A stretch of 64,000 nt of DNA from sequence record PZ402301.1; one strand, 5' to 3'. Origin of the DNA: a phage. Both the position numbers and the translations under genes were made by a program. Below the pieces are notes generated by a model. That model searched no databases and was not told the DNA's origin. It was given only the letters and a program-made list of their open reading frames with translations. Below are positions 1 through 64,000 of this stretch, piece after piece; positions within the stretch are counted from its first letter, which is position 1, and the number at the start of each line of letters is the position of its first letter.

Positions 1-545
1 GCGGTTTTTGGAATATTGTCACGCTCTCCTCGCGCCATCCAATAAACAGGAACATTTAATATTTCACTCGCATGATCGCAATGGTGAGCGAGATCGTCAA
101 TGTAACAAATTACGTTATATTTCTCTTTTGCCTTTTTGAACAACTCTTCTTTTGAAGAATCATGACCACACATCATTACTTCTGAGAAGGCACCAGGAAA
201 AAGAGCATTCAAATTAAATTGACGATTCAACAGAGCGTCAATAGAATCACCTAATGCTGTAACAGCTACAAAATTATAATCTTCTTTTAATTTGTTAATT
301 ACACACAGGGCATCTTTATACGGAGACAAATAACGAATAAAATCTGAACGATTGTATTTTTCAATTAACTTGACGCCAAGTTCTTCGTCACAATTAAAGA
401 GTTTACCCGGAGAAATAAATTTCTCATCTTGGATCATTTTTAAAATATGTTCTAATGGAAGATTATATTTCTGAGCAAAATAAGGAAGGCCTGATTGCCA
501 GCTTAAACATACACCATCAATATCAGTCAAAATAGTTGGCTTCAT
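1..545 (-). CDS. HAD-superfamily hydrolase-like protein (possible 5'(3')-deoxyribonucleotidase type), partial; 3' end lies beyond window start
   Basis: ATG at 543-545 overlaps stop of next ORF (ATGA); frame open to position 1; N-terminal DIDGV motif typical of HAD phosphatases. Confidence 0.6.
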   Translation of the reverse strand, partial: MKPTILTDIDGVCLSWQSGLPYFAQKYNLPLEHILKMIQDEKFISPGKLFNCDEELGVKLIEKYNRSDFIRYLSPYKDALCVINKLKEDYNFVAVTALGDSIDALLNRQFNLNALFPGAFSEVMMCGHDSSKEELFKKAKEKYNVICYIDDLAHHCDHASEILNVPVYWMARGERDNIPKT

Positions 546-1006
546 AGAGAGTCTCTTAATAGGTTTAACACATCAATAAATTCAGCTTCGGTTAGTATTG
601 TATCATCTTTTGTTAGACCACTAGCCATGCTGTGCTTCAAAACTTTTCCTTTCGAGGCTTGTAATGCATCACGAAAGCCCTTGTTTTGGATCGCTGCTTC
701 AAAATATGCATTTGTGTATAAATCTTTCCACGCTGAGGAGTATCTTGAAAATGGAACTCCGAGCCAGAAGAGGGTCCCACGGTCCTGAGCTCTTGCATAA
801 GACCTTCCAGCTTGTTGGGCGGCAAGCCCGGATAACCCAAATATACGTCTTTGTTGTTCAACATTTTTCACCTTACACCCTTGGAGGAATCCTTCGAGAC
901 CTCCAAATTGAATACCATCCATAACGAAAGGCCATTGGGCGAAATTACTTAATGCACATGATGGCCATCTAAAATTGCTTCTTATCTCTAGCTCAGACAT
1001 TTTCAA
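542..1006 (-). CDS. hypothetical protein, 154 aa (gene 30.x-like early ORF)
   Basis: ORF track; stop/start coupling with neighbours; position left of rIII as in T4 30.x block. Confidence 0.6.
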   Translation of the reverse strand: MKMSELEIRSNFRWPSCALSNFAQWPFVMDGIQFGGLEGFLQGCKVKNVEQQRRIFGLSGLAAQQAGRSYARAQDRGTLFWLGVPFSRYSSAWKDLYTNAYFEAAIQNKGFRDALQASKGKVLKHSMASGLTKDDTILTEAEFIDVLNLLRDSL

Positions 1007-1199
1007 TACTTATAATTTCAACATCAGCCCAATGACCATAGCAAGGAAGACGAAATTCAACTGGCCAGTTAGGGTCCTTTTCTAATATAATAGACTTAAC
1101 TTGTGGTTCTTCATGTTCATCGGTATACGGACCTTTATACGTTACTTTATATGTGACCTTAATGTACTGAATTCCAAAAATCTTATTAATTATATTCAT
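993..1199 (-). CDS. hypothetical protein, 68 aa
   Basis: ORF track; tightly packed in same-strand early block. Confidence 0.45.
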   Translation of the reverse strand: MNIINKIFGIQYIKVTYKVTYKGPYTDEHEEPQVKSIILEKDPNWPVEFRLPCYGHWADVEIISIENV

Positions 1200-1393
1200 A
1201 CTAATTCCTTTAATCCATAGATAGGAGATAATTCATCACCCATACGAAGGTCTTCATTTCCATCTACCCAGGAAACAATATAAGCCTCTTTTATTTGAAT
1301 ACCACTCCATTTAAATGGAGGTAGAACCTTAGAAATTAATCCAGGTATACCGACTCCCTTTAATTCAACAGTTTGACCCAAAAAGAATTTCAT
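1196..1393 (-). CDS. hypothetical protein, 65 aa
   Basis: ORF track; start overlaps stop of upstream ORF at 1393. Confidence 0.5.
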   Translation of the reverse strand: MKFFLGQTVELKGVGIPGLISKVLPPFKWSGIQIKEAYIVSWVDGNEDLRMGDELSPIYGLKELV

Positions 1394-1680
1394 TAGAACC
1401 TCATCTGAAAACCATGCGATTTAACATTACCGCCGTCAATATCAGAAATGTTAATTTCACGCGCAATTGAAGGGTCAATGTCAATTTCACGATTGAGTTT
1501 AGCGATAGCTAGAGTATCACGCCCATTTACAGTACGGAACTCTAAAGGGCAGACTGCATTAACATAGTTTTTAATCGATTCACTGGTAGGCTGCAAATGA
1601 GCAGGAAGGTCTTTAGGCGCCTTAGAGAAAACTACTTCGCAAAAATTTTTACGAGTATCAAAATAAGTAGTCATAAACAT
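1393..1680 (-). CDS. hypothetical protein, 95 aa
   Basis: ORF track; GAGGAAAA Shine-Dalgarno upstream of ATG at 1680. Confidence 0.55.
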   Translation of the reverse strand: MFMTTYFDTRKNFCEVVFSKAPKDLPAHLQPTSESIKNYVNAVCPLEFRTVNGRDTLAIAKLNREIDIDPSIAREINISDIDGGNVKSHGFQMRF

Positions 1681-1720
1681 AGTATTTTCCTCAGTAAGGG
1701 GCCGAAGCCCCTATTTTATT

Positions 1721-2098
1721 TTAAATATCAAATTCATTAAGAACTACATCAAAGATCGCTTCAAGATGCTCAGGTTTAGCTCTGTTACTCAGAATATGAC
1801 GAATCCAAGTTTTAACCAGAAGCTTACGATTGACGCCATTCCAGCAAGGATGAGTACCTAAATCGCGTTGACGGAAATCATCATCTAATGCGATTTTAAA
1901 AGAAGAATCTTCTTTCGTGATTGAAACCGTGATGCCATTTTCAAATCGCATATAAACGTAGTTAGGAGTCATATACTGTTCAATTTCGCATACTGATCCA
2001 TTTTGATGTTTCCAAAGGCAGATAGTATCAATAGAACCTGCAATACCGTTAGAAACATATTTACGTTCAAAGTTGATGTAGTTCATTTTATTCTCCAA
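1721..2098 (-). CDS. hypothetical protein, 125 aa
   Basis: ORF track; early promoter-like element immediately upstream (2105-2152). Confidence 0.6.
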   Translation of the reverse strand: MENKMNYINFERKYVSNGIAGSIDTICLWKHQNGSVCEIEQYMTPNYVYMRFENGITVSITKEDSSFKIALDDDFRQRDLGTHPCWNGVNRKLLVKTWIRHILSNRAKPEHLEAIFDVVLNEFDI

Positions 2099-2104
2099 GA
2101 TGTT

Positions 2105-2152
2105 TAATTGCGGTACAGGTATATAATATCATATCCTGTACCAAAGTAAACA
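2105..2152 (-). promoter_or_regulatory. early promoter-like element (GTTTAC -35, TATTAT -10) flanked by inverted repeat
   Basis: rc reads GTTTAC...TATTATAT; GGTACAGG/CCTGTACC inverted repeat flanks the -10. Confidence 0.5.
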
Positions 2153-2153
2153 A

Positions 2154-2486
2154 TTATTTTACTACTTTCCAGTGCTGCATGTCAAGTTTACCAACTTTTT
2201 TCATCTTCTCAATTAAGCGTTCTGCACGTTGGCGAGCTGTAACATAATACCATTCGCCTAATTCATTTTGTTCAATTTTTCCAACGATTACTGTATTCAA
2301 TTCATAAATCCAACCAGTAAAGAAATTATGAACTTGAATTGTAAAGGTGAAATCTGTTCCCATACCTTCTGTTGTTTCTACTTCAATAATATCACCTTCA
2401 ACTGCCATTAAGAACCACATAGTTTCGTTATATTCACCATTGAAACATTTAGCTTTAACCGCAGCGTTCAGATTAATCGTTTTCAT
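2154..2486 (-). CDS. hypothetical protein, 110 aa
   Basis: ORF track; AAGGAGAA RBS upstream of ATG 2486; promoter-like element 2505-2545. Confidence 0.6.
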   Translation of the reverse strand: MKTINLNAAVKAKCFNGEYNETMWFLMAVEGDIIEVETTEGMGTDFTFTIQVHNFFTGWIYELNTVIVGKIEQNELGEWYYVTARQRAERLIEKMKKVGKLDMQHWKVVK

Positions 2487-2504
2487 TTTATTCTCCTTTG
2501 TTTG

Positions 2505-2545
2505 TGTAAGATAATACTATCACAAAGGAACCATACTGTAAACAA
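2505..2545 (-). promoter_or_regulatory. early promoter-like element
   Basis: GTTTAC -35 (rc of 2538-2543) with TAGTATTAT -10 region. Confidence 0.5.
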
Positions 2546-2561
2546 CTTTGTGCAATCTTTG

Positions 2562-2592
2562 GAAAATAAAAAAGGACTCCCGAAGGAGTCCT
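2562..2592 (-). terminator. rho-independent terminator
   Basis: Hairpin GGACTCCttcgGGAGTCC (UUCG loop) followed by U-run on minus strand. Confidence 0.7.
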
Positions 2593-2596
2593 CAAC

Positions 2597-2773
2597 TTAT
2601 GCTTTCTGCTTACCAAAACGAGAAGCATCATCTCGAAGAACCGCACGTGCTCGGCGCATGATCTTCTCAACAGTTTGATTGATACGAGAGTTCGACCCAC
2701 GCTTGTAACCAGCGCGTTTAGAATCACCAACTTTCTTTTCAACTGCTTTCTTTGCTTTAGCTTGTTTTGCCAT
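2597..2773 (-). CDS. small basic protein, about 58 aa (start moved to internal ATG MAKQAKAKK)
   Basis: Internal ATG at 2771-2773 with AAGAGAA RBS; lysine/arginine rich; followed by hairpin terminator. Confidence 0.5.
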   Translation of the reverse strand: MAKQAKAKKAVEKKVGDSKRAGYKRGSNSRINQTVEKIMRRARAVLRDDASRFGKQKA

Positions 2774-2967
2774 TATAAATTCTCTTTTAAATGAAAATGC
2801 AGGACTTATTGGCATTGCCTGCGAAAGCCCTCAAGGGGTACTTAGGTTTTGAATATTTACCGACAGGATAACCATAAACCTCGTCAACATTCAAGAGGTA
2901 CACCGTAAAACAAAGTTCGACGGCTCCTCGATTTTAGCTCACACTAAGGCAGTGAATCTCCAATAAA

Positions 2968-3216
2968 TTACTTCAGTGTTACCACAAAGTGACGAACTGC
3001 TTTTCGTGCAGCAGAAGCCAGAGGCTTAGCATATTTAAGTTCATCTTTTTCCTGGAGCTCAGCAGCTAATGCAGTTTGAGCAGGATTCAGATGTTTGAAA
3101 TAACGCAGGATTTCAAGGGCTTCGGCTTCAACATCAATAGATGCGCCATAGTTTTCGTGACCATTATTCCATGCGTTTCGTTGCAGTTCAAGAGCGTGTT
3201 GTAATTGTTTAATCAT
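2968..3216 (-). CDS. rIII: RIII lysis-inhibition accessory protein
   Basis: 82-aa product, length and sequence (MIKQLQHALELQRNAWNNGHENYG...) match remembered T4 RIII; position next to gene 31. Confidence 0.85.
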   Translation of the reverse strand: MIKQLQHALELQRNAWNNGHENYGASIDVEAEALEILRYFKHLNPAQTALAAELQEKDELKYAKPLASAARKAVRHFVVTLK

Positions 3217-3355
3217 TTAAAAATTCTCGTTAGAGATTAAAACTCGGTAGTCACGTTCTTCTGAATTTCATCTTCTTTCGACAGATCTCTCAGTTGTAGA
3301 CTACCACGTAGAATTGTTCGGTTAACTTATTATTCCGACACCCAATTCATATTAT

Positions 3356-3363
3356 TATTTATA
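3356..3363 (-). promoter_or_regulatory. putative late promoter (TATAAATA) upstream of rIII
   Basis: Reverse-complement TATAAATA in 31-rIII intergenic region. Confidence 0.4.
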
Positions 3364-3699
3364 TCACTTATAAAGACACGGAATAGCTTTATAGTGACAA
3401 GTAACGAATTTTTGTTTAATTTCTTTTGGCTGCTTAAGACCCAGAGCTACAAAAGGATGTGGAACGTTTCGAATTTGACCAACTGGAAGAGAAGTCAAAT
3501 CACCAACTTCACAGAAACCTTCAGGAACATCAGGACCAACAGAGTGAACTACACACAGTTCAGGAACTTCACCTTGAACACGTTTACCGATAATAAGTCC
3601 TGATTCTGTAACTTCTTCATCACCGGCTTGTGCAGGTTCAGAAACTAAAATAACGTATTCACCGACAGCACGAATTGGTAGCTGTTGTACTTCAGACAT
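3364..3699 (-). CDS. 31: gp31 head-assembly co-chaperonin (GroES-like)
   Basis: 111-aa product, T4 gp31 length and sequence pattern; synteny rIII-31-cd. Confidence 0.9.
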
Positions 3700-3755
3700 C
3701 GTTTTTCCTTTTTGTTAACAGATGAATTAATAATAACAAATAATTCTTAAAGCAT

Positions 3756-4064
3756 TTATTTACCAATAAATTGAAGTAAATGCTCAACTTTCATGCCATT
3801 AACGGAAATCAATTTGTCAATAGAAAAACCTCGCCATGCACCGAGCTCAACATCAAATACCGGAATCATATCAGTAGATTCTTTCCGAGTAGATTCAGTC
3901 AATTTACCGGTTTGCATAGTTGGCATAAAGTCAGCATCACGAGTGCCTTTCATAGTACGAATAGTACCATCAGACTTTTCAAAAACCACGTTTGAAATAC
4001 CCATGGACAATTTAGTTTTCAAAATTTCACGAATTGCTACTTTCTGTTCAGTTGTCAGTTTCAT
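3756..4064 (-). CDS. hypothetical protein, 102 aa (31.1 position)
   Basis: ORF track; between 31 and cd as T4 31.1/31.2. Confidence 0.6.
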   Translation of the reverse strand: MKLTTEQKVAIREILKTKLSMGISNVVFEKSDGTIRTMKGTRDADFMPTMQTGKLTESTRKESTDMIPVFDVELGAWRGFSIDKLISVNGMKVEHLLQFIGK

Positions 4065-4301
4065 TTATTTACCTATTACAGTTTTAATATGAGTTGTTCC
4101 ACGTTCTTTAAGAGTGGAAAGCAATTTTTGGCATTTTTCTAAATCAGATTTCCAACTATACGGTCTATCAATACAAACCCATTCTGACTTATAATACTGC
4201 TTCCATTTAGAGAAAAAATATTTCTTATACTCTACAGCAAATGAAATGTTCTCATTAGAATAAGAACTAATTGCTGTGAGCTGTACCAAACGAAATTTCA
4301 T
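4065..4301 (-). CDS. hypothetical protein, 78 aa (31.2 position)
   Basis: ORF track; start abuts stop of upstream cd. Confidence 0.55.
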   Translation of the reverse strand: MKFRLVQLTAISSYSNENISFAVEYKKYFFSKWKQYYKSEWVCIDRPYSWKSDLEKCQKLLSTLKERGTTHIKTVIGK

Positions 4302-4882
4302 TATTCACCACAGAATTCGTTGATATTTTCCCAATTTAACTTATTCAAGTTTTTCTTAGGAACATTAAACACTTCAATACCCGCATTTCGCAGAATATCA
4401 TCCCAGCCAGGTTTATTTTTATCGTATGTTTCGCAATAAACCAACTTTTTAATTCCAGATTGAGCTATCGCTTTTGCACAATCTGGGCAAGGAGAAAGTG
4501 TTACATACATAGTAGCACCTTCAATTGAAGAACCATTTCGCGCAGCAAACAAAATCGCATTTAGTTCAGCATGAATTTCATTTTTAGACGACCATTCAGA
4601 GTGAGCACTACGGTGTTCTTTCGCCAAAACAAAACGATCAGTTGAACCAAACGATACACATTCGGGCTTATGTCCTTGAATGATAGTATGTTTAGGTTTA
4701 TTCAACAACCAACCTTGCTCAGCAGCATAATCACAACAGTTCACACCACCTGCCGGAGAACCGTTATATCCGGTAGAAATAATACGTCCATTCTTTTCAA
4801 TTACTGCTCCTACCTTCCAGGAGCAACATTTTGATTCTTGTGATACTAAATATGCAATTTGAAGTACTGTACTCGCTTTCAT
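4301..4882 (-). CDS. cd: dCMP deaminase
   Basis: 193 aa; cytidine/dCMP deaminase zinc motifs HAELNA and PCPDC in translation. Confidence 0.9.
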   Translation of the reverse strand: MKASTVLQIAYLVSQESKCCSWKVGAVIEKNGRIISTGYNGSPAGGVNCCDYAAEQGWLLNKPKHTIIQGHKPECVSFGSTDRFVLAKEHRSAHSEWSSKNEIHAELNAILFAARNGSSIEGATMYVTLSPCPDCAKAIAQSGIKKLVYCETYDKNKPGWDDILRNAGIEVFNVPKKNLNKLNWENINEFCGE

Positions 4883-5217
4883 TTCATAATCACCAGATAA
4901 GCAGATTTAGCAGTTTCAACACGATAAATTTCGTGACGAAGTTTAGTTATACTTTTAATAACAGAACTAATTATATTCTGCCCATCTTTAAAGCGGTTTT
5001 TCTTATCAATAAAAATTGCACCAGCCATCTTTTTGTGAAGCTCAACTGGATACTTCGTCACAATAATAGCATCATACACAGAAGGATGAATACTATTCAC
5101 TAGAGTATCGTTCATCAAAGTTATTCTAATGAACTGTGCTGTTTCAGAATCAAGCGCTCTATGATCGCCAGTATCATTTTCAAGACAATTATCAATTATA
5201 TCAGTTAAATTCATCAT
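4879..5217 (-). CDS. hypothetical protein, 112 aa (cd.x block)
   Basis: ORF track; overlapping stop/start with neighbours. Confidence 0.55.
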   Translation of the reverse strand: MMNLTDIIDNCLENDTGDHRALDSETAQFIRITLMNDTLVNSIHPSVYDAIIVTKYPVELHKKMAGAIFIDKKNRFKDGQNIISSVIKSITKLRHEIYRVETAKSAYLVIMK

Positions 5218-5450
5218 AGTACGCCATACACCCTTTGTGCTTCAACTAATCCATCAAAATCCAGTTTAAGATGTGTTATTTGGTCACCATCACCTGGATT
5301 CACAATTACTAATACTGAACGAGGAGTTTCGGTAATAACACGAACCGATGTTTCTGGAAATCGTTCAGAAACCTTATTTACCAATTCCTGAGCAAATAGT
5401 TTAACTTTTTCTTGGAATTCTTTAACAGTAATTGGTTTTTCACTTAGCAT
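5214..5450 (-). CDS. hypothetical protein, 78 aa
   Basis: ORF track; coupled to flanking ORFs. Confidence 0.5.
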   Translation of the reverse strand: MLSEKPITVKEFQEKVKLFAQELVNKVSERFPETSVRVITETPRSVLVIVNPGDGDQITHLKLDFDGLVEAQRVYGVL

Positions 5451-5971
5451 GTTGATCCTAGCTCCTTACTTTCAACGTTTTTAACTAATTTGACAGAAAC
5501 TAATTCAGCATCTCGGGTAATCATTACCGGACCTTCTTCATACTCTTCAAGATATTCTAGAGCTTTCTTTTTAGCTTCTTCCTTCGTATCAGTTTGAGCA
5601 TAGATATAGAACATACAACCAGTAATACCTACTACTTTCCACTTAATTTCTTTATCAGCTTTAATTTCAAATTTACTTGTAGAATCATCTTTTTGAACTT
5701 CTTCGAAAAAAGAATATTCTAACATATAAGCAATTGAAAATAACGGGCTAACTTTATAGGATTCACCCATTACATCAACAGCTTTATACCAACAATCATC
5801 AATTTCACGTTTAATGCTAATAACATTTTTCGCAGGATCTATTTTTACTTTAAATGAATTTTCCCCAATAAACTGGGCAATTCGTTTATTAGCCCCGCAA
5901 GTTTCATTAAAAATATCTTTATATCCAGCTTTAAAGCGATAAACCTTATCTTCTTCAAACCATTCGCTCAT
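5444..5971 (-). CDS. hypothetical protein, 175 aa
   Basis: ORF track; early promoter-like element 5997-6032 just upstream. Confidence 0.6.
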   Translation of the reverse strand: MSEWFEEDKVYRFKAGYKDIFNETCGANKRIAQFIGENSFKVKIDPAKNVISIKREIDDCWYKAVDVMGESYKVSPLFSIAYMLEYSFFEEVQKDDSTSKFEIKADKEIKWKVVGITGCMFYIYAQTDTKEEAKKKALEYLEEYEEGPVMITRDAELVSVKLVKNVESKELGSTC

Positions 5972-5996
5972 TTCAATTTCCTCATTTGTTTTGGTA

Positions 5997-6032
5997 GAGC
6001 TATAATATCACAACTCTACCGTAAAGTAAACT
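5997..6032 (-). promoter_or_regulatory. early promoter-like element
   Basis: GTTTAC (rc of 6026-6031) and TATTATA -10. Confidence 0.5.
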
Positions 6033-6033
6033 A

Positions 6034-6309
6034 TTAAATTGCTTTGAATTCTGATGTCTGTGATTCAAAGCGAATATCGCCTTTTATGACTAGCTCAGCG
6101 TCAAGACCGAATACGACAATAATATGAGCAGAACCTGGATACAGAGTAATTGCAATAGAATCCACCTGGTCTGGAAGCAAAGTATTCAATACATGAGTCA
6201 CTTGAGCATGAATTCGAAGCTCAGCTGCATTATCAAGCTTTTCAAACATATTATTAGCGATAATTTGGCTAAACACTACTTCTACGATTTTAGAATAAGT
6301 CGGAAACAT
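6034..6309 (-). CDS. hypothetical protein, 91 aa
   Basis: ORF track. Confidence 0.5.
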   Translation of the reverse strand: MFPTYSKIVEVVFSQIIANNMFEKLDNAAELRIHAQVTHVLNTLLPDQVDSIAITLYPGSAHIIVVFGLDAELVIKGDIRFESQTSEFKAI

Positions 6310-6311
6310 AT

Positions 6312-6512
6312 TTACCTCACATAATTTTCTTCAAGCCAATCAATAACATCCAACGCATTATCAAAAGTTGAACCATCTACTATGTCTTCTGTTTCATAAT
6401 CAAGAATATCTAAGTCTATTCTTCCATCAACAATAGGCCATAAACAAAATAGATATTTCTTTTCTTTTTCAATTTTATCACAAAGTTGATAAATCTTTTC
6501 TATGTTATTCAT
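6312..6512 (-). CDS. hypothetical protein, 66 aa
   Basis: ORF track; acidic small protein. Confidence 0.45.
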   Translation of the reverse strand: MNNIEKIYQLCDKIEKEKKYLFCLWPIVDGRIDLDILDYETEDIVDGSTFDNALDVIDWLEENYVR

Positions 6513-6701
6513 AAGTTTTCCATGGTAAAGGCAGTTTAGTTTTCTTTACTGTTAGTTCAACATCAGGATTCTTTTCCCTTAATTTAAGGCATTCCTCCCA
6601 AGCTCTGATTTCACTAGTGAATACACAAAATTGTCCATTACTAGTACCAACTAAACCACTATTTACAATAATAATAGCCCAAGTTTCATGATGTAAAGCC
6701 A

Positions 6702-6702
<1 letters not shown>
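6505..6702 (-). CDS. hypothetical protein, 65 aa
   Basis: ORF track; start abuts pseT stop. Confidence 0.45.
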
Positions 6703-7927
<1,225 letters not shown>

Positions 7928-7930
7928 TTA

Positions 7931-8161
7931 TTATTTCTCAACCAATGATTGAATATAATCATGTAGGTCTTTAGATGCTTTACCCCACTTATTTTGGTAT
8001 TCATTTTTAAGATTAGCACGTGATTGAGCTAATAAAACATCATTAGTTGGAGGTAAAGATTCTAACCGCTGAATCTGGCGTCCGTAAATCATTGCAGCCA
8101 TCTCGGATTCATAAATCAATCCTTTGAGATGTTCAAATTGATGCCATGAAATCATTTGCAT
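7931..8161 (-). CDS. hypothetical protein, 76 aa
   Basis: ORF track. Confidence 0.5.
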   Translation of the reverse strand: MQMISWHQFEHLKGLIYESEMAAMIYGRQIQRLESLPPTNDVLLAQSRANLKNEYQNKWGKASKDLHDYIQSLVEK

Positions 8162-8451
8162 TTATCCTCTTTTAACTCTTGGCGATAATAACATATCATA
8201 GTTTTCTGATCATGTACATATCGTTTTACATCATTAAGCCAAATACGAAATTCCTGGGAATCTTCGAATGGCATACCGACCCAAGCTTTACCATCGATAA
8301 CTTTAACTTGCCAAGATAGTTTAGCTTCATCATATGACTTTATCTGCACAGGCCAATTAGGATGAACTGTTTCTTTCTTTACTTCTAGAGGATTTGTCGA
8401 ACAACCAACTAGAAGACCAATAGATAATATTACTGCTGATAGTTTAATCAT
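8152..8451 (-). CDS. outer-membrane spanin lipoprotein (o-spanin, pseT.2-like)
   Basis: 99 aa; signal peptide with lipobox LVGC; partner of upstream i-spanin; T4 pseT.2 position. Confidence 0.7.
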   Translation of the reverse strand: MIKLSAVILSIGLLVGCSTNPLEVKKETVHPNWPVQIKSYDEAKLSWQVKVIDGKAWVGMPFEDSQEFRIWLNDVKRYVHDQKTMICYYRQELKEDKCK

Positions 8452-8801
8452 TTAGAAAGGTCCTGGATGTCTTCTGCGAACTTGTTGAAGGAGTTGTTGA
8501 TTTGTTTTTCAACCAATCCTGGCTTATGAGCCACCACATCCGCCTTCTTTGCATCTTTGCGCAGTTTTTCATTTTCACGCTCAATAGCAGCAATTGCCTC
8601 ACGATTTTTATTATTCATCGCATCAATATAATTATACTGAATTCGCAAATTATCTAATGCTAAAGCGTTTTCATTGGATGTTTTTGTAATTTCAGTAACC
8701 GATGTTTCTAATCTTTCTACCTTATTTTTTAAAATAATAGATGTTCCGCCAAATGCTATCACAAGTAATAGCAAGCCTGCTGTCGTATTACTTAATTGCA
8801 T
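8448..8801 (-). CDS. inner-membrane spanin (i-spanin, pseT.3-like)
   Basis: 117 aa; N-terminal transmembrane helix followed by coiled-coil-like charged region; overlaps o-spanin start. Confidence 0.7.
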   Translation of the reverse strand: MQLSNTTAGLLLLVIAFGGTSIILKNKVERLETSVTEITKTSNENALALDNLRIQYNYIDAMNNKNREAIAAIERENEKLRKDAKKADVVAHKPGLVEKQINNSFNKFAEDIQDLSK

Positions 8802-9298
8802 AAAGTTTTAATAACCTCTACAATATCGTCTTGAGAAAGACCGTTAATTAAAATATGATGTTCAGCCGGAGATTTAGAAATTTTAAAGCATGCCTCAACA
8901 TCTTCTGCCATATCTGATGCACTACGATTTGGATTACTAATTCCAAGACGATGTTTTCCCGTCAAAGGATTAACGATGATGTAGCATTTACAGTTATTGA
9001 TATGAACATTAGGTTGAGTCTGATTAATGAACACATCACAATCATATTTCGCAAGCTGATTTTCTAAAAAGACTTTCATCTCCTCAACCGCATCAGGAAG
9101 CATATCACGGGCTTGCTCAAGACGACGATTTCGATATTCTTTAATAGTCGTTTTCCGCTTGACTTGCTTAGCTAAATCTTTCTTAAGATCGGTGATATAT
9201 CCAACTCGACGATTTCCTTTAAATACAGAAATCCCATCTGTAGTATCACCGTATGCTTCAACGACCATTTCAGTAGTAATAAGCTGTAAATCCATCAT
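8792..9298 (-). CDS. alc: Alc, inhibitor of host (cytosine-DNA) transcription
   Basis: 168 aa vs T4 Alc 167 aa; position between pseT block and rnlA; GAGGA RBS. Confidence 0.8.
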   Translation of the reverse strand: MMDLQLITTEMVVEAYGDTTDGISVFKGNRRVGYITDLKKDLAKQVKRKTTIKEYRNRRLEQARDMLPDAVEEMKVFLENQLAKYDCDVFINQTQPNVHINNCKCYIIVNPLTGKHRLGISNPNRSASDMAEDVEACFKISKSPAEHHILINGLSQDDIVEVIKTLCN

Positions 9299-9323
9299 AA
9301 AGTCCTCATGTTATGTCAGTAAG

Positions 9324-9357
9324 ACTACTATAACACAACACGAGGGACTTGTAAACA
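9324..9357 (-). promoter_or_regulatory. early promoter-like element upstream of alc
   Basis: GTTTAC (rc of 9351-9356), TATAGT -10. Confidence 0.5.
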
Positions 9358-9359
9358 GC

Positions 9360-10947
<1,588 letters not shown>

Positions 10948-10974
10948 AATAAAATGGGCCTTGCGGCCCACTCC

Positions 10975-12144
10975 TTAAAAATATTTTTTAAAACTCATCA
11001 TAACTTTATCATCAACATCATTATCAATCTGTGCTACAAGGTAAGATGACAGTTCTACTTCTTGCGGTGCAGATTGAACATTATCAGAATTAAGATATTC
11101 ACGAATCCAAGGATACGGATGTTTAACCGGAGCATCAGTAATTGGGCATGGAAGACCGCACTGTTTCATACGAGATACAGTTAAGTAATCAATAAAGCTC
11201 CACATGCTATTTGTATTTAATCCAGGAACATCGCCATCTTTAAATAAATGAACTGCCCAATCTTTTTCTTGGCGGTTAACTTCCATGAAAATATCAACTG
11301 CTTCTTGTTCACATTCTTGAGCAATTTTAACCCATTCATCACCATCAGTGCCAAGTTGAAGTTGACGAATAATATATTGGGTGCCTTTAAGGTGAAGCTG
11401 CTCATCACGTGCAATGAACTTCATAATCTTGGCATTACCTTCCATGATTTCCATGTTCTTATGGAAGTTAAAGGTACATGCGAAAGATACATAAAAACGA
11501 ATAGCTTCCAGTGCATTGATTACATGAAGGCAAAGATAAAGAGATTTCATTAGTGCTTGTTTAGTACATTCAACAACTTTGCCTAACTCTTCTTTGCGAA
11601 ATCCTTCTGATAAAATTCCTTCATAATCTTCAACCGCATTCTGATATTCACGAGTCTTAACTAGAACATCATCGTAATAGCGACCAATGGACTCGGCACG
11701 TTTCATAATAGCTTTATCTAATACAATCTCATCAAATACCTTTGACGGATCAGTATAAAGATTTCGCATGATATGGGTATATGAACGGCTGTGAATAGTT
11801 TCACTAAAAGTCCATGTAGCAACCCATGTATCAAGACTTGGGTCTGAAATTAACGACATAAGTACAGCAGACGGTGCACGACCCTGAATGCTATCTAGAA
11901 GTGATTGATACTTCAAGTTATTAGTAAAAATATCTTGCTGATACTGAGGAAGCTTGTTAAATTGCGCAGCATCCATCATTAAGTTTACTTCTTCAGGACG
12001 CCAGAAAAATGATAATTGCTTTTCGGTTAAATCTTCAAAAACTTTATGGCGTTGAATATCATAACGCGCAATACCAAGACCTGAACCGAAGAACATAGGT
12101 TCTTTTAAAACATCAACTGGATTTGTATTAAAAACTGTGCTCAT
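10975..12144 (-). CDS. nrdB: ribonucleotide reductase small (beta) subunit, uninterrupted (no intron)
   Basis: 389-aa continuous ORF; ferritin-like R2 sequence; T4 has a group I intron here, this copy does not. Confidence 0.9.
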   Translation of the reverse strand: MSTVFNTNPVDVLKEPMFFGSGLGIARYDIQRHKVFEDLTEKQLSFFWRPEEVNLMMDAAQFNKLPQYQQDIFTNNLKYQSLLDSIQGRAPSAVLMSLISDPSLDTWVATWTFSETIHSRSYTHIMRNLYTDPSKVFDEIVLDKAIMKRAESIGRYYDDVLVKTREYQNAVEDYEGILSEGFRKEELGKVVECTKQALMKSLYLCLHVINALEAIRFYVSFACTFNFHKNMEIMEGNAKIMKFIARDEQLHLKGTQYIIRQLQLGTDGDEWVKIAQECEQEAVDIFMEVNRQEKDWAVHLFKDGDVPGLNTNSMWSFIDYLTVSRMKQCGLPCPITDAPVKHPYPWIREYLNSDNVQSAPQEVELSSYLVAQIDNDVDDKVMMSFKKYF

Positions 12145-12195
12145 AAATTTTCCGCTTAGTTAATAGATAGTGACTCGTCCGTGAGTCAAATTATA

Positions 12196-14460
12196 TCATA
12201 ATTTACAGGATGAACAATCTTCAGCTTTTGGAGTTTCTATTTCATAATCATCAGTACCAGAACCGTCACGGGTATTATGATAATAGAAATTTTTTCCGCC
12301 AAAATACCAAAAATACAAAAGGTCATCAATCATTACAGACATTGGAACCTTTCCTTTTGGAAAAATCTGCGGGTCATAATATGTATTCGCTGAAGCTGAT
12401 TGACATACCCATTTCAGCATAATAGCTACCTGCGTAAGATAAGGTTTATTTCCTTTCTTAGCTAATTTCCATGTATAATCATATAGGTCTATGTTATGCT
12501 CAATATTGGGCACGACTTGATTAAAGGAACCCTCTTTTGATTCTTTAACAGAGACTGGTCCACGTGGAGGCTCGATACCGTTTGTACTGTTAGAAACTTG
12601 GGAAGATGACTCACATGGCATAAGTGCTGATAATGTGCTATTACGGATGCCAAAGAGCTTAAGGTCTTCCCGCAGCGACGACCAGTCACAAACGTATTTT
12701 GGAGCTGCGATTTGGTCAATCTTTTTATTGTACCAGTCGATAGGTAATTCGCCTCGAGACCAACGAGTGTCTGAATAATATTCGCAAGGTCCTTTTTCTT
12801 TTGCGAGCTTAATGGATGCTTTAATGAGTCCATACTGTAATCTCTCAAATAGTTCATGTGTTAAATCGTTAGCATCTTCATAAGAAGCAAAATTACTTGC
12901 CAGCCAAGCTGCATAGTTAGTAACACCGACGCCAAGGTTTCGACGCTTTTTAGCTTTTTCTGCTTCAGGAACTGGATATCCTTGGTAATCCAAAAGATTA
13001 TCAAGAGCGCGTACTTGAACTTCTGCTAATTCATTAATTTTATCTTGGTCTTGCCAATCGAAGTTATCCAACACAAATGCAGATAACGTACACAATCCAA
13101 TTTCAGCATCAGGACCATTCACGTCATTTGTTGGAATAGCAATTTCACAACACAAGTTGCTCTGACGAATAGGTGCCTTTTCACGAATAAATGGAGTATA
13201 GTTATTCGTATTATCAATGAACTGTACATAAATCCTTGCTGTTCCTGATCGTTCAGTCATGAGCAATTCAAACAGTTCACGGGCTTTAATACGCTTTTTG
13301 CGAATATTAGGGTCTTTTTCTGCGGCTTCGTACAATTCACGGAAACGGTCTTGGTCTTTAAAATAAGAATAATAAAGCTCGCCACCCATTTCGTGTGGAC
13401 TGAACAAAGTAATGTAGTCGTTCTTTCCAAAACGTTCCATCATCAAATCATTCAGTTGAACGCCATAATCCATATGACGGATACGGTTTTCTTCTACACC
13501 TTTGTTATTTTTCAAAACGAGAAGATTTTCAACTTCCAAATGCCAAATAGGATAATAAGCAGTAGCAGCGCCGCCACGAATTCCACCCTGTGAACATGAT
13601 TTAACAGCAGTCTGAAAATGTTTCCAAAAAGGAATAACACCAGTATGACGCACTTCACCTGTGCCAATCTTAGAACCTTCGGCACGAATCATACCAACGT
13701 TAATACCAATTCCAGCGCGTTTGGAGATATATTCAACAATTGAAGCGGAAGCTTTGTTAATAGACTTCAGCGAATCACCTGCTTCAATAACAACACATGA
13801 ACTAAACTGTCGAGTTGGAGTACGGCAACCAGCCATAATAGGAGTTGGTAATGAAATCTGTCGAGTAGATACTGCTTCATAAAAACGAATAACATGTTTT
13901 AATCTATCAACAGGTTCATCTTGATGCAATGCCATTCCAATAGTCATAAATGCAAACTGCGGAGTTTCATAAATTTGACCAGTGGTTTTATCTTTAACGA
14001 GATATTTTTCTTTTAATTGCATCGCCCCGGAATAAGTAAATTCCATATCCCGCTCGTGCTTAATTTTTGATTCTAAAAATGTAATTTCTTCTGCAGAATA
14101 TTTTGACAACAATTCAGGGTCGTATTTACCTTCATTTACACAGTAAGAAATATGGTCAATAAATGAACGTGGTTCATACTGACCGTAAACATGCTTACGA
14201 AGAGCAAACATTAAACAGCGTGCAGCTACGTATTGATAATCAGGCTCTTCAACTGAAATAGAATTCGCAGCAGCCTTAATTACAATAGTCTGAATGTCAT
14301 CAGTTGTCATTCCATCACGGAGATATGATTTAATATTTTCATATAATTCATAAGGATCTACAGATGTTCCTTCAGCTGCCCAAGATAAAACTTTAATAAT
14401 TTTTTGTGGGTCAAAGCTCTGAGAAACACCACTACTTTTGATAACATTAATTAATTGCAT
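12196..14460 (-). CDS. nrdA: ribonucleotide reductase large (alpha) subunit
   Basis: 754 aa, same as T4 NrdA; class I RNR motifs. Confidence 0.95.
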   Translation of the reverse strand: MQLINVIKSSGVSQSFDPQKIIKVLSWAAEGTSVDPYELYENIKSYLRDGMTTDDIQTIVIKAAANSISVEEPDYQYVAARCLMFALRKHVYGQYEPRSFIDHISYCVNEGKYDPELLSKYSAEEITFLESKIKHERDMEFTYSGAMQLKEKYLVKDKTTGQIYETPQFAFMTIGMALHQDEPVDRLKHVIRFYEAVSTRQISLPTPIMAGCRTPTRQFSSCVVIEAGDSLKSINKASASIVEYISKRAGIGINVGMIRAEGSKIGTGEVRHTGVIPFWKHFQTAVKSCSQGGIRGGAATAYYPIWHLEVENLLVLKNNKGVEENRIRHMDYGVQLNDLMMERFGKNDYITLFSPHEMGGELYYSYFKDQDRFRELYEAAEKDPNIRKKRIKARELFELLMTERSGTARIYVQFIDNTNNYTPFIREKAPIRQSNLCCEIAIPTNDVNGPDAEIGLCTLSAFVLDNFDWQDQDKINELAEVQVRALDNLLDYQGYPVPEAEKAKKRRNLGVGVTNYAAWLASNFASYEDANDLTHELFERLQYGLIKASIKLAKEKGPCEYYSDTRWSRGELPIDWYNKKIDQIAAPKYVCDWSSLREDLKLFGIRNSTLSALMPCESSSQVSNSTNGIEPPRGPVSVKESKEGSFNQVVPNIEHNIDLYDYTWKLAKKGNKPYLTQVAIMLKWVCQSASANTYYDPQIFPKGKVPMSVMIDDLLYFWYFGGKNFYYHNTRDGSGTDDYEIETPKAEDCSSCKL

Positions 14461-14777
14461 AAGTCCTCAACTTGAAAATCGTCTTTAAACAATCGGTTAA
14501 CTATATGAGCTATTATATCACCATGACACGGCTTTGGTTTACATGTGCATCCTAGCCTCATTCCACGTAAAGGCTCTAAATGTGCTTTAGTTATTTCTCC
14601 GGATTTAATTCGACGTATAAAATCTTTTTTGAATAATTCAATGGCAGCCTCCCGGCTGCCAGCATCTTTACCGACGTAATTTCCCCAAAATGTACCACGG
14701 TGAATATTAACATCAAAGTCGGATTTATATTTATTCACTACCCGGCATAGACGGCCCGCGTGGTAATAATTCGTCAT
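14451..14777 (-). CDS. hypothetical protein, 108 aa (nrdA.1 position)
   Basis: ORF track; coupled to nrdA start. Confidence 0.6.
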
Positions 14778-14994
14778 ATTGTTTTTCCGTTAAAACAGTA
14801 ATATCATAATAACAATCAGAAGAAGTTTTAACTGTAGAAATTTTATTATCAAAATACTCACGAGTCATTTTATGAGTATAATATTTTTTGCCATAAATGA
14901 TAATAGGCTGTTCTGGTCCTGGAACTTCTAACTCGCTTGGATTAGGAAGTGTAAAAAGAACGACACCAGAAGTATCCTTAAATCGTAAAATCAT
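14731..14994 (-). CDS. hypothetical protein, about 87 aa (nrdA.2 position; start moved to ATG with GAGAGGA RBS)
   Basis: Internal ATG at 14992-14994 preceded by GAGAGGA. Confidence 0.5.
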
Positions 14995-15017
14995 ATATCC
15001 TCTCAATTAAATTAAAA

Positions 15018-15878
15018 TTACACCGCCATCTTTCCTTTCAAGACACCGTGGGACTGATAATCTTTGAGAACGAAATCCCGTGCTGTCATATATTCAGTTA
15101 ACCAATACATTTGAGTTTCAGTATCGCATTGACTGAATCCATTAGGCCAATTAATACTGAGTTTGCATAGATCCATAGGAGTTCTATTTAATATCTCTTT
15201 GCATTGCTCAATATGGTTAGAATAAATGTGTGTATTACCACCCGAGAATACCAAATCGCCCGGAACTAGTTCACACATGTCAGCAACAATATGCAAAAGA
15301 GCAGCATAACTCGCGATGTTAAATGGAAGACCGAGGAAAACATCTACCGAACGTTGATACCATTGGAGGTCAAGGTATCCGTTACGCACATTAAACTGAT
15401 AGAACATATGACAAGGAGGTAATGCCATCTGCTTGAGTTCAGCTGGATTCCATGCCGACACAATTTGACGCCTATCGTTGGGAAATGTTTTAATACGATT
15501 AACAACTTCTACAATTTGATCTACACCACCAAAATCACGCCACTGTTTTCCGTAAATTGGACCAAGTTCACCGCTATGATAACCTAAGTCTTTGGCCTGG
15601 TTTTCGTAGTTTTCATCCCAAATTGTTTTTCCTGCAATTAAAGATCCATGAGTACGTTGACGTAAATCATTTACGTTAGTACTTCCTGATAAGAACCACA
15701 ATAACTCAGAAATACATGCATTCCAGGCGAGCTTCTTAGTCGTTACTGCAGGAAAACCTTTAGTTAAATCCCAGCGTAATTTAGTACCGAACAAAGCAAT
15801 TGTTCCTGTGCCTGTTCGGTCATCAGTTTCATAGCCATTTTCAAAAATGTCTTTAATTAAATCTTGGTATTGTTTCAT
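15018..15878 (-). CDS. td: thymidylate synthase, uninterrupted (no intron)
   Basis: 286 aa continuous; active-site PCH motif (LPPCHMFYQF); T4 td carries an intron, absent here. Confidence 0.95.
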   Translation of the reverse strand: MKQYQDLIKDIFENGYETDDRTGTGTIALFGTKLRWDLTKGFPAVTTKKLAWNACISELLWFLSGSTNVNDLRQRTHGSLIAGKTIWDENYENQAKDLGYHSGELGPIYGKQWRDFGGVDQIVEVVNRIKTFPNDRRQIVSAWNPAELKQMALPPCHMFYQFNVRNGYLDLQWYQRSVDVFLGLPFNIASYAALLHIVADMCELVPGDLVFSGGNTHIYSNHIEQCKEILNRTPMDLCKLSINWPNGFSQCDTETQMYWLTEYMTARDFVLKDYQSHGVLKGKMAV

Positions 15879-15922
15879 TTAGTACCTTATATAAATTATA
15901 ATACATTTTATGAAGCTAATAA

Positions 15923-16282
15923 TCAATACGGTTTAGCATCAAATTTTCTTTCGATTTCAGGAGTGAAATATAATTCTTTACCACGTTTGGAAAAACGACC
16001 AATAATATGATAATTATTCTCATCAAACGTGATATTACCAATATCCATAGCTTTCAACCAAATATCGATATTTCTATCTAGTTTTATATCAAAATTCCAA
16101 TACGGAGAACTATTACCAAAAATACTACAAGCGGATTCAGTGAAACAACTGCTATAAATCTTGCCTTTAGGAACTACTAATTGATAGACGCCTTTAATAA
16201 ACTGAGGACCCTGCCATTTTGGTTGTTTCGCGTCTTTTTCTAATAGAATAGGGTAATAATTAAAATTCATATTTTCCGCCAC
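15923..16282 (-). CDS. hypothetical protein, 119 aa (115 aa from first ATG), inserted between frd and td
   Basis: ORF begins 8 nt after frd stop with GTG (16280-16282) or ATG (16268-16270); no recognisable motif. Confidence 0.6.
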   Translation of the reverse strand: MAENMNFNYYPILLEKDAKQPKWQGPQFIKGVYQLVVPKGKIYSSCFTESACSIFGNSSPYWNFDIKLDRNIDIWLKAMDIGNITFDENNYHIIGRFSKRGKELYFTPEIERKFDAKPY

Positions 16283-16290
16283 GTGTTATT

Positions 16291-17117
<827 letters not shown>

Positions 17118-17125
17118 ATTATCTC

Positions 17126-17461
17126 CTAATATAAAGGATCGGGAACATATCCACTGGCTTTAATCATTTTGATTAACGTTAGCAGTCCTTTATTAACTGC
17201 TTGTGAGATTTCATTAAAAACTTCATCACTAAAAAGTTCTAACACTCCCTTCTGAACTTTTAATTTACAACCAACAATTTCGTCATCGCCTATAGTAAAT
17301 TCGTTTCCGCCAATTCCACCGAAAAACTTAATTACACCAGTTAACTGTGTTCCACGAGAATATGGGTCGTGTGATAAAGTAATATGAGTCACCCCAGGTA
17401 CAGTTTTAAATTGGCAGCGAATGTTTACTTGTGAAATTCCAGTTACGTGAATGTCAGACAT
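17126..17461 (-). CDS. hypothetical protein, 111 aa
   Basis: ORF track. Confidence 0.55.
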   Translation of the reverse strand: MSDIHVTGISQVNIRCQFKTVPGVTHITLSHDPYSRGTQLTGVIKFFGGIGGNEFTIGDDEIVGCKLKVQKGVLELFSDEVFNEISQAVNKGLLTLIKMIKASGYVPDPLY

Positions 17462-17471
17462 AATATTTTCC

Positions 17472-17714
17472 TCAAACAGACTTTTTCACAATTTTCCAAT
17501 CAGCTTTAAACTGTTCAACGTCAGAATGGTAAATCCAGAATCCTGCGCTTTCTCCATCCTCATAAAGAGGGCATCCATCACATTCATCTTCCCATCCCAT
17601 ATCACGTAAAAGATGTTCAGCTTTTTCAACGAGTTCAGAATCTTTACCGATGATATTAAAATACCATTTACCTTTAACTTCTGAATCTTTGATGCTCTGA
17701 CGTTGTAATCTCAT
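17472..17714 (-). CDS. hypothetical protein, 80 aa
   Basis: ORF track; promoter-like element 17738-17770 upstream. Confidence 0.55.
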   Translation of the reverse strand: MRLQRQSIKDSEVKGKWYFNIIGKDSELVEKAEHLLRDMGWEDECDGCPLYEDGESAGFWIYHSDVEQFKADWKIVKKSV

Positions 17715-17737
17715 TTTATTCTCCTTAGTTGATAGGG

Positions 17738-17770
17738 TAATAGTATCATACTACTACCCTTCTGTAAACT
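17738..17770 (-). promoter_or_regulatory. early promoter-like element
   Basis: GTTTAC (rc of 17764-17769), TACTAT -10. Confidence 0.5.
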
Positions 17771-18134
17771 ACTTTTTGAAAGTTTTTCGCAAAAGTTCAA
17801 TGATTTCATCTACATTGTTTTCGTCTACAATGCAGTGAATTTTTGTTACGCCAGAAACCTTGTCTTTGACTTCATCTTCTTCAGAAGTCGATTCTTTATA
17901 CTCGCGAAAACAATGAAATTCGTCTTCACAGACGTTGAAGTAAAAATGCTTTCCATTTGCGCATTCAATGTGTTTTATTACTCTAAATCCATCAGCAAAG
18001 AAAGCTTCTTTAACTTCAAACCATCCGCCATTATCTCGAATAGCTTTAACTATTGATGAATTAGAACGCGGGCGATAATTAATAAATGTATCAATAAGTC
18101 TTGGAACAAGTTCATATTTTCTACCAATATACAT
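17769..18134 (-). CDS. hypothetical protein, 121 aa
   Basis: ORF track; cysteine/histidine-containing small protein. Confidence 0.55.
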   Translation of the reverse strand: MYIGRKYELVPRLIDTFINYRPRSNSSIVKAIRDNGGWFEVKEAFFADGFRVIKHIECANGKHFYFNVCEDEFHCFREYKESTSEEDEVKDKVSGVTKIHCIVDENNVDEIIELLRKTFKK

Positions 18135-18178
18135 TGTGTTTTCCTCATTTTAATAGGGGCTTGATAGCCCCTTAATAA

Positions 18179-18412
18179 TTACTGCTCAATAAATCCTGTG
18201 TAAAATTCTACATCTTCAGCATCCATACCGTCACAATATTCATTAACCATAAATTGTTTAAGACGATTTAAAGGACCTTCAATAACAACTGAAACATTGC
18301 AATTGGGGTCATTTAGTGCGCTTGTAATACGGAGTTCAGGATAACGATTACGAATAATTTCTTCAATATATTCAAAATCAACAACATCAATATCAATTTT
18401 AGCCATGTTATT
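18179..18412 (-). CDS. hypothetical protein, 77 aa (start moved to [10 protein letters not shown]...)
   Basis: Track ORF runs through promoter and terminator; internal ATG at 18410-18412 lies just downstream of promoter 18451-18483. Confidence 0.55.
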
Positions 18413-18450
18413 TTCCTCTTTAATCATCATCAGCAGTATTGCCGATAGTT

Positions 18451-18483
18451 GTATAGTACCACAGTATGCTTTGGTTGTAAACC
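18451..18483 (-). promoter_or_regulatory. early promoter for the frd.x-frd-td transcription unit
   Basis: GTTTAC (rc of 18477-18482), TACTATAC -10; immediately downstream of gene 32 terminator. Confidence 0.6.
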
Positions 18484-18504
18484 GTTTTGTGAAAAAATTT
18501 TTGA

Positions 18505-18533
18505 AATAAAAAAAGGGGACCTCTAGGGTCCCC
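18505..18533 (-). terminator. rho-independent terminator downstream of gene 32
   Basis: Hairpin GGGGACCctagaGGTCCCC followed by U-run on minus strand. Confidence 0.75.
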
Positions 18534-18555
18534 AATTAATTAGTAATATAATCTA

Positions 18556-19464
18556 TTAAAGGTCATTCAAAAGGTCATCCAGGTCCGTGTCATCAGCACT
18601 AGATGAACTGCCAGAGCTTGAGCTCATAAAATCATCTTCAGTTTTTGTTTTGAAGTCATCAACATTAAATGCATCCAAATCATCAGCAACTTTATCGGCT
18701 TTCTTAGCAGCAGTCGCTGCGGCACCACCCATAGCAGCAGTTCCCATAACTTGACTGAACTTAGTGCTCAGTTCTTCAAACGATTTGAATTTATCTTTAG
18801 AAGTCATTTCAGAAAGGTCAACCATTTGTTCGAACAGTTCTTTCTGGAAAGATTCATCATCAATGTTTGGAATCGCAGATTGATTCAGGAATTTAGATTC
18901 GTCGTAGTTACTAAAACCAGAAACTTGTTTAACTTTCAGTACAAAGTTAGTACCTTCCCACGGACAAGTTACATCAACCGGAGTTTCACCCATTTCAACA
19001 TCAACTGCAATCATTGCATTGATTTTATCCCAGATTTTCTTACCGAAACGGTATTTAAATACTTTACCTTCATTTTCTGGAGCGGCTGGGTCTTTTACTA
19101 CAAGAATGTTAGCCCAGTAAGAAGTTTTACGTTTAACAAGACCGTATTCTTTATTGTCAGTGTTGTACAAATCATTTTTACTGATGTACTGACATACTGG
19201 GCAAGAATCGTAATCACCGTGGGTAGATGAACAGTTTTCAATATACCATTTACCATTTTTCTTGAAACCGTGATTTACAAGAATTGCGAATGGTGCTTGT
19301 TCATCATTTTTAGACGGAAGAAAACGAATTACTGCTTGACCGTTACCCGCATTGTCGAGTTTCAGTTTCCACTCGCCTTTATCTTCAGAAGAAAAACCAC
19401 CTTTATTTCCAGCCAGTTTAGCCATTTGTGCAGCGAGTTCAGCAGTAGATTTACGTTTAAACAT
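18556..19464 (-). CDS. 32: gp32 single-stranded DNA-binding protein
   Basis: 302 aa; matches T4 gp32 including acidic C-terminal tail [22 protein letters not shown]. Confidence 0.95.
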
Positions 19465-19530
19465 TTTTATTTCCTTTTTAATTTAATTAACAGTTGGTGC
19501 TATGACGATGTATGACCTCATAGCTGGTCA
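19465..19530 (-). promoter_or_regulatory. gene 32 translational operator (AU-rich leader with UUAAA repeats)
   Basis: Leader reads ...UUAAUUAAAUUAAAAAGGAAAUAAA-AUG; T4 gp32 autoregulation site is of this type. Confidence 0.6.
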
Positions 19531-19547
19531 GTGAGATAATTATAATC

Positions 19548-19555
19548 TATTTATA
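19548..19555 (-). promoter_or_regulatory. putative late promoter (TATAAATA) upstream of gene 32
   Basis: Reverse-complement TATAAATA about 85 nt upstream of gene 32 ATG. Confidence 0.45.
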
Positions 19556-19563
19556 ATAAGCAA

Positions 19564-20217
19564 TTAGTACTTACAAGATTTCACAGTTTCAATAAAAACA
19601 CTTTTAGCTTTCTGCGAATCAATATTTAAAATTTTTCTATAAGCCTTTAACTTTATAGAATAATTATTCCAGACTAAATTATCAGTCTGTTCATCATGTT
19701 TATCGATTATATTTAAAAACGAATCAAGCAAGATAAACGTCTCAAACGAAATTATATTCGATTGAAGTAGTTTAAAAATATAACTTGATTGAACTTTTGG
19801 ATTATACTCAAAGATTTCTTTAAAAGCAGAAACTTCAACTTTTTTACTAAAATAATAAATGTTGCGAATATCTTCTTCAAACTTAAATTTAATTTGCTTT
19901 AAGCGTCCGATATATTCACGATAAAACACAAGTGCATCAGCGTCAGAGATGTCACCAATCCAAGCATCTTGGTTAGCAACAAGATTGCTTATAAAGATTA
20001 AAGCAAGTTCCTTTAATTTATATTTTTCTGATAACTTCTGGAAAAAATACTTATCCCTTCGCTTTTGATAAGCGGCATCAGACACCCGCATGCACCAATT
20101 ATACTTAATTACATCATACTTTCCATTCATATGTTGTTTTATCATTAAGTATAATTTATAAACTGATTTACCATCAATGTATCTTTCACCACCAGCAGGC
20201 ATGCGGAGTTTAATCAT
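19564..20217 (-). CDS. 59: gp59 helicase loader
   Basis: 217 aa, same as T4 gp59; synteny 32-59-33. Confidence 0.9.
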   Translation of the reverse strand: MIKLRMPAGGERYIDGKSVYKLYLMIKQHMNGKYDVIKYNWCMRVSDAAYQKRRDKYFFQKLSEKYKLKELALIFISNLVANQDAWIGDISDADALVFYREYIGRLKQIKFKFEEDIRNIYYFSKKVEVSAFKEIFEYNPKVQSSYIFKLLQSNIISFETFILLDSFLNIIDKHDEQTDNLVWNNYSIKLKAYRKILNIDSQKAKSVFIETVKSCKY

Positions 20218-20552
20218 AATAGAAAATCTAATGTATTAGTTTTTTCACAACGAACAACAGAAGGACGTAAAAGATTTTCGTCAATAGCTTCTGACTGAAT
20301 TTTTTCAATTATACCCGAAGGAATAAATTTAGCAAATTGAGTTTCAGGAATAGAATTTTCTTCCAAGAATGCTGTTGTAGCTTCAAGATAACTCATTCCA
20401 AACTCTTCTACCATTTTTTCAATAATAAATCCATTTTCTTGGCGGTCAAGAAGCTTTGCAATTTCATCCTTTTCTTTCTTAATTGAAAGTTCTTTTTCTG
20501 AAAGACCGGTCTCATCGACCGGACGAATATCATTTAGAGAAAACTGTGTCAT
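20214..20552 (-). CDS. 33: gp33 late-transcription co-activator
   Basis: 112 aa from ATG at MTQFSLND; overlaps gene 59 start. Confidence 0.85.
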   Translation of the reverse strand: MTQFSLNDIRPVDETGLSEKELSIKKEKDEIAKLLDRQENGFIIEKMVEEFGMSYLEATTAFLEENSIPETQFAKFIPSGIIEKIQSEAIDENLLRPSVVRCEKTNTLDFLL

Positions 20553-20799
20553 AAAGTTCAACTACCTCTTCAGTTTCAGCTTCAAACACATCACGGTTAT
20601 CTTTATGATACAAAGCTAACAGACGATTAAACATCTTGCCATCAACGCCAAGTTCATCTTTGGCACGAATTCGAATGTCTTTAATCAATTCATTATAACC
20701 GGAAATTTTCAGTTTATGATCAGATGCTTCTTTGATAAATTTAGCTAAGTCTTCGCCATGGATAGCTTCATCAAATTCAACCATTTCTTTTTTAGCCAT
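20530..20799 (-). CDS. dsbA: DsbA double-stranded DNA-binding protein
   Basis: 89 aa, T4 DsbA length; position between 33 and rnh. Confidence 0.8.
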   Translation of the reverse strand: MAKKEMVEFDEAIHGEDLAKFIKEASDHKLKISGYNELIKDIRIRAKDELGVDGKMFNRLLALYHKDNRDVFEAETEEVVELYDTVFSK

Positions 20800-20807
20800 T
20801 ATTCACC

Positions 20808-21725
20808 TCAAAATTCATTAATGCTATTAGTTAATTTAGAAAGACCCGCTTTTACAAAATATGAATAAATTTTGCCACGCGGTGGTAATTTATATGAATT
20901 ATAGTAATTCACAATGTTTGAAGCAATATTATCAGGAATATAATCAAAATCAATTAGAACTAAATTTTCTTTATACCGATTATATTCAGATTCAGTGAGA
21001 AGCACCTTAGCTTGCTCACGGTCATTAGCAATAGCTTCAACAATAGAAGTTTTCATTGAAGGAGTTCGTTCACCTTCAACTCTGGTAAACCAAAAGTCAG
21101 ATCGTACTTTAACTGAAGCGACGTTATCCTTTTTATCACCCTTAAGAATTTTAGTCATGCAGTCAATTTCAGCAGAACCGCTTTTAATTTTAACCCATTT
21201 CTTGTGCATCGGTGACCATTGCTTAACATTTGGATACTTATGAAGTTGGGTAAAGTCACCATCCGATGAAATGATTAAAATCTTATGTCCTTCTAAAGAA
21301 AACTTTTTAACAAGAACAGCAATGTGATCATCTGCTTCATACTTATCAATATCCATAACAATGTATGGCATATAAGCTTTCAATTCATCTATAACTTTAT
21401 GACTGGATTCAAAATAACCTTCCCAGTCCCAAGTAGATTCTTCTCGTGCTTTTCCGCGGTTTTTCTTATAATAATAAGCGAAATCACGACGCCAGTATCC
21501 AGATTTCGCGTTATCAATACACAATACAATTTTAGTGTATCCAAGAGTTTTTGCTTTTTTGACATTAAACTTAATTGAGTTCAATATCAAATGACGAACC
21601 ATTGATAAATTAATTTTTTCTTTATCTGGGAAGTTTACCAAAGCAGTTGAAAGCGCAATTTGACTAAAGTCAATTAAGCAAATTCCTTCTTTGTAATCTT
21701 CATCCAGCATCATTTCTAAATCCAT
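20808..21725 (-). CDS. rnh: RNase H (5'-3' exonuclease / flap endonuclease)
   Basis: 305 aa from ATG at MDLEMMLDED; T4 RNase H length; promoter-like element 21752-21784 upstream. Confidence 0.9.
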   Translation of the reverse strand: MDLEMMLDEDYKEGICLIDFSQIALSTALVNFPDKEKINLSMVRHLILNSIKFNVKKAKTLGYTKIVLCIDNAKSGYWRRDFAYYYKKNRGKAREESTWDWEGYFESSHKVIDELKAYMPYIVMDIDKYEADDHIAVLVKKFSLEGHKILIISSDGDFTQLHKYPNVKQWSPMHKKWVKIKSGSAEIDCMTKILKGDKKDNVASVKVRSDFWFTRVEGERTPSMKTSIVEAIANDREQAKVLLTESEYNRYKENLVLIDFDYIPDNIASNIVNYYNSYKLPPRGKIYSYFVKAGLSKLTNSINEF

Positions 21726-21751
21726 ATGAACCTCGTTCAATTAGTGAGATT

Positions 21752-21784
21752 TCTATTATATACCATCCGAATCTTAAAGTAAAC
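21752..21784 (-). promoter_or_regulatory. early promoter-like element upstream of rnh
   Basis: GTTTAC (rc of 21778-21783), TATATAAT -10. Confidence 0.55.
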
Positions 21785-21786
21785 AA

Positions 21787-21794
21787 GTATAAAT
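21787..21794 (+). promoter_or_regulatory. late promoter TATAAATA for gene 34
   Basis: Exact TATAAATA about 36 nt upstream of gene 34 ATG. Confidence 0.8.
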
Positions 21795-21829
21795 ACTTAT
21801 TATTGAAAACACAATAGGAGCCCGGGAGA

Positions 21830-24800
21830 ATGGCCGAGATTAAAAGAAAGTTCAGAGCAGAAGACGGTCTGGACGCAGGTGGCGATAAAATAATCAACGT
21901 AGCTTTAGCTGATCGTACCGTAGGAACTGACGGTGTCAACGTTGATTACTTAATTCAAGAAAACACAGTTCAACAATACGATCCAACTCGTGGATATTTA
22001 AAAGATTTTGTAATCATTTATGATAACCGCTTTTGGGCTGCTATAAATGATATTCCAAAACCAGCAGGAGCTTTTAATAGCGTACGCTGGAGAGCATTAC
22101 GTACTGATGCTAATTGGACAACTGTTTCATCAGGACCTTATCAATTAAAGTCAGGCGAATCAATTTCAGTTGATACTGCAGCTGGTAATGACATTACATT
22201 TACTTTACCATCTTCCCCAATTGATGGAGATACTATCGTTCTCCAAGACATTGGAGGAAAACCTGGTGTTAACCAAGTTTTAATTACCGCTCCGGTGCAA
22301 AGCATTGTAAATTTTAGAGGTCAGCAAGTACGATCAGTACTAATGACTCATCCAAAATCGCAGATAGTTTTAATTTTTAGTAATCGTCTGTGGCAAATGT
22401 ATGTTGCTGATTATAGCAGAGAAGCTGCAGTTGTAACACCGGCAAGTCTTTATCAGGCGCAATCTAACGATTTTATTGTACGCAGATTTACTTCCGCTGC
22501 GCCGATTAATATTAAACTTCCGAGATTCGCTAATCATGGCGATATTATTAATTTCGTCGATTTAGATAAACTAAATCCACTTTATCATACAATTGTTACT
22601 ACATACGATGAAACTACTTCAATACAAGAAGATGGAACTCATTCCATTGAAGGTCGTACATCGATTGATGGTTTCTTGATGTATGATGATAATGAAAAAT
22701 TGTGGAGATTGTTTGACGGGGATAGTAAAGCACGTTTACGTATTATAACAACTAATTCTAGTATTCGTCCAAATGAAGAAGTTATGGTATTTGGAGCGAA
22801 TAACGGAACAACCCAAACAATTGAACTTCAGCTTCCAACTGATATTTCTATTGGTGATACTGTTAAAATTTCCATGAATTACATGAGAAAAGGCCAAACA
22901 GTTAAAATCAAAGCTGCTGGTGAAGATAAAATTGCTTCTTCAGTTCAATTGCTGCAATTCCCAAAACGTTCAGAGTATCCGCCTGAAACTAAATGGGTGA
23001 CTGTTCAAGAATTAGTTTTTAACGGCGAAACTAATTATGTTCCAGTTTTACAGCTTGCTTATATAGAAGATTCTGATGGAAAATACTGGGTTGTACAACA
23101 AAACGTTCCAACTGTAGAAAGAGTTGATTCTTTAAATAATTCTACTAGAGCAAGATTAGGCGTAATTGCTTTAGCTACACAAGCTCAAGCTAATGTCGAT
23201 TTAGAAAATTCTCCGCAAAAAGAATTAGCAATTACCCCAGAAACATTAGCTAACCGTACTGCTACAGAAACTCGTAGAGGTATCGCAAGAATAGCAACTA
23301 CTGCCCAAGTGAACCAGGATACTACATTCTCTTTTGCTGATGATATTATCATCACTCCTAAAAAGCTGAATGAAAGAACTGCTACAGAAACTCGCAGAGG
23401 TGTTGCTGAAATTGCGACGCAGCAAGAAACTAACGCAGGTACTGATGATACTACAATCATCACTCCTAAAAAGCTTCAAGCTCGTCAAGGTTCTGAATCA
23501 TTATCTGGTATTGTAACCTTTGTATCTACTGCAGGAGCTACTCCAGCTTCTAGTCGTGAATTAAATGGTACAAACGTTTATAATAAAAACACTAATAATT
23601 TAGTTGTTTCGCCTAAAGCTTTGGATCAGTATAAAGCTACTCCAACGCAACAAGGTGCAGTAATTTTAGCAGTTGAAAGTGAAGTAATTGCTGGACAAAG
23701 CCAAGAAGGATGGGCAAATGCGGTTGTAACGCCAGAAACGTTACATAAAAAGACATCGACTGATGCAAGAATTGGTTTAATTGAAATTGCTACGCAAAGT
23801 GAAGTTAATACAGGAACTGATTATACTCGTGCAGTCACTCCTAAAACTTTAAATGACCGTAAAGCAACTGAAAGTTTAAGTGGTATAGCTGAAATTGCTA
23901 CGCAAGTTGAATTCGACGCAGGCGTCGACGATACTCGTATCTCTACACCATTAAAAATTAAAACCAGATTTAATAGTACTGATCGTACTTCTGTTGTTGC
24001 TCTATCTGGATTAGTTGAATCAGGAACTCTCTGGGACCATTATACCCTTAATATTCTTGAAGCAAATGAGACACAACGTGGTACACTTCGTGTGGCTACG
24101 CAAGTTGAAGCTGCTACAGGAACATTAGATAATGTTTTAATAACTCCTAAAAAGCTTTTAGGTACTAAATCTACTGAAGCACAGGAAGGCGTTATTAAAG
24201 TTGCAACTCAGTCTGAAACTGTAGCTGGAACGTCAGCAAATACTGCTGTATCTCCAAAAAATTTAAAATGGATTGTGCAGAGTGAACCTACTTGGGCAGC
24301 TACTACTCTGGTAAGAGGTTTTGTTAAAACTTCATCTGGTTCAATTACATTCGTTGGTAATGATACGGTTGGTTCAACGCAGTCATTAGACTTGTACGAG
24401 AAAAATAGCTATGCGGTATCACCATATGAATTAAACCGTGTATTAGCAAATTATTTGCCGTTAAAAGCAAAAGCTGTAGATAGTAATTTACTGGATGGTC
24501 TAGATTCATCTCAGTTCATTCGTAGGGATATTGCGCAGACGGTTAATGGTTCACTAACCTTAACACAACAAACGAATCTGAGTGCCCCTCTTGTATCATC
24601 TAGTACTGCTACGTTCGGTGGATCAGTTTCAGCAAATAGTACACTAACTATTTCTAATACTGGAACAGCGACTCGTCTGATTTTTGAGAAAGGACCTCAA
24701 ACTGGAACGAACCCAGCGCAGACGATGACTGTCAAAGTGTGGGGGAATCAATTTAGCGGGGAATCAGATACAACACGTTCTACTGTATTTGAAGTTAGTG

Positions 24801-25699
24801 ATGAAACGTCTAGTCACTTTTATTCTCAGCGCAATAAAGCTGGTAATATAACATTTAATATCAATGGCACAGTAACACCGATAAATGTGAATGCTTCAGG
24901 AACATTGAATGCGAATGGCGTTGCAACATTCGGTAGTTCAGTTACTGCTAATGGCGAATTTATCAGTAAATCGTCGAATGCTTTTAGGGCAATAAACGGT
25001 GATTACGGATTCTTTATTCGTAATGATGGTGCTAACACCTATTTTATGCTTACTGCATCTGGTGATCAGACTGGTGGGTTTAATGGATTACGTCCATTAT
25101 CAATTAATAATCAATCTGGTCAGGTTACAATTGGTGAAAGCTTAATTATTGCCAAAGGTGCTACTATAACTTCAGGTGGTTTAACTGTCAACTCGAGAAT
25201 TCGTTCTCAGGGTACTAAAACCTCTGATTTATATACCCGTGCGCCAACATCTGATACTGTAGGATTCTGGTCAATCGATATTAATGATTCAGCCACTTAT
25301 AACCAGTTCCCGGGTTATTTTGAAATGGTTGAAAAAACTAATGAAGTGACTGGGCTTCCATACTTAGAACGTGGTGAAGAGGTTAAATCTCCTGGTACGC
25401 TGACTCAATTTGGTAACACACTCGATTCGCTTTACCAAGATTGGATTACTTATCCAACGACCCCAGAAGCGCGCACCACTCGCTGGACGCGTACATGGCA
25501 GAAAACCAAAAACTCTTGGTCAAGTTTTGTTCAGGTATTTGATGGGGGTAACCCTCCTCAGCCATCTGATATTGGTGCTTTACCATCTGATAATGCTATA
25601 ATGGGGAATCTTACTATTCGTGATTTCTTACGAATTGGTAATGTTCGTATTATTCCTGACCCAGTGAATAAAACGGTTAAATTTGAATGGGTTGAATAA
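21830..25699 (+). CDS. 34: gp34 long tail fibre proximal subunit
   Basis: 1289 aa, T4 gp34 length; internal repeated tail-fibre motifs; late promoter TATAAATA at 21787-21794. Confidence 0.95.
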   Translation: MAEIKRKFRAEDGLDAGGDKIINVALADRTVGTDGVNVDYLIQENTVQQYDPTRGYLKDFVIIYDNRFWAAINDIPKPAGAFNSVRWRALRTDANWTTVSSGPYQLKSGESISVDTAAGNDITFTLPSSPIDGDTIVLQDIGGKPGVNQVLITAPVQSIVNFRGQQVRSVLMTHPKSQIVLIFSNRLWQMYVADYSREAAVVTPASLYQAQSNDFIVRRFTSAAPINIKLPRFANHGDIINFVDLDKLNPLYHTIVTTYDETTSIQEDGTHSIEGRTSIDGFLMYDDNEKLWRLFDGDSKARLRIITTNSSIRPNEEVMVFGANNGTTQTIELQLPTDISIGDTVKISMNYMRKGQTVKIKAAGEDKIASSVQLLQFPKRSEYPPETKWVTVQELVFNGETNYVPVLQLAYIEDSDGKYWVVQQNVPTVERVDSLNNSTRARLGVIALATQAQANVDLENSPQKELAITPETLANRTATETRRGIARIATTAQVNQDTTFSFADDIIITPKKLNERTATETRRGVAEIATQQETNAGTDDTTIITPKKLQARQGSESLSGIVTFVSTAGATPASSRELNGTNVYNKNTNNLVVSPKALDQYKATPTQQGAVILAVESEVIAGQSQEGWANAVVTPETLHKKTSTDARIGLIEIATQSEVNTGTDYTRAVTPKTLNDRKATESLSGIAEIATQVEFDAGVDDTRISTPLKIKTRFNSTDRTSVVALSGLVESGTLWDHYTLNILEANETQRGTLRVATQVEAATGTLDNVLITPKKLLGTKSTEAQEGVIKVATQSETVAGTSANTAVSPKNLKWIVQSEPTWAATTLVRGFVKTSSGSITFVGNDTVGSTQSLDLYEKNSYAVSPYELNRVLANYLPLKAKAVDSNLLDGLDSSQFIRRDIAQTVNGSLTLTQQTNLSAPLVSSSTATFGGSVSANSTLTISNTGTATRLIFEKGPQTGTNPAQTMTVKVWGNQFSGESDTTRSTVFEVSDETSSHFYSQRNKAGNITFNINGTVTPINVNASGTLNANGVATFGSSVTANGEFISKSSNAFRAINGDYGFFIRNDGANTYFMLTASGDQTGGFNGLRPLSINNQSGQVTIGESLIIAKGATITSGGLTVNSRIRSQGTKTSDLYTRAPTSDTVGFWSIDINDSATYNQFPGYFEMVEKTNEVTGLPYLERGEEVKSPGTLTQFGNTLDSLYQDWITYPTTPEARTTRWTRTWQKTKNSWSSFVQVFDGGNPPQPSDIGALPSDNAIMGNLTIRDFLRIGNVRIIPDPVNKTVKFEWVE
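23170..24260 (+). repeat. imperfect tandem coding repeats within gene 34
   Basis: Repeated unit ...TATETRRG.A.IAT...ITPKKL... recurs several times (e.g. 23261 and 23381). Confidence 0.6.
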
Positions 25700-25707
25700 G
25701 AGGTATT

Positions 25708-26823
25708 ATGGAAAAATTTATGGCAGAGTTTGGACAAGGATATGTCCAAACGCCATTTTTATCGGAAAGCAATTCAGTAAGATATAAAATAAGCATAGCG
25801 GGTTCTTGCCCGCTTTCTACAGCAGGACCATATGTCAAATTTCAGGATAATCCTATCGGAAGCCAAGCATTTAATACAGGTCTTCATTTAAGAGTTTTTG
25901 ACCCTTCTACAGGAGCATTAGTTGATAGTAAGTCATATGCTTTTTCGACTTCAAATGATACTACATCAGCTGCTTTTGTTGGTTTCATGAACTCTTTGAC
26001 GAATAATAGACTTGTTGCTATATTAACTAGTGGAAAGGTTAATTTTCCTCCTGAGGTAGTATCTTGGCTAAGAGCCACAGGAACGTCTGCTTTTCCATCT
26101 GATTCTATATTGTCAAGATTTGACGTATCATATGCTGCTTTTTACACTTCTTCTAAAAGAGCTATTGCATTAGAACATGTTAAATTAAGCAATAGAAAAA
26201 GCACAGATGATTATCAAACTATTTTAGATGTTGTATTTGATAGTTTAGAAGACGTTGGAGCTACAGGATTTCCTAAAAGAACATATGAAAGCGTTGAGCA
26301 ATTTATGTCAGCGGTTGGTGGAACTAATAACGAAATTGCACGTTTACCAACTTCATCCGCGATAAGTAAATTATCTGATTATAATTTAATTCCTGGCGAT
26401 GTTCTTTATCTTAAAGCACAGTTATATGCTGATGCCGATTTACTTGCGCTTGGAACTACAAATATATCTATCCGTTTTTATGATGAATCGAATGGATATA
26501 TTTCTTCAACACATGCTGAGTTTACTGGACAAGCTGGGTCATGGGAATTAAAGGAAGATTATGTAGTTATTCCAGAAAACGCAGTAGGATTTACAATATA
26601 TGCACAAAGAACTGCTCAAGCTGGTCAAGGCGGCATGAGAAATTTAAGCTTTTCTGAAGTATCAAGAAATGGCGGAATTTCAAAACCTGCTGAATTTGGC
26701 GTCAATGGTATTCGAGTTAATTATGTCTGTGAATCTGCTTCACCTCCGGATATAATGGTACTTCCTACGCAAGCATCGTCTAAAACTGGTAAAGTGTTTG
26801 GGCAAGAATTTAGAGAAGTTTAA
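25708..26823 (+). CDS. 35: gp35 long tail fibre hinge (knee) protein
   Basis: 371 aa; position and size as T4 gp35. Confidence 0.9.
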   Translation: MEKFMAEFGQGYVQTPFLSESNSVRYKISIAGSCPLSTAGPYVKFQDNPIGSQAFNTGLHLRVFDPSTGALVDSKSYAFSTSNDTTSAAFVGFMNSLTNNRLVAILTSGKVNFPPEVVSWLRATGTSAFPSDSILSRFDVSYAAFYTSSKRAIALEHVKLSNRKSTDDYQTILDVVFDSLEDVGATGFPKRTYESVEQFMSAVGGTNNEIARLPTSSAISKLSDYNLIPGDVLYLKAQLYADADLLALGTTNISIRFYDESNGYISSTHAEFTGQAGSWELKEDYVVIPENAVGFTIYAQRTAQAGQGGMRNLSFSEVSRNGGISKPAEFGVNGIRVNYVCESASPPDIMVLPTQASSKTGKVFGQEFREV

Positions 26824-26827
26824 ATTG

Positions 26828-26855
26828 AGGGAGCCTTCGGGTTCCCTTTTTCTTT
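26828..26855 (+). terminator. rho-independent terminator after gene 35
   Basis: Hairpin GGGAGCCttcgGGTTCCC followed by TTTTTCTTT. Confidence 0.7.
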
Positions 26856-26862
26856 ATAAATA
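26855..26862 (+). promoter_or_regulatory. late promoter TATAAATA for gene 36-37-38
   Basis: Exact TATAAATA 24 nt upstream of gene 36 ATG, just after terminator hairpin. Confidence 0.8.
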
Positions 26863-26885
26863 CTATTAAAATAAAGGGGCATATA

Positions 26886-27542
26886 ATGGCTGATTTAAAA
26901 GTAGGTTCAACAACTGGAGGCTCTGTCATTTGGCATCAAGGAAATTTTCCATTGAATCCAGCCGGTGACGATGTACTCTATAAATCATTTAAAATATATT
27001 CAGAATATAATAAACCACAAGCTACTGATAACGATTTCGTTTCTAAAGCTAATGGTGGTACGTATTTAAATAAAGTAATTTTTAATAAAGGAATGACTGT
27101 TCCTGGTGCAGGGTCAGGTGACAATGGTATTTTTGCTGGTCCTGGTGATAATGCCACGTATGATACTACAAATATGGATATTGTTTCGTGGTATGGTATT
27201 GGTTTTAAATCATCACAAGGAACAGCAGGTAGAACTGTAGTAATTAACACGCGAAATGGAGATATTAGCTCAAAGGGTGTAATTGAAGCATCACAAATAC
27301 GCGCAGCTTCATTATCTCCAGTAAATAATTATGACCTTACACGGAAAGATTATGTTGATGGAGCAATAAATATTGTTACAGCAAACGCAAACTCTAGGGT
27401 ATTACGCTCTGGAGATACTATGACAGGAAATTTAACTGCGCCAAACCTTTTTTCACAGAATCCTGCATCTCAACCCTCACATGTTCCACGATTTGATCAA
27501 ATTGTTATTAAGGATTCTGTTCAAGATTTCGGCTATTATTAA
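26886..27542 (+). CDS. 36: gp36 long tail fibre distal connector
   Basis: 218 aa; preceded by terminator hairpin and TATAAATA late promoter. Confidence 0.9.
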   Translation: MADLKVGSTTGGSVIWHQGNFPLNPAGDDVLYKSFKIYSEYNKPQATDNDFVSKANGGTYLNKVIFNKGMTVPGAGSGDNGIFAGPGDNATYDTTNMDIVSWYGIGFKSSQGTAGRTVVINTRNGDISSKGVIEASQIRAASLSPVNNYDLTRKDYVDGAINIVTANANSRVLRSGDTMTGNLTAPNLFSQNPASQPSHVPRFDQIVIKDSVQDFGYY

Positions 27543-27550
27543 GAGGACTT

Positions 27551-30500
27551 ATGGCTACTTTAAAACAAATACAATTTAAAAGAAGCAAAACTGCAGGAGC
27601 ACGTCCTGCCGCTTCAGTATTAGCCGAAGGTGAATTGGCTATAAACTTAAAAGACCGCGTACTTTTTACTAAAGATGACCAAGGAAATATCATTGATCTT
27701 GGTTTTGCTAAAGGCGGTAGCATTGACGGGAATGTTATTCATATAGGAAACTATAATCAAACTGGTGATTATACTTTAAATGGTACCTTCACTCAAACCG
27801 GTGATTTCAATTTAACTGGTATTGCTCGAGTAACTCGCGATATTATTGCCGCCGGGCAGATTATGACTGAGGGTGGAGAACTTATTACAAAAAGTTCAGG
27901 TACATCGCATGTTCGTTTTTTCGATGGCAATAGCCGCGAACGTGGAATCATTTATGCCCCGGCTAATGATGGATTAACTACGCAAGTAGTTAATATCCGC
28001 GTTCAAGACTACGCCGCTGGTGATGAAAGCACCTATGCATTTTCAGGCAGTGGCCTATTTACTTCACCTGAAGTATCAGCATGGAAATCTATTTCATCTC
28101 CACAAATTCTGACCGATAAAGTTATTACAAATGGGAAGAAGACAGGCGATTATGATATCTATTCATTAGCAAATAACACTCCGTTGGCAGAAAGCGAAAC
28201 GGCTATTAACCACCTCCGTGTTATGCGAAATGCCGTAGGATCTGGTATATTCCATGAAGTTAAAGATAACGACGGGATAACCTGGTACGCCGGTGACGGG
28301 TTAGATGCCTATCTTTGGTCGTTTACCTGGTCCGGTGGATTGAAAGCAGGCCATTCTATTTCTATAGGTCTTCCGGGCGGCTCTAAAGGATATTCTGAAT
28401 TAGGGACTGCTTCAATTGCTCTTGGTGATAATGATACCGGATTTAAATGGCATCAGGACGGATATTTTCATACAGTAAACAACGGAACAAGAACTTTCAT
28501 TTACGGTCCTGCGGAAACACAAAGCCTTAGAAAAATGGTTATGGGTTATTCTCCGGATGGGATTCTTATGACAACGCCACCGACAGAAAACTATGCATTA
28601 GCCACTGTTGTTACTTATCATGATAATAACGCGTATGGCGACGGTCAGACTCTTTTAGGTTATTATCAAGGCGGTAATTATCATCACTATTTCCGTGGTA
28701 AAGGTACTACAAACATTAATACTCACGGCGGTTTGTTAGTTACTCCCGGTAATATTGACGTTATTGGTGGTTCTGTTAATATTGATGGTAGTAATAATGC
28801 TTCTACGCTGATGTTTAGAGGTAACACAACTGGTAGCAGTTCAGTTGATAATATGACAATTTCTGTATGGGGTAATACGTTTACTAATCCTAGTGTAGGT
28901 AATCGTAAAAATGTCATGGAAATTTCTGACGCAACTAGCTGGATGAGTTATATTCAAAGACTTACTACCGGTGAAGTAGAAATGAACGTCAATGGTTCAT
29001 TTGAATCATCCGGTGTTACTGCTGGAAATAGAGGAGTTCACACAACAGGCGAAATTTCATCTGGAGCAGTGAATGCGCTTCGCATTTGGAATGCAGATTA
29101 TGGAGCCATTTTTAGACGTTCAGAAGGCAGTCTTCATATTATTCCAACTGCTTACGGTGAAGGTAAACATGGCGATATCGGTCCACTTCGCCCGTTTAGT
29201 ATGGCTTTAGATACTGGTAAAGTTACTATTCCAGATTTACAATCAAGTTACAATACGTTCGCAGCAAACGGCTATATTAAATTTACTGGTCACGGTGCAG
29301 GCGCTGGTGGTTATGATATTCAGTATGTTCAAGCAGCTCCTATTTTCCAGGAAATTGATGATGATGCTATAAGCAAATATTATCCTATTGTTAAACAGAA
29401 GTTTTTAAACAGTAAAGCGGTTTGGTCTTTAGGTACTGAAATTAATTCGGGTACATTTGTTTTACACCATATCAAAGAAGATGGATCACAAGGCCATACG
29501 TCTCGTTTTAATCAAGACGGTACTGTTAACTTCCCGGATAACGTTCAGGTCGGTGGTGGTGAAGCTACTATTGCTCGAAATGGTAATATCTGGTCTGATA
29601 TTTGGAAACCGTTTACTTCTGCCGGTGATACTACAAATATTCGCGATGCTATTGCGACTCGTGTTTCGAAAGAAGGCGACACGATGACCGGTAAATTGAC
29701 TTTATCGGCAGGCAATGATGCTCTTGTTTTAACTGCAGGCGTGGGTGCTTCATCGCACATCCGTAGTGATGTAGGTGGTACAGGTAACTGGTATATAGGC
29801 AAAGGCGGCGGCGATAATGGTCTAGGTTTTTACAGTTACATTACACAAGGCGGTGTATACATAACAAATAACGGCGAAATATCGCTTTCTCCTCAAGGTC
29901 AAGGAACATTTAATTTTAATAGAGACCGCCTTCATATAAACGGTACACAGTGGACTGCGCACCAAGCTGGCGATTGGGCAAACCAATGGCGACAAGAAGC
30001 GCCGATATTTGTAGATTTTGGCTACGTCGGCAATGACTGCTATTATCCTATTATTAAAGGAAAATCTGTTATTACGAATGAAGGATACGTATCTGGTGTT
30101 GATTTCGGTATGCGCCGTATCACTAACCAATGGGCTCAGGCTATTATCCGTGTTGGTAACCAGGAAAATGCTAGCGATCCGCAAGCTATCTTCGAATTCC
30201 ACCATAATGGAAACATGTACGTTCCTGACATGGTTAAAGCTGGAGTAAGAATATCAGCTGGTGGAGGTGACCCTGCATGGACAGGCGCATGTGTTGTTAT
30301 TGGTGATAATGACACTGGGTTAGTTCATGGCGGTGACGGTCGTATTAACATGGTTGCAAATGGAATGCATATTGCTTCATGGTCGTCCGCTTACCATCTC
30401 CATGAAGGTCTTTGGGATACCACTGGTGCTTTGTGGACTGAACAAGGAAGAGCTATTATTTCTTTTGGTCATTTAGTCCAACAAAGCGATGCCTATTCCA

Positions 30501-30862
30501 CATTTGTCCGCGATGTTTATGTCCGTTCTGATATTCGTGTTAAAAAAGACCTTGTTAAATTTGAAAATGCTTCTGAGAAGCTTTCTAAAATTAACGGTTA
30601 CACTTATATGCAGAAGCGAGGCCTAGATGAAGAAGGAAATCAGAAATGGGAACCTAACGCCGGTTTGATAGCTCAAGAAGTTCAAGCTATTTTACCTGAA
30701 TTAGTTGAAGGTGACCCTGATGGTGAAGCTTTACTTCGTTTGAACTATAACGGTGTAATTGGTTTAAATACAGCTGCAATCAATGAGCATACTGCAGAAA
30801 TTGCAGAACTTAAATCAGAAATCGAAGAACTTAAAGCATTAGTTAAATCATTGTTAAAATAA
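27551..30862 (+). CDS. 37: gp37 long tail fibre distal subunit with C-terminal intramolecular-chaperone-like domain
   Basis: 1103 aa; conserved N-terminus [45 protein letters not shown]; C-terminal SDIRVKK motif plus coiled-coil tail. Confidence 0.9.
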
Positions 30863-30863
30863 T

Positions 30864-30896
30864 AAGAGGGGCTTCGGCCCCTTGGGGGTTTATATG
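30864..30896 (+). promoter_or_regulatory. gene 38 translation initiation region with hairpin between Shine-Dalgarno and AUG
   Basis: AGAGG followed by GGGGCTTCGGCCCC hairpin then ATG 30894; hairpin would bring SD and start codon together. Confidence 0.6.
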
Positions 30897-31670
30897 GCAG
30901 TAACAGGACCGTGGGTAGGATCGTCTGCAGTAGTTAATACAGGACAAAATTGGATGGGTGGCGCGGCCCAACGATTAAGAATGGGCATTCCGTTTTGGAT
31001 GAGTAATATGATAGGTCGATCTGTTGAAATAATTCACACGCTTGGAGCAGACCATAACTTCAATGGTCAATGGTTCCGAGATAGATGTTTTGAGGCAGGT
31101 AGTGCACCTATAGTGTTTAATATCACCGGAGATTTAGTATCATATTCTAAAGATGTTCCTTTATTCTTCATGTACGGAGATACACCAAATGAATATGTTC
31201 AACTGAATATACACGGTGTAACGATGTATGGCCGTGGCGGGAATGGCGGTAGCAATAGTCCTGGCTCAGCTGGAGGTCATTGTATTCAAAATGATATTGG
31301 TGGGAGACTAAGAATTAATAATGGCGGAGCTATTGCTGGCGGCGGTGGCGGCGGCGGTGGCGGATATTATTCTCCTTTTTCACAAATGAGATTGACATTT
31401 GGCGGTGGTGGCGGTCGTCCGTTTGGCGCGCCGGGCGGATCTATTGATATGCAATCAGGAGCAACTGCCGGTACTATTTCTGCGCCTGGCGCAGGGTCTG
31501 TGAACGGTATCTATAGCGGCGGGTCTGGTGGTGAAGTTGGCTCCGCAGGAGGTAGATGTAATATTCGTGGTCAAGGATATGAATACGATGGCGGAGCTGC
31601 TGGTTATGCCGTCATAGGGTCTACGCCAACGTGGCAAAACGTTGGAGCAATATATGGTCCAAGAGTATAA
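30894..31670 (+). CDS. 38: gp38 receptor-recognising adhesin (T2-type, glycine-rich)
   Basis: 258 aa from ATG 30894; poly-Gly tracts ([21 protein letters not shown]) as in T2-type gp38 adhesins; far longer than T4 gp38 (183 aa). Confidence 0.85.
31338..31364 (+). repeat. (GGN)9 glycine-codon tract inside gene 38
   Basis: ggcggcggtggcggcggcggtggcgga encoding poly-Gly. Confidence 0.8.
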
Positions 31671-31700
31671 TTTGAATAAATATCCTTAAAAGGAGGGTCT

Positions 31701-32357
31701 ATGGCAGCACCTAGAATATCATTTTCGCCCTCTGATATTCTGTTGGGTGTTCTAGATCGCTTGTTCAAAGATAACGCTACCGGGAAAGTTCTTGCTTCCC
31801 GGGTAGCTGTCGTAATTCTTTTGTTTATAATGGCGATTGTTTGGTATAGGGGAGATAGTTTCTTTGAGTACTATAAGCAATCAAAGTATGAAACATACAG
31901 TGAAATTATTGAAAAGGAAAGAAATGCACGCTTTGAATCTGTCGCCCTGGAACAACTCCAGATAGTTCATATATCATCTGAGGCAGACTTTAGTGCGGTA
32001 TATTCTTTCCGCCCTAAAAACTTAAACTATTTTGTTGATATTATAGCATATGAAGGAAAATTACCTTCAACAATAAGCGAAAAATCACTTGGAGGATATC
32101 CTGTTGATAAAACTATGGATGAATATGCAGTTCATTTAAATGGACGTCATTATTATTCCGACTCAAAATTTGCTTTTTTACCAACTAAAAAGCCTACTCC
32201 CGAAATAAATTACATGTACAGTTGTCCATATTTCAATTTGGATAATATCTATGCTGGAACAATAACCATGTACTGGTATAGAAATGATCATATAAGTAAT
32301 GACCGCCTTGAATCAATATGTTCTCAGGCGGCCAGAATATTAGGAAGGGCTAAATAA
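31701..32357 (+). CDS. t: holin T
   Basis: 218 aa; single N-proximal transmembrane segment and large periplasmic domain; AAGGAGG RBS. Confidence 0.9.
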   Translation: MAAPRISFSPSDILLGVLDRLFKDNATGKVLASRVAVVILLFIMAIVWYRGDSFFEYYKQSKYETYSEIIEKERNARFESVALEQLQIVHISSEADFSAVYSFRPKNLNYFVDIIAYEGKLPSTISEKSLGGYPVDKTMDEYAVHLNGRHYYSDSKFAFLPTKKPTPEINYMYSCPYFNLDNIYAGTITMYWYRNDHISNDRLESICSQAARILGRAK

Positions 32358-32630
32358 TTATTTGTTTGTATACATCTCTAGATATCGATATACACCCTCA
32401 AAACCCTCGTTGAATTCGTCGATGAGGGTTTTCTTATCTTCTTGGGTTAATTCAGAAACAATTTTACGGAATGAATTCTGATTTAACTTTCTACCTTCAT
32501 GCGTTACTCCAATCTCATTCAGAAATGCAATAAAATTAGCACGATTCTCAACAATATCTTCTCTGGAAAATTTAATCAAAATAGACGCAACAGTAATAAT
32601 TTCACGAACTGTATCAATGTTTTTATTCAT
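32358..32630 (-). CDS. asiA: AsiA anti-sigma-70 factor
   Basis: 90 aa; sequence MNKNIDTVREIITVASILIKFSREDIVENRANFIAFLNEIG matches T4 AsiA. Confidence 0.9.
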   Translation of the reverse strand: MNKNIDTVREIITVASILIKFSREDIVENRANFIAFLNEIGVTHEGRKLNQNSFRKIVSELTQEDKKTLIDEFNEGFEGVYRYLEMYTNK

Positions 32631-32791
32631 TAACTATACCACTCAATTAGTTGACTTTATTATAATATCATCAGACACTTGATTTGTAAACTGGTCTGTG
32701 TTATTTTCTTCAAAAATTTTTTCTACGAATTCCTTGAACGACTCGCGTTCCTGAGCTACATTATGCTCGATTACCTTTTCAAGATTATGAC

Positions 32792-33070
32792 TCATTCAAA
32801 ATAATCTTCAATTTCGTAATCATGGACATAAATCATTATAGTTTTTAATACATCATCAATACTTTTTCCTGGAGCTGGAATTACGTAAAAATATCCTGCT
32901 TTTGAGAGGTCTTTATAAGTTCCAACCAAGAAATCATTATTCTCGAGATGTAGTTCTTCAACTAATTCATTAACAATTGAGTGGTATAAATTTGGTAGAA
33001 GCTTATATAGCTTTTCTAGAATATCAATTTTGATTGTATATTGAACCACAGATTGAGAATCAATAATCAT
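32792..33070 (-). CDS. arn: Arn anti-restriction (McrBC inhibitor) protein
   Basis: 92 aa; acidic DNA-mimic-like composition; position asiA-arn-motA. Confidence 0.8.
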   Translation of the reverse strand: MIIDSQSVVQYTIKIDILEKLYKLLPNLYHSIVNELVEELHLENNDFLVGTYKDLSKAGYFYVIPAPGKSIDDVLKTIMIYVHDYEIEDYFE

Positions 33071-33153
33071 AGACCTTCCCCTTATGTTTCTGTTTGCGAT
33101 TAGATTCTTTAAACGCTTTCTTCTTATCCTTATGGACAGAAGCTTTATTAAAA

Positions 33154-33372
33154 TTATGTTTTGCGACTAAATTGTTCATAGTGCTGAATTACCTCTCTTA
33201 AACATTTGCATGTGAATGAAAACTTTTTAGCTACACCACATTCAAATATATGTTCTCTTAAATCACGTGTGTCAGTATATCCCATCTCAACAATAAAATG
33301 CCGTATTAGATTTTTATCTTTATCGTTGAGGGAATTAAAATAATCGGATTTTGAATTAATTTCCCTGGCCAA
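33154..33372 (-). CDS. hypothetical protein, 72 aa (arn.1 position)
   Basis: ORF track; cysteine-containing small protein. Confidence 0.55.
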   Translation of the reverse strand: MAREINSKSDYFNSLNDKDKNLIRHFIVEMGYTDTRDLREHIFECGVAKKFSFTCKCLREVIQHYEQFSRKT

Positions 33373-33652
33373 ATTGAATCACCTTCAGTTGACGTTTTAG
33401 TTCTTTTATCATTTCTTCGTTCATCGCAATATAAAGATCGCGTAAAGCAGGTTTTAACATTCCATTTACTGGAGAACTAAATGGACATACATAATCTTTT
33501 CCTACAAGCTTTTTAGTTAATTCCATATCACAAAACTGAAATGCGGGTTCATTGGCATAAATTCCCCAATTAGTTGACATCATTTTATTGGCATATTCCA
33601 ATGCCTGGATTTGATTCATAATTCCATCAATTTGAAACTTTTTAATATTCAT
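33356..33652 (-). CDS. hypothetical protein, 98 aa (arn.2 position)
   Basis: ORF track. Confidence 0.55.
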   Translation of the reverse strand: MNIKKFQIDGIMNQIQALEYANKMMSTNWGIYANEPAFQFCDMELTKKLVGKDYVCPFSSPVNGMLKPALRDLYIAMNEEMIKELKRQLKVIQFGQGN

Positions 33653-34113
33653 TAGTAAAGGTCCTCAGAGTAAAGTTCTTTTTCACTACCGCCGCGTTCG
33701 ATACGTACTTGTCCAGCGTAAGTTGCAATAATCATTGCTTCTTCACGGGTCCAATAATTACTATATTGGTCAATAAACCCTTGGTCATCATCACAAACTT
33801 GTTGAGTAACTAATTGAGGTTTAACTACATCTAAAACTTCTGCCATATCTTTAGAATAATGACGAGCGCCTGGAATAACAAGAGTTCGTCCATCTTTTAA
33901 TCTAAAACGGTTGGCTGCGCAAACAATCCGTCGTTGGTACTTTTGGTTTTCATCCCAATATGCAGACTGCCAACAGATTTCAGGAACTTCTTTTAGAATA
34001 TCTTCTTCTGTGCATTTATAACCATGTGCTTTAAATTTTTCAGCAAGACTTTCTGGAGTCTCACGAGATAAAGGAACATTCAGCATTTTTAAACGATTAA
34101 TAAATGGATTCAT
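33652..34113 (-). CDS. hypothetical protein, 153 aa (arn.3 position)
   Basis: ORF track; stop/start coupling. Confidence 0.6.
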
Positions 34114-34439
34114 TTAAACCATCCTTTAATACGTTGCCACAAAGTTTTCTGTTGAGCTTTGTTAACACCAATTGATCGAATAACTGGTTGAGATTCCTGG
34201 AATTCTTTATAATCAGCAAGGTAAATTTCGTAAGCTGAATCAGTAAAGGAACTTATCGCTGCCATGAAATTATTGCGAATACCTACTGGAGCATCTTTAC
34301 TTTCACGAATAATCATGTATTTGCCAGTCTTAATCTTTACGATGGTTCCAAGATAAGCTCCGTGGTACCAGATATCCCACCCCTCTTGAGTGGGTTCTGC
34401 ACAACGACGAAGTTCATTAACAATTTCTAACTTGTTCAT
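34110..34439 (-). CDS. hypothetical protein, 109 aa (arn.4 position)
   Basis: ORF track. Confidence 0.55.
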
Positions 34440-34449
34440 TATTTATTCC

Positions 34450-35085
34450 TCACAGTTCAGATGCTACGGTGATTACTGCTTCAATGTTTTCTGCAGAGCG
34501 TTTAATGTCAAGATACACATTACCATTTTTAGCGATTTTGCATGACATTCCGATATCAGTAAATTTCTGAATATGATGTTCCATCATTTTGTATCCAAAA
34601 ATTCGCATATTTCCATTGTTGTTAATTTCAAAATTACGAATTCCGTGAGTGCGTTTTTCTAAAATAGCGAGATAGTTACTACGATAAGTTTCAACCTTTT
34701 TAAGAACAAATCCATTTTCATCTAAAAGTTTTAACATGAAGTCTTTATCTTCTTCCATATCGGAAGTAATCTCACGAGCTTTACGGGTTGCTCGTTTTTT
34801 CAGTAGTTCCGGAGCATTTTCCTGTGCGTATAAAGTTGCTGCATTTGAAATAATATCCTGAGCTTCACCAGTAATGATTAATCCATCACCAGATTTCTCC
34901 ACCAGGCCTTTTTTAATCAATACCCCAATATTACTATTAACTACTGCGTTACCTAAATCTGGATGCACCTCACGAACTTCTGCAGCTGTAATGAAATCTT
35001 TCTTAGCAATGGTAATTAAAATCGCAGCAGTTTTTTCATTCAGAACATCGTTAGAAGCTTTGATGATGTAAGTTACTTTAGACAT
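34450..35085 (-). CDS. motA: MotA middle-transcription activator
   Basis: 211 aa, T4 MotA length and sequence pattern; promoter 35124-35157 upstream. Confidence 0.9.
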   Translation of the reverse strand: MSKVTYIIKASNDVLNEKTAAILITIAKKDFITAAEVREVHPDLGNAVVNSNIGVLIKKGLVEKSGDGLIITGEAQDIISNAATLYAQENAPELLKKRATRKAREITSDMEEDKDFMLKLLDENGFVLKKVETYRSNYLAILEKRTHGIRNFEINNNGNMRIFGYKMMEHHIQKFTDIGMSCKIAKNGNVYLDIKRSAENIEAVITVASEL

Positions 35086-35123
35086 TTTCTAATCTCCGTA
35101 ATTCTGTATCAGTAGTTGATAGT

Positions 35124-35157
35124 TGTATAGTACCACAGTATGCTTTGGTTGTAAACC
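35124..35157 (-). promoter_or_regulatory. early promoter upstream of motA (near-identical copy of 18451-18483)
   Basis: GTTTAC (rc of 35151-35156), TACTATAC -10; about 70 bp nearly identical to promoter at 18445-18517. Confidence 0.6.
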
Positions 35158-35177
35158 GTTTTGTGAAAAAAATTTTG

Positions 35178-35207
35178 AAATAAAAAAGGGAGAGCCTCGG
35201 CTCTCCC
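35178..35207 (-). terminator. rho-independent terminator upstream of motA promoter
   Basis: Hairpin GGGAGAGCC-GGCTCTCCC followed by U-run on minus strand. Confidence 0.7.
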
Positions 35208-35213
35208 TAAAAT

Positions 35214-35363
35214 TTACTGCATGACTGTGATAACTGTCATGATAACACGTTGAATTCCGAACGCAAGAAGACCTCCTGCTACGGCTGGAACAACACCTAA
35301 ACCCGCCAGTAAAATGCTACCGGATACTAATGCAGCGCTTGTAATACCAATGAATGGACTCAT
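35214..35363 (-). CDS. small hydrophobic membrane peptide, 49 aa (motA.1 position)
   Basis: Found by reading; ATG 35361-35363 overlaps gene 52 stop (ATGA); glycine/alanine-rich transmembrane sequence; not in ORF track (<60 aa). Confidence 0.55.
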   Translation of the reverse strand: MSPFIGITSAALVSGSILLAGLGVVPAVAGGLLAFGIQRVIMTVITVMQ

Positions 35364-36688
35364 TTGATTTCCTCTAAATCTTTAGTGTATTCTGTAACTA
35401 CATCAGTAGTTTTCCAATATTCGTTTTCTTCTTTTTTAGCTTTAGCTTCTTCAGCAAGTTTCTTTGCTTCGTCGGAAGTCATATGAAAAATGTTCATTCC
35501 AACTAGTTTATCAACATAAGAAGAATACATATCAATTTTAGAAAGTTCTTCAGTCAGTTCTTTGCGAGTTTTACCTTGTACAACAATTTCACCTGAAATC
35601 ACTTTCTTAATGAAATGTGCCTTGGCAAAGGCTAAACGAAATGCTGATTCAGTTTCTTTGATTTTATTATCAATTCGTTTTTGGACATAAGTTTTACGAA
35701 CTTCAACGAAGTCTTTGATTAAATCAACTACGTTATCGTAAACTTGCAGCTTTCCTTTCTCATTAATGACGGTAATATTCTGAGAACGACGCTCAATCAA
35801 TCCAAAGTCTTTCATAATTTTTGCATGGCGTTCTTCTTCGTTATCGCTCAAAGAATATTCTTTACGGAATTTAACTTTGAAGCCAAAACCATGCTCACCA
35901 CAAGCATCATCCCATGTAATGAAGCCTTTATCTTCAAGCGGGTCTAAGATTTTACTCACGTAAGTTTCACGATCATACTTATACGGAATCTCAGTGATAT
36001 TCATTTGAGTTCGTGAAGTAAACTTGTACGTTCCACGAATTTCATATTGACCGTCAATTTCAACGACTTCACCACGAAATTCTGGGAATTCTACCTTCGG
36101 TTTAGTTACTTTCTTTCCTTGAAGAGCTTGTAGTACAGCTTTCTTGACAGAAGAAACACTATGAGGAAGAATGTAAGTTGCATAACCAGTTGCAATACCG
36201 GAAACGCCATTAAGAAGAACAGTAGGAATAATAGGCAAATAGAAAGCAGGCGGAATGTGTTCTTTATCTTGATGTACCGGAGCATATTCAGTATCTTTAT
36301 ATACGCTATAGAAATTTTTACTTACACGAGCAAAAATATAACGGCTTGCAGCTGCTTTTTGAACGGTACGAGAACCAAAGTTTCCTTGACCATCTAACAA
36401 AGGAAAGTTATTATTCCAAGTATTAGCCATCAAAGCCCCCGCGTCTTGCGCAGAGTTTTCACCATGATGATATCCAAGGTCAGCTACACCACCTGCAATA
36501 GAAGCGAGCTTGTGAAACTTATCTTTATTTCCTCGCGCCAAATCAAGAGCTCGAGCAATAACAAACCGTTGAACTGGCTTAAATCCATCAATCATATTTG
36601 GAATAGCACGATTTTCAACCGTGTACATAGCATAAGCCAATGCTTCATTATCAATGATACTTTTTAAATCGCGATTATTCAGTTGCAT
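35360..36688 (-). CDS. 52: DNA topoisomerase II medium subunit (GyrA-like)
   Basis: 442 aa, T4 gp52 length; type II topoisomerase A-subunit features. Confidence 0.95.
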   Translation of the reverse strand: MQLNNRDLKSIIDNEALAYAMYTVENRAIPNMIDGFKPVQRFVIARALDLARGNKDKFHKLASIAGGVADLGYHHGENSAQDAGALMANTWNNNFPLLDGQGNFGSRTVQKAAASRYIFARVSKNFYSVYKDTEYAPVHQDKEHIPPAFYLPIIPTVLLNGVSGIATGYATYILPHSVSSVKKAVLQALQGKKVTKPKVEFPEFRGEVVEIDGQYEIRGTYKFTSRTQMNITEIPYKYDRETYVSKILDPLEDKGFITWDDACGEHGFGFKVKFRKEYSLSDNEEERHAKIMKDFGLIERRSQNITVINEKGKLQVYDNVVDLIKDFVEVRKTYVQKRIDNKIKETESAFRLAFAKAHFIKKVISGEIVVQGKTRKELTEELSKIDMYSSYVDKLVGMNIFHMTSDEAKKLAEEAKAKKEENEYWKTTDVVTEYTKDLEEIK

Positions 36689-36692
36689 AAAT

Positions 36693-36833
36693 TTACCATA
36701 CTAGTGAATGTAGTGCCATAATAACATCAGAAATGAAAAGCACGACTTGAATTAATCCGAACATTACTCCATAATATAGTGCTACCAATAAAGTAGCAAG
36801 GGCTAATGAATAGCCCAAGATTTTCTTAATCAT
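36693..36833 (-). CDS. small hydrophobic peptide, 46 aa (52.1 position)
   Basis: Found by reading; ATG overlaps ac stop; single predicted TM helix. Confidence 0.5.
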   Translation of the reverse strand: MIKKILGYSLALATLLVALYYGVMFGLIQVVLFISDVIMALHSLVW

Positions 36834-36984
36834 TGGTAGATAACAACACAAATGTTAAATATGCACACATACCCTGGGCTAAAGCTTGTGAAAACACACT
36901 ACTAGCATCGATACAGATAGTTAAAACACATGCTACTATCCAACAAATAAATGAAATAACTCCTAATAGTTTTGCAATATTCAT
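36826..36984 (-). CDS. ac: Ac-like small membrane protein (acriflavine sensitivity), 52 aa
   Basis: Found by reading; GAGGAAAAT RBS; hydrophobic; lies between stp and 52 as in T4. Confidence 0.6.
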   Translation of the reverse strand: MNIAKLLGVISFICWIVACVLTICIDASSVFSQALAQGMCAYLTFVLLSTND

Positions 36985-36991
36985 ATTTTCC

Positions 36992-37072
36992 TCACTGGCG
37001 TCCGAAGACGCCTTTAGTTTTAAGATTGTTACGATAGAACTGCATTACATGTTCGTTATGGAAATTACTCAT
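36992..37072 (-). CDS. stp: Stp peptide (activator of host anticodon nuclease PrrC)
   Basis: 26-aa [29 protein letters not shown], matching remembered T4 Stp; ATG overlaps ndd stop. Confidence 0.8.
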
Positions 37073-37527
37073 TAGTATGCCTGCAAAACAAATTTAAAGT
37101 TATCAGCCAACATACGATTCATTTCTTCAAGCGTTTGATACTCAGAATGATGATTACGAGTAAACGCTAAAGCTAACTGACCTTTTCCAAATCCCGTCGT
37201 CAGAGGTTTCATCTTAGAAGCAGGTAGATAAAATACCGTGTATGGAACATTGTTATTTGCAATAGTACGCGCAAGCTGAGATCGACGCTGGCGAATATGA
37301 CTTAGAACTGCACTGAATCCTTGCTTAGAACGCTGATTACCTACATAAAATCGCGCAGATACACACGGACTATCAAATGGACCACCAAATTTGCTTACTA
37401 AAAAGTAAAATCCAGGGTTAGACAAAATGTCTTTATGTGGAGTTCCAAAAACCCATTCACCGCCCTTGATTGTACCAATAACAGTTGCGCCTGCATTATT
37501 CAAATCAGTAACAGTCATATATTTCAT
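37072..37527 (-). CDS. ndd: Ndd nucleoid-disruption protein
   Basis: 151 aa, T4 Ndd length and sequence pattern. Confidence 0.85.
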
Positions 37528-37586
37528 GTTATTTTCCTCTAATTATTTTCTACTCCAAGGCCGCATGAATACACACGGCCGATAAA

Positions 37587-37802
37587 TTAATCGTCGCAGT
37601 CGACGCTCAATTCCCAGAACTCTTCTACGGTATAAGTTTCAGTATCATTTTCAATACAGAAACGTTCATTACTGTTATTTGCTAAAGTAGCGTTAACTGT
37701 CATTTTCTCGCTAGTGCTTTTAAGAGGTGAAATACGAATTAACTGATCACCATTATCTAAACAGAAAATTTCACCGACCTTTACATCTTTAAAAATTTTC
37801 AT
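37587..37802 (-). CDS. hypothetical protein, 71 aa (ndd.x block)
   Basis: ORF track. Confidence 0.5.
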   Translation of the reverse strand: MKIFKDVKVGEIFCLDNGDQLIRISPLKSTSEKMTVNATLANNSNERFCIENDTETYTVEEFWELSVDCDD

Positions 37803-37917
37803 AATTCACCTCAAGGAGTATAAAATCCAAACGCAGTTGTTGACCATCCCATCCAGTATGGGAAATTTGCACCAATGTAAAACATAAGAATATAAAACCA
37901 ACCACTCAGCAAATTCA

Positions 37918-38136
37918 TCATTTTACACCATTCCAAATTGTTTCAACCACAGATTTTAAGCCATTTTGATGAATGTCCATTCCGACAACTGCCATCAAAT
38001 AGATTCCAACTACAGCTGAACCTAAGGCGAAAATCAGCATGAAAATGAATAAAGCTGGAAAAATATTATCGAAAAACCATTCCATAAATGTAAAAGCACT
38101 ACGTTTACGCTTCATATTTTCCTCACATAAATCCAA
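37918..38136 (-). CDS. small membrane protein, 72 aa
   Basis: ORF track; two hydrophobic segments. Confidence 0.5.
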   Translation of the reverse strand: MDLCEENMKRKRSAFTFMEWFFDNIFPALFIFMLIFALGSAVVGIYLMAVVGMDIHQNGLKSVVETIWNGVK

Positions 38137-38236
38137 AATAAGCGTTTAATACATCAATCATTAAAACGATTGGGAATATACTCAAAACTACTAGTATTAT
38201 AACTACATTCCATATAGCTTTAACAATCTTTTTCAT
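38123..38236 (-). CDS. tiny membrane peptide, 37 aa (track ORF trimmed to ATG behind promoter)
   Basis: ATG 38234-38236 with GAGGAA RBS directly downstream of promoter 38259-38295. Confidence 0.4.
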   Translation of the reverse strand: MKKIVKAIWNVVIILVVLSIFPIVLMIDVLNAYFGFM

Positions 38237-38258
38237 TTTCTGTTCCTCTGTAGTTGAT

Positions 38259-38295
38259 AGGGTAATAATACCACAGAGGAACAGTCTTGTAAACA
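38259..38295 (-). promoter_or_regulatory. early promoter-like element
   Basis: GTTTAC (rc of 38289-38294), TATTATTAC -10. Confidence 0.5.
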
Positions 38296-38301
38296 ACTTT
38301 T

Positions 38302-38400
38302 TTAAAAATATTCGTAATAAATGTGAATGCCAATCACTACTGCCGAAACTTGCGCAACCCACCATGCACAAGCAATAAGTACAGAATTCAAAATTTTCAT
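38302..38400 (-). CDS. tiny hydrophobic peptide, 32 aa
   Basis: Found by reading; GAGG RBS; ATGA overlap with upstream tiny ORF. Confidence 0.35.
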   Translation of the reverse strand: MKILNSVLIACAWWVAQVSAVVIGIHIYYEYF

Positions 38401-38483
38401 AATAACCTCATCACAAAAGTAAATGTTAAACAAATTAATGGAATACTAATTAACCAAATAAAACACCACCACAATGAACTCAT
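38397..38483 (-). CDS. tiny hydrophobic peptide, about 28 aa
   Basis: Found by reading; ATG overlaps stop of 90-aa ORF (ATGA). Confidence 0.35.
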   Translation of the reverse strand: MSSLWWCFIWLISIPLICLTFTFVMRLL

Positions 38484-38752
38484 AGTTCAATCTCAGCGAT
38501 TTTCATTTCATTATTATTAATAGCCGCTTTAAGACTATCTGAAAGAATTACATCCCAGTGGTCATTCATATGACCATTAACTAAACGTGTAATTTCTTCG
38601 GGAGTTGAAAAATAAGGCGTATCAGACTCCCAATGCGATAGTCCCAAGCGAGTATAAATCATACCTTCATCATCGCTAGAATATTCAACTGACACAAACT
38701 CATCAGTTATTTTATGTTTAGCGTAATAAAATTTAAATTTCATTTTACTCAA
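38480..38752 (-). CDS. hypothetical protein, 90 aa
   Basis: ORF track; coupled to neighbours. Confidence 0.55.
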   Translation of the reverse strand: MSKMKFKFYYAKHKITDEFVSVEYSSDDEGMIYTRLGLSHWESDTPYFSTPEEITRLVNGHMNDHWDVILSDSLKAAINNNEMKIAEIEL

Positions 38753-38955
38753 TAATCCGCTAAAAGATCGACGATTGCATCACGAAGACACTTATTCGCA
38801 ATACGTTTAAGAGCAATTTCAGTTTCTGGAGCATTTTGAATAATCATTGAATTCAATTCAGCCTCAGCAAACTGAAGTTCTTTGACTAATTCAGCTTTAT
38901 ATTTTCCTTGCCCTTTCTTAGCTTTTGCTCGTTTTAATTCAGCTGTAGTAAACAT
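38749..38955 (-). CDS. hypothetical protein, 68 aa (track ORF trimmed to ATG downstream of promoter)
   Basis: ATG 38953-38955 with GGAGA RBS; promoter 38987-39020 lies inside the longer track ORF. Confidence 0.5.
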   Translation of the reverse strand: MFTTAELKRAKAKKGQGKYKAELVKELQFAEAELNSMIIQNAPETEIALKRIANKCLRDAIVDLLADY

Positions 38956-38986
38956 TTTATTCTCCAAATCTATATCAGTTGATAGT

Positions 38987-39020
38987 TGTATAGTACCACA
39001 GTCCTTGTGGTATGTAAACC
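38987..39020 (-). promoter_or_regulatory. early promoter-like element
   Basis: GTTTAC (rc of 39014-39019), TACTATAC -10. Confidence 0.5.
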
Positions 39021-39035
39021 GTTTTGTGAAATTTT

Positions 39036-39593
39036 TTAAATGGAAAGATACCATCCGTTGTAGTTGCTTTTTCTTACAACTTTACGAAGGTCTTCTCTAT
39101 CACCGATGAACTTCGGAGTGTACTGGATGACACCTGGATGAATTTCTTTAGTGTTGAATATAATTATACAGTCAGCGACTTGATGATTTAGAATGGGCCC
39201 TAGATTTATTCCAGAACCGTATGGATACTCTCCGCTGCATCCGGTTGTTACCGAAATCCAACGTGAGTCAGTTTGATGTGTTTTGACTTCTACACGAAGC
39301 CCGCAGTATCTTGGGTGCGCCAGTACATCCCACGCATATGTATACGGGTCATTAACATCCTCTTGGCCTTTGTTAACATACCCGCTTAGCCAATCTGCTA
39401 CAAAAAACTCTGCATACACAGCGATACGACATCTTTCAATGACTTCTGCTTTATCCTGGTTCGGGTTTTGTTTTAAAGAGTATCTTGCTGTATCAGCAAT
39501 TTTGACCTTCATTTCACTAGTCAAATCATTGTTCGATAGGGTAAATGTCGGAATCTGAAATAGTCTCTGTAAACCTGGATTCGTTTTCTGCAT
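39036..39593 (-). CDS. denB: endonuclease IV
   Basis: 185 aa, T4 DenB length; position between ndd block and rIIB. Confidence 0.85.
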   Translation of the reverse strand: MQKTNPGLQRLFQIPTFTLSNNDLTSEMKVKIADTARYSLKQNPNQDKAEVIERCRIAVYAEFFVADWLSGYVNKGQEDVNDPYTYAWDVLAHPRYCGLRVEVKTHQTDSRWISVTTGCSGEYPYGSGINLGPILNHQVADCIIIFNTKEIHPGVIQYTPKFIGDREDLRKVVRKSNYNGWYLSI

Positions 39594-39855
39594 TTAGACT
39601 TTCCTTTTTACCACTAAGATAAGCGTTATGTACTTTAAGAGTGCCGTAATAAATTCGATCATTTTCATGTAAAGACTCACTGTCAAGTTCATCGAGTTTC
39701 TTTTTATCCATGACTATAACATCATTACAATAAAGAAACCCAAGTTTTTCGTGACCAAACTCGAATTTATTGCAGTACACAATATTAGCGTGATGATTTC
39801 CGTGCAGTTTAATCTCTTTTATGTCGGAATCACCGATATTCATACAATAAATCAT
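39526..39855 (-). CDS. hypothetical protein, 109 aa (denB.1 position)
   Basis: ORF track; AAGGAAAAA RBS; overlaps denB start by about 68 nt. Confidence 0.55.
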   Translation of the reverse strand: MIYCMNIGDSDIKEIKLHGNHHANIVYCNKFEFGHEKLGFLYCNDVIVMDKKKLDELDSESLHENDRIYYGTLKVHNAYLSGKKESLNAENESRFTETISDSDIYPIEQ

Positions 39856-39893
39856 AATTTTTCCTTAAAACAAAAGGGCCGAAGCCCCTTATT

Positions 39894-40088
39894 TTATTTA
39901 AATTGTGCAATTCTTTTCTCTAAACAATCCGCGTAAGATTTCATTGAGATGAACTGCGAAAGCAACAGTTCTTGCTCAACTGCATTAACCGTTGAAAACT
40001 TTTCACTTTCTAAAAATTTGCTCAGTGCATTAATTTTGAGCATTAATTGATCGTATTCTTCTTTTACTCGTGCTTGATAACCTAACAT
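39894..40088 (-). CDS. hypothetical protein, 64 aa
   Basis: ORF track; AAGGAAAA RBS; flanked by UUCG hairpins. Confidence 0.5.
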   Translation of the reverse strand: MLGYQARVKEEYDQLMLKINALSKFLESEKFSTVNAVEQELLLSQFISMKSYADCLEKRIAQFK

Positions 40089-40116
40089 AATTTTCCTTAG
40101 TTAAGGGCCGAAGCCC

Positions 40117-41055
40117 TTATTTAAATTGTTCAGTAACGTCTTCAACTACTTCGTATTGGCAGGTACGCATTTTAGCGTCGTTATAATCAATCGGAATTGA
40201 TACTACATCGCGAGGATGTACTTTAACTTTTACAACTCGGCTGGTTGAACTGCCAAAGTGACGAATATAAGATTTAGAACACACATGCAGACCACGAGAA
40301 CAAGTTTGTGTATCATCGTCATTCACACGAGTACGTGGCATTTTAACTACTTTGCCAGGACTGTTATCAAAAGTATTTGAATGACAGTCAAAGTAATTAC
40401 TGCGAACTACTTTCCAAGCATAGAAGTAACCGTCTTCTGTAATTTCAATATCGTTTGCTACCAAAAAATCAAAGAGTCGAGATACTGCTTTTTGGCTTGG
40501 GTTTTCCAGCAGATTTTCCAAGAACGGAAAATAAAATTCAAAGTTTTCGCCTTTTTCCATCGAATCAAGAATACGATCAACTAAACCAGATCGCAATTCA
40601 ATATTTTGATAGAACAAGCTTCCACCTTCAATTCGAACATCACCGGAAATATATTTTTCAACAGCGCGACGAACGTTAATTTTTTGCGCTGCTTCTTCCA
40701 ATTTATCTGCAACAAGCAGATTAAGAATTTCTTGGAAGTTTGAATGAGTATTAGGAGTTGCGTTATAAGTTACACCGTCAACAGTAATTGAAATGAATTT
40801 TTTAGATGCATTCCAAATAATGTCAGATTTAGCAACTGGAGCAATAGCTGCATCGCTCTTAACTGTAACTGTAATGTCACCGCTAATGGTAACTTTGGAG
40901 CGCTCAGCTTCTTCAGCATTTTTCAAAACACGACGGATTGTGTCAACCGATACACCTTGCCAATCAGCCAATTCCTGTTGGGTATAATTACCACTTGAAT
41001 ACAATTTAACAATTTCAGCTTGTTCGTTTTTGGTCAGGCATTTAATATTGTACAT
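40117..41055 (-). CDS. rIIB: RIIB membrane-associated protein
   Basis: 312 aa, T4 rIIB length; adjacent to rIIA. Confidence 0.9.
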   Translation of the reverse strand: MYNIKCLTKNEQAEIVKLYSSGNYTQQELADWQGVSVDTIRRVLKNAEEAERSKVTISGDITVTVKSDAAIAPVAKSDIIWNASKKFISITVDGVTYNATPNTHSNFQEILNLLVADKLEEAAQKINVRRAVEKYISGDVRIEGGSLFYQNIELRSGLVDRILDSMEKGENFEFYFPFLENLLENPSQKAVSRLFDFLVANDIEITEDGYFYAWKVVRSNYFDCHSNTFDNSPGKVVKMPRTRVNDDDTQTCSRGLHVCSKSYIRHFGSSTSRVVKVKVHPRDVVSIPIDYNDAKMRTCQYEVVEDVTEQFK

Positions 41056-41066
41056 AATTTTCCTTA

Positions 41067-43244
41067 TTAGGCCGCAAGGGCCTTCATAGTTTTAGCGATT
41101 TGGGAAACTTCATCATCACTTAAAGAATTGCGATAACCGATGAAGTCGGAAACAATACGGAATTTCTTGGTAAACTCAGCAACCATTTTATCACTGTTTT
41201 TTGAAGCATTATTTGATAATACATCAAAAAGATTAGTTACCGTCCAGATGTCATGACCGATGGTATCTTTTCCACCGTTGAAATATACACCCTGTAATGA
41301 ACTAACCATATTAGCGAGTCGTGTATATTCTTCGGAAACTTCATCTACACTGAAGTACTTCATCATAAAATCTAACTCAGGATACTTGATAATTTTATCA
41401 ATATATCGTTTAGCTGAACTTGAATAACCTACATACTTATCATAATCTACATCATCAAAAGCATCTACATATAAATCACGCAAAGTTTCAAAAATACATT
41501 GACACTGACCAAGTTCTTTTACCTTTTTCTGTAAAAGTGGACGAATAACATAAAATTCATTAATGCCAATAAGATTAGCCATACGAATCAAAATATTCGT
41601 AGATGGATGACAAAGCGATGTAGTACCATCCATAGAGAAAATATCAGAACGATGCATGTATGCTACATAACCAGTAATTTCATCTGCTTCTGACGTAAGT
41701 GTAAACAATTCCTCTTTTTCCCAGCGCCCGTCTTTAATTTCAAACTTAAATGCAGTAGCAGTTTTAGGACGAGGAGCTGTACTTTTTACTGCCTTTGGAA
41801 TATAACTTTTAACTAAAGCTTCGATTTCTGACAAATAATGAATGTTAACTTCATCACTTTCAAACATTGCCATAATATCAGGAAGCAAATCAATCTGCGA
41901 TTCTACTTCTGGATTAATAAACAGAAGCCGCTCATTGTGATGAATATTTAATGCGTTATTAAATTCACTATCATCTAACGCGCGTGCTAATCCACGGACA
42001 ATATTAACACGATTTTTAGTATTATCAATAACAATATTAATTTTTGTCGTATTAATACCAAACAGACGATAGCTTGATGCAACGGCTGAAGTTTCATGAC
42101 TTTGCTTAATGCGTTTCAGTCGAGGGTCAAGATTTACTTCATACACAACCCCTGCATTGCATAACTTACTGTCAGGTTCAAACATGCTCTGCATCTTTTT
42201 ATATGACAGATTTTTAGTCGTAAATTTGACTGAATTACTAATCATATAATCTCGAGCAGAATACCCCATCTTCATCAATTCACGGTATGTATGACGAGGA
42301 GATGTAGATTCTTTAAATCGTTTTACATCTTCATTAAATGCCTGCTCACTGAGCTCTTTAACACGCTCAATAATATTTTTACGAGTACGATCATCCAGCG
42401 AAAGAGCCTCACGCGATGGAGCAATATCAAGTGAACCCATTGGAAACTTAATATAATTCACTTCATTGCGAATGCTTAACCAGTTACGGTCTCTAATAAC
42501 ACCATCAATAGGATAAACAATACCACCATAGATAGCGTACAATCCACCACGATCTGGCCAGTATCTTTCTGGATTTACACCGTAATAGTCATCAAAATCC
42601 GGAAAATAATCAATTTCGCGGTCAAGACCATTAATAATAGCCAAATCTTTGAATGGTCGCATGATATAAGAAACTTCATAAGCAAAGTTTCTAAAGTCTT
42701 TTTCTTCAACCGGAACTACGATTTCAATGCCAGTTTTATCGTCTGGACCCATTTCTTTTACGAATGTAGGTTTAATCTGCGGACCGTCACCATCCATGTA
42801 AGCTACATAACCACGAATTTCACCTTTATGATATGAAGTAATACTAAATGTATCAGTATAACTAAACGGAGATTTAGAACCTAAACCAAATCCACCAATG
42901 AAATCATTAGATTCAGCCTTAGATGAACTAAAGTATGAATTATACAACCCAGGAGAATTATCATCACCCTGAATATCAAAATCGCTCATACCTGGACCAA
43001 AATCTCGGCAAACAAATCGCGGATCTAATCGTCCTGGAACTTGAATGATAAATTTTTCAGGATTTCCATTAAGAGCATGGGCATCAATCATGTTGGTAAT
43101 CAATTCACGGACTACTGCGCGAATCTTGTTTGTATACAAATCAGATGACAGAATTTTAAATACTTTAGGAGATGCTGTGATGCTAAATGCTTTTGATTTA
43201 GAACCATTGCCAAGAATTGTTTCTTTTTCAGTGGTGATAATCAT
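41067..43244 (-). CDS. rIIA: RIIA protein (GHKL ATPase-like N-terminus)
   Basis: 725 aa, T4 rIIA length; synteny rIIB-rIIA-39. Confidence 0.9.
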
Positions 43245-43254
43245 AATTTCCTCA

Positions 43255-43458
43255 TTAATTCATATTGCGTTTAATAACTTCAGCAACTTCTAGTAGTTCA
43301 TCTTTAGTTGCGGTGTCGGATTGAATTTTATCTCTAATATCCTTAAAGCGGTTTTTAAACTCTTCGGCTTCTCCCATATCGAAAAAGCGTTGAATGATTC
43401 TATATTCTCGATGAACTGCTTTATCAAAAAGTTCTAAATTTACTCTGTATGATTTCAT
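43255..43458 (-). CDS. hypothetical protein, 67 aa (rIIA.1 position)
   Basis: ORF track; promoter 43479-43514 upstream. Confidence 0.55.
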
Positions 43459-43478
43459 TTCAATGTCCTCATTTGCCC

Positions 43479-43514
43479 AATTAATTATACCGCATCCTTG
43501 TGGTAAAGTAAACT
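43479..43514 (-). promoter_or_regulatory. early promoter-like element overlapping gene 39 stop
   Basis: GTTTAC (rc of 43508-43513), TATAAT -10. Confidence 0.5.
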
Positions 43515-45333
43515 ATTGGCTCATCCATTCTTTACGAAGGTCAGCATTATCTCCCATGAGCATTTCAAAAAGCTCTTTCCAGTTCTCAGGAAGTTTAACA
43601 ACATCATATACTGGATTTTGAATCATCTCACGATATTCAGATTTTTCCAAAGAGCCAAGTCCTTTAATATAACGGATGCTATGTTTAGGTAGAGCATCTT
43701 TAGCACTCTCATATTCAGCGACTGTATAAAACCATTCTTGTTTTTTACCGACCTGAGCGATGATTACAGGAGTTTTGACAAAGCGAATTCTTCCTTGTTC
43801 AAACAGTTCTGGCCAATTACTGAAAAATCCGAGCAGAGAAGGATAAATGCTTCCTAGACCATCGTGGTCAGCGTCAGTCATAATAGCAATATTATGATAA
43901 TTCAAGTTTTCGGCTTTTTCACCAAGAACTAATCCAGTGATTGCGCAAATATCAAACAGTTCTTTGTTTTTAAGCATATCAGCATATGACATACCCCAAC
44001 TGTTGAGAACTTTACCACGTAATGGATAACCACCATGAAGTTCTTTATCACGAACATCAATAAGATATCCGATAGCGGAATCACCCTCAGTCAAGAAAAG
44101 AGTAGTGTCAGCATCTTTACCACAAAGATTCGCTTTAATATGTTTATGAACCTTAGCTTTAGAAGCCTTTTTAGCTGCTTTAGTTTCTGCTGCTTTTTCT
44201 GCCGCCAATTTACGAGCCAAGGCAGCTTCAATGATTGGCATTAAAATTGCTTCATTGTTTAAAATAGCGCGTGAAATCTTTTTAGCATCAAGCTGAATAT
44301 GACTACGAATTTCACCAAAAGGAGAAGTCAAACGCTCTTTAGTTTGAGAATCAAATCGCATGTTTTTCATATCACGAACAAACATAACGATAGTCAAACA
44401 TTCTTTAACGCGTGCTTTAGTTACATCAATTTTAAATTTACGTTTGATTTGTGGAATAAGGTCTTCACAAATATCATCCATAACACAGTCAATGTGATGA
44501 CCACCATTCTTAGTATGAATGTTATTGACGTATGTTAATTGACGAAAACCATCCGGTGAACGACCAACCGCAATAGAGCAATTTTCCTGTTCTTGAACGA
44601 TAGCATGCTCATCATACTGGCGTGCATACTTCTTAAAATTGCCCTGAACCTTTTTACCATTAAAGGTAAATTGAATATCAGGATAAACTACTGCAAGTGT
44701 CTGGAGACGATCTAGTGTAATGTCAAGATAAACTTGAGATAGCTCATTAGTTTCAAATGACATAAAATCAGGAATGAAAGTAACGCGAGTTCCTTTCCAT
44801 TTTCCAGGAATAGTTTCCCATGATTTATTTTCCATGCCGTTTGAACAACGAACTACAATATTATTTTGACCGTCGCCAGTTTCACCGACAAACATCACAG
44901 AAAAAATGTTAGTTAAACTAGAACCAACACCGTTCATACCGCCAGTGACGCGTTCTTTGTCATCACCGAAGTTACCACCTGCTTTTGGAATAGTCCAGGC
45001 AGCAACAGGACCAGGAATTTCTTCACCAGTAGGTGTTTTAACCATCGCTTGTGGAATACCGCGACCGTTATCTTCAACTGTTACTTGATTGTTTTTGATA
45101 GTAACATTAATTTTATTTGCGAATTTAAACTTAGTACGAATACCTTCATCTACTGAGTTATCGATAATTTCATCAATAAGCTTAACAAGACCAGGTACAT
45201 ACTGAACACTTTCCCATTTACCAAACAGAAAGCGCTCATGCATTTCATTAGCAGAAGAGCCAATATACATGCCGCTACGCTTTTTGATATGTTCAATATC
45301 GCTCAGAATTTTAATTTCATTCTTAATCATCAC
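43513..45333 (-). CDS. 39: DNA topoisomerase II large subunit (GyrB-like ATPase plus TOPRIM); single ORF equivalent to T4 genes 39 + 60
   Basis: 606 aa continuous ORF; T4 splits this into 39 (516 aa) and 60 (160 aa); C-terminal TOPRIM-type region present. Confidence 0.9.
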   Translation of the reverse strand: MMIKNEIKILSDIEHIKKRSGMYIGSSANEMHERFLFGKWESVQYVPGLVKLIDEIIDNSVDEGIRTKFKFANKINVTIKNNQVTVEDNGRGIPQAMVKTPTGEEIPGPVAAWTIPKAGGNFGDDKERVTGGMNGVGSSLTNIFSVMFVGETGDGQNNIVVRCSNGMENKSWETIPGKWKGTRVTFIPDFMSFETNELSQVYLDITLDRLQTLAVVYPDIQFTFNGKKVQGNFKKYARQYDEHAIVQEQENCSIAVGRSPDGFRQLTYVNNIHTKNGGHHIDCVMDDICEDLIPQIKRKFKIDVTKARVKECLTIVMFVRDMKNMRFDSQTKERLTSPFGEIRSHIQLDAKKISRAILNNEAILMPIIEAALARKLAAEKAAETKAAKKASKAKVHKHIKANLCGKDADTTLFLTEGDSAIGYLIDVRDKELHGGYPLRGKVLNSWGMSYADMLKNKELFDICAITGLVLGEKAENLNYHNIAIMTDADHDGLGSIYPSLLGFFSNWPELFEQGRIRFVKTPVIIAQVGKKQEWFYTVAEYESAKDALPKHSIRYIKGLGSLEKSEYREMIQNPVYDVVKLPENWKELFEMLMGDNADLRKEWMSQ

Positions 45334-45399
45334 TTATCCTCGTTTGGTTTCGGGAATATTATACTCCGGTAATCATAAAGCTAAAGGCCCGAAGGCCTT

Positions 45400-45672
45400 T
45401 TATTTAAAACGGATAGTTGAATCCTTAAAGAACAGCCCAGAACACACAGTTCCTTCTACTTTCTGCCCGGTAGGTCCAATAGCACGAAATCCAGTATGCT
45501 GGAAATCATTTTCAGAGCAACCGAACCAGTTGTATCCAGTGATTTCAATATTAGTAAAACCGCTTGAAGACAAAACTTTGGTTGCGTTATCAGCATCAGT
45601 ACATCCTACTAAAGATACTGCTAATACTAATGCCGCGATAGAACGATTAACATATTTCATAATTTCACTCAA
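45400..45672 (-). CDS. putative lipoprotein, 90 aa (39.1 position)
   Basis: Signal peptide with lipobox LVGC. Confidence 0.6.
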   Translation of the reverse strand: MSEIMKYVNRSIAALVLAVSLVGCTDADNATKVLSSSGFTNIEITGYNWFGCSENDFQHTGFRAIGPTGQKVEGTVCSGLFFKDSTIRFK

Positions 45673-46036
45673 ATTTAATGGCTTGAAGGAGACTAATAAT
45701 TCTCAAGCGACTTCTTTCATCTTTAACTGTAAAAGAAAGAGGGTCACCAGATTTCATAGTGATAGTGCATTCAAAATCAAAATCTTCAGGAACTTCTTCG
45801 AAGAAGTCAAATTCTTCATCATAAATTAGAACATTACTCTGAAAACTGTGAAGAATTTTTCCATCATTTCCAGATGCTGTACTAATCATTGTAACATTAT
45901 GGCCTTTCATATCTTCAACGATAAATTCGCTTGTAGATATTACGGCATTAATAGAACTATTCCTATAAATAGAAGAAAGTAAATATTTCTTTTCTTCACC
46001 TTCGCGAACACGATATTTCTTACCAATTTTAAACAT
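45665..46036 (-). CDS. hypothetical protein, about 123 aa (39.2 position)
   Basis: ORF track; likely start ATG 46034-46036 with AAGGGTGA RBS (track starts at GTG). Confidence 0.55.
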   Translation of the reverse strand: MFKIGKKYRVREGEEKKYLLSSIYRNSSINAVISTSEFIVEDMKGHNVTMISTASGNDGKILHSFQSNVLIYDEEFDFFEEVPEDFDFECTITMKSGDPLSFTVKDERSRLRIISLLQAIKFE

Positions 46037-46038
46037 AA

Positions 46039-46215
46039 TCACCCTTTAAGTAAGTCGTAAAATCCACCATTCACATGCTTAGGAGCAGAAGGCCGACGAG
46101 TAGACAAACGATGACATTTAGGGCAAACATCATTTTCTCGTTCAGAAATCTTTTTAATTTTTTCATATTCATGCCCACAATCTTCGGATTGGCATTTATA
46201 ATCATACATTGGCAT
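46039..46215 (-). CDS. zinc-ribbon small protein, 58 aa (FmdB-like CxxC...CxxC)
   Basis: Found by reading; MPMYDYKCQSEDCGHEYEK...CPKCH; AAGGA RBS; not in ORF track (<60 aa). Confidence 0.55.
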   Translation of the reverse strand: MPMYDYKCQSEDCGHEYEKIKKISERENDVCPKCHRLSTRRPSAPKHVNGGFYDLLKG

Positions 46216-46217
46216 AA

Positions 46218-46637
46218 TTATTCCTTAAAATGTGCTTTCAACATCTGATACAAGGACCATGCCTGTTCATTATTTTCAATAGTAACTTTCATTACCGGGA
46301 ATTCTGTGAAATCTTCTATTTGTTCTTGCTCTTCCTGCTCTTGTTCTTCAGCAGCCTGATATGGATTTTCCACTTCATCAAAGAACCCAGCTTCGTTAGT
46401 AGAGAGCCAGATAAAGTTTTCATCAAGGATATCACCGCCGGCACAACGTTTGAGTACACCTATGGATGTCATAATTTTAGTAGGACGCCCAAGATAATCA
46501 GCATCTAAAATTTTAAAAGGCTCCATACCTAAACGTCGTGCATAGATTCCGTTATCAGTATGGTCTTTAATAAAATTTTCTTGAGCTTGTTTATTTTTAA
46601 ATTGATACCATTTATTAACTTCAAATTTAATAGCCAT
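46218..46637 (-). CDS. hypothetical protein, 139 aa with acidic [10 protein letters not shown] stretch (T4 goF position)
   Basis: ORF track; assignment to goF is by position and size only. Confidence 0.55.
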
Positions 46638-46852
46638 TAATAAATTTCCTTCCAGTAAGTTGTACCGTCTTCAGTAATTTCACGAAATACACCATAAATT
46701 GGCTGTTTATCACCGACTTTCTCATACACATAAACAGAAGTCAAGTGAGTAAACTTGCTAGTATGTTCCTTTTGAACTACTACCAAATCTGGATCAAATA
46801 ATACATCTTCAAATTCGTCATTAGTGCAGTTCTGAACAATTTTACGTTTCAT
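46637..46852 (-). CDS. hypothetical protein, 71 aa (T4 cef position)
   Basis: ORF track; size equals T4 Cef; positional assignment only. Confidence 0.55.
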
Positions 46853-46865
46853 TACAATTTCCTCA

Positions 46866-47147
46866 TTAATTGAACAGTGGAGCGATGCGTTTCAGAAGAG
46901 TAGCAGCACCTTTGGCGAATTTTACATCATGAAAAACAGTTTCTTCTTCCGTTACAACACGAACTTTAATGTTTTCACAATCCCAATTTTTGCGAACAAT
47001 CTTCAAAAGCTGCAGTAAATCTTTACATTCAGCAATATCGATAACACATCCACGAGAATCTTCCATTATCGCACGATAACCATAAGCCATACCATAATCG
47101 TTGAAAGATTGTTCGATGATAATTAAGTTTTCCATTTTATTCTCCAA
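46866..47147 (-). CDS. hypothetical protein, 93 aa
   Basis: ORF track; palindromic promoter-like region upstream (47160-47205). Confidence 0.55.
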   Translation of the reverse strand: MENKMENLIIIEQSFNDYGMAYGYRAIMEDSRGCVIDIAECKDLLQLLKIVRKNWDCENIKVRVVTEEETVFHDVKFAKGAATLLKRIAPLFN

Positions 47148-47232
47148 GTTATTTTCTGTATCAGTAGTTGATATTGATATAGTACCATAATCAACTACTG
47201 ATGTATATAGTTTTATGAAAAAATTTTAAACT

Positions 47233-47730
47233 TTATGCACAGCGGGCTTTGCTATAGTGTTTAATCCAACTTTCAGGAATGGCTTTGTATGTTCCTAAAA
47301 ATACCGCGTTGTACAACTTAACGCCATCTTCTACCCATTGATCGGTAATGTATGCACACATAGCGCGAGTACGACGTTTTTGAACAACCCCTTCTTCGTC
47401 TTCGGTAAATTCAAATTCATAAGGAGCGACGAACTTAATAGCTTGACCGAGTTTCCACTTAAAGTCTACGCCTACATGCGAAGTATCAATCGTTTCAATT
47501 CCTTTAGCAGGAACAGCTTTCAAAAAAGCAGACTCAAGAAATTTCGCACGAACATAGCCAAACTGAGGTTTAGACTTTCCATCTTTAGGAATGATACGCA
47601 CTTTTACTTCAGAATCTTCATCTTTAACGCCATGTTTAAGCTGAATGCTTACAATTTCGACCAATTTTCCTGCTGCTTTAGAACGGGATTTATCAGATAC
47701 ACGAGCAATTTCACCAATATTAATAATCAT
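47233..47730 (-). CDS. hypothetical protein, 165 aa (T4 motB position); paralogue of next ORF
   Basis: ORF track; shares C-terminal motif C.Y/W.TDQW(V/I)EDGV with ORF 47807-48349. Confidence 0.6.
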   Translation of the reverse strand: MIINIGEIARVSDKSRSKAAGKLVEIVSIQLKHGVKDEDSEVKVRIIPKDGKSKPQFGYVRAKFLESAFLKAVPAKGIETIDTSHVGVDFKWKLGQAIKFVAPYEFEFTEDEEGVVQKRRTRAMCAYITDQWVEDGVKLYNAVFLGTYKAIPESWIKHYSKARCA

Positions 47731-47771
47731 AGTTATCTCTCACTTGTTAAAAAGATTTTATACTCCACGGG

Positions 47772-47805
47772 ACCATTATACTCTGATCCCAAGAGTTTGT
47801 AAACT
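47772..47805 (-). promoter_or_regulatory. early promoter-like element upstream of 47233-47730
   Basis: GTTTAC (rc of 47799-47804), TATAAT -10. Confidence 0.5.
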
Positions 47806-47806
47806 A

Positions 47807-48349
47807 TTAATTTAAAATAGCTACCACCGCACTACGAGGTACTACACTAAAATCGCCTGCATGCACAACATTCAGAAGTTCAACGCCATCTTCAATCCAT
47901 TGGTCTGTTACCCAACCACAGACCGAAATAAATGGGGTCTTGATAGCTACAGCACGAGTTAAAAGGTCGGTAGGGTCTTGTTCTTCAACTTCTTGGAACA
48001 GGATGAACTCTGCTTCATAAACCAGGATTTTCTCTATTTTGTTATTGTCTAAACGACGACCGTGAATGACGTAAGATTTGGCAAACCAGCCACTTTTGGC
48101 AAATTCTTCAACAATAAATTCGCCTTCGCCAAAAACATCAGTCAAAGTTTTATGGCCGGAAATCAAGGCATTAGTTTTAATTTCAGGTTCAACCAGTTTG
48201 TAGGTTTTGCCGATTTCAATAGCGGTAGTCATAGTAGGTTCCTTAATTTCCAGTGGTTCAACAGGGCATACATAAGTGCTTACAACATCAAAATCAATCA
48301 GTTTAGCTACCGGATTTGGTGTGTATTCAGGATTATAATTAAATTTCAT
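47807..48349 (-). CDS. hypothetical protein, 180 aa; paralogue of 47233-47730
   Basis: Shared motif GWVTDQWIEDGVELLNVVHAG vs AYITDQWVEDGVKLYNAVFLG. Confidence 0.6.
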   Translation of the reverse strand: MKFNYNPEYTPNPVAKLIDFDVVSTYVCPVEPLEIKEPTMTTAIEIGKTYKLVEPEIKTNALISGHKTLTDVFGEGEFIVEEFAKSGWFAKSYVIHGRRLDNNKIEKILVYEAEFILFQEVEEQDPTDLLTRAVAIKTPFISVCGWVTDQWIEDGVELLNVVHAGDFSVVPRSAVVAILN

Positions 48350-48351
48350 AT

Positions 48352-48852
48352 TTATCTCATTTCAATAAAATCTACGAGTTCAGCATGCGATTTGCGGAAC
48401 ATTACTTGGTGCCCGCCAATGATAACTTCATCTTCAGGAACTTCATATACAGCAAGATAAAATCCTTTAGAAGATAATTCTTCACGTTCTTCTCGTGTGA
48501 ACCATCTCATCATATCATATTCACTAGCGAAAGCAAAATGATAAAGAGCTATAAACCATCCTGGAATATGATATTCTACTCCAACATAATCTTTCTTGAA
48601 CTTAGTATTAATTACTATATTAGCGTTTTTAACTAATAGTTTATCTTCGTGCGGTAAAGGAATTCTTTTATTATTATCGCTATGATGCATAAAATTAGGT
48701 CTATCATAACCTACGTGTAATAACCACTCTTCGCTCCATGAATCTATTATACTCCTGTACGGCGTTATTTGAACACAAAGATTTCGACGTATTGTTATAG
48801 CATCTTCATGATTAAGAATACTAAAAGATGATTCAACACGATAAATTTTCAT
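48352..48852 (-). CDS. hypothetical protein, about 166 aa (start moved to ATG with GAGGA RBS)
   Basis: Promoter 48874-48910 lies inside the longer track ORF; ATG 48850-48852. Confidence 0.55.
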   Translation of the reverse strand: MKIYRVESSFSILNHEDAITIRRNLCVQITPYRSIIDSWSEEWLLHVGYDRPNFMHHSDNNKRIPLPHEDKLLVKNANIVINTKFKKDYVGVEYHIPGWFIALYHFAFASEYDMMRWFTREEREELSSKGFYLAVYEVPEDEVIIGGHQVMFRKSHAELVDFIEMR

Positions 48853-48873
48853 TTTATTATCCTCAGTAGCTAT

Positions 48874-48910
48874 GATGTTATAATACCACAACTAACCGAG
48901 GAAGTAAACA
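48874..48910 (-). promoter_or_regulatory. early promoter-like element
   Basis: GTTTAC (rc of 48904-48909), TATTATAA -10. Confidence 0.5.
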
Positions 48911-48915
48911 ACTTT

Positions 48916-49599
48916 TTATCGTTTTGTTGGAAGAGACAGAGGATCGCACTCTTCCTCTGACGGAGCATCTTCAAGACCCATAGCATATCGCAAAGCATAC
49001 TTCATCATCAGGATGTCTTTCGCACAGTCATGAATAGAATCATGTGCAACGAATCCATCTAAAGTTCCCTTTGGAAGAGGACATGTGGTCATATCACGAA
49101 CAAGAAGAAGTGCTTCAATTCTGGTACGAATATCACGCTGATTCCAGAATTTACATGGTTCTAACTTAAACGTGTCAAGCTCATTCTCGGAAACGCCGTT
49201 AAGACGTTGAATATCGCGAATGAGATCGACTAAAATTGGAAAATCAAACGACATTCCACGGCACCAACCCTGAGATTTCCAAGGATCGATATTATGCGCA
49301 TTGATGTAATCATTAAATTTTACAATACCATCGATAGTGCTTACATCTTCATCTGATGGCGCAATATTTTTTCGAGCTTCAGGAGACTGATTTTTCCACC
49401 ATTCGATAGTGCTTTTAGTAAAAAGACGATGTCCTTTTTGGCTTTTTAAATCAAACTTGATTTTAATGCCGCGTGAAACTAATTCATCGAATGTTTCAAC
49501 TACTTCTGGATTAGGGTCAAAGGCAATAACAGCCAAATCAATAACAGCTGCCTTTTCACCGCTTCCCATTGTTTCAAAATCTATAATAAAATCAAACAT
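48916..49599 (-). CDS. dexA: exonuclease A (DnaQ-like 3'-5' exonuclease)
   Basis: 227 aa, T4 DexA length; N-terminal DFET exonuclease motif (IIDFETMG). Confidence 0.85.
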   Translation of the reverse strand: MFDFIIDFETMGSGEKAAVIDLAVIAFDPNPEVVETFDELVSRGIKIKFDLKSQKGHRLFTKSTIEWWKNQSPEARKNIAPSDEDVSTIDGIVKFNDYINAHNIDPWKSQGWCRGMSFDFPILVDLIRDIQRLNGVSENELDTFKLEPCKFWNQRDIRTRIEALLLVRDMTTCPLPKGTLDGFVAHDSIHDCAKDILMMKYALRYAMGLEDAPSEEECDPLSLPTKR

Positions 49600-49874
49600 T
49601 AAATTTTCCTCGCTAAATCACGAATTTGACCTACAGTATAATCTTGGATATAAACTTTATTAATGGGCTCATCAATAAATTTTGCCATAGATTCAATATC
49701 TTTTTGTATCTCTTCAAGACTGTATACTATCTTTAAAGCTTTTTCGCGAATAGTAACATTATCAGGTCCTGAATTTTCTTGAATGACAGCTTTAACATTT
49801 GCCATAAGAGATTTAAACTGATGCAAACTTAATTCAATCATTAATAACCGCCTTATAAAGATGGCTAATTTCAC
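49599..49874 (-). CDS. hypothetical protein, 91 aa (dexA.1 position)
   Basis: ORF track. Confidence 0.5.
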   Translation of the reverse strand: MKLAIFIRRLLMIELSLHQFKSLMANVKAVIQENSGPDNVTIREKALKIVYSLEEIQKDIESMAKFIDEPINKVYIQDYTVGQIRDLARKI

Positions 49875-50079
49875 CTAAAACATAATCACTGATTGTAACA
49901 GTTTTCACTTCACCGCAAAAGAATTCTAATGCAATCAAATCTCGTTCAATTTCTTCCAATTGAAGCATTAACTTTCCCGATTCAATTTTCACGTTTTTGC
50001 GATTTTTACTATAAGCTATTTCATAAATTTCGCTCACTTTATCTTGAAGTAGATAAAACTGGTCTTTAGTTATTTCCAC
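49834..50079 (-). CDS. hypothetical protein, 81 aa (dexA.2 position)
   Basis: ORF track; GAGGAAG RBS. Confidence 0.5.
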   Translation of the reverse strand: MEITKDQFYLLQDKVSEIYEIAYSKNRKNVKIESGKLMLQLEEIERDLIALEFFCGEVKTVTISDYVLGEISHLYKAVIND

Positions 50080-50100
50080 GAATAGCTTCCTCGAATTTAA

Positions 50101-51420
50101 TCATACGTAAAACACATCATAACGACCACGAGTGACACCAACATAAAGAAGCTGCTGAGCTAGTTCAGCATCTGCATAATGGATACAAGGCGTATAGATA
50201 AAAGCACGGTCTACAGACATGCCCTGAGCTTTATGGAATGTTGATGCAGGAAGTGCTTTCACTTTACTAAACTGCGATTTAGCATCCCAAAAATCACTCC
50301 ACGGAGCTTTTCCACCTTTATTCCAATTTTTATAAGTTTCTGCCGTTTTACCTAAAAATAAGTTAAACTTATACAGCTCTTCATCAGATGAAATTATTTT
50401 AATCTTTTCACGATAATATTCATCATCGCCGTAAGTTTCTACTGTTAAATCCCAATGACGAATTAGATATTCTCCAGAAACACCACGAGCTTTAACAAAC
50501 GTCGATGTATACTCTGCTTCTATAATACGAACTAATTGTCCGTTATTAAAAATAATTTCTGACACAGGCTTTCCATCAATTTTATATGTTTTAATTAATG
50601 GTTCCTGCATTACAATAATTTCACCAACGATAAAATCTTTATCAGTTTCAAAAATCTTTTTGCGAATAATGTTATTTAACTTATCAACAGATTTATTCGT
50701 AAATGCCATTACACGATTTTCAAACAAATCATCTAGTGATTTTACGATTGAAAAATAATTTACCATAAAATCGCGTAAAGCGGTATCACCGGTAAATCCA
50801 CGTACTCCATGTCCGTCAATAATTTTATCATAAATCCACTTACCGTTACGAACATCAGTAGCTACATCAATAATAGGAGCATTACTGCGTTTAACTTCAG
50901 TGAGTTCACATTGATAAAAATCTTTGTGCGTAAAGAATGGACTGATATAAGCAGTGTTTTCTCCTGGGTCAACAGGTCTAATTTGCTTATTATCGCCTAT
51001 TCCAATTATAGTACACCATGGCGGGATAGTCGAAAGCAGAATTTTAAATAGCTTTCTATCGTACATTGACACTTCGTCGCAGATTAATACTCTACATTTA
51101 GCCAAATCCGGTACTTCTTTTTGTTCAAAAAGAACGTTTTCTTCATATGTTACTGGGTTAATTTTGAGAATACTGTGAATAGTACTCGCTTCTTTCCCTG
51201 ACAGTTTTGAAAGAATCTTTTTAGCCGCATGTGTAGGAGCTGCTAAAATAATTCCAGTTTCGCCTGTAGATATTAAAGCTTCAATGATGAACTTAGTAAG
51301 AGTAGTCTTACCAGTACCGGCAGGTCCATTAATAGTTACATGATGTTTCTTTTCTTTAATAGCCCTCATAACGATGTTAAAGGCATTTTTCTGACCTTCG
51401 GTCAAATCATCAAATGTCAT
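50101..51420 (-). CDS. dda: Dda DNA helicase (SF1)
   Basis: 439 aa, T4 Dda length; Walker A GPAGTGKTT. Confidence 0.9.
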   Translation of the reverse strand: MTFDDLTEGQKNAFNIVMRAIKEKKHHVTINGPAGTGKTTLTKFIIEALISTGETGIILAAPTHAAKKILSKLSGKEASTIHSILKINPVTYEENVLFEQKEVPDLAKCRVLICDEVSMYDRKLFKILLSTIPPWCTIIGIGDNKQIRPVDPGENTAYISPFFTHKDFYQCELTEVKRSNAPIIDVATDVRNGKWIYDKIIDGHGVRGFTGDTALRDFMVNYFSIVKSLDDLFENRVMAFTNKSVDKLNNIIRKKIFETDKDFIVGEIIVMQEPLIKTYKIDGKPVSEIIFNNGQLVRIIEAEYTSTFVKARGVSGEYLIRHWDLTVETYGDDEYYREKIKIISSDEELYKFNLFLGKTAETYKNWNKGGKAPWSDFWDAKSQFSKVKALPASTFHKAQGMSVDRAFIYTPCIHYADAELAQQLLYVGVTRGRYDVFYV

Positions 51421-51728
51421 CGTAAATTCCCTGCAATTGGTATACTAACAATACGCCCAGTATCTAAAATTCGCCGATATAATCTTTGTGTGTCTACATC
51501 AGGCTTAACATGTTTAACTTCTATTTTATTAAACCAAAACTTGCGTGGAGTCTCAACTAATCTCGGAATTCCCATACCTAAAGCTAGTCGATACTGATCT
51601 TTAAGAGTTGTAAATACTTTATCAGCAATCTCCCTTTCAAAAAATACAGCAGGACGATGTTCATCAAGAGGAACAGGCACCGCAAATCCATCTTTATCTC
51701 TATACACTATCGCATATACATAAAACAT
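51417..51728 (-). CDS. hypothetical protein, 103 aa (dda.1 position)
   Basis: ORF track; coupled to dda start. Confidence 0.55.
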   Translation of the reverse strand: MFYVYAIVYRDKDGFAVPVPLDEHRPAVFFEREIADKVFTTLKDQYRLALGMGIPRLVETPRKFWFNKIEVKHVKPDVDTQRLYRRILDTGRIVSIPIAGNLR

Positions 51729-51729
51729 A

Positions 51730-52476
51730 TTATCCTCGGATAAGTTTAAAAATTGAACAATTTAGCGGGTATCCTCTTTTCAGTTTAAGTTTATCAATAA
51801 AAGACAAGTTTTGATACCGCTCTACACCTTGAATAATTTTATCACACATATCATATTGCATTTCTGCTTCTGACAACTTTTTCACGGTTTTCCAATCTGA
51901 GCCTTTAAGAAGAACGTTTAATTTAACAACTTCAGCGCCTTCTGCTATACGAGAACCATCAATACGAGCTTTAAGTGCTATAATCGTTAGCTTAACGTCA
52001 GAAGTTTGTTTTGATTTAGAAAGCTGAGAAATGTGCTCAATTCGGTTTTCACGTTTTTTCTGTATAGCTTTAATTTGATTATAAGTCTTTTTGATTTTAG
52101 CCCATTTCTTTTCATCTAAATTTAGTTTATGAACTTTTTTCGCAGATGAACGACCAATTCGCAAAGCAAATAAATCACGCTTTTCAATCAACTCTTCTAA
52201 AGTATAATCAGAACGAAATGTATTATACTTTTTCTTTACTGCAATAACATTCCCTTTAATGTATCCAACGTTATTATCAAAACGTTCTAATGATAATTTC
52301 TCTCCTTCAATACGATTATCAAAAGGTTCTCCTGAGTAAGCGCAAACTTTCTGATCTAAAATGTTCTTAATGTAATTGAAGTCTAAGTTAAAATCTTTAG
52401 AACGTCTTTTAGCAGATGCCTGAGTATGCTCTAGACGACGTGTAATTTTACGAATTTGATTTTTAGACAGTTTCAT
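51730..52476 (-). CDS. hypothetical protein, 248 aa (T4 srd position) with degenerate HNH-like segment
   Basis: ORF track; segment CAYSGEPF...SLERFDNNVGYIKGNVIAV resembles a degenerate HNH fold; positional srd assignment. Confidence 0.6.
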   Translation of the reverse strand: MKLSKNQIRKITRRLEHTQASAKRRSKDFNLDFNYIKNILDQKVCAYSGEPFDNRIEGEKLSLERFDNNVGYIKGNVIAVKKKYNTFRSDYTLEELIEKRDLFALRIGRSSAKKVHKLNLDEKKWAKIKKTYNQIKAIQKKRENRIEHISQLSKSKQTSDVKLTIIALKARIDGSRIAEGAEVVKLNVLLKGSDWKTVKKLSEAEMQYDMCDKIIQGVERYQNLSFIDKLKLKRGYPLNCSIFKLIRG

Positions 52477-52502
52477 ATTTTTCTCACGGACGGGTTAACT
52501 AC

Positions 52503-52537
52503 TTATACTATAACATTTTTACTTCAGCTTGTAAACA
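52503..52537 (-). promoter_or_regulatory. early promoter-like element
   Basis: GTTTAC (rc of 52531-52536), TATAGTATA -10. Confidence 0.5.
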
Positions 52538-52592
52538 ACTTTATGAAAAATGCTTTAAAACTTTCATGGTATAATGAATCTAAGTCCTTCCA

Positions 52593-53195
52593 TTATAGAT
52601 TAAATCCTTCAAAATCAAGAGTATAGATAGTGTATGTTGAATACTTTTTATACTCATATCTATCTGCAATTCTAAATACACTTCCAGCTGGTATCATTAC
52701 TTCTTGTTCATCTGAAACTAATTCCATATTACGATAGCGATGGCTATCTGGAAATTTAAAACTCGGACTATATTCTTTACAACGTAAAGCTTTTATAGCA
52801 TACTCCTGGAAATTAAATACCATAGGAGCTTTGAATTCAAAAATAACTTGCGTGTTGTATTCTAATCCAGAAGCAAAATGCAGAGCTATATTTTTATCAT
52901 ATGAAGCTGATACTACTTTATCAAATGTAATAATATCAATTCCTTGATTTAATACCTGCTTAGTCTCAACTGGAACACCTCTCCAAAGAGGTTTATCGTT
53001 TGGAACCAAACGAGATTTGATTATTTCATTTAACCAAGAATGATCGTCTGGCTTATTAGTAATACAATGAATTAAAAGTTCAATTTCAGATAAATTAAAT
53101 CCTTCAGAAAGTAATTCTTCACGAATAGAAGCACGCACCGATGCATCCATTGATTTGATTTTAAAATCTTTTAATTGCATTGCTGAATATTTCAT
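52593..53195 (-). CDS. modA: ModA ADP-ribosyltransferase
   Basis: 200 aa; R-S-E ADP-ribosyltransferase triad pattern (LWRG, SASYD, EQEVMIP). Confidence 0.8.
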   Translation of the reverse strand: MKYSAMQLKDFKIKSMDASVRASIREELLSEGFNLSEIELLIHCITNKPDDHSWLNEIIKSRLVPNDKPLWRGVPVETKQVLNQGIDIITFDKVVSASYDKNIALHFASGLEYNTQVIFEFKAPMVFNFQEYAIKALRCKEYSPSFKFPDSHRYRNMELVSDEQEVMIPAGSVFRIADRYEYKKYSTYTIYTLDFEGFNL

Positions 53196-53827
53196 TCAAC
53201 TACCTCGATATCATACACTTTAAATGTTCCAAATGAATCGTGTAATTTTTCTTTTGAAATAGAAGTTATTTTATACTTTCCAATTGGAATCATCCATTCT
53301 TGTTCACGTACAATCATCATTAAGTTATCAGTACGTTCTGAATCTAATCCATCAGTATCTTCATATGTATACTTAAACTCAGTATTAGGAGAAGAAAGTA
53401 TAATATCGCTGATATGGTCAGAGTAATTAAAAGCTTTATCAGTTTTTAAGCGAAATATTATTTCAGTGGAATATTCAACATAAGAAAAACCGCATGCTGT
53501 GTGCAAACTAGTAGTAAATGAATCTACTCTGTTCGTTGAAAACACTTCTCCAACTTGTAAATCTTTAATGAGTTCTTTTGTCGATTTTGATATACCACGA
53601 TATAACTGATAAGGTGATTCAGTTAAATGCTTTTTAACGATTTTATTCAACTGCCGATGAAGAGCTTCATTCTTTTTGGCTTCCATACATTGCCAAAGAA
53701 CTGACTGTTCAAAGTCAGTAAATTTTTCACAGACCTTTTTATACATATCATATTGAAAATCGACACTTTCAGCTTTTATAGATAACTGTTCAACATCTGC
53801 AAGATTAATAATCATGATAGCCTCCAT
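53192..53827 (-). CDS. modB: ModB ADP-ribosyltransferase
   Basis: 211 aa; R-S-E pattern (LYRG, FSTN, EQEWMIP); paralogue of modA. Confidence 0.75.
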   Translation of the reverse strand: MEAIMIINLADVEQLSIKAESVDFQYDMYKKVCEKFTDFEQSVLWQCMEAKKNEALHRQLNKIVKKHLTESPYQLYRGISKSTKELIKDLQVGEVFSTNRVDSFTTSLHTACGFSYVEYSTEIIFRLKTDKAFNYSDHISDIILSSPNTEFKYTYEDTDGLDSERTDNLMMIVREQEWMIPIGKYKITSISKEKLHDSFGTFKVYDIEVVE

Positions 53828-53837
53828 ATACTTCAGA

Positions 53838-53872
53838 AGCTATCATATCATTGTTAGGAAGGAAAGTAAACA
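53838..53872 (-). promoter_or_regulatory. early promoter-like element upstream of modB
   Basis: GTTTAC (rc of 53866-53871), TATGAT -10. Confidence 0.5.
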
Positions 53873-53882
53873 ACTTTTTGAA

Positions 53883-54065
53883 TTATTTTGCCCAGGGAGC
53901 CCAGGGCGGAGGGTCAAGATGGTATGAAGCCAGTTCTTCTAGAAGAGCATCTGGGGCTTCAATTCCATAATTCTGTAATACTATACGGTACTCTTTCTTA
54001 TAATCACTAGAATCATTCTGGATATTCGTAGAATGATTATCTTCTAACATCTCAAATAAATCCAT
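53883..54065 (-). CDS. hypothetical protein, 60 aa
   Basis: ORF track. Confidence 0.45.
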   Translation of the reverse strand: MDLFEMLEDNHSTNIQNDSSDYKKEYRIVLQNYGIEAPDALLEELASYHLDPPPWAPWAK

Positions 54066-54073
54066 ATTAATTC

Positions 54074-54544
54074 CTAGCGATAAAAACCAAAATAACGATT
54101 AGCTTCAATAATCTTTCTTTCTTCTTCGGACATTCTCCAGCGTAGTCCAACATCAAAATGAGCCCAGACCATCTTAACAAATGCATTTATATCTTTAATA
54201 TCTTCAATAATGAATGTTTTACTTTTAGAAGGTTGACTCGCTAATTTAACTTTATCGTCTTCAAACAGGTCAAAAAGACCATATTCATGAGCTCTTTTAT
54301 AGCCTTTAATAGTTAAAGCTTCAGAAGAAGAAAATGGTGAATCAGTATTCTGCAAAATATCTTCAGTATGCTTTATAATTAGAATAACATTTTCTGGATA
54401 TTTTCTTTCTTTTATATCTTTAATTAAAATATCTGGATTTTCTGCTAAAGGAATAATTAATGAGCACTTTTTGTCAAGTGTATTTACCGATTTACCTTCT
54501 TTAGACATAAATTCTATTGAATAATGTTTTGCTACTTCAATCAT
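54074..54544 (-). CDS. hypothetical protein, 156 aa
   Basis: ORF track. Confidence 0.55.
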
Positions 54545-54701
54545 GTGATTTCCTTTTGCCTACTAATGGGCCGTCAGGAATTTTGTTTTCCTGGATATAT
54601 TTCTCATTTTCTTCCATCATTTTACTGCCAATTTTAAGAAGCAAATCCAATGCTTCATTTGCTTTAGCCTTGGCCTCTTCTAGCGCCATATCTCTGTTCA
54701 T
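54537..54701 (-). CDS. hypothetical small protein, 54 aa
   Basis: Found by reading; ATG 54699-54701 with GGGGA RBS; not in ORF track. Confidence 0.4.
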
Positions 54702-54901
54702 GATTTATCCCCATAGATGTCTCTCATCAATTTAAGCGCTGAGCGTTCTAATTTCTTTTCTTTCTCAACGCTAATCATTGATTTCATCCATTCTTCTGAT
54801 TCATTCTGCATTTCTTTATTTGCTTGTTCAACCCAACCATCGTCAATGTACATTGAGTTTGGTCTACTGAACCATTCAAGCATTTTCTTCAGAACTTTCA
54901 T
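54698..54901 (-). CDS. hypothetical protein, 67 aa (start uncertain)
   Basis: ORF track; no clear RBS at first ATG. Confidence 0.4.
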
Positions 54902-55361
54902 TTGTTTTACCTAAAACAACAGTAGGAGCATCATCAAATTCATGAATTTTGAGTAAATTTGGATGTAAACTATTCCACACAGAAGAAATAAAGTATGATA
55001 ACGCATCTTCACTCGCAATTATAAATTTATTTCCTTTATCTATTTTCCAACTATATAATGAATCATACGAATAGAAAGATAAAGGTTTATCATTATATTG
55101 TTCTGCACTAACATTAATGTATTCGGATTTAGTAAATGCTTCAATTGCTCTAAACGGAATATTTGGTACAGTTTCAATAATACCAATCTTTTTAAGCTTT
55201 ATTTCAGCATCTTCTGGAACTGGCATTGAAACGAAATTTTCTACTAGATACATTGGGTCACAATAACCCTTATCAATCATTACTGCTACTGTAATTGGAA
55301 TATCTTTAGCAAACGCCATGCTATCACTGCTAATATACATTTCAAACAAAATCGCTTCCAT
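54876..55361 (-). CDS. hypothetical protein, about 161 aa (T4 mrh position; start moved to ATG with GAGGAAA RBS)
   Basis: Internal ATG 55359-55361; positional assignment only. Confidence 0.55.
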
Positions 55362-55369
55362 AATTTTCC

Positions 55370-55711
55370 TCAATCGCAAGATGTAGATGAACAACTAGAA
55401 TCACAAGAACTTCCACATGAATCGCCCGTCCATGCATGAACAGGAACATTAGTGTCATATGAATCAGAACTAGACTGTGTATTCTGCGTATTAGATGATG
55501 TAGTAGGTGTTGACCAACGCCAAGGATTTTTATAATATTCCTGGGCTTCTTCATAAGTCATAGTAACCGCTTCTACTGTTCCATCTCTCATATAAACATA
55601 TTCAACTACAGTTAAAGGAAGGTAGTCATTTGAAATAGGAACTACACCTTCTCCAGGAGCTGTAGAGAAAAAATCCGTAAAGAAACTTTTAAACCAATTA
55701 AAGATAAACAT
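55370..55711 (-). CDS. hypothetical protein, 113 aa with Ser/Cys-rich C-terminal tail
   Basis: ORF track; C-terminus [15 protein letters not shown]. Confidence 0.55.
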
Positions 55712-55923
55712 TACAAAAAGCCTCTTTGAAATTCGACTCTTTGAAATCCACCCCAGTCAGTGTATCGCATTTCAGCATTGAACTCGACTGAACCATCTGC
55801 ATGCATCATGAATGAATGCGTGACGATATCACAATCCCAGCTTTTCATACCCCATTTATCAGAGATAGCTTTATCAAGAACCTTCTGGAGGTCTTCATTT
55901 GGTTTAATCCAACGATTTAACAT
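55711..55923 (-). CDS. hypothetical protein, 70 aa
   Basis: ORF track; promoter 55946-55980 upstream. Confidence 0.5.
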   Translation of the reverse strand: MLNRWIKPNEDLQKVLDKAISDKWGMKSWDCDIVTHSFMMHADGSVEFNAEMRYTDWGGFQRVEFQRGFL

Positions 55924-55945
55924 AGTGCTCTCCTCTATAAGATAA

Positions 55946-55980
55946 TTCTATTATACCATACTCATTGTGGAAAGTAAACC
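55946..55980 (-). promoter_or_regulatory. early promoter-like element downstream of soc terminator
   Basis: GTTTAC (rc of 55974-55979), TATAAT -10. Confidence 0.5.
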
Positions 55981-55984
55981 GGTA

Positions 55985-56013
55985 AAATGAAAAAGGACTC
56001 CCGAAGGAGTCCC
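55985..56013 (-). terminator. rho-independent terminator downstream of soc
   Basis: Hairpin GGACTCCttcgGGAGTCC, same stem as 2573-2592, followed by U-run. Confidence 0.75.
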
Positions 56014-56018
56014 TGAAT

Positions 56019-56264
56019 TTATTCACCAGTTACTTTCCACAAATCTTCGTTTGCAGCAATCCACGCAGCGCGTTGATTTTCTTCATATACTGTAGAATAT
56101 GCTGCTTTTTCTGAAGGGAATGTCTGGTAATGAGCGCCAGAAATTTTGTGAACGTCAGAATAAAGAGGGAAAGCTACAGAAATTTCCTTTCCTTCAATTT
56201 TCTTATTTCCATCTAATTTCTGCTCAAACGTTTTGATATTAACATAACCGCGAGTACTAGCCAT
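56019..56264 (-). CDS. soc: Soc small outer capsid protein
   Basis: 81-aa ORF; sequence MASTRGYVNIKTFEQKLDGNKKIEG... matches T4 Soc; own late promoter; hairpin terminator downstream. Confidence 0.9.
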   Translation of the reverse strand: MASTRGYVNIKTFEQKLDGNKKIEGKEISVAFPLYSDVHKISGAHYQTFPSEKAAYSTVYEENQRAAWIAANEDLWKVTGE

Positions 56265-56294
56265 GTAATTCTCCTTTTATTTAAATTACATGAT

Positions 56295-56302
56295 TATTTA
56301 TA
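56295..56302 (-). promoter_or_regulatory. late promoter TATAAATA for soc
   Basis: Reverse-complement TATAAATA about 30 nt upstream of soc ATG. Confidence 0.75.
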
Positions 56303-56346
56303 ATAATTCTCGCGGCTTTTAAGTCGTCGTTTAAATAAACAAGCTA

Positions 56347-56865
56347 TTAATAACCTCGGTCTTGACGAGCGAAGTTTTCAGCATTTTTCAGATAATAAAG
56401 TTTAAAGATTTCTTCAGCAGTAAGGCCGAGACCTTGGAACATGTTCAGAACGAAATGAAGAATATCAATCATTTCGAATTTAATTTCCAACTGGTCTTGT
56501 GGAGACAAATCAGTAATTAGAGTTTCACGGCGTTCACCATGCTGTGACTTCCAAGGCTTCCATACAGCAGATGCATCTTTTTCACCATTGCTCATACCAC
56601 CAAGAGAAGTCAGAAGTTCGCGGAATTCATCATCAATGTAATCTTTCTGATTACGCAACCAATCAACAACTTCACCTGCAGTAGCCAAATCATCAGGATG
56701 ACGGTTATATTCAGGTTTATCTTTAGCTAAACGAACCTGCAAAGATTTCTGCATATCAAGCATAACCTGCAGCGGGTCTTTTTCATCACCGAGAATATCC
56801 CAGTATTCATTTTGAGCTTTATCAGCGCCTTCGATCAGTTGACTACATTCGTTAAAGTATGCCAT
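56347..56865 (-). CDS. 56: dCTPase/dUTPase (gp56)
   Basis: 172 aa from ATG at MAYFNECSQ; MazG-like nucleotide pyrophosphohydrolase pattern. Confidence 0.85.
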   Translation of the reverse strand: MAYFNECSQLIEGADKAQNEYWDILGDEKDPLQVMLDMQKSLQVRLAKDKPEYNRHPDDLATAGEVVDWLRNQKDYIDDEFRELLTSLGGMSNGEKDASAVWKPWKSQHGERRETLITDLSPQDQLEIKFEMIDILHFVLNMFQGLGLTAEEIFKLYYLKNAENFARQDRGY

Positions 56866-56925
56866 TATTTTTCCTTTCAATTCATTAATAAGTTAAATAA
56901 TTATATCATTTGAATATATAAGCAA

Positions 56926-58265
<1,340 letters not shown>

Positions 58266-58285
58266 TATATTATCCTCAGCAGTTT

Positions 58286-58321
58286 ATTTTATAATACCAC
58301 AACAAGCTGAGAAAGTAAACA
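58286..58321 (-). promoter_or_regulatory. early promoter-like element upstream of the 186-aa ORF and dam
   Basis: GTTTAC (rc of 58315-58320), TATTATAA -10. Confidence 0.55.
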
Positions 58322-58369
58322 AATTTTGTAAAATTTGCGATAAATATTTAATTTAAAGGAGGACGACGC

Positions 58370-58570
58370 ATGGTACAAAAATTAATGGCACTTGTTAATG
58401 CCATCAAAGGTAATAAAAAACGTATAGCTTTTACTATTTCTGCTATGATAGGAATTTTACTTTGGAATTTTGTTTTATCGCCAATTGCTATTGCTCATGG
58501 CGTTAATATTCCAGTAATTACTCTTGATACATTCGTAGATTTAGCATTTGCTTTGGTTGGGTTAATTTAA
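58370..58570 (+). CDS. hypothetical small membrane protein, 66 aa, on opposite strand to flanking early genes
   Basis: AAGGAGG RBS 7 nt upstream of ATG; two hydrophobic segments; stop overlaps gene 61 stop convergently. Confidence 0.45.
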   Translation: MVQKLMALVNAIKGNKKRIAFTISAMIGILLWNFVLSPIAIAHGVNIPVITLDTFVDLAFALVGLI

Positions 58571-59595
58571 ATCTTAGCATATTTAGATAGCCGCATTTTA
58601 GCCATCAACCCTTGGGCAATATTATTTTTCATATATTCCATAATTTGTTCAGGGGTTGCACCTTCCTTTCTAATCATATCATTAACATCTTTTGATTTCC
58701 AGGGAGATTTATCCCAAAACATAACCCTTTCTCCTGCATCAACTAATTTAGTCATTCGTTTAATAGTGTCAGGATGACGAGGTTCATTATCTAAAACCCA
58801 TACACGTCTATCTTTAAATGGAACAATTTCTAGGTCTAATTGACCACCTGTAATAGCTATACCATTTTCAATAAAAAGTGAATCTATAGGTCCTTCTAGA
58901 ACATATACATCACCATCTTTGACCCGTTCAACGCCATAGATTTTTGTTGCCTCAGGATAAGCTTTGATGGTGATATATTTTTGAGGAGCATCTTTCTTTA
59001 ATGCACGGCCTTGAAAAGACTCAGCTTTTCCATTAGCATTATAAATTGGAATAACAAGACGAGGCTCAGGTATTTCCTTTTTATATGTTCCTGGCGCTAT
59101 ACTATTAACTAATTTAGGCCATTCAGTTGTAAACCAAAGATATTTCCATTTATCCTTTGGAATACAACGGGCTTTTACATATTTTATAATTGGATGGTCT
59201 TCCGCCAGTTTATCTAATCTAACGCATGACGGAAGAGATTTAATTATTTTCTTCTCAGGTTGTTTAGGAAGTTCTTTAGGTTTTTCTACTGGACGACTTT
59301 TACCTTTTTCTTTTCTTATTTCAAAGATATACTCACGATATAAATCAGGTTCAAACTCCTTTAAATATATTCCGATTGGTGCATGATAGTTACAGTTATA
59401 ACAATGAATATTTCCTTCATTATTATCGCCGTAATACCATCCACGGGCTTTATTTTGGTCGGTTTTTGAATCTCCACAAACAGGGCATCTAAACCGCAAT
59501 TTAAAAGTTGAACTATTATTTACTTGTGTGAATTTAGGTAAATGAGCTAATGCACGGTATGCAAACTCATTATCAATCCAAGGTATTGATGACAT
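58567..59595 (-). CDS. 61: DNA primase (gp61)
   Basis: 342 aa; N-terminal zinc ribbon CPVC...CYNC; TOPRIM-like region. Confidence 0.9.
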   Translation of the reverse strand: MSSIPWIDNEFAYRALAHLPKFTQVNNSSTFKLRFRCPVCGDSKTDQNKARGWYYGDNNEGNIHCYNCNYHAPIGIYLKEFEPDLYREYIFEIRKEKGKSRPVEKPKELPKQPEKKIIKSLPSCVRLDKLAEDHPIIKYVKARCIPKDKWKYLWFTTEWPKLVNSIAPGTYKKEIPEPRLVIPIYNANGKAESFQGRALKKDAPQKYITIKAYPEATKIYGVERVKDGDVYVLEGPIDSLFIENGIAITGGQLDLEIVPFKDRRVWVLDNEPRHPDTIKRMTKLVDAGERVMFWDKSPWKSKDVNDMIRKEGATPEQIMEYMKNNIAQGLMAKMRLSKYAKI

Positions 59596-59763
59596 TTTTA
59601 CTCTTCTTTTTCTTTAGATTCCTCTTTTTTCTTTTTAGGAATCTGTTCAGGACCTTTATTTACTACAGCACCTGACGTTGTTCCAGTAGAGATATTTTCA
59701 GGATTACCACCTGAATCTCCAGCGACCATATCTTCTTTGATAAATTCTTTATATGTTTTCATA

Positions 59764-60120
59764 TTAACCTCTATTCATAAAAGCATTAAAAATTTGGTCA
59801 TCAATCGATGGAATAGCAACCTTTTCGGCATCATTTAGCAAATCATTAATTTCATCAGATAGCATAACGCATGTACCTTTATTTCCTGTAATTGTTACTG
59901 CACAATTACGAACGTTTTCTTTATCAAATTTTAGGTTAATATTTTCGTAGTGAAAATCCTTTAATGCCGAATATATTTTTAAAATGAAATTGTCTTTTAC
60001 TACAATAAACCCAACCTCACTATTAAAACGTGGTTCATGGAAACTGTAATAAACCTTTTCATCTATAAAATCGTATGAAATTTTTTCCATTTTTAAATAT
60101 GAAAATTCAGAACTATACAT
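59764..60120 (-). CDS. hypothetical protein, 118 aa (61.x block)
   Basis: ORF track. Confidence 0.55.
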   Translation of the reverse strand: MYSSEFSYLKMEKISYDFIDEKVYYSFHEPRFNSEVGFIVVKDNFILKIYSALKDFHYENINLKFDKENVRNCAVTITGNKGTCVMLSDEINDLLNDAEKVAIPSIDDQIFNAFMNRG

Positions 60121-60132
60121 ACTAACCTCTAA

Positions 60133-60426
60133 TTACTCACCTACCACTTCAGCGATGATATTTTTATTATTGAAGTTTTTATCACAATACAGAACGTAAT
60201 TATACTGCATTACACCACCAGACTTAAGCTGTTTTTGTACTTCAGCTTTCATTTCAGGGCGATCACGCTCAACGATATTCATAATATCTGCTTCAATCTG
60301 AGTTTCAACCTCAGTCTGATCTGCGGTCATAGACCATTCACACAAATCTTTATCATAACCTGCCATAGCAGGCTGAGCAGCACAAGAAGCCAAAGCAAAA
60401 ATTGCAGCAAAAACAAATTTTTTCAT
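60133..60426 (-). CDS. sp: Spackle periplasmic protein (superinfection exclusion / lysozyme inhibitor)
   Basis: 97 aa; cleavable signal peptide MKKFVFAAIFALASCAAQPAMA; position and length as T4 sp (61.3). Confidence 0.8.
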   Translation of the reverse strand: MKKFVFAAIFALASCAAQPAMAGYDKDLCEWSMTADQTEVETQIEADIMNIVERDRPEMKAEVQKQLKSGGVMQYNYVLYCDKNFNNKNIIAEVVGE

Positions 60427-60449
60427 GATAATCTCCTCAGTAGTTTATG

Positions 60450-60485
60450 TTTATATAATATCTCAATTTCCAACAAAAGTAAACT
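60450..60485 (-). promoter_or_regulatory. early promoter-like element upstream of sp
   Basis: GTTTAC (rc of 60479-60484), TATATAA -10. Confidence 0.5.
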
Positions 60486-60738
60486 ATTTTATTTTCTCAA
60501 GTTCGTTAATCAATAAAAGTTCTCTGACGCTAAAAACAAAGAAAAATGTGTTTCCATCAACCAGAGCATGACCGCTAATAGAACACCCTCTGCGGAATTT
60601 AGAAACTTCACAATCTAGAACTGTAAAGGGTTTTAATCCTATGACTTTAGCTGTGCGTCTATTCAGTTCACAACCACTTGCGAATTTTTCCAAATCTTCT
60701 TCTGATTTAAACTGATATTCTCTATTAACTAGCATCAT
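60484..60738 (-). CDS. hypothetical protein, 84 aa (61.4 position)
   Basis: ORF track; promoter 60766-60800 upstream. Confidence 0.5.
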   Translation of the reverse strand: MMLVNREYQFKSEEDLEKFASGCELNRRTAKVIGLKPFTVLDCEVSKFRRGCSISGHALVDGNTFFFVFSVRELLLINELEKIK

Positions 60739-60765
60739 TTTCTTTTCTCCGCGATTAGCTGATAG

Positions 60766-60800
60766 AATTACTATAACACAACTCTATCAGCTTGTAAACT
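60766..60800 (-). promoter_or_regulatory. early promoter-like element
   Basis: GTTTAC (rc of 60794-60799), TATAGTAA -10. Confidence 0.5.
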
Positions 60801-60822
60801 ACTATTTTACTAGCATCAATAA

Positions 60823-61044
60823 CTATTTCTCTAACTTGACGATTTTACGAAAGTATCTTTTGCATTGACGAATCTGTCGCTTCGTAGGGCGCACAGCAAA
60901 CTTAATAAATTCCACTCGACCAAATGGAGGGCTTTCTTCTGCTGGAATATCTAACACCAATTCCCACGTATCTGCAACAAGTGCTTTGAATTGAGTATTT
61001 TTCCTGACATTATACGGAGTAGGTTTAAATAAAACAATGTGCAT
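60823..61044 (-). CDS. hypothetical protein, about 73 aa (start uncertain)
   Basis: Track ORF overlaps dmd; trimmed to internal ATG 61042-61044. Confidence 0.4.
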   Translation of the reverse strand: MHIVLFKPTPYNVRKNTQFKALVADTWELVLDIPAEESPPFGRVEFIKFAVRPTKRQIRQCKRYFRKIVKLEK

Positions 61045-61045
61045 A

Positions 61046-61228
61046 TTATCCTCGGCAATCCACTTCGCATACTTTCTTGTCATCAATGAAAGCTTTAACT
61101 AATGCTTTATTAACTTCAGCATATTGAGTAGTAGCCCATTGAACGTCGTCTTTCATCATTGTGATTTCTTTAGTAAACATGCTTTCATTCTTAAACCACC
61201 CCATAAAAACTACCTTTACCAATTCCAT
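61046..61228 (-). CDS. dmd: Dmd antitoxin-like protein (inhibitor of host RnlA/LsoA toxins)
   Basis: 60 aa, T4 Dmd (61.5) length and position next to gene 41. Confidence 0.75.
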   Translation of the reverse strand: MELVKVVFMGWFKNESMFTKEITMMKDDVQWATTQYAEVNKALVKAFIDDKKVCEVDCRG

Positions 61229-61252
61229 AACAATCTCCTCATTTAACCAACA

Positions 61253-61287
61253 AGACTACTATACCATAGTCTTGTCAGCTTGTAAAC
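61253..61287 (-). promoter_or_regulatory. early promoter-like element upstream of dmd
   Basis: GTTTAC (rc of 61281-61286), TATAGTAG -10. Confidence 0.5.
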
Positions 61288-62714
61288 TAAAATTTTAATT
61301 CATTTGCCAAAGCATCTAACTGGGCTCGAGTAGATTCGTTTCTTTGATAGCGATTCTGCTCAGCCTGAATCTGCTGTGAACCTGCTACTTCGTTAACTTC
61401 AGTTGGAGTAGAATCTTGCTCAATTTCTACCCATTTTTGATTTCCTTTTTGAACACCCATCAAAAACTTATTCCATTTATTCTTATCACCATATCGTGAT
61501 TTGATTTGCTTAATGAGTTGTTGTTCAGCAGCTGCTAACTCCTCGGTTTCAATGACCGCAAGCATAAAATCAGCTGTTGCTGGAAGACCGGCGGATTCTG
61601 CAATATCGCTCATGTTAACATCAGAAGAATCCCAAGCTTGCTTACCAACCTGTGCTGCAGTCCAAAGAACAGTTTCGGTTTCAACAGCCAGAGCACGCAA
61701 TTCCTCTGCGATAGCTTTAACAGTTGTGTAACTATTTTCTGAATAAACTCTGATGCGACAAGATTTACAAATACCCAGATAGTCAACAATAATGATTGTT
61801 GGAACAAAATTCTTCTTGAGCTTCAATTCGTTCAAAAGAGAACGAAATGTATTAGCGTCTGCTCCACCAGTAGGATACTGTTTGACGATTAAACGTCCAA
61901 GAGTAGATTTCTCACGCCATTTTTCCATTTTTCCTTTATACTCAGCGTAAGAAATATGCCCATCATCAATGTCATCAAGAGAAACGTCAAGCATATTAGC
62001 ATCAATACGTTTAGCACAGACTTCTTCTGCCATTTCCATGGAAATGTAAAGAACATTATGTCCGAGCTGCAAATAATCTGCTGCTAATGAACACAATCCT
62101 AATGACTTACCAACGTTAACACCAGCCATTAAAACGTTCAGTGTTCCAGTTTCAGCTCCGCCTTTAGTAATTTTATTTAGAATTTTGAGTTTAAATGGAA
62201 CTTTACGAGCTTTATTCATATAAGATAGCCAACGTGCTTCGTAGTCATCCATCCAATCATGACCGACGTAGCTATCAAATGAAATTGATAATGCTTGGCG
62301 CATGATGTCAGGAATAGCACCTACATCTGGCATTTTCTTATTTCGTTTTTCTGGAGGAAGCTCAGCATTGGTTTGGATTTCAATTATTTTAGATGTGGCG
62401 TTAAACATCGCCCTTTGCTGAACATATTTTTCTGTTTCTTTTACTAACCAGCTGTGGTCTTCCGGAGAATCGGTTAGTTTCGAAATAAGTGTTTTTACAC
62501 CAGAATATTCTGTTTCAGTAAATGAACTATTTTCTAATGCAACATTTAACGCATTAATAGATGGAACGCTATGGTACTCATTGACATGAGATTTAATTAA
62601 TTTGAATGTATTTTTAGCTGGACCACTTTCAAAATATTCTGAATCCATATATGGCCAAACTTTTGAAAAATAAGCTTGATCAAATATGAGATGAGAAAGA
62701 ATAATTTCTACCAC
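61287..62714 (-). CDS. 41: replicative DNA helicase (gp41, DnaB-like)
   Basis: 475 aa, T4 gp41 length; Walker A GVNVGKS. Confidence 0.95.
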   Translation of the reverse strand: MVEIILSHLIFDQAYFSKVWPYMDSEYFESGPAKNTFKLIKSHVNEYHSVPSINALNVALENSSFTETEYSGVKTLISKLTDSPEDHSWLVKETEKYVQQRAMFNATSKIIEIQTNAELPPEKRNKKMPDVGAIPDIMRQALSISFDSYVGHDWMDDYEARWLSYMNKARKVPFKLKILNKITKGGAETGTLNVLMAGVNVGKSLGLCSLAADYLQLGHNVLYISMEMAEEVCAKRIDANMLDVSLDDIDDGHISYAEYKGKMEKWREKSTLGRLIVKQYPTGGADANTFRSLLNELKLKKNFVPTIIIVDYLGICKSCRIRVYSENSYTTVKAIAEELRALAVETETVLWTAAQVGKQAWDSSDVNMSDIAESAGLPATADFMLAVIETEELAAAEQQLIKQIKSRYGDKNKWNKFLMGVQKGNQKWVEIEQDSTPTEVNEVAGSQQIQAEQNRYQRNESTRAQLDALANELKF

Positions 62715-62723
62715 ACTTACTCC

Positions 62724-63068
62724 TTAAAATAATTTAAATTTTTTCTTTGACCTTTTATTAAATGCATCTTGTAGTTGCATTGTAATACATTTTTCTACAT
62801 GAGGAGCTAACTCAGCTTTTCTTTCTTGGTCAAGAACAGCAAAGTCCATTACGACTTTTCCATCAACCCAATCTAATTTTGTCACATACACAATGTGTGT
62901 AGAACCGTCTTCTAGTTTAATGACAATCTCCTGGATAACATTTTCCATAGCAGATTTAATTATCTTAAGAGATTCATTAAAAAGACGTTCTTTTCTTTCT
63001 TCTTCCCCCTCCGAAGAGGGGGATTCATCGATAATTTCTAGATCTAAATCTAAATCATCTTTATTCAT
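62724..63068 (-). CDS. 40: gp40 head vertex assembly chaperone
   Basis: About 114 aa from ATG 63066-63068 (track ORF starts upstream at GTG and overlaps uvsX); position uvsX-40-41. Confidence 0.75.
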   Translation of the reverse strand: MNKDDLDLDLEIIDESPSSEGEEERKERLFNESLKIIKSAMENVIQEIVIKLEDGSTHIVYVTKLDWVDGKVVMDFAVLDQERKAELAPHVEKCITMQLQDAFNKRSKKKFKLF

Positions 63069-64000
63069 TAAATTCTTCCATATCACTTAACTGATCTAGG
63101 TCAGTTTCTAAATCAGCTGCTGATTTACTTTTACTTTCTGGAGATTTAAATTTTTCAACCTTTGAGTTAATCAATTCATCAACTTCAGCTTCAACAATTT
63201 CATTACTATCAATAGCACCTAACTGATAAGCGCGTTTAATAGCATCTCGGAATGGTTGATGCTTAAATAAAGGACCCCAGAATGTAGTACAGTTGGTATC
63301 TTTTGCACGCCAAGATTTTTCTTCGCGAATCATCTCGCCGGTTTCTTCATCAAGAAATTCACGAGCATACCAGCCATTTTTAGGTTTTACTACAAATCCT
63401 AATTCAAGAGCCATATCTAACAATCCAGAATAAGGATCGATACCACCGTCAAATTTAACATCAATAAAGAATTTACTTTTTTCTTTAACAGTACGAGATT
63501 TTTCTACATTTAGAACAAATTGATACCCCTGAAGATCAGAACCATCTTTAATCTGGCGCTTACCGATAATGAATACAGTATCAGCCGAATACATTACGCC
63601 TGTACCACCTGTCATCACGGTTTTACTAAACATTTCAATTGTTTCAATTGTATGGTTAACCGCAACACATGGAATGTTTTTAATACTAAAATAAGGAGTA
63701 ACAATACGGAATAATGACTTCAGTGATTTAGCACGAGTCATATCTGCCACAGATTTTTCATTCAAGGCATCTTCCGTTTCTTTCTTAGAAGCCATATTAC
63801 CGATTGAGTCGATGAATACAATAACTTTTTCACCGCGCTCGATAGCTTCAAGCTGATTCACCATATCAATTTTCAGTTGTTCAACTGACTGAATTGGCGT
63901 ATGAATTACTCGTTCAGGGTCAACTCCCATGGACCGCAAATAAGCTGGAGTAATACCAAATTCGCTATCATAAAATAGACAAACCGCGTCAGGATATTTG
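63061..64000 (-). CDS. uvsX: UvsX RecA-like recombinase, partial (5' end beyond window end)
   Basis: Open frame continues to position 64000; visible 313 aa resemble T4 UvsX C-terminal two-thirds. Confidence 0.9.
   Translation of the reverse strand, partial: KYPDAVCLFYDSEFGITPAYLRSMGVDPERVIHTPIQSVEQLKIDMVNQLEAIERGEKVIVFIDSIGNMASKKETEDALNEKSVADMTRAKSLKSLFRIVTPYFSIKNIPCVAVNHTIETIEMFSKTVMTGGTGVMYSADTVFIIGKRQIKDGSDLQGYQFVLNVEKSRTVKEKSKFFIDVKFDGGIDPYSGLLDMALELGFVVKPKNGWYAREFLDEETGEMIREEKSWRAKDTNCTTFWGPLFKHQPFRDAIKRAYQLGAIDSNEIVEAEVDELINSKVEKFKSPESKSKSAADLETDLDQLSDMEEFNE

Follow-up and report, generated by a model that had tools for sequence, protein, structure and literature searches.

Genome setting and layout of the two cassettes

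The window analysed here, a stretch of 64,000 nucleotides of phage DNA (sequence record PZ402301.1), is part of a Tequatrovirus (T4-like) genome. Both of the regions described below match hundreds of T-even phage records at 93–98% identity. Along the window the genes run td-frd-frd.1-frd.2-frd.3-32-59-33-dsbA-rnh-34-38-t-asiA-arn-motA-motA.1-52-...-denB-rIIB, with the early ones on the minus strand. Two early promoters in this region are almost the same. The first adjoins gene 32 on its downstream side and drives frd.3 and, after it, frd.2, frd.1 and frd; the second sits after motA.1 and drives motA. An earlier reading of the letters alone (referred to here as the sequence-only reading) had assigned the two to the frd operon and to motA, and had described a near-identical pair of roughly 70 bp differing by one substitution and one indel; both statements are borne out. 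Self-comparison of the window aligns 18444–18519 with 35118–35193, with matches at 74 of 76 positions, so that the segments had been placed correctly, with three of their four ends falling 1–4 nt short. The first 54 nt are exact at both sites (two matches; none in 100 dinucleotide-preserving shuffles). Past these 54 nt come the one substitution, T at 18498 against A at 35172, and one extra A in the A-run adjoining the hairpin. The copies are 16.7 kb apart and both work on the minus strand.

The features are listed in Table 1. Read along the minus strand, each copy runs from a terminator hairpin with its T-run through an A/T tract to tttttcacaaaacg-GTTTAC, an 18-nt spacer, TGn-TACTAT and acaactatc, beyond which each copy continues into a leader and start codon of its own. 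The promoter elements proposed from the sequence (a GTTTAC −35, a spacer, a −10 and the start of a leader) are found in both copies, in the form TTTACA-17-TACTAT with an upstream TG, and the hairpin expected before each copy is there as an intrinsic-terminator-like hairpin with a T-run, at 18533..18515 and 35208..35187. The gene 32 hairpin is the stem-loop part of the frd.3 cassette and is absent from the motA copy. The frd.3 leader is not found in the motA copy either, and sets the downstream limit of the shared tract. The Shine-Dalgarno to start regions are aaagaggaaaataac-ATG at 18406 for frd.3 and acggagattagaaa-ATG at 35085 for motA.

We note that the loops of both terminators vary between phages on unchanged stems. 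The gene 32 terminator reads GGGGACC-CTAGA-GGTCCCC in some phages and GGGGACC-TCTAG-GGTCCCC in others, and the motA.1 terminator reads GAGAGCC-GA-GGCTCTC in some and GAGAGCC-TC-GGCTCTC in others. The loops are thus reverse-complemented between phages (the window against RB14 and others), which looks like loop inversion via template switching or recombination within the palindrome.

Table 1. Features of the promoter cassettes in the window, and sites of the promoter family in T4
Feature	Position	Strand	Remarks
Repeat copy 1, frd.3 early-promoter cassette (A/T tract, −35, spacer, TGn/−10, start region)	18444..18519	−	Self-comparison, T4 comparison
Gene 32 intrinsic terminator hairpin, GGGGACC-CTAGA-GGTCCCC then T-run	18515..18533	−	
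P(frd.3) −35, GTTTAC	18477..18482	−	
P(frd.3) 18-nt spacer, aaccaaagcatactgtgg	18459..18476	−	motA-type "barcode"; putative minimal converted tract at the frd.3 site
P(frd.3) −10, TACTAT with upstream TGn	18453..18458	−	
TTTACA-17-TACTAT with upstream TG	18481..18453 and 35155..35127	−	
frd.3-specific leader (cggcaatactgc...), Shine-Dalgarno and frd.3 ATG (18406–18404)	18404..18443	−	
Repeat copy 2, motA early-promoter cassette	35118..35193	−	Probable donor
P(motA) −35 GTTTAC; spacer; −10 TACTAT	35156–35151; 35150–35133; 35132–35127	−	
motA.1 terminator hairpin, AGGGAGAGCC-GA-GGCTCTCCCT then T-run	35187..35208	−	
motA leader (aactactgatacagaattacGGAGattagaaa) and motA ATG (35085–35083)	35083..35117	−	
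Third family member in the window, promoter just after denB (ndd.6 site in T4)	38981..39056	−	Arms identical; spacer ataccacaaggactgtgg differs; 3.9 kb from the motA cassette
Degenerate family member	47170..47245	−	Shared upstream tttttcaTaaaac, TGG-TACTAT and atcaactactgatacagaa leader; −35 decayed to TATACA
P(imm.1)	T4 NC_000866, ~27.07 kb		Between 43 and imm.1
P(nrdC.10)	T4 NC_000866, ~55.37 kb		Between nrdC.11 and nrdC.10
P(e.8)	T4 NC_000866, ~70.68 kb		Upstream of e.8
P(frd.3)	T4 NC_000866, 146.87 kb		Between 32 and frd.3
P(motA)	T4 NC_000866, 163.67 kb		Between motA.1 and motA
P(ndd.6)	T4 NC_000866, 167.09 kb		After denB

Comparison with other early promoters

T4 early promoters form an "uber" UP/−35/TGn/−10 class with extra consensus beyond the sigma-70 elements, and MotA is itself an early product (Hinton, 2010; PMC2988021). 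Both copies have the elements of this class: a UP-like A/T tract, a GTTTAC −35, TGn and a TAnnnT −10. The two promoters might therefore be alike simply because they share a long early-promoter consensus under strong selection, with no transfer of sequence between them. The further consensus regions reported for this class (PMC2988021) favor such an explanation, as does the fact that the conserved arms described below coincide with RNA polymerase contact regions. We compared the 21 GTTTAC-type minus-strand early promoters of the window over 95 nt, anchored on the −35. The frd.3/motA pair is 81% identical over the 95 columns, while the other pairs have a mean of 42% (sd 6%) and the next best reaches 61%. 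Restricting the comparison to the 67 low-information columns leaves the pair at 76% identity, whereas the remaining pairs average 30% (sd 6%) and the best of them has 51%. The earlier claim that the identity exceeds what promoter function needs therefore withstands masking of the consensus. Moreover, whereas the window has one and the same 18-nt spacer at both sites, the T4 spacers at frd.3 and motA are unrelated, and the frd.3 site tolerates four unrelated spacers, as described below. Likeness through consensus alone is accordingly rejected, and we regard it as having hardly any chance of being correct.

The early promoters of the window as a general class are only about 40% identical pairwise; in contrast, the subfamily to which the pair belongs has six members with invariant arms of 20–40 nt. 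Lists of T4 early promoters have reportedly been compiled by Liebig & Ruger and by Wilkens & Ruger. In the searchable literature, which misses most of the T4 papers in subscription journals, we found nothing on the exchange of spacers between T4 early promoters.

Four partial copies had been suggested elsewhere in the window, and two of these belong to the family. That at about 38975–39030 is a true member, the promoter following denB, whose spacer (ataccacaaggactgtgg) is the source type for the frd.3 allele in SH7, JK38, HY01 and LF73P3. That at about 47160–47205 shares the arms and the leader, and its −35 is degenerate. The remaining two, at about 17728–17770 and 38255–38295, are ordinary early promoters of another subtype. 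This second subtype has a TAYTAT-taccctatcaacta leader, and its two examples (17733–17796, at the end of frd.2 and driving frd.1, and 38258–38321, in the ndd region) are 72% identical to each other; it may be another exchanging subfamily.

Further repeats were seen in the window. A 29-nt A-run and hairpin (GGACTCCCGAAGGAGTCC) is 97% identical at 2563–2591 and 55984–56012, 53 kb apart, and at each site a different early promoter (2543 and 55979, respectively) follows it directly. Another pair of hairpins, at 1684–1721 and 40090–40127, is 84% identical. Stem-loops, and not promoters alone, appear to be shared between cassettes. Several families of imperfect 33–50-nt direct repeats at 23258–24156, in the region of long tail fibre gene 34, are internal to coding sequence and have no relation to promoters.

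The promoter family in T4

In T4, P(frd.3) and P(motA) have identical arms, 39 nt and 18 nt long (upstream ttttttattttaaaaattttttcacaaaacgGTTTACaa, downstream tggTACTATacaactatc), and unrelated spacers (aagcataaagcttta at frd.3 vs aaccaaagcatactg at motA). The frd.3 site of the window contains the exact motA spacer, yet it has its own gene 32 terminator upstream and its own frd.3 leader downstream. A motA spacer set within intact frd.3 flanks indicates that the near-identity arose when the interior of the cassette was replaced, its site staying the same.

A scan of the whole T4 genome (NC_000866) found a subfamily with such arms at at least six sites (Table 1). The arms are invariant (tttttcacaaaacNGTTTACa ... 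tggTACTATacaactatc) and the spacers are site-specific, and the cassette follows the pattern CACAAAACN-GTTTAC-N18-TACTATACAAC. The frd.3 spacer of T4 is identical to the spacer of T4 P(nrdC.10). The motA-type spacer is present at the motA site in the window, T4, T6, RB14, P8 and three metagenomic contigs. A megablast search with the motA-type element matched 463 phage records, of which only about 35 have it in a second place; this second place is the frd.3 site in phages such as N2, R5505, teqskov and RB14. A similar search with the ndd.6-site cassette matched 258 records, a low number that arises because single-base variants break the 28-nt seed and that is no gauge of the stability of the ndd.6 site. 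A pattern scan of IMG/VR for the family arms gave seven stretches on five contigs, which provide extra examples and are too few for statistics.

Alleles at the frd.3 site

The sequence of the frd.3 site was read directly in 22 genomes or contigs, a sample drawn around frd.3, and falls into four alleles. The motA-type allele is found in the window, RB14, N2, R5505, teqskov, T4_ev240, NBEco003 and, with one mismatch, UFV-AREG1; the nrdC.10-type in T4, ime09, IME339 and KIT03; the e.8-type in T6, P8 and one UViG; and the ndd.6-type in SH7, JK38, HY01 and LF73P3. The motA-type, nrdC.10-type and T6 e.8-type alleles match their own paralog at 60 of 61 nt and the other paralogs at 43–55 of 61, and the P8 allele matches e.8 at 57 of 61. 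The ndd.6-type alleles match ndd.6 at 52–55 of 61 nt, compared with 46–52 for other paralogs. Their spacers are exact or match at 17 of 18 positions, and the modest score over 61 nt is due to the upstream A/T tract being out of register.

Synthetic 79-nt queries, each consisting of one of the spacers and the frd.3 leader, gave matches of 78–79 out of 79 nt in several independent records for all four alleles. The BLAST summary counts are unfit as allele frequencies, since they mix full frd.3 matches with perfect partial matches to paralogs and with alignments that have mismatched spacers: the four counts at ≥80% coverage add up to approximately twice the number of genomes. Allele frequencies are accordingly rough, and for these we relied on the count of about 35 extra places in 463 records and on the sequences that were read directly. 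We also note that T-even genomes are mosaic, and a tally of alleles is not a tally of independent conversion events.

The ends of the exchanged tract can be placed approximately. Position −36 is g, t or a, and which base it has usually goes with the spacer type; however, IME339 and UFV-AREG1 have t at −36 together with an nrdC.10-type or motA-type spacer, so that the tract must end inside the upstream arm. The ndd.6-type alleles retain the frd.3-type A/T tract, and their tract therefore begins downstream of about −47.

The closest genome to the window is that of P8, which is 98.1% identical over 17.3 kb but has the e.8-type allele at frd.3, implying that the change was a local patch. This comparison bears on whether the pair could be an old promoter duplication that has stayed undiverged at the two sites, with no repeated exchange. 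The family clearly arose through common ancestry or repeated copying, and its arms are identical in every member, as such a duplication would leave them. On the other hand, close relatives should then share the duplicate, but T4, T6, P8, SH7 and JK38 have other complete frd.3 spacers, each matching a different paralog, and over those 17 kb P8 differs only in the frd.3 patch. We therefore consider an undiverged duplication very improbable.

Two of the frd.3 sites have unusual features. In Shigella phage sb4 the spacer is atacaccaaagactgtgg, which resembles a chimera of ndd.6-type and motA-type sequence, and the start region has a small duplication (acatctatctatc). The record LR597657.1 (phage T4_ev240, named as evolved T4) has the motA-type allele and a flipped terminator loop, unlike reference T4. 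Should T4_ev240 be a laboratory descendant of T4, it would provide a date for an exchange of this kind; a literature search found no paper describing this phage.

Relation to the PeSL cassettes

The layout of the two copies resembles that of the PeSLs (promoter-early stem-loops) of T4-type phages (Arbiol et al., 2010, PMC2839356; Comeau, Arbiol & Krisch, 2014, PMC4122927). PeSLs were reported in RB49/phi1 and later in PST/T4 and nt-1/KVP40, and ORFs are believed to be shuffled by recombination between the cassettes (PMC2839356, PMC4122927). The promoter consensus given for the PST/T4 PeSLs is TTTACW-N17-TAYWAT (PMC4122927). Both copies in the window have a stem-loop just upstream of their own promoter, an A/T-rich region, TTTACA-17-TACTAT, and a Shine-Dalgarno sequence and start codon, and to judge from these elements the frd.3 and motA cassettes fit the PeSL class. 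They share with it the order of stem-loop, A/T tract, sigma-70-like promoter, Shine-Dalgarno and ATG, and the occurrence as dispersed copies that have been proposed as recombination sites. Furthermore, the ndd.4/ndd.5 region, which is a published PeSL example, adjoins the third copy in the window.

There are also clear differences. Published PeSL crossovers insert, delete or swap ORFs, and form mini-circles between nearby cassettes, whereas here the gene content is constant, the cassette interior alone is replaced, distances between copies range from 4 to about 90 kb, and the source is marked by the spacer. A term search of PMC2839356 showed that neither gene conversion nor concerted change nor spacers are mentioned there.

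Exchange at other sites

The whole genome of LF73P3 contains swaps at several sites. Its frd.3 spacer is ndd.6-type, the promoter after motA.1 has an nrdC.10-type spacer, and one and the same spacer, with a private C variant, occupies both imm.1 and e.8, a case of concerted change inside one genome. A gene-32-like terminator and a motA-type promoter, together 95.6% identical to the frd.3 cassette of the window, lie between genes that have no T4 counterpart. The swaps at several LF73P3 sites suggest that exchange is a property of the whole family, with frd.3 as the most variable site in a sample that was itself drawn around frd.3. The idea that the donor sites are monomorphic is weakened by the nrdC.10-type spacer after motA.1. 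Spacer twins within the same genome are seen in the window (frd.3 and motA), in T4 (frd.3 and nrdC.10) and in LF73P3 (frd.3 and ndd.6; imm.1 and e.8). This pattern of exchange across genomes implies that the cassettes have probably recombined with one another.

In IMGVR_UViG_3300045988_128797 (1260–1700) and in LF73P3 (~67608), a 75-residue ORF and a second, different early promoter separate the motA-site promoter from motA. This insert is flanked on both sides by the repeated leader CTATCAAATAAATGAACTGAAAC, which is the footprint to be expected of a putative PeSL-type cassette insertion. The frd.3 and motA promoters themselves keep their positions in every genome read, and the third copy of the window adjoins the variable ndd region.

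We then considered whether the promoter cassette could have arrived at frd.3 as an autonomous mobile element, by transposition or site-specific insertion. PeSL cassettes have been suggested to carry ORFs from place to place as mini-circles, perhaps through site-specific recombination (PMC2839356), and in LF73P3 a whole terminator-plus-promoter unit does stand in a foreign context. However, the frd.3 promoter is at the same position in every genome examined and its interior alone changes, with no target-site duplication, recombinase gene or change in length, and the stem-loops of the frd.3 and motA copies differ. We therefore reject a mobile element here, and attach almost no weight to it. Gene conversion within a resident cassette is the better description.

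Origin of the frd.3 cassette interior

We propose that the interior of the frd.3 cassette was overwritten by motA cassette sequence through short-patch ectopic gene conversion between dispersed promoter cassettes, and consider this to be likely on the basis of the sequence comparisons. At the frd.3 site there are alternative alleles, each identical to a paralog (motA, nrdC.10, e.8 or ndd.6), as expected for ectopic conversion. The transfer would be non-reciprocal: the motA site of the window equals the motA sites of T4, T6 and RB14, and frd.3 keeps its own flanks. In the lineage of the window, the interior would have been rewritten by homology-guided copying, with the two invariant arms serving as homology. 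The converted tract would be at least about 18 nt long (the spacer) and at most about 76 nt. The direction is probably from motA to frd.3, judging from which of the sites varies in the sample, although donor sites can vary as well, as LF73P3 shows.

The arms are probably kept identical by selection on the RNA-polymerase contacts (the UP-like tract, −35, TGn/−10 and start region). Selection of this kind would keep the family competent for recombination, and the uncontacted spacer, being free to differ, would mark the source. It is unlikely that particular spacers are preferred for functional reasons.

Ectopic (non-allelic) gene conversion among dispersed repeats is known, for example between bacterial rRNA operons (PMC8022953), and T-even crosses show co-conversion driven by homing endonucleases, with SegG cutting gene 32 (PMC2988022). 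As in such systems, the cassettes would have undergone non-reciprocal copying between dispersed homologous sequences with an unchanged donor, and double-strand breaks next to the frd.3 site are a documented source of local conversion in T-even phages. The differences are that the homology arms are very short here (about 18–40 nt) and that the units are regulatory elements rather than genes.

The sequence-only reading had suggested either recent gene conversion or a mobile promoter cassette, and at its core this is supported. Gene conversion agrees with the frd.3 spacer being that of motA, unlike T4, and an inserted mobile cassette does not agree with replacement of the interior at a fixed position. 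"Recent" is unproven for the window genome, because the motA-type allele is common to about 35 database phages, including RB14, N2 and R5505. It is in fact about equally probable, either way, that the copying happened a single time, long ago, in another phage, and that the allele was then inherited, or gained by homologous recombination between co-infecting T-even phages, so that nothing recent occurred here. The identical allele in RB14, N2, EP01, KIT06, R5505 and others, with some 35 records altogether, is consistent with this, as is the heavy mosaicism of T-even genomes (PMC4122927). Such a history is compatible with ectopic conversion as the origin of the allele and disputes its recency alone. 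The carriers of the motA-type allele, however, do not all share one leader haplotype or one terminator-loop orientation, which points to several events or to later recombination.

It had also been suggested that the direct repeats could mediate rearrangement. The segment between the frd.3 and motA repeats holds 32, 59, 33, rnh, 34–38, t and asiA, and its deletion would remove essential genes; rearrangement is therefore realistic only for closer pairs of cassettes.

Returning to ectopic conversion as the preferred origin, a possible source of breaks is offered by SegG, which is encoded between 32 and 59 in T4 and cuts gene 32 of phages that have no segG, starting local conversion (PMC2988022). 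The phage of the window has the segG-less arrangement, and its frd.3 cassette is less than 1 kb from gene 32. It is conceivable, although we think it unlikely, that after a SegG cut in gene 32 (within about 1 kb), resection bares the promoter arms and primes copying from any paralogous cassette, which would make frd.3 a preferred recipient and the spacers natural barcodes of break-driven ectopic repair. A link between cassette conversion and SegG or any other source of breaks is only a hypothesis. If it were true, regulatory cassettes throughout the genome would be constantly rewritten by the traffic of homing endonucleases, which would also keep the PeSL family uniform enough for gene shuffling.

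Significance

PeSLs have been proposed as the recombination substrates of gene shuffling in T4-type phages, on the evidence of indel junctions and mini-circles detected by PCR, which left homologous versus site-specific recombination open. The class itself is already known, and what is added here is a clearly documented exchange of the interior between its cassettes. The added value is moderate, and comes from the spacers, which being site-specific provide a simple and direct readout of exchange between cassettes. That one spacer recurs at different positions from phage to phage, with the ends of the tracts falling within the conserved arms, argues for homology-guided copying on arms of about 18–40 nt.

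There are practical consequences. Amplicon sequencing of one promoter offers a cheap assay of ectopic recombination in T4; the intergenic regions that contain these cassettes are unreliable as phylogenetic markers; and engineered T-even phages with repeated early promoters may be rewritten. For the phages themselves, the finding means that regulatory cassettes many kb apart evolve in concert.

Follow-up and report, generated by a model that had tools for sequence, protein, structure and literature searches.

A gp38-adhesin tail-fibre tip module of the T2/T6/S16 kind in a Tequatrovirus genome, with Tsx as its predicted receptor

Which protein forms the receptor-binding end of the long tail fibre in this phage, and which host receptor would it contact? 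In T4 the receptor is bound by the tip of gp37 itself and gp38 is an unrelated chaperone. We examined a window of 64,000 nucleotides of phage DNA (record PZ402301.1), for which a sequence-only reading had proposed a host-range module distinct from that of T4. The features that this reading had named (open reading frames, motif, tail, glycine runs and N-terminus) were all found in place. The analysis established the gene structure and the family membership, identified conserved residues for catalysis and docking, and revealed the T6-like loops and the mosaic breakpoints present in nature. We conclude, with a probability of about 0.92, that the module encodes the tip of a Tequatrovirus distal half-fibre of the T2/T6/S16 ('gp38-adhesin') kind, in which gp37 would be processed, capped by gp38 and directed to Tsx.

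The genome that carries the module is a Tequatrovirus, with genes 37 and 38 lying between gene 36 and the t holin gene. ORF calls and Pfam and PHROG family matches agreed on the gene order g34-g35-g36-g37-g38-t. Gene 38 stands directly 3' of gene 37 and 5' of the t holin gene, and the same order is found in RB27, FL23, T6, T2 and S16. The late promoter (Table 1) likely marks the start of a g36-g37-g38 late transcript, judging from T4 biology. A search for sigma-70-like promoters at 26700-32500 revealed no enrichment (23 found versus 18.4 ± 4.7 expected), and no known RNA families were found on either strand of 25000-33000. The intercistronic hairpin folded at -17.7 kcal/mol in a 56-nt context (z = -2.1) and is kept in T4, T2, RB27, FL23, Ac3 and NBEco003. 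The mechanically called ORF for gp38 starts at TTG 30882, at the 3' edge of this hairpin, and encodes 262 aa. This start was rejected because of its position at the hairpin edge and because Gp38_N and all relatives begin at ATG 30894; the Pfam Gp38_N model aligns from residue 1 of the 258-aa product. Small antisense ORFs within g37 and g38 were taken as chance.

Table 1. Features of the distal tail-fibre module, in window positions
Feature	Position	Strand	Basis or remarks
T4-type late promoter TATAAATA	26855..26862	+	5' of g36; exact consensus match
Gene 37, long tail fibre distal subunit	27551..30862	+	Uninterrupted ORF, 1103 aa, 118.8-kDa precursor
gp37 residues 408-561, domain common with the gp34 C-terminal trimerisation region	28772..29233	+	Pfam, PDB and own gp34
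gp37 residues 911-992, distal tip ending DVYVR	30281..30526	+	Aligns to S16 gp37 tip, 6F45_A
gp37 residues 993-1103, predicted intramolecular chaperone/autoprotease (Peptidase_S74)	30527..30859	+	111 aa, 12.3 kDa
gp37 C-terminal helix, residues 1083-1103	30797..30859	+	Three regular heptads; a = I, I, V; d = L, L, L
Intercistronic C(UUCG)G tetraloop hairpin, g37/g38	30867..30882	+	Fold and conservation
Gene 38, tail-fibre adhesin	30894..31670	+	ORF, 258 aa, 26.1 kDa
gp38 residues 1-40, attachment domain	30894..31013	+	Gp38_N match; tryptophans W7, W20, W35
gp38 residues 113-242, specificity domain	31230..31619	+	Glycine-rich motifs (GRMs) alternating with hypervariable segments (HVSs)
gp38 G9 tract, residues 149-157	31338..31364	+	GGCGGCGGTGGC tandem array; mosaic breakpoint
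gp38 G5 tract, residues 170-174, then conserved RPFG	31401..31415	+	Invariant in 6/6 aligned adhesins

The gp37 protein matched PHROG 1699 ('long tail fiber protein distal subunit') end to end and is 92% identical to gp37 of RB27. Its N-terminus is the conserved T-even one that had been claimed, with 77% identity to T6 over residues 1-62 and 68% to S16 over residues 1-84. With the gp37 proteins of T2 and T4 the alignment covers the N-terminal ~640-680 residues, at ~34-35% identity (~640 residues and 35% for T4, at the same locus). Further along, residues 408-561 scored 32.7 bits against Pfam Gp34_trimer (cut-off 27), matched gp34 in PDB 4UXE/5NXF (E about 4e-12) and are 33% identical to residues 938-1101 of the gp34 of the same phage. 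This likeness is one of protein only, and no DNA-level repeats between g34 and g37 able to drive recombination were found.

An SDxRxK pattern near the C-terminus of gp37 had been likened to the intramolecular-chaperone autoprotease of other phage fibres, and it proved to open a real Peptidase_S74 domain. Pfam PF13884 matched residues 993-1052 at 48.5 bits (cut-off 22) over model positions 1-57 of 58, and the 51 residues that follow this match form the extreme C-terminus, the last part being a heptad helix. The motif VRSDIRVKK begins at residue 991, with Ser993 encoded at 30527-30529 and Lys998 at 30542-30544. The tip plus chaperone aligned to S16 gp37 in PDB 6F45_A with an E of 1.7e-43 and the chaperone part alone with 1.5e-34; the latter also weakly matched the MYRF autoprocessing domain 7DC3. 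The pattern SD.R[VIL]K is kept in RB27, FL23, T6, T2 and S16 and is absent from T4. Around the predicted cleavage site, DVYVR^SD aligns with DLNVS^SD of S16 (DLNVS^SDRRIKK) and DVYIR^SD of fPS (PMC7917993), and the i, i+5 spacing of Ser and Lys equals that reported for Ser1264/Lys1269 of T5 pb1 (PMC4690869). The tail, earlier called heptad-like, consists of regular heptads, two of the three encoded by a 21-nt tandem duplication at 30795-30835. Three copies of this helix would be expected to associate as a coiled coil and so nucleate folding; the triple coiled coil at the C-terminus of T5 pb1 is homologous (PMC4690869). Once cleaved, residues 911-992 would carry the predicted docking surface for gp38.

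The gp38 protein has the 258 residues from ATG 30894 and the several poly-Gly tracts (G9 and G5 among them) that were described earlier. It matched Pfam PF05268 GP38 over residues 45-258 (240.5 bits, E 2.4e-71) and PF21721 Gp38_N over residues 1-40 (76.6 bits, E 1.5e-21), the cut-off being 25 for both. With family scores this far over threshold, chance does not explain the matches. Matches were also obtained to PHROG 2056 ('tail fiber protein; host specificity'), to the PP01 adhesin in PDB 9V85 (E 4.5e-81) and to the S16 adhesin in PDB 6F45_D (E 6.7e-52). The three tryptophans of the attachment domain are invariant in a six-way alignment of this phage, RB27, FL23, T6, T2 and S16, and gp38 tryptophans act as prongs in gp37 pockets (PMC6851490). 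Glycine accounts for 24% of the protein, which has eleven GG pairs and G runs at residues 115-119, 149-157, 170-174 and 209-220. The G9 tract is the counterpart of the long PGII helix in S16 gp38, and the end of the protein fits the conserved PxWxNVGxIxG (P245-W247-N249-V250-G251). The full-length matches to 6F45_D and to the receptor-binding domain of 9V85 suggest a polyglycine-II sandwich fold.

Two other accounts of these proteins were weighed. We give next to no credence to the idea that gp38 is a T4-type assembly chaperone found outside the virion, with gp37 itself binding the receptor. The gene name and the place 3' of g37, as in T4, are all that speaks for it, and it is refuted at the sequence level: the alignment to the T4-type chaperone that the sequence-only reading had named as a point against itself was not seen, T4 gp38 giving only a 12-residue match in blastp (E 1.8). 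The strong matches to adhesin families and solved adhesin structures argue against it as well. So does gp37: its similarity to T4 gp37 ends at about residue 640, so that a C-terminal receptor-binding extension of the T4 type is missing, and it has a chaperone domain of its own instead. It is also very improbable that the S74-like domain is no more than a degenerate remnant, with gp37 remaining full length and gp38 attached elsewhere or not at all. The fin of the P22 tailspike is indeed an uncleaved auto-chaperone (PMC4690869), and cleavage of the present gp37 is predicted from homology. However, Ser993 and Lys998 are intact and are kept across six related gp37s from three genera-level lineages, the S74 score is far above the Pfam cut-off, and conservation extends to the docking tryptophans of gp38. 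Residues ~1001-1103 are 100% conserved with RB27 whereas central gp37 segments fall to 56-68%, which indicates purifying selection on the domain. Among homologues, autocatalytic chaperone release has been reported for S16 gp37 (PMC7917993), and T2 and T6 gp37 undergo C-terminal proteolytic cleavage followed by capping with gp38 (PMC3157838).

For the adhesin module we propose the following scheme, with cleavage, a 3:1 stoichiometry, fold and receptor carried over from homologues. The gp37 precursor would be synthesised at 118.8 kDa, and its last 111 residues would act as an intramolecular chaperone: a coiled coil of the three C-terminal helices would template trimerisation of the beta-helical tip. 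When the tip had folded correctly, Ser993, activated by Lys998, would cut the Arg992-Ser993 bond. The cut, which we infer for this phage from its homologues, would free the 12.3-kDa chaperone and leave a mature gp37 of 106.5 kDa ending in ...DVYVR. One gp38 would cap the newly exposed end of the gp37 trimer, where three equivalent pockets would receive W7, W20 and W35 from the N-terminal helical bundle of gp38. The glycine-rich motifs would be polyglycine-II helices packed as a sandwich, and the hypervariable loops at the far end of gp38 would touch the host outer-membrane receptor, most likely Tsx. Point mutations in the loops could shift the host range, as could recombination within the conserved DNA that encodes the glycine-rich motifs. 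No sequence feature contrary to the adhesin-module reading was found in the analysis of the module.

Several known systems share this layout in part. Compared by sequence, S16, PP01 and Ac3 stand nearer than T2 to this phage in the gp37 tip and chaperone and in the gp38 attachment domain. S16, whose gp37-gp38 tip complex is PDB 6F45 (Dunne et al. 2018, as described in PMC6851490), has the same two-gene arrangement, cleavage motif and coiled-coil tail. Its gp37 tip and chaperone align end to end with those described here (48% identity over 192 aa), and its gp38 is laid out in the same three domains, with the three tryptophans present and a long poly-Gly helix in the corresponding position. The S16 gp37 is shorter (749 aa), and the tip in this phage has a 12-residue insertion. 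In PP01 (PDB 9V85; PMC12892980) and NBEco003 the N-terminal ~112 residues of gp38 and GRM2 are nearly identical to those found here (94-100% DNA identity for NBEco003), and gp37 is 84-100% identical in most windows of 50 residues, with a low of 76% immediately ahead of the cleavage site. Every HVS differs, however, and the PP01 receptor is OmpC. Ac3 (AF060870; Tetart, Desplats and Krisch 1998) has an identical architecture, with a gp37 of 1103 aa and a gp38 of 258 aa, and 86.6% DNA identity over 96% of the module, but its HVS2, HVS3 and HVS4 blocks differ and several gp37 segments are divergent. T5 pb1 and the K1F endosialidase are similar only distantly in sequence, although the domain has the same C-terminal place on a trimeric fibre, ends in a triple coiled coil and carries the Ser...Lys pair at i, i+5 (PMC4690869). 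After cleavage those fibres contact the receptor themselves; here, by contrast, the end left by the cut is the predicted docking site for a separate adhesin.

Within the specificity domain (residues 113-242), gp38 is 98.5% identical to RB27, 95.4% to FL23 and 93.1% to T6, as against 49% to T2 and 48.5% to S16, whose HVS loops are unlike and whose target is Salmonella OmpC. The assignment of gp38 to the T2/K3/Ox2 type thus held as to its being an adhesin and not a T4 chaperone (GP38/Gp38_N, 9V85 and 6F45_D matches), and is refined as to the specificity domain, which in sequence is T6-like and not T2-, K3- or Ox2-like, the comparators being T2, T6, S16, RB27, FL23, Ac3, NBEco003 and T4, with K3 and Ox2 sequences outside the comparison. 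RB27 and FL23 have both the receptor-binding part and the fibre in common with this phage. For the attachment domain, identity to T6 gp38 is no higher than 59%, and T6 gp37 (994 aa) differs in its tip and its chaperone (36% identity over residues 988-1089); with T6, therefore, the receptor-binding part is common and the carrier fibre is not. T6, RB27 and FL23 are Tsx-dependent (PMC3157838, PMC12032242), and Tsx binders have essentially one HVS set (PMC3157838). Since the gp38 loops are nearly those of these three phages, the nucleoside channel Tsx is predicted as the most likely receptor.

Receptor calls from HVS similarity can fail, and small HVS changes are known to shift or broaden specificity: PST differs from T6 in three HVS residues and has gained recognition of OmpA and of Yersinia (PMC3157838), and the single HVS3 change Q206L moved RB68 from OmpF to OmpW (10.64898/2026.04.02.716166). 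Between the present gp38 and that of RB27 the differences are S211G and Y229S; compared with T6 there are ~10 in residues 113-242, for example at N204, S208, S211 and Y229. The architecture could accordingly be as described and the primary receptor not be Tsx, or not Tsx alone (OmpA, for example, or an added specificity), through a few loop substitutions. We regard this as unlikely. The residues changed in PST are unaltered here, the QM of SQMRL in HVS2 being kept, and the specificity domain is 93-98.5% identical to three adhesins whose Tsx dependence is experimental. Moreover, gp38 phylogeny reliably predicted the receptor in two independent collections (PMC12032242; 10.64898/2026.04.02.716166). 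That the substitutions relative to RB27 and T6 widen or shift recognition to a Tsx variant or to a second porin unused by characterised T6-like phages is a distinctly long shot; if true, this gp38 would be a natural host-range variant worth testing.

The module is real but ordinary, and the same or nearly the same alleles are already deposited. Its gp38 is 100% identical to that of GEP001, BMB16 and P8, and the module DNA is 99.8% identical to phages P8 and BMB16. Altogether 649 phage records match the module DNA and 880 encode a gp38 relative, which rules out a distinct, unusual module, although the module does differ from that of T4 as first proposed, since T4 gp37 is without an S74 domain and T4 gp38 is unrelated. 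The matches to solved structures and the identical deposited proteins settle the identity of the module. Cleavage of gp37, capping by gp38, the polyglycine fold and motif-mediated recombination are all in the literature already, and the module raises no new question. Its value lies in annotation, that is, in which proteins set host range and which receptor comes first (Tsx). The phages with the identical gp38 (GEP001, P8 and BMB16) were isolated on O157 and other E. coli.

GRM1, the G9 tract and GRM4 are where the mosaics of T6, NBEco003 and Ac3 break. Inside the G9 tract or directly behind it, DNA identity to NBEco003 and Ac3 drops, and five megablast matches stop at query position 3810, which is 31360 of the window. 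The suggestion that the glycine tracts are recombination points fits these natural mosaics. The 1998 work of Tetart, Desplats and Krisch on Ac3 is the original example of conserved-motif recombination swapping adhesin specificity. Recombination at the glycine-rich motifs was shown experimentally long since (Tetart 1998, as cited in PMC3157838; 10.64898/2026.04.02.716166), and a gp38 swap resolving from HVS2 onwards changed the receptor (10.64898/2026.04.02.716166). For engineered swaps, the gp38 specificity domain could be exchanged from GRM1 or from the G9 tract onwards, with the N-terminal ~112 residues of gp38, matched to this gp37 tip, being retained.

The window is a portion of a Tequatrovirus (T4-like) genome, and past the t holin gene that follows the tail-fibre genes lie asiA, arn and motA in divergent orientation, the same arrangement as in RB27, T6, T2, T4 and S16. 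ORF calling and translation returned exactly the coordinates, lengths and peptides that the sequence-only reading had quoted for g37 and g38.

Tail-fibre genes and adjoining holin gene in the window
Gene	Position	Strand	Length	Remark
g34	21830-25699	+	1289 aa	late tail-fibre gene
g35	25708-26823	+		late tail-fibre gene
g36	26886-27542	+		late tail-fibre gene
g37	27551-30862	+	1103 aa	
g38	30894-31670	+	258 aa	
t holin	31701-32357	+		

The gp38 protein was assigned to PHROG 2056 (tail fiber protein; host specificity) and scored 240.5 bits against Pfam GP38 and 76.6 bits against Gp38_N. It matched the receptor-binding domain of PP01 gp38 (PDB 9V85; PMC12892980) at E 4.5e-81 and S16 gp38 (6F45_D) over its full length at E 6.7e-52. 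Similarity to T4 gp38 was also sought and amounted to 12 residues (E 1.8), so gp38 does not align to the T4-type chaperone, and the alignment result that would have refuted the earlier reading did not occur. Glycine makes up 24% of the protein, with nine consecutive glycines at residues 149-157 (G9) and five at 170-174 (G5). In a six-way alignment the N-terminal W7, W20 and W35 were invariant; in S16 gp38 these three tryptophans fit three equivalent pockets of the gp37 trimer (PMC6851490). Glycine-rich motifs (GRMs) are conserved and the intervening segments variable; in S16 the motifs are polyglycine-II helices stacked as a sandwich of three layers, with the binding face proposed to consist of the variable loops (PMC6851490).

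The earlier assignment of gp38 to the T2/K3/Ox2 type holds at the family level but fails for the specificity domain, which is T6-like. Over gp38 residues 113-242, identity was 98.5% to RB27, 95.4% to FL23 and 93.1% to T6, vs 49% to T2 and 48.5% to S16. Because RB27 and other T6-like adhesins use Tsx (PMC3157838), and a Tsx requirement was shown for FL23 and FL44 (PMC12032242), Tsx is predicted to be the primary receptor, with a probability of about 0.8. This prediction is tempered by the small number of changes in hypervariable segments (HVSs) that have altered specificity elsewhere: three in PST added OmpA and Yersinia specificity (PMC3157838), and a single HVS3 change in RB68 shifted it from OmpF to OmpW (10.64898/2026.04.02.716166). 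The sole differences from RB27 in this domain are S211 and Y229, and the HVS2 residues altered in PST are retained.

By sequence, the attachment domain of gp38 and the tip and chaperone of gp37 are closer to those of S16, PP01 and Ac3 than to those of T2 or T6. For the attachment domain, identity is 59% to T6 and 48% to T2; for the C-terminal region of gp37 it is 48% to S16, 36% to T6 and 28% to T2. This pairing is in keeping with a reported requirement for a match between the N-terminal ~113 residues of gp38 and the gp37 beneath them (PMC12892980). The adhesin itself is T6-like and probably binds Tsx, and it is carried on an S16/PP01/Ac3-like gp37 tip.

End to end, gp37 matched PHROG 1699 (long tail fiber protein distal subunit). 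Residues 993-1052 matched Pfam Peptidase_S74 ('chaperone of endosialidase'; 48.5 bits, cut-off 22), the match starting exactly at Ser993 within VRSDIRVKK (from residue 991; Ser993, Lys998); the stretch from Ser993 to the C-terminus is 111 residues long. The solved S16 tip and chaperone construct (PDB 6F45_A) aligned with residues 911-1103 (E 1.7e-43); the last 119 residues alone matched it at E 1.5e-34, and gave weak matches to the MYRF autoprocessing domain and another phage fibre. S16 gp37 autocleaves within DLNVS^SDRRIKK, whereby its C-terminal chaperone is set free and the docking surface for gp38 becomes accessible (PMC7917993). DVYVR^SDIRVKK of the window aligns at that position, and the motif is shared by T2 (NVYIR^SDIRLK) and T6 (DVYIR^SDSRLK) and absent from T4 gp37. 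T5 pb1 shows the same i, i+5 spacing as Ser993/Lys998, with Lys1269 activating the scissile Ser1264; cleavage there needs a correctly folded trimer, and the domain ends in a triple coiled coil of C-terminal helices (PMC4690869). The final 21 residues of gp37 form three regular heptads (a = I, I, V; d = L, L, L), and a 21-nt tandem duplication (30795-30835; 2 copies, 90% match) encodes AEIAELK and SEIEELK of this helix. By analogy with these fibres, gp37 would be cleaved into a 106.5-kDa mature form (residues 1-992) and a freed 12.3-kDa domain (computed masses).

Codon-aligned g38 DNA, with the window as reference, revealed clear mosaics. T6 is 31-67% identical over most of the attachment domain, then 93-100% from the onset of GRM1. 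The converse is seen in NBEco003 (PP01-like allele), at 94-100% up to GRM1, 53-69% in HVS1, 86% in GRM2 and 30-47% beyond the G9 tract. For Ac3, identity is 100% as far as the G9 tract, 33% in HVS2, again 100% in GRM4 and 56% in HVS4. Query base 3810 (window 31360), within the G9 codons, is the end point of five megablast hits; the tract is coded by a 2.2-copy tandem array of GGCGGCGGTGGC (31338-31363), and relatives carry 8 or 9 glycines at this position. The array is a plausible substrate for slippage and for homologous exchange; the earlier reading had proposed the glycine tracts as candidate recombination points. The pattern agrees with Tetart et al. 1998 (cited in PMC3157838) and Trojet et al. 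2011, in which such recombinants were obtained, and with a 2026 swap in which exchanging gp38 solely from HVS2 onwards switched the receptor (10.64898/2026.04.02.716166). Conserved motifs would, however, give islands of identity even without recombination, so the alignments are consistent with the published mechanism rather than independent proof of it.

Two internal gp37 segments, residues ~700-800 (29600-30000) and ~300-350 (28450-28600), are 48-68% identical to RB27/FL23 yet 94-100% to NBEco003, and mark separate mosaic patches in the fibre shaft. Residues 408-560 (28772-29233) share 33% identity with gp34 residues 938-1101 (24641-25132; Gp34_trimer domain) with no DNA-level similarity between the two regions, which makes this an old duplication of a shaft module.

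Module DNA was matched by 649 phage records, and 880 encode a gp38 relative. GEP001, BMB16 and P8 have an identical gp38 (100%), and P8 and BMB16 match the 4.1-kb module at 99.8% identity; gp37 differs from that of P8 at three positions, one a one-codon indel. Near-identity to vB_EcoM_P8 (99-100%) spans ~25500-~33500 (g35-g36-g37-g38-t-asiA), with flanks at 93-98% and some 500-nt bins farther upstream at 73-87%; the best matches of the first 25 kb are other phages (about 96%). The distal half-fibre thus moves as a unit, in ordinary T-even mosaicism. Ac3, deposited in 1998, has the same 1103 + 258 aa architecture. The adhesin module is confirmed and its earlier interpretation supported, but it is an already known feature and adds little beyond annotation.

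The g37 stop and the g38 start are separated by a tetraloop hairpin of the C(UUCG)G kind, AGGGGCTTCGGCCCCT (30867-30882), which belongs to the classic class of very stable T4 intercistronic hairpins (Tuerk et al. 1988). It is kept in T4, T2, RB27, FL23, Ac3 and NBEco003, and variants of the loop occur in T6 and S16; mRNA stability and control of translation are candidate roles. The TTG at 30882, offered as the g38 start by mechanical ORF calling, was rejected since it lies at the hairpin foot and Pfam Gp38_N and all relatives begin at ATG 30894. The g38 Shine-Dalgarno (30884-30888) is GGGGG in the window and P8, vs GGAGG in RB27, FL23, Ac3 and NBEco003, which may alter gp38 translation efficiency. 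A UUCG hairpin also occurs 3' of g35 (GAGGGAGCCTTCGGGTTCCCTT with a T-run after it; 26827-26862 region), and directly after it, upstream of g36, stands a perfect late promoter, TATAAATA, at 26855; a further copy of the promoter is at 21788, upstream of g34. Residues 58-125 of the hinge protein gp35 matched Pfam ILEI (PF15711, interleukin-like EMT inducer/FAM3 fold) at 32.2 bits (cut-off 27).

Follow-up and report, generated by a model that had tools for sequence, protein, structure and literature searches.

The window, the whole 64,000-nucleotide stretch of phage DNA that was analysed (record PZ402301.1), comes from a phage that is T4-like (Tequatrovirus) as judged by sequence. Its minus strand carries nine micro-ORFs around gene 52 and ndd, and comparison with T4 identifies them as the early genes motA.1, 52.1, ac, stp and ndd.2 to ndd.6, which were annotated long since. 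They are listed here together with the genes that surround them.

35214..35363, minus strand: motA.1, 49 aa, Gly/Ala-rich and hydrophobic, identical to T4 MotA.1
35360..36688, minus strand: gene 52, DNA topoisomerase II medium subunit (context), no Shine-Dalgarno site, its start 4 nt past the 52.1 stop
36693..36833, minus strand: 52.1, 46 aa, predicted hydrophobic helix, Pfam DUF7396
36826..36984, minus strand: ac, 52 aa, T4 Ac plus a known additional Thr three codons ahead of the stop
36992..37072, minus strand: stp, 26 aa, a hydrophilic, basic peptide with 100% identity to T4 Stp
37072..37527, minus strand: ndd, nucleoid disruption protein, 151 aa (context)
37587..37802, minus strand: ndd.1, 71 aa, acidic and soluble, not a micro-peptide
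37811..37921, minus strand: ndd.2, 36 aa from the first ATG (37921) or 35 aa from the second (37918), aromatic-rich, uncharged, moderately hydrophobic
37918..38115, minus strand: ndd.2a, 65 aa, Pfam DUF7248, its N-terminus basic (KRKR), its core hydrophobic and its tail amphipathic
38123..38236, minus strand: ndd.4, 37 aa, KK at the N-terminus, then a predicted hydrophobic helix
38302..38400, minus strand: ndd.5, 32 aa, hydrophobic
38397..38483, minus strand: ndd.6, 28 aa, hydrophobic
38480..38743, minus strand: orfX, 87 aa, soluble, RB69ORF270c-like, upstream of ndd.6 and overlapping its start, absent from T4
38749..38955, minus strand: orfY, 68 aa, soluble, absent from T4
39036..39593, minus strand: denB, endonuclease IV, bounding the block on its upstream side

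Gene order, strand, spacing and neighbour overlaps are the same as in T4 (NC_000866, T4p263-T4p275), and the micro-proteins are 92-100% identical to their T4 counterparts. We therefore think it very probable that the region is the version carried by this phage of the T4 accessory block denB-ndd.6...ndd-stp-ac-52.1-52-motA.1 and that its micro-ORFs are real protein-coding genes. The two phages differ at three points. Between ndd.6 and denB the window has orfX and orfY, and T4 has neither. The window's Ac, 96% identical to that of T4, is the Thr-insertion variant, T4 Ac having one Thr fewer; among the Tequatrovirus relatives, RB68, G157lw and UFV-AREG1 carry a second Ac allelic type that is merely 40-48% identical. 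Finally, the single 65-aa ndd.2a frame corresponds to the 'ndd.3' and 'ndd.2a' of the T4 reference joined together; there the two are separate and one G is missing, so that the comparison exposes a T4 reference gene split by a single missing base.

The original prediction, made from the letters of the DNA and a list of its open reading frames, had picked out ORFs resembling 52.1, ac and stp, three tiny hydrophobic ORFs of 37, 32 and about 28 aa, and a 49-aa membrane peptide coupled to the gene 52 stop (35214-35363). All of them lie on the minus strand where it had placed them and prove to be T4 genes, the last being motA.1, which is indeed hydrophobic and joined to gene 52 by an ATGA overlap. 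Two members of the series, ndd.2 (35/36 aa) and ndd.2a (65 aa), had been overlooked. The remark that the run is missed by an ORF track with a 60-aa minimum reflects a mere length threshold. Every one of these ORFs is found in the T4 annotation and in PHROG.

ATG starts were chosen on the strength of a Shine-Dalgarno site or a stop overlap, agreement with the T4 annotation and conservation across genera, and longer versions starting at TTG (52, 72, 82, 43 and 41 aa) were dropped in their favour. For ndd.2, the second ATG (37918) is kept in all relatives, and the first codon is ATA in four of them. We also discarded a 101-aa version of orfY, a frame that has a promoter-like site inside it. A CDS annotated in ime09, RB68 and Ozark (window 38220-38333) is probably spurious, with a pN/pS of 0.94.

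Genes in the block are packed with overlaps of 1-8 nt or spacers of 4-8 nt, an arrangement consistent with translational coupling. Overlaps and Shine-Dalgarno sites of the kind predicted can be read directly from the sequence: ATGA joins gene 52 to motA.1, ndd.6 to ndd.5, orfX to ndd.6 and ndd.2a to the first ATG of ndd.2; the ndd/stp junction is TAATG, with one base common to the stp start and the ndd stop; and ac and 52.1 overlap by 8 nt, placing the 52.1 start inside the 3' end of ac. Strong GAGG(A/T) sites precede motA.1 (GAGGA, 6 nt upstream of the ATG), ac and ndd.4 (both GAGGA), ndd.5 (GAGGT) and ndd.2a. Because 52.1, stp, ndd.2 and ndd.6 lack a good Shine-Dalgarno site and the start of each overlaps the preceding stop, these four are probably translated by termination-reinitiation coupling; the remaining micro-ORFs would initiate at their own GAGG sites.

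This AT-rich DNA is full of short ORFs, with 103 of 20 aa or more in 7 kb, so the mere presence of ORFs of this size says little. A check of conservation and codon constraint had been suggested along with the original prediction, and its outcome is favourable. The frames, starts and lengths of the micro-ORFs are intact in all nine Tequatrovirus relatives examined, and seven of the nine have a within-genus pN/pS of 0.03-0.21 in the annotated frame (among them motA.1 0.15, stp 0.03, ndd.2 0.11, ndd.2a 0.10 and ndd.5 0.08). The value for ndd.4 is 0.54, resting on merely 7 variable sites, and that for ac is 0.00 inside one allelic type and 0.48 with both types pooled. Substitutions are concentrated at third codon positions: variable sites at positions 1, 2 and 3 number 7, 3 and 20 in motA.1 and 1, 1 and 9 in ndd.5. 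In 52.1 (6, 2 and 6) and ndd.6 (4, 1 and 4) the within-genus signal is thin. As controls, we used 16 unannotated ORFs in other frames or on the opposite strand. Within the genus, their pN/pS was mostly 0.5-8.75 and their starts or frames were lost; the exceptional ones, at 0.19-0.47, lacked the start or the frame in several relatives, and the lowest of these (0.19) has its third codon positions in common with the sense gene.

Comparison across genera adds to this picture. 52.1, stp, ndd.4 and ndd.6 are intact as ORFs in three other genera, with pN/pS of 0.09-0.6 against about 0.85-4 in control frames. 52.1 is intact in Bp7, VR26, VR5 and RB69 and keeps its position directly upstream of gene 52 in five genera; ndd.4 is intact in Bp7, VR26 and VR5 (0.34-0.36); and ndd.6 has homologs, unannotated there, in RB69, Bp7, VR26 and VR5 (0.31-0.60). 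The frames of the micro-ORFs are thus conserved and under purifying selection.

All nine micro-ORFs belong to a PHROG family and three to a Pfam family. The Pfam matches are gp52.1 to DUF7396 (81.9 bits, gathering cut-off 27, residues 1-46 of 46), Ndd.2a to DUF7248 (72.5 bits, gathering cut-off 27, residues 5-63) and Stp to PF08133, Nuclease_act (75.3 bits, gathering cut-off 25, residues 1-26 of 26); MotA.1, Ac, Ndd.2, Ndd.4, Ndd.5 and Ndd.6 have no Pfam match. Full-length PHROG matches with E-values of 4e-17 to 2e-31 were obtained for MotA.1 (phrog_3487), Ndd.2 (phrog_4135), Ndd.4 (phrog_3098), Ndd.5 (phrog_5011) and Ndd.6 (phrog_8851), for all of which T4 synteny holds. Ac matches phrog_2501 (E = 3.7e-25, residues 1-51) and is located between stp and 52.1 as in T4. 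NCBIfam gave no meaningful match to any of the micro-proteins, and a sequence search of solved structures (PDB) with Ndd.2a, Ac and gp52.1 gave none at E-values up to 1. Seven ORFs were searched against a phage collection with tblastn, which found 52.1 in 813 records, ndd.4 in 596, ndd.2 in 519, motA.1, ndd.5 and ndd.6 in 493, 494 and 494, respectively, and ac in 472. Automatic gene annotation nowadays frequently omits or misnames these micro-genes.

To assess membrane association, we took a best 19-residue Kyte-Doolittle mean of at least 1.6 as indicating a membrane span. MotA.1, gp52.1, Ac, Ndd.2a, Ndd.4, Ndd.5 and Ndd.6 reach 2.18-3.05; Ndd.2 (1.17) and Stp (-0.85) fall below the threshold, and Stp, with a GRAVY of -1.03, is hydrophilic. 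The description of the run as hydrophobic membrane peptides consequently holds for seven of the nine, which are strongly hydrophobic, but not for Stp, and Ndd.2 is just moderately hydrophobic. The seven are predicted to be hydrophobic helices of 28-65 aa that have either a basic N-terminus or no charge, and their membrane insertion and topology are likewise predictions, made from hydropathy and single-sequence models. Single-sequence AlphaFold2 models, which for hydrophobic peptides are weak evidence, show gp52.1 as a single helix (pLDDT 94.5) and Ndd.2a as a helix over residues 5-64 (pLDDT 90), and so fit a membrane helix.

Published work deals with the function of two of the T4 counterparts. 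T4 Stp binds to EcoprrI, a type IC restriction complex, and inhibits restriction, thereby unmasking the PrrC anticodon nuclease (PMC3014915). The window's Stp, which has the same sequence and the same position between ndd and ac, is a soluble 26-aa peptide and should have the activity of T4 Stp, namely inhibition of type IC restriction (EcoprrI, EcoR124I) and activation of latent PrrC; it stands apart from its neighbouring micro-proteins in not being hydrophobic. Ac sensitises cells to acriflavine, and a preprint proposes that it blocks AcrAB-TolC; expressed alone, it raises the sensitivity of E. coli to acriflavine and ampicillin, and the 52-aa Thr-insertion variant, from phage PP01, is described as functionally equivalent, acriflavine sensitivity being reported (bioRxiv 10.1101/2025.06.30.662393; PMC13250531). 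The original prediction had called these peptides largely uncharacterised, which is fair for most of them, as they have no known function, but not for Stp, which is well characterised, or for Ac, which has a phenotype and a proposed target. In the literature found under these gene names, the only phage paper naming ndd.1-ndd.6 calls their products unknown.

For the block as a whole, the review PMC6071114 describes it as dispensable in laboratory hosts and reports that the saΔ9 deletion, which removes all of it, cuts phage yield by half and does away with the stimulation of phospholipid synthesis that T4 otherwise induces. This loss implies that at least one product of the block perturbs membrane lipid metabolism. 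The same review also reports that a mutant without dCTPase, endonuclease IV and Alc lacks the stimulation, and denB or ndd, instead of a micro-protein, could be the source of the saΔ9 lipid phenotype. The denB-to-motA.1 block of T4 is transcribed early, as are all these genes individually (PMC9697503, Table S2). The proteome time course of the same study, which did detect Ndd and Ndd.1, picked up none of the micro-proteins, and motA.1, 52.1, ac, stp and ndd.2 to ndd.6 carry NA as their protein class; the translation of the micro-proteins is thus deduced from selection.

A mechanism for the hydrophobic members can be inferred along the lines of the proposal for Ac, in which AcrAB-TolC is blocked and acridines accumulate. 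The micro-peptides would enter the host inner membrane soon after infection, where each would bind or modulate one host membrane component. We suggest, tentatively and in the knowledge that the odds are against it, that one of them acts as a small helix that specifically modulates an enzyme or transporter of the host inner membrane; it could then be the determinant, long sought, of the T4-induced rise in phosphatidylglycerol synthesis that saΔ9 no longer shows. The best candidates may be gp52.1, whose conservation equals that of the neighbouring topoisomerase subunit, or one of Ndd.2a to Ndd.6. E. coli has small proteins of a comparable kind, of which AcrZ (49 aa) binds AcrB. AcrZ, MgrB, MgtS and SgrT resemble the phage peptides in size, in their single hydrophobic helix and in the proposed binding to a larger membrane protein, but they have no sequence similarity to them and belong to host stress regulons rather than a phage early operon. 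If the suggestion were true, the block would amount to a phage set of AcrZ-like regulators, of which Ac, with the efflux pump as its proposed target, would be the first case.

Other readings of the run must be weighed against this. It might be argued that the micro-ORFs are chance frames in AT-rich intergenic DNA, kept in the annotation by habit: such frames are numerous here, as counted above, the proteins have not been seen by mass spectrometry (PMC9697503), and automatic callers often omit the genes, a Pyrodigal annotation of a recent T4 assembly being without 52.1, stp, ndd.4 and ndd.6. Chance does not, however, keep frames, starts and lengths in all nine relatives and in hundreds of records, nor does it enrich third-position changes and confine low pN/pS to the annotated frame when control ORFs behave differently, and for stp and ac there is genetics as well. 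For the set as a whole, this reading is refuted and we give it hardly any credence; ndd.4 and ndd.6 are the weakest single cases. A subtler alternative is that some micro-ORFs, above all 52.1, matter as translated leader or coupling ORFs that deliver ribosomes to the next gene or keep the mRNA open, the peptide itself having little function. The start of gene 52 close behind the 52.1 stop and the 52.1 start within ac, both lacking a Shine-Dalgarno site, favour it, as do promoter-like hexamers within 52.1 (36799-36771), and synonymous divergence is low in 52.1 (pS 0.085) and ndd.4 (0.038) compared with 0.13-0.21 in neighbouring genes, suggesting an additional constraint at the nucleotide level. 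Yet a conserved hydrophobic helix of 46 aa is more than coupling alone would demand, and gp52.1 is 74-93% identical across four genera, at or above the level of gp52, with a cross-genus pN/pS of 0.09-0.24 against about 0.85-4 in the other two frames of this DNA. We regard this alternative as unlikely; coupling and peptide function could go together.

The peptides might instead act as membrane-damaging toxins (TisB/Hok-like) or superinfection-exclusion factors (T4 Imm/Sp-like) that depolarise the envelope or seal it instead of binding specific partners. Such a role would be compatible with their size, hydrophobicity and early transcription, many small T4 immediate-early genes are host-lethal once cloned, according to a review, and Ac alone has the sensitising effects on E. 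coli already described. Like the micro-peptides, type I toxins (TisB, Hok, Ldr, Ibs) and phage holins and antiholins are short and hydrophobic, but no family match links them: Pfam, NCBIfam and, for Ndd.2a, Ac and gp52.1, the PDB reveal no relationship to a toxin, holin or exclusion family, the sole weak match in Pfam and NCBIfam being that of Ac to Bac51 (14.8 bits, where the cut-off is 150). The T4 exclusion genes imm and sp sit elsewhere in the genome (PMC9697503, Table S2), and the accessible portion of PMC6071114 reports no exclusion phenotype for deletion of the block. Since each peptide has its own distinctive conserved sequence, specific contacts are favoured over generic membrane damage, and we think a toxin or exclusion role improbable. 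Host takeover or exclusion had been the functions originally put forward, and nothing that we found points specifically to exclusion. Modulation of specific host membrane components is the reading that we retain for the hydrophobic members.

As a discovery, the run carries small weight: the T4 annotation has listed these genes for decades, and their protein families are already described. Some value remains in that the run forms a compact and conserved group of some eight membrane micro-proteins, hardly any of which has an assigned function. It lies in a deletable block with an unexplained lipid-synthesis phenotype, and one member, Ac, has only recently been tied, by proposal, to a host efflux pump.

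An Rfam scan of 34900-40200 gave zero matches, and the following candidate signals for transcription and RNA structure were noted in and around the block.

35187..35208, minus strand: intrinsic-terminator-like hairpin and T run, a 9-pair stem with 6 G-C pairs followed by TTTTTTATTT, just past motA.1
37559..37580, minus strand: stable RNA hairpin between ndd.1 and ndd (-19.8 kcal/mol for an 81-nt stretch, z = -2.8)
38265..38293, minus strand: sigma-70 early-promoter-like site in the ndd.5-ndd.4 spacer (TTTACA, 17 nt, TATTAT, with TG)
38990..39018, minus strand: early-promoter-like site just past denB, within a repeat of the motA promoter region

The hairpin past motA.1 is the likely end of the transcription unit. 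The ndd.5-ndd.4 spacer is similar to a T4 record that is annotated with promoters.

A stretch of ~4 kb around the very short ORFs on the minus strand between gene 52 and denB has matches in 730 phage records, 487 of which cover at least 80% of the query. Nearly all of those 487 are T4-like phages of Escherichia, Shigella or Yersinia, which indicates that the window derives from a Tequatrovirus. The closest record to this query is Shigella phage SF2-1 (98.3%), and the closest to the 1.8-kb interval highlighted in the original prediction is vB_EcoM_BMB16 (99.3%); the T4 genome assembly OZ209057.1 is about 94% identical over the shorter interval. All of the predicted ORFs exist where they had been placed, the 49-aa ORF joined to the gene 52 stop being motA.1, and ndd.2 and ndd.2a, which the prediction did not list, belong with them.

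Micro-ORFs of the window, with pN/pS (Nei-Gojobori, annotated frame, Tequatrovirus alignment) and number of phage records with near-full-length tblastn matches across the phage collection.
35214-35363, minus strand: motA.1, 49 aa; pN/pS 0.15 (variable sites by codon position 7, 3, 20); 493 records
36693-36833, minus strand: 52.1, 46 aa; pN/pS 0.19; 813 records
36826-36984, minus strand: ac, 52 aa; pN/pS 0.00 within one allelic type, 0.48 with both types pooled; 472 records
36992-37072, minus strand: stp, 26 aa; pN/pS 0.03
37811-37918/37921, minus strand: ndd.2, 35/36 aa; pN/pS 0.11; 519 records
37918-38115, minus strand: ndd.2a, 65 aa; pN/pS 0.10 (variable sites by codon position 4, 1, 17)
38123-38236, minus strand: ndd.4, 37 aa; pN/pS 0.54 (7 variable sites only); 596 records
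38302-38400, minus strand: ndd.5, 32 aa; pN/pS 0.08; 494 records
38397-38483, minus strand: ndd.6, 28 aa; pN/pS 0.21; 494 records

These ORFs are not overlooked: the T4 reference, NC_000866, annotates all nine (T4p263-T4p275), with gene order and overlaps as in the window. In tblastn searches against T4 and eight other Tequatrovirus loci, the window peptides matched at full length with 86-100% identity, a range that leaves out a second Ac type in three relatives; the T4 locus searched lacked motA.1, and a separate alignment shows T4 MotA.1 to be identical. The micro-ORFs are thus T4's own gene set, and the finding is already known. The window differs from the T4 reference only in minor ways: its ndd.2a is unsplit, its Ac carries an additional Thr, and two further soluble ORFs separate ndd.6 from denB. 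The latter, orfX (87 aa, RB69ORF270c-like) and orfY (68 aa), occupy 38480-38955; relatives carry them variably, and the orfY of Gaprivervirus VR26 is 94% identical.

Short ORFs are frequent here: 7 kb of this AT-rich DNA contains 103 that reach 20 aa or more. Presence alone thus proves nothing, and conservation and codon constraint were tested instead. All micro-ORFs retain their start and frame when aligned with nine Tequatrovirus relatives, and the apparent exceptions can be explained: Stp of RB68 stops one codon early, ndd.2a of the T4 reference has a 1-nt gap, and two ndd.5 genes, both annotated as intact 99-nt CDSs, only seem disrupted because of how their stop codons were aligned. Substitutions in the micro-ORFs concentrate at third codon positions. 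As controls we took 16 ORFs of 26-80 aa from other frames or the opposite strand of the same DNA; their pN/pS is mostly 0.5-8.75, and starts or frames are often lost. The exceptional controls (0.19-0.47) lose starts or frames in several relatives, and the lowest of them (0.19) is an antisense frame whose third positions coincide with those of the sense gene.

Where the signal within the genus is thin (52.1, ndd.4 and ndd.6), and also for stp, the ORFs are intact in Dhakavirus Bp7 and VR5, Gaprivervirus VR26 and Mosigvirus RB69. Their cross-genus pN/pS is 0.09-0.24 for 52.1, 0.34-0.36 for ndd.4, 0.31-0.60 for ndd.6 and 0-0.27 for stp, with about 0.85-4 in the remaining two frames; the tblastn matches of 52.1 reach Klebsiella and Raoultella phages at 50% identity. 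Loss of the frames in related phages, which the original prediction had named as grounds for abandoning it, is therefore not what is seen: they are preserved in the nine relatives, in other genera for the four ORFs compared there, and in 472-813 records for the seven ORFs counted. Chance ORFs, plentiful as they are in this DNA, are refuted as an explanation, and the micro-ORFs are real genes under purifying selection.

The junctions and Shine-Dalgarno sites were read directly from the window. ATGA overlaps join gene 52 to motA.1, ndd.6 to ndd.5, orfX to ndd.6, and ndd.2a to the first ATG of ndd.2; a TAATG is common to ndd and stp, and 52.1 starts 8 nt within ac. GAGGA or GAGGT lies 4-7 nt upstream of the ATG of motA.1, ac, ndd.2a, ndd.4 and ndd.5. 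The other four (52.1, stp, ndd.2 and ndd.6) have no convincing Shine-Dalgarno site, and all four starts overlap an upstream stop, a pattern that would be expected for termination-reinitiation coupling. The tight packing and overlaps thus fit the translational coupling that had been proposed, while the coupling itself is something we infer. The block would consist of early accessory genes on one or two early transcripts, with ribosomes moving between successive closely spaced cistrons. Four candidate expression signals were found:

39018-38990, minus (coding) strand: early-promoter-like site directly after denB
38293-38265, minus (coding) strand: early-promoter-like site in the ndd.5-ndd.4 spacer
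37559-37580, minus strand: stable, G+C-rich 9-bp hairpin (GGCCGUGUG/CAUGCGGCC) between ndd.1 and ndd
35208-35187, minus strand: strong terminator-like hairpin after motA.1

The ndd.1-ndd hairpin has no T run downstream; instead of ending transcription, it may serve to stabilise or process the mRNA. A T4 time course records early transcripts for motA.1, 52.1, ac, stp, ndd.2, ndd.2a and ndd.3-ndd.6; the products of these ten genes were not detected in the accompanying proteome, in which Ndd and Ndd.1 were (PMC9697503, Table S2). We therefore infer translation from selection rather than from direct observation. In ime09, RB68 and Ozark, a CDS is annotated for a 37-aa ORF that has a TTG start in the window (38220-38333, minus strand); it runs across the promoter-like spacer of ndd.5 and ndd.4, has a pN/pS of 0.94 and is probably spurious.

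The products are mostly, not uniformly, of the hydrophobic, membrane-type kind that had been predicted. MotA.1, gp52.1, Ac, Ndd.2a, Ndd.4, Ndd.5 and Ndd.6 are strongly hydrophobic (19-residue Kyte-Doolittle maximum 2.2-3.05), with a basic N-terminus or almost no charge, but Ndd.2 is uncharged, aromatic-rich and only moderately hydrophobic (1.17), and Stp is basic and hydrophilic. Single-sequence AlphaFold2 models of Ndd.2a (pLDDT 90) and gp52.1 (pLDDT 94.5) each form one long helix, weakly suggestive of, and compatible with, membrane helices. All nine micro-proteins match existing PHROG families at full length, and three exceed Pfam gathering scores (gp52.1, DUF7396; Ndd.2a, DUF7248; Stp, PF08133); searches of NCBIfam and Rfam, and of PDB sequences with Ndd.2a, Ac and gp52.1, gave no match.

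The original prediction is partly right: most of the set is, as proposed, uncharacterised, with Stp the clear exception. The window Stp is identical to the 26-aa T4 peptide, which is necessary and sufficient for activating the latent PrrC anticodon nuclease; it targets the type IC restriction enzyme EcoprrI, so that restriction is alleviated and PrrC activated, and the cut tRNA-Lys is subsequently repaired by T4 Pnk and Rnl1 (PMC3014915). Knockout of ac makes T4 acriflavine-resistant, and expression of ac sensitises E. coli to both acriflavine and ampicillin; in the authors' proposal, Ac enters the membrane and blocks AcrAB-TolC, and they report that a variant with the extra Thr, as in the window, behaves like T4 Ac (bioRxiv 10.1101/2025.06.30.662393; PMC13250531). 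In the saΔ9 deletion, 52.1, ac, stp, ndd, ndd.1-ndd.6 and denB are all missing; the phage still gives 50% of the wild-type yield, but phospholipid synthesis is no longer stimulated as it is by T4, and the products of ndd.1-ndd.6 are described as unknown (PMC6071114). Our literature search by gene names found no function assigned to MotA.1, gp52.1 or Ndd.2 to Ndd.6.

The hydrophobic products most likely enter the inner membrane in the first minutes after infection. There, on the model put forward for Ac, each would probably bind some component of the host membrane, with Stp acting on the restriction complex in the cytoplasm. The small host protein AcrZ is an analogue for such partner binding. 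A rival reading makes the micro-proteins generic membrane toxins or exclusion factors; their hydrophobicity would fit, but nothing specific points to exclusion. Another rival reading sees pure coupling or leader ORFs; its most plausible case is 52.1, where coupling would be an added role. No Shine-Dalgarno site precedes gene 52, whose start lies 4 nt past the 52.1 stop, and 52.1 shows low synonymous divergence. The peptide is also well conserved: gp52.1 is 93% identical in Bp7, 89% in VR5, 87% in VR26 and 74% in RB69, against 81%, 80%, 69% and 88% for the adjacent topoisomerase subunit gp52 (35360-36688), so that by these comparisons its conservation matches or exceeds that of gp52 across genera. 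Two constraints may act on 52.1, one through the function of its peptide and the other through coupling or a promoter.

In codons 2-3 of the 65-aa ndd.2a, a single G is missing from the T4 reference (ATGAACGT vs ATGAAGCGT elsewhere; window 38090-38115); the window, all eight other relatives and a newer T4 assembly (OZ209057) have it. What the reference lists as 'ndd.3' (26 aa) and a short 'ndd.2a' (40 aa) is therefore one split gene, the missing G being either a sequencing error or a strain-specific frameshift. Tequatrovirus Ac comes in two allelic types that are 40-48% identical, one in T4 and the window and the other in RB68, G157lw and UFV-AREG1 (compared loci L005, L006 and L007 at about 1938-2093, window counterpart 36826-36984). 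On either side of ac, 52.1 and stp hardly differ between carriers of the two types, and the pattern looks like cassette replacement or diversifying selection at ac.

Some relatives carry a ~166-bp insertion with a 57-aa ORF between ndd and stp (ime09, L001 2465-2638; UFV-AREG1, L007 2171-2344); it is absent from the window and from T4. In the window, a 24-nt sequence, TGTGGTACTATACAACTATCAACT, is repeated exactly at 38977-39000, upstream of orfY, and at 35114-35137, upstream of motA, with a third, weaker copy at 18440-18463. The repeat sits within a roughly 60-nt similarity that also takes in TTCACAAAACGGTTTACA, and the placement of the copies marks this similarity as a duplicated early-promoter region, a motA promoter copy before orfY.

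Confusion over gene names has spread product names in GenBank: ndd.4 appears as 'naphthalene 1,2-dioxygenase', motA.1 as 'flagellar motor protein MotA' or 'transcriptional regulator', and ndd.2 as 'chaperone for long tail fiber formation' or 'baseplate wedge subunit'. Intact homologs are also left unannotated, for stp in Bp7 (L010 2810-2887) and VR26 (L011 2811-2891), and for ndd.6 in RB69 (L013 4232-4318), Bp7 (L010 4162-4251), VR26 (L011 4620-4703) and VR5 (L012 4310-4399). The Dhakavirus and Gaprivervirus ndd.6 homologs appear to use a TTG start behind a GAGGTG Shine-Dalgarno site.

Follow-up and report, generated by a model that had tools for sequence, protein, structure and literature searches.

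The window analysed here, a stretch of 64,000 nt of phage DNA (sequence record PZ402301.1), is a T4-like (Tequatrovirus) genome, in which the minus strand carries the early genes. At the locus of interest the minus-strand gene order is motB, an unnamed small ORF, cef and goF and, since these genes and the promoter described below are all on the minus strand, a placement which the earlier note on this DNA had left out, the palindrome that separates motB from the small ORF must be read as its reverse complement. The gene upstream of the hairpin, motB (47233..47730, minus strand), ends with a TAA stop codon at 47235-47233, and its transcript reads into the hairpin; the presumed source of this read-through RNA is the early promoter of motB, which has the consensus form TTTACA-17-TATAAT (47775..47803, minus strand). 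Two motB-family genes stand in tandem on the minus strand (47807-48349, 180 aa, and 47233-47730, 165 aa); the set of paralogs of this family varies among relatives, with the swap junction at the conserved gene end ...GCATAAAGTT. The DNA binding of MotB is, we assume, non-specific. MotB is reported as a DNA-binding protein (PMC6070864), and a search of IMG/VR with MotB returned 7 loci only. A link with a replication origin was considered and discarded: the 'ori type 2 repeat' of Kha5h is a 10-bp feature inside motB, unrelated to the palindrome.

On the other side of the palindrome lies an ORF of 89 aa (46866..47135, minus strand, ATG at 47135), which belongs to the function-unknown PHROG 3720 and for which relatives annotate a 270-nt CDS. 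The earlier note had rightly placed an ORF here, but its length of 93 aa has to be corrected, the TTG at 47147 being part of the Shine-Dalgarno (SD) sequence CTTGGAG. The region matches several hundred Tequatrovirus genomes with 90-99% identity (526 records with a 1.2-kb query and 537 with a 201-nt query), and the homology of relatives breaks at two points of the window, at ~47239, where the upstream gene is swapped, and at ~47125-47129, just after the ATG of the downstream ORF, where the latter is deleted. The first break is seen in RB68, RB3 and ECP2301: a different motB-like gene stands upstream in these phages, and the junction, GCATAAAGTTTAAAA, lies shortly before the motB stop codon. As for the second, T4, T6 and genomes like them have lost the ORF that separates motB from cef; in T4 the remnant consists of the start and the C-terminal end, an out-of-frame stretch of 11 codons, in a motB-cef gap of 170 nt (NC_000866 6483-6652). 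The deletion falls between AAAA microhomologies inside the ORF, and is not an exchange between two PeSLs (promoter-early stem-loops), the cassettes of A/T-rich tract, sigma-70-like early promoter and stem-loop defined in RB49 and phi1 (Arbiol et al. 2010, PMC2839356).

The palindrome had been described as a perfect 11-bp inverted repeat at 47167-47177 and 47191-47201, with 13 bp between its arms. The two 11-mers, CAGTAGTTGAT and ATCAACTACTG, are indeed exact reverse complements, but they lie at 47162-47172 and 47190-47200, and the gap between them is 17 nt. In full, the perfect repeat measures 13 bp (ATCAGTAGTTGAT at 47160-47172, ATCAACTACTGAT at 47190-47202; same 17-nt spacer) and, when mismatches are allowed, becomes a near-palindrome of 43 nt, with 20-nt arms that are 85% complementary and 3 nt between them. 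Read on the minus strand (47160..47202), this consists of a 13-bp outer stem, a 2x2 internal loop, a 5-bp inner stem with one G.U pair and a 3-nt loop. It is the sole perfect inverted repeat of at least 13 bp (spacer 3-30) in the 64-kb window, while the number expected from 60 dinucleotide-preserving shuffles is 0.07 per window on average; thus, the palindrome is no chance feature. Another perfect inverted repeat, of 11 bp, is found at 17051-17081 (GATTATGCAAT/ATTGCATAATC, 9-nt spacer).

The palindrome is part of a cassette that fills the whole 97-nt gap from the motB TAA to the ATG at 47135 and shows, on the minus strand, the order motB stop, UP-like tract, −35-like hexamer, arm-bearing spacer, −10, downstream arm, GGAG and ATG. 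The A/T-rich, UP-element-like tract AAGTTTAAAATTTTTTCATAAAAC (47210..47232, minus strand) directly follows the motB stop and is homologous to the corresponding tract of the consensus promoters; A+T makes up 88% of the 25 nt that precede the −35 hexamer. The hexamer itself (47202..47207, minus strand) reads TATACA, or ATATAC in the GTTTAC register, and agrees at 5 of 6 positions with TTTACW, the −35 of the T4-type early promoter consensus (PMC4122927, PMC1524935); a good GTTTAC −35 is missing, as had already been noticed. By comparison with TTTACW-N17-TAYWAT, the TACTAT hexamer, the TGn and the 17-nt spacing all match. T4 early promoters have been described as UP/−35/TGn/−10 promoters (Hinton 2010, PMC2988021). 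The −10-like element recognised by the earlier note within the spacer of the repeat, TATAGTACC at 47178-47186, is the −10 of an early promoter in its extended form TGgTACTAT (47179..47187, minus strand; TGg at 47187-47185, TACTAT at 47184-47179) and occupies the apical part of the hairpin. In gene sense, the upstream (5') arm ATCAGTAGTTGAT (47190..47202, minus strand) starts on the final base of the −35-like hexamer and runs on through the first 12 of the 17 spacer nucleotides, and the downstream (3') arm ATCAACTACTGAT (47160..47172, minus strand) would represent positions +1 to +13 of the transcript. From the T4 consensus numbering (PMC1524935) we infer that transcription starts at 47172 (minus strand), at an A placed 7 nt after the −10, which is the first base of the downstream arm. 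The SD GGAG (47145-47142) begins 14 nt past the hairpin and, with the ATG at 47135-47133, forms the initiation site of the downstream ORF (47133..47145, minus strand).

A simple sigma-70 scan of the window did not list this site. The T4 records NC_000866, AF158101 and M89919 annotate only CDSs at the palindrome, the papers on MotB, DksA and GoF do not discuss the site, a search for maps of T4 transcription starts found none, and no 5'- or 3'-end mapping of the site was found. A MotA-dependent middle promoter was also considered and set aside, as there is no TGCTT box at about −30.

The cassette was compared with other early promoters. The sequence GGTACTATA, complement of TATAGTACC, occurs 5 times in the window, against 0.36 expected, and four of the five copies are in early-promoter contexts. 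The fifth copy (10510-10518, minus strand) has a TGCTT at MotA-box distance and no GTTTAC, and looks like a middle, MotA-dependent promoter with an early-type −10. The consensus early promoters at 35155, 39018 and 18481 (with GGTACTATA at 35134, 38997 and 18460) have the form GGTTTACA, 17 nt, TGgTACTAT; their UP-like tract, −10, leader (CAACTATCAACTACTGATACAG) and SD are found at the focal site too. Moreover, the focal cassette, copies of which are found at 3-5 places in each related genome, matches two T4 records with author-annotated −35 and −10 signals, namely msp1 (L13089) and the 'early promoter 54.4' upstream of nrdC.10 (U76612), and in both of them the hexamer homologous to the focal TACTAT is annotated as minus_10_signal. 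The two T4 cassettes are 73-86% identical to ours over about 100 nt and have the same UP-like tract, the same TGgTACTAT, the leader CAACTATCAACT(ACT)GATA and GGAGAATAAAATG; unlike the focal one, they have consensus (T)GTTTAC −35 boxes and unrelated spacers, and Pe54.4 possesses a short palindrome of its own, CATAAAG/CTTTATG, within the spacer, plus a separate upstream terminator. The sequence of the focal downstream arm is shared with promoter 35155 and with the T4 msp1 promoter, and the differences between the focal and the paralogous cassettes are concentrated in the −35 (TGTTTACA vs TATATACA) and in the spacer, which indicates that the downstream arm is ancestral and the upstream arm derived. 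This gives substance to the suggestion that a leader had been fused to its own reverse complement: the paralogs have the downstream arm as their conserved leader, and its reverse complement, lodged in the −35/−10 spacer, forms the upstream arm. Two cassettes of ~75 nt, at 18440-18535 and 35115-35210 (minus strand), are nearly identical to each other and consist of a G/C hairpin with a T-run terminator, UP tract, GGTTTACA and TGgTACTAT; being in direct orientation and 16.7 kb apart, they are classic PeSL-type homologies, which could mediate deletion or mini-circle formation.

The earlier note had held that its reading would fall if no transcript started here and related phages lacked the palindrome; as the palindrome is conserved among them, this refutation fails, and T4 has an identical one (NC_000866, about 6582-6624). 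A core of 63 nt is error-free in 431 of the 534 matching relatives, while the surrounding 1.2 kb are only 90-99% identical. In JE01 the TACTAT becomes TATTAT, a change in the loop which is still consensus; in RB18 the second outermost pair is broken; in EC121 a base is changed upstream of the −35; and in VEc74 (MT932213 6081-6151) two A-to-G changes each convert an A/C mismatch into a G-C pair, bringing the stem to 16 bp (TGCATCAGTAGTTGAT/ATCAACTACTGATGCA) and impairing the −35-like hexamer still more (TATACA to TATGCA), a 16-bp variant present in one record only. Within Tequatrovirus the core is almost invariant and, for this reason, gives no base-pair covariation signal. We then compared the position downstream of the motB-family gene(s) in other genera. 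At the orthologous site Dhakavirus keeps TATACA and TACTAT (or TAAGAT), with the arms GGTAGGGTA/TACCCTATC; in Mosigvirus, arms of 13 bp (TTCTCCTCTGGTT/AACCAGAGGAGAA) enclose a consensus GTTTAC promoter, and the SD lies within the 3' arm; and Gaprivervirus has only a GATAGGG/CCCTATC hairpin, with no −10 in the loop. Pairing has thus been kept across genera while the sequence was replaced, which points to selection on a nucleic-acid structure and not on a protein-binding sequence.

The predicted RNA structures depend on where the transcript begins. The focal hairpin alone, as minus-strand RNA, has a folding energy of −20.2 kcal/mol (z = −5.1), a value only slightly different from the −18.0 kcal/mol of the plus-strand RNA, and a read-through RNA of 121 nt folds the hairpin with −24.3 kcal/mol (z = −3.3). 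By contrast, the RNA begun at the predicted +1 is unstructured (−0.6 kcal/mol): it lacks the upstream arm and, therefore, the hairpin can form only in RNA coming from upstream. In the minimum free energy fold, the U-rich UP tract pairs weakly with GGAGAA. Masking of the SD is not predicted at the focal site, as the accessibility is essentially equal in the two RNAs, with an unpaired probability of the initiation region of 0.47 in the local and 0.41 in the read-through RNA. The hairpin is not a canonical intrinsic (Rho-independent) terminator either, because it has no U-tract and only 4 of its 13 outer pairs are G-C; it is followed by ACAGAAAAUAAC, and it was absent from the terminator scan. 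The covariance models of Rfam gave no match at E <= 1 between 46800 and 47600 on either strand.

Published expression data for T4 give indirect evidence. In the wild type at 5 min, the read densities are 32.6 reads/nt for motB, 32.8 for cef and 41.2 for goF (PMC6024815 Table S1). The equal densities of motB and cef imply that any attenuation is weak or balanced by initiation; transcription in T4 is thus neither strongly terminated nor strongly started anew at the palindrome. In the deletion of host dksA, T4 cef and goF are up 1.33-fold (adjusted p = 5e-4 and 3e-8, respectively) with motB at 0.96-fold (PMC6024815 Table S1), a hint that fits a modest, independent and DksA-sensitive start between motB and cef. 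Such a start is not among the early promoters listed in PMC6024815.

Early promoter-like sites of the form TTTACW-N16/17-TAYWAT were listed on the minus strand of the window, giving 22 sites. Perfect complementarity of at least 7 bp between a promoter's own spacer and its own 45-nt leader was found in 7 of the 22, compared with 20 of 462 cross pairings, and the mean spacer-leader duplex energy was −11.8 kcal/mol, against −7.5 kcal/mol for the cross pairings; in 20,000 permutations the observed value was never reached. No stem is longer than the focal one, and the others are those of promoters 38293 (12 bp), 60798 (10 bp), 2150, 2542 and 61286 (8 bp each) and 6030 (7 bp). In the class as a whole, folding is more stable for the sense than for the antisense RNA (−13.9 vs −10.2 kcal/mol, Wilcoxon p = 0.001), and this bias remains after subtracting the composition effect measured on shuffles (p = 0.014), which favours a role at the RNA level over a cruciform or an operator. 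The accessibility of the initiation region is, class-wide, 0.43 in the read-through and 0.59 in the local RNA, a comparison in which the read-through RNA is also longer and length is not controlled for; a strong masking of the SD is predicted at 38293 (0.16 in read-through and 0.69 in local RNA), 53870 and 2542.

At 38240-38284 (minus strand, −35 at 38293) a consensus early promoter has its −10, TATTAT, enclosed by a 12-bp perfect inverted repeat, CTGTTCCTCTGT/ACAGAGGAACAG; the SD GAGGAA falls within the 3' arm of this repeat, and the drop in accessibility resembles the cases of T4 e and soc. Spacers complementary to their own leader or SD also occur at 60757-60792 (promoter 60798), 2150, 2542, 6030, 9355, 48908, 53870, 58319 and 61286; overall, about a third to half of the 22 sites have this feature, with a bias towards the sense-strand RNA.

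Taken together, these data suggest, with a slightly better than even chance in our judgement, that the palindrome is a PeSL-type stem-loop whose hairpin forms only in the read-through motB RNA, where it acts as a weak intercistronic insulator or stabiliser, and that the weakened early promoter in its loop starts an unstructured RNA. The cassette would be a standard copy of a T4 early promoter in which the −35/−10 spacer became the exact complement of the first 13 transcribed bases. RNA started at the weakened embedded promoter would lack the upstream arm and stay unstructured, whereas read-through from the strong motB promoter would carry both arms and form a hairpin of approximately −20 kcal/mol between the cistrons; the selected function would then presumably lie in the read-through RNA. 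The hairpin could stabilise or delimit the motB message and mildly attenuate read-through, the embedded promoter could top up the transcription of the downstream ORF, cef and goF, and the repeated sequence of the cassette may provide homology for gene swaps at its edges.

A different possibility, which we consider unlikely, is that the palindrome acts as DNA, through a cruciform or through hairpins in single-stranded replication or recombination intermediates, either tuning its own promoter or serving as a recombination hot spot (for instance as a substrate of endonuclease VII) that shuffles the neighbouring genes. PeSLs have in fact been proposed as recombination linkers, with a possible stem-binding protein (PMC2839356). 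At our site, the junction GCATAAAGTTTAAAA of RB68, RB3 and ECP2301 marks a break in homology where the cassette begins on its upstream side. The palindrome has an A/T-rich centre, and the cruciform idea of the earlier note keeps a small probability, since either DNA strand is predicted to form a hairpin of about −11 kcal/mol; what disfavours it is the better folding of sense than of antisense RNA in the class, where many stems depend on G.U pairs, which only the sense RNA can use and which would be A.C mismatches on the other DNA strand. Moreover, the perfect arms are 17 nt apart, a separation that disfavours cruciform extrusion, and the deletion of the adjacent ORF used AAAA microhomology inside the ORF and not the palindrome.

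The structure could also be a by-product with no function, left when a templated mutation (strand-switch or quasi-palindrome) gave a decaying promoter a spacer copied from its leader, and simply retained since then, a view to which we assign the same low probability as to an action at the DNA level. The ancestral state of the downstream arm and the degenerate −35 agree with it, and the upstream arm departs from the spacers of the paralogs in many positions together, the pattern expected of a templated event. It is, however, difficult to reconcile with a 63-nt core that evolves much more slowly than the flanking coding DNA, with the persistence of a stem at this position in three other genera with unrelated arm sequences, with the enrichment of the spacer-leader architecture among early promoters, and with VEc74, in which two pairs were gained by two separate A-to-G changes that a single template switch does not explain.

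An operator, at which a dimeric phage or host protein would bind the two 13-bp half-sites and repress the embedded promoter, seems to us highly improbable. The perfect dyad is centred on the −10 and the centres of the arms are about 30 bp, or about three helical turns, apart, a geometry that would suit it; yet the upstream arm in sense orientation occurs once only in the window, each promoter of the class has an arm sequence of its own, and the orthologous sites of the other genera keep pairing and not sequence. We know of no candidate repressor for the palindrome. The operator suggested by the earlier note thus finds no support, as the arms differ at every promoter and genus examined, and complementarity rather than a sequence for protein recognition is what has been conserved. 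Hardly more credible is a promoter placed further upstream, made of GTTTAA (47231-47226) and TATATA (47209-47204), from which transcription would start in or before the upstream arm so that the hairpin would protect the downstream mRNA as a 5'-terminal stem-loop: the two hexamers are similar to T4 early elements and 5' hairpins stabilise E. coli mRNAs, but we rejected it because their gap is 16 nt in the GTTTAC register (15 in the sigma-70 register), 2 bp short of the 18 of T4 promoters, the alignment of the paralogs puts GTTTAA within the UP-like tract and TATA(T)ACA at the position of the −35, and transcription begun 7 nt past TATATA would start within the arm, at the cost of several pairs.

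Returning to the stem-loop in the read-through RNA, the eye-catching palindrome can be explained by the standard regulatory grammar of T4-type phages, with no need of a new element, and it was already present in T4. What our analysis adds is a clean example, in T4 itself, of a hairpin enclosing an early promoter; since T4 lends itself to genetics, the site could be used to test promoter-embedded stems that mask no ribosome-binding site. Nor can the spacer of T4 early promoters be treated as free sequence, a point of importance for predicting promoters and for engineering T4-like phages. In a more tentative vein, and at odds we would put well below even, a large share of T-even early promoters might be built inside sense RNA hairpins, the spacer supplying the 5' arm and the leader or SD the 3' arm, as a genome-wide means of discriminating read-through from local transcripts that insulates small gene cassettes; the stems would be kept by compensatory or templated change, and at the motB site the hairpin might be outliving its promoter, as the degenerate −35, the extension of the stem in VEc74 and the promoter-less hairpin of Gaprivervirus suggest.

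The closest known elements are the PeSLs. Like them, the focal cassette is intergenic and comprises upstream stop codon, A/T-rich tract, a putative sigma-70-like early promoter, SD and start codon, has a stable stem-loop overlapping the −10, is repeated across the genome and sits at points of gene gain, loss and swap between close relatives. In RB49 and phi1 five positions of the stem-loop have been published, most often between −35 and −10 or overlapping the −10, and the elements lie preferentially upstream of ORFans and were proposed to be terminators or attenuators of upstream transcription (PMC2839356). The stems of RB49/phi1 are G/C-rich (Gn-loop-Cn), one of them terminating as strongly as rrnB T1, whereas the focal stem is A/T-rich, has no U-tract and embraces the −10 of a promoter with a degenerate −35. 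PeSLs were later extended to the T4/PST pair, with promoters of the form TTTACW-N17-TAYWAT and stems just upstream of the promoter (Comeau et al. 2014, PMC4122927). The focal stem, by contrast, embraces the −10, and it follows that the sense-biased subclass of the T4 genus with stems around the −10 may lack an explicit description. Judged on its sequence, the focal element has the features of a PeSL apart from a one-base deviation in the −35, with a promoter activity that is predicted.

A second parallel is offered by the T4 genes e, soc, 49 and I-TevI, in which a promoter inside a hairpin gives a translatable RNA while the read-through RNA is masked (Uzan and Miller 2010, PMC3014915). The logic of the focal site is similar, since transcripts coming from upstream hold both arms and fold, and those from the internal promoter, given the predicted +1, would be without the 5' arm. 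In these four genes, however, the promoters are late ones and the 3' arm sequesters the SD or the AUG, whereas the focal promoter is of early type and its SD, 14 nt beyond the stem, is not predicted to be masked. The sites 38293, 53870 and 2542 and the Mosigvirus orthologue come closer to them, as in these the SD is indeed masked according to the predictions.

Follow-up and report, generated by a model that had tools for sequence, protein, structure and literature searches.

A PacI-like His-Me finger domain predicted in the T4-type phage protein Srd

The srd gene and its surroundings

The open reading frame considered here lies on the minus strand at positions 51730-52476 of the window, by which is meant the whole 64,000-nucleotide stretch of phage DNA that was analysed, and it encodes a protein of 248 amino acids followed by a stop codon. 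The source genome is that of a Tequatrovirus (T4-like), and the gene was identified as srd from the list of open reading frames, a PHROG profile search and synteny. Residues 4-248 of the product match phrog_1400, “Srd anti-sigma factor”, with an E-value of 1e-107, the 1.2 kb around the reading frame are 99% identical to many Tequatrovirus genomes in which srd is annotated at this place, and the gene order is modA-srd-dda.1-dda, with modA upstream of srd and dda.1 and dda downstream, so that both full-length similarity and synteny indicate orthology to T4 Srd. The protein as a whole is basic, with a pI of 9.95.

The genes downstream are tightly packed: a single base separates the stop codon of srd from the start codon of dda.1 (window 51728-51732), and the stop codon of dda.1 overlaps the start codon of dda by 4 nt (window 51417-51420), a spacing which suggests that srd, dda.1 and dda may be translationally coupled. 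The labels given to dda.1 differ among GenBank records, where it appears as “antitoxin”, as “general stress protein” or as hypothetical. The 116-bp spacer between modA and srd contains a promoter-like site, TTTACA-17-TATAGT with an extended TG (52507-52535, minus strand), which was found by a consensus scan alone and could serve as an early srd promoter; the number of sigma-70-like promoter matches in the modA-srd region equals that expected from shuffled sequence.

The position of srd is the same in 498 of the 503 matching phage records, and this constancy marks it as a fixed early gene, unlike mobile genes; neither the sporadic presence nor the intronic or intergenic location that characterizes homing genes is found for srd itself. 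The 64-kb window holds no further copy of the Srd N-terminal domain. The present analysis concerns a segment of the protein, KVCAYSGEPFDNRIEGEKLSLERFDNNVGYIKGNVIAVKKKYN, which covers Srd residues 43-85 (window 52222-52350) and in which the sequence-only reading had recognized the spacing of an HNH (His-Me finger) nuclease motif with the catalytic His and one Cys replaced, proposing that the protein could be an inactivated homing-endonuclease relic recruited as a nucleic-acid-binding regulator.

Predicted structure of Srd

AlphaFold2 models were obtained for full-length Srd, with a pLDDT of 87.8, and for residues 1-98, with a pLDDT of 91.7 and values above 88 in the core. The AlphaFold2 model, Foldseek and the family profiles together delimit a predicted N-terminal PacI-type His-Me finger domain (residues 1-98; 52183-52476, minus strand). 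It opens with two helices, placed by DSSP of the models and by conservation at residues 5-24 and 33-40 (52357-52464, minus strand), in a region where S21-A22-x-x-R25 and F29-x-L31 are conserved and which aligns with PacI residues 30-63. These helices are followed by the predicted beta-beta-alpha-metal core (residues 61-88; 52213-52296, minus strand), which aligns with PacI residues 89-116 and in which DSSP of the AlphaFold2 models assigns a strand to residues 61-65, an omega-loop to 66-76, a second strand to 77-81 and a helix to 82-88. The predicted fold therefore contains the elements expected of a His-Me finger, a beta-hairpin that includes an omega-loop and then an alpha-helix. The first strand ends in E64-R65, the omega-loop carries Y72, and N76 and N85 lie at the beginning of the second strand and in the helix respectively.

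When the full-length model was used as the Foldseek query, most of the matches were coiled coils and PacI ranked fourth; because these coiled-coil matches swamped the search, the N-terminal domain (residues 1-98) was modelled apart. With this domain as the query, the top match in the PDB is PacI (3ldy_A), with a probability of 0.98, a query-normalised TM-score of 0.62 and an rmsd of 4.1 over 97 columns, at an E-value of 0.14 that is not significant by itself. The lower-ranking matches, which have low probabilities, are to the HNH domain of Cas9, a type II restriction endonuclease (4l0k) and ColE7. Structure prediction, which the sequence-only reading had named as a check on its proposal, thus returns a beta-beta-alpha core whose first Foldseek match in the PDB is a His-Me finger enzyme. 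Among predicted viral structures the domain has 91 matches at E<=1e-3, which comprise Srd from other T4-like genera and a large number of uncharacterised proteins from podophages, cyanophages and giant viruses. The giant-virus proteins among the structural matches include examples from Klosneuvirus and Pithovirus, and one of the viral-structure matches carries the name “HNH endonuclease”.

The rest of the protein is of a different kind. AlphaFold2 helices, Foldseek and the pI outline a basic helical or coiled-coil region (residues 93-233; 51778-52200, minus strand), with helices predicted at residues 93-112, 122-153, 159-191, 194-222 and 226-233; the C-terminal half of about 150 residues, made of strongly basic long helices, has a pI of 10.1. 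The only profile matched by this part is phrog_1400, and Foldseek returns generic coiled coils for it. The protein ends in a tail that is conserved in the orthologue alignment, RGYPLNCSIFKLIRG (residues 234-248; 51733-51777, minus strand), in which G235 is invariant and P237 nearly so.

Sequence links between Srd and His-Me finger families

Searches with the single sequence of Srd are silent about any nuclease relationship: no Pfam family is matched, and no HNH-type model (HNH, HNH_3, Endonuclease_7 and others) appears at E<=10, so that the comparison with Pfam HNH profiles suggested by the sequence-only reading gives no support; no NCBIfam model and no PDB sequence is matched either. A profile built from Srd orthologues only finds no nuclease family and no solved structure, and a Pfam scan of the 146 best distant relatives at E<=1e-3 assigns no domain family to the region homologous to Srd. 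A few relatives carry the tag “PF27269 YonG_N”, which was rejected as a label for the domain, since the match is faint and sits in their N-terminal zinc ribbon.

The same Pfam search bears on the name of the protein. Srd stands for “similarity with rpoD”, database annotations call it an anti-sigma factor and in a review table it figures as a decoy of sigma-70/sigma-38, all of which would favour the view that it acts on RNA polymerase as an anti-sigma factor or as a decoy of sigma-70/sigma-S. No sigma-70 domain is matched in Pfam at E<=10, however, the predicted structure combines a His-Me finger with a helical bundle, and later experiments indicate RNase E as the target; the sigma-70 decoy was rejected as being without any profile support, and we regard an action of Srd on RNA polymerase as very improbable.

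Profile-based searches do connect the domain to His-Me fingers. Srd residues 10-98 match phrog_3322 “endonuclease” with an E-value of 2e-18, phrog_3118 “HNH endonuclease” with 7e-17 and phrog_1035 “endonuclease VII” with 2e-7. When profiles of 33 and of 80 diverse domains of the family were searched against 177,635 PDB sequences, PacI ranked first in both cases, with E-values of 0.0065 and 0.0035 respectively, and the longer family-profile alignment spans residues 30-119 of the 142 residues of PacI. Comparison by hhalign of the 80-domain family profile with an endonuclease VII alignment of nine sequences, built from phage genomes, gives a P-value of 3.2e-4 and a probability of 38.6%, with the family pattern Q-x-G-x-C / S-L-D-R-I-D in register with Q-x-x-x-C / H-L-D-H-D-H of endonuclease VII; the result is significant only with this nine-sequence alignment, and a comparison of the family with a single endonuclease VII sequence is not significant. 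The profile of phrog_1035 provides a bridge between the two proteins, since residues 9-76 of T4 endonuclease VII map to its positions 148-221 and residues 14-127 of Srd to its positions 129-249, and the resulting offsets set D40-H41 of endonuclease VII on E64-R65 of Srd and N62 on N85. By sequence profile, then, the domain belongs with the His-Me fingers through PacI, endonuclease VII and phrog_1035.

Taken singly, the links from the Srd domain to solved structures are modest, with an E-value of about 4e-3 in the profile search, a Foldseek E-value of 0.14 and an hhalign probability of 38.6%, and these statistics, together with the lack of a Pfam match, are what could be said for the view that the HNH-like spacing arose by chance in an unrelated fold. 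Against that view, four independent lines (the structure search, the family profile against the PDB, the profile-profile comparison with endonuclease VII and the PHROG bridge) share one register, in which the conserved residues fall at the catalytic positions, and this makes a chance resemblance, in our judgement, highly unlikely. The HNH-like spacing noticed in the sequence-only reading is accordingly real: it stands above chance in the PacI profile matches, in the endonuclease VII comparison (P 3.2e-4) and in the first rank of PacI in Foldseek. That reading had named the lack of a significant HNH profile match or of fold similarity as what would count against it, and the outcome is divided, in that the Pfam HNH profiles are without a match, yet similarity in fold and in family profile is present.

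Conservation of the active-site positions

Among 18 Srd orthologues, with identities down to 31%, C45, E64, R65, G71, Y72, N76 and N85 are invariant. The wider family was counted over 337 domains from 293 proteins, which share the signature S/N-A-x-x-R ... C-A-Y-[ST]-G ... [ST]-[LI]-[DE]-R-[IVF]-[DN] ... G-Y ... N-[VI] ... N-x-x-[KR], and the pentad [D/E]-R-Y-N-N contained in it is whole in 322 of the 337. Conservation and the alignments place E64-R65 (52282-52287, minus strand) at the canonical D-H position, which is D92-R93 in PacI and D40-H41 in endonuclease VII. The acidic residue that precedes the His position in His-Me fingers is present as D or E in 336 of the 337 domains, and the following position is Arg in 332 and His in none, so that the canonical catalytic His is absent from the whole set. 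Y72 (52261-52263, minus strand), in the omega-loop, is equated with PacI Tyr100 on the basis of conservation and the PacI literature; the position is Tyr in 331 of the 337 domains and His in the remaining 6 (P0118, P0226, P0229, P0236, P0280 and P0287, which read G-H-I-K-G-N there and keep D-R...N...N). N76 (52249-52251, minus strand), conserved in all 337 domains, aligns as the central Asn of H-N-H (PacI N104), and the helix residue N85 (52222-52224, minus strand) is the predicted metal-ligand Asn, aligned with PacI N113 and endonuclease VII N62, with Asn found in 332 of 335 domains.

The significance of this pattern depends on PacI, which published work describes as an active restriction enzyme without the catalytic His, in which a Tyr of the omega-loop fills the role of that His and one Asp and one Asn are the ligands of the single metal; the residues called catalytic there are Arg93, Tyr100 and His42. 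The correspondence with Srd extends along the core: E64-R65 pairs with D92-R93, D67 with D95, G71-Y72 with G99-Y100, N76 with N104 and N85 with N113, and a basic residue follows the helix Asn in both proteins (R88 in Srd, K116 in PacI). Both have Arg at the His position and, at +7 from this Arg, the omega-loop Tyr (R65 and Y72 against R93 and Y100). Residues E64, R65, Y72, N76 and N85 of Srd thus appear to reproduce the active-site constellation of PacI. The exception appears to be His42, since PacI G41-H42 aligns around S26-K27/D28 of Srd, in a stretch where the HMM alignment is of low confidence, and the family has no conserved His there. Because the only recurrent replacement of the omega-loop Tyr among the 337 domains is His, which amounts to an exchange between two possible general bases, the substitution pattern at the Y72 position argues for chemistry there rather than packing.

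The zinc sites present a different picture. The C45-A-Y-S-G “knuckle” (52330-52344, minus strand) is, from conservation and the alignments, a remnant of a CxxCG zinc knuckle in which C45 occupies the first Cys position of the CxxC pair, aligned with PacI C66 and with the first Cys of C23-x-x-C26 in endonuclease VII, and the second Cys is replaced by S48. No second knuckle Cys occurs at the S48 position in any of the 337 domains, so that the family contains no CxxC knuckle, and the Cys residues on the helix side are lost as well, with K81 and Y84 of Srd standing where PacI has C109 and C112. C45 itself (window 52342-52344) is Cys in all 337 domains despite the absence of all its zinc-site partners, and it may serve in structural packing, in redox chemistry or in catalysis.

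These counts decide how much of the original interpretation can be kept. The residue mapping of the sequence-only reading was right in that the catalytic His is replaced, by R65, and in that Cys has been lost, and it was incomplete in that not one but three of the four zinc ligands have been lost. Its wider claim survives insofar as Srd has a true His-Me finger motif without the canonical His and zinc Cys in a regulator-like host-takeover protein, and fails in calling the motif degenerate or inactivated, because the same arrangement of Arg and Tyr is found in PacI, which is active and has the same “missing” residues, and because the pentad is invariant in the orthologues and conserved in the related domains. 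Judged by the alignments, the substitutions in Srd are a variant conserved across the family and not decay specific to Srd, and the traits that were read as decay, the absence of His and the scarcity of Cys, are largely those by which an active variant is defined.

It could still be supposed that Srd is an inactivated homing-endonuclease relic in which the fold is a mere binding scaffold and the conserved residues are structural. This would agree with the absence of the canonical His and of three of the four zinc Cys, with the lack of a Pfam HNH match, with the regulatory nature of the known function of Srd, and with the constant, non-mobile position of srd in about 500 Tequatrovirus genomes. 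The residues missing from Srd are, however, those whose absence typifies active PacI, and invariance of the putative metal ligands and of the Tyr is unusual among exapted His-Me fingers, so that we consider an inactivated relic rather unlikely.

The wider phage family

In a search of 1.84 billion cluster representatives with a profile of the first 98 residues of the Srd orthologues, 9,670 proteins score at E<=1e-3, of which 685 reach E<=1e-10, and the Srd-domain family, as delimited by this profile, is very large, mostly of phage origin and without a curated Pfam model. In many relatives a single polypeptide contains 2-4 copies of the domain in tandem, an example being P0040, of 852 aa. The names that relatives bear in GenBank are Srd or anti-sigma factor, HNH endonuclease and, in one case, “restriction endonuclease pacI-beta-alpha-metal hnh motif”; the depositors of MW202701.1 had labelled its member of the family, in Podoviridae sp. 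ctYwJ313, as PacI-like. No paper was found that ties Srd to HNH or PacI, and automated annotations of its relatives already hint at the connection.

Relatives are located in crAss-like contigs, in the structural module, and in large phage contigs. Free-standing genes of the family are found at 4001-4504 of a crAss-like contig, beside structural genes, and at 2237-2806 of ctYwJ313 (MW202701.1). Both the ctYwJ313 and the crAss-like members lie directly beside the gene for the major capsid protein and other structural genes, which is where free-standing homing endonuclease genes are typically found.

A further member is found in Pseudomonas phage Drael01 (PP179320.1), where a codon-precise insertion of 772 nt (2151-2922) splits the RNA polymerase gene within the conserved motif ...AKTPV|MTYVYGATL..., the uninterrupted polymerase of phage Misse flanking the insertion as residues 1-449 and 450-669. 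The insertion contains a reading frame of 174 aa with a zinc ribbon and an Srd/PacI-like domain (HMM E-value 1e-20), which has Q at the position of R65, and it gives a sub-threshold match to a group I intron (25.6 bits, E-value 0.0017). No such insertion is present in the related phages Misse, Bertil, Strit and MKPT02. From these features the RNA polymerase gene of Drael01 probably harbours an intron-borne homing endonuclease, and it is plausible that the family includes catalytically competent members, insofar as homing needs cleavage. The intron-style arrangement in Drael01 supports the homing-endonuclease ancestry proposed for Srd in the sequence-only reading, whose suggestion of kinship is also in keeping with the resemblance of other relatives to homing endonuclease genes.

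A class of “PacI-like” phage HNH endonucleases was named in a 2025 study of Skunavirus (PMC12724721), which tested one PacI-like HNH enzyme for marker exclusion; the two enzymes for which activity was reported did not include it.

Possible roles of the two parts of Srd

In published work, Srd binds RNase E in its catalytic N-terminal half, and it speeds the decay of host mRNA. We consider it likely that Srd is a two-part protein, a PacI-type finger joined to basic helices, that acts as an adaptor for RNase E. Residues 1 to about 95 would form a zinc-less PacI-type His-Me finger, with Arg in place of the canonical His, that engages nucleic acid by binding metal and the phosphate backbone, and residues from about 93 to 248 would form a basic helix bundle, found in Srd orthologues only, that dimerises, docks on the catalytic half of RNase E, or does both. 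Such an adaptor would pass host transcripts to RNase E, in keeping with the published phenotype. What the analysis shows is the homology, the predicted fold and the conservation of the residues; the division of labour between the domains is one that we infer.

The finger domain may, somewhat less probably than not, be catalytically active as well. An active Srd would be a Tyr-dependent PacI-type metal nuclease whose catalysis is essential to its role, nicking host RNA or the cytosine-containing DNA of the host, and 5'-monophosphate ends produced in RNA could speed the action of RNase E. This would account for the retention of the whole PacI-like pentad across deep divergence, for the replacement of its Tyr only by His, which is also a general base, and for the presence of relatives at homing-endonuclease-like positions, and it takes on weight from the fact that inactivated His-Me fingers usually lose these residues. 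On the other hand, the zinc sites are absent, an equivalent of PacI His42 appears to be missing, the Skunavirus PacI-like enzyme tested for marker exclusion was not one of the two active ones, and reviews report only stimulation of RNase E through binding of its N-terminal half. The effect of Srd is also reported, by Qi et al. in 2015, to vanish in RNase E-defective cells. An enzyme of this kind is a possibility that we hold tentatively, below an adaptor whose finger binds nucleic acid. That cuts made by Srd, as 5'-monophosphate RNA ends or as nicks in cytosine-DNA, set off an RNase E-dependent collapse of host mRNAs is a slightly more doubtful step; if it were true, the family would be an unrecognised class of Tyr-type HNH nucleases used in homing and in host takeover.

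Srd, on the evidence of profiles and predicted structure, is a PacI-like, zinc-less His-Me finger fused to a unique helical domain. The recognition of a PacI-type domain corrects the long-standing annotation of Srd as an anti-sigma factor and, since the predicted active-site constellation is intact, makes the mechanism of this RNase E activator, as adaptor or as enzyme, directly testable. Few phage proteins are known to reprogram the RNA degradosome of the host, and Srd is one of them. The use of Tyr instead of His is not confined to one restriction enzyme and some giant viruses, and the Tyr-type variant is represented by a very large zinc-less phage family which includes an intron-associated member.

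Comparison with known systems

[quoted passage not shown] PacI differs in having two Cys4 zinc sites, neither of which is found in Srd, where a single Cys is retained, and in being a homodimeric DNA restriction enzyme of 142 aa, whereas Srd is an RNase E activator with an added basic helical domain of 150 aa. In the His-Me classification of Jablonska et al. (2017), PacI is placed in “group 20”, which was described as consisting mostly of giant-virus proteins and does not include Srd or the large phage family.

The PacI-like phage HNH endonucleases belong to the same domain family as Srd (family HMM, E-values 1e-20 to 1e-27 for the Drael01 and ctYwJ313 members). They are phage-encoded, are often of 120-190 aa and in some cases have an N-terminal zinc ribbon, and their genes occur sporadically, inside or next to conserved genes, whereas srd is an early gene of fixed position whose product serves in host takeover and has a unique C-terminal domain.

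T4 endonuclease VII (gp49; Pfam Endonuclease_7) has the Q-x-G-x-C knuckle, the L-D-[H/R]-x-D strand and the helix Asn in register with Srd, and both are proteins of T4-type phages in which a His-Me finger is followed by a helical region. Unlike Srd, endonuclease VII is a resolvase of DNA junctions that carries the canonical D40-H41 together with a Cys4 zinc site, and the kinship of the two is visible with profiles only (P 3e-4).

The MH1 domain of SMAD, the nuclease-like domain of Enpp and the C-terminal domain of yeast Tcd are exapted fingers in which a nuclease fold is found in a non-nuclease protein, as the sequence-only reading had proposed for Srd. These inactivated fingers have lost the general base and the metal ligands; Srd, unlike them, keeps all of the PacI-equivalent residues except, apparently, His42.

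RapZ offers an analogy in function only. Like Srd, it is a binding partner of the catalytic N-terminal half of RNase E and stimulates cleavage; it has no relation to Srd in sequence or fold, and it is specific for GlmZ, whereas Srd acts on bulk host mRNAs. The combination of an RNA-binding module with a module that contacts RNase E is the mechanism that, by analogy, would apply to the two parts of Srd.
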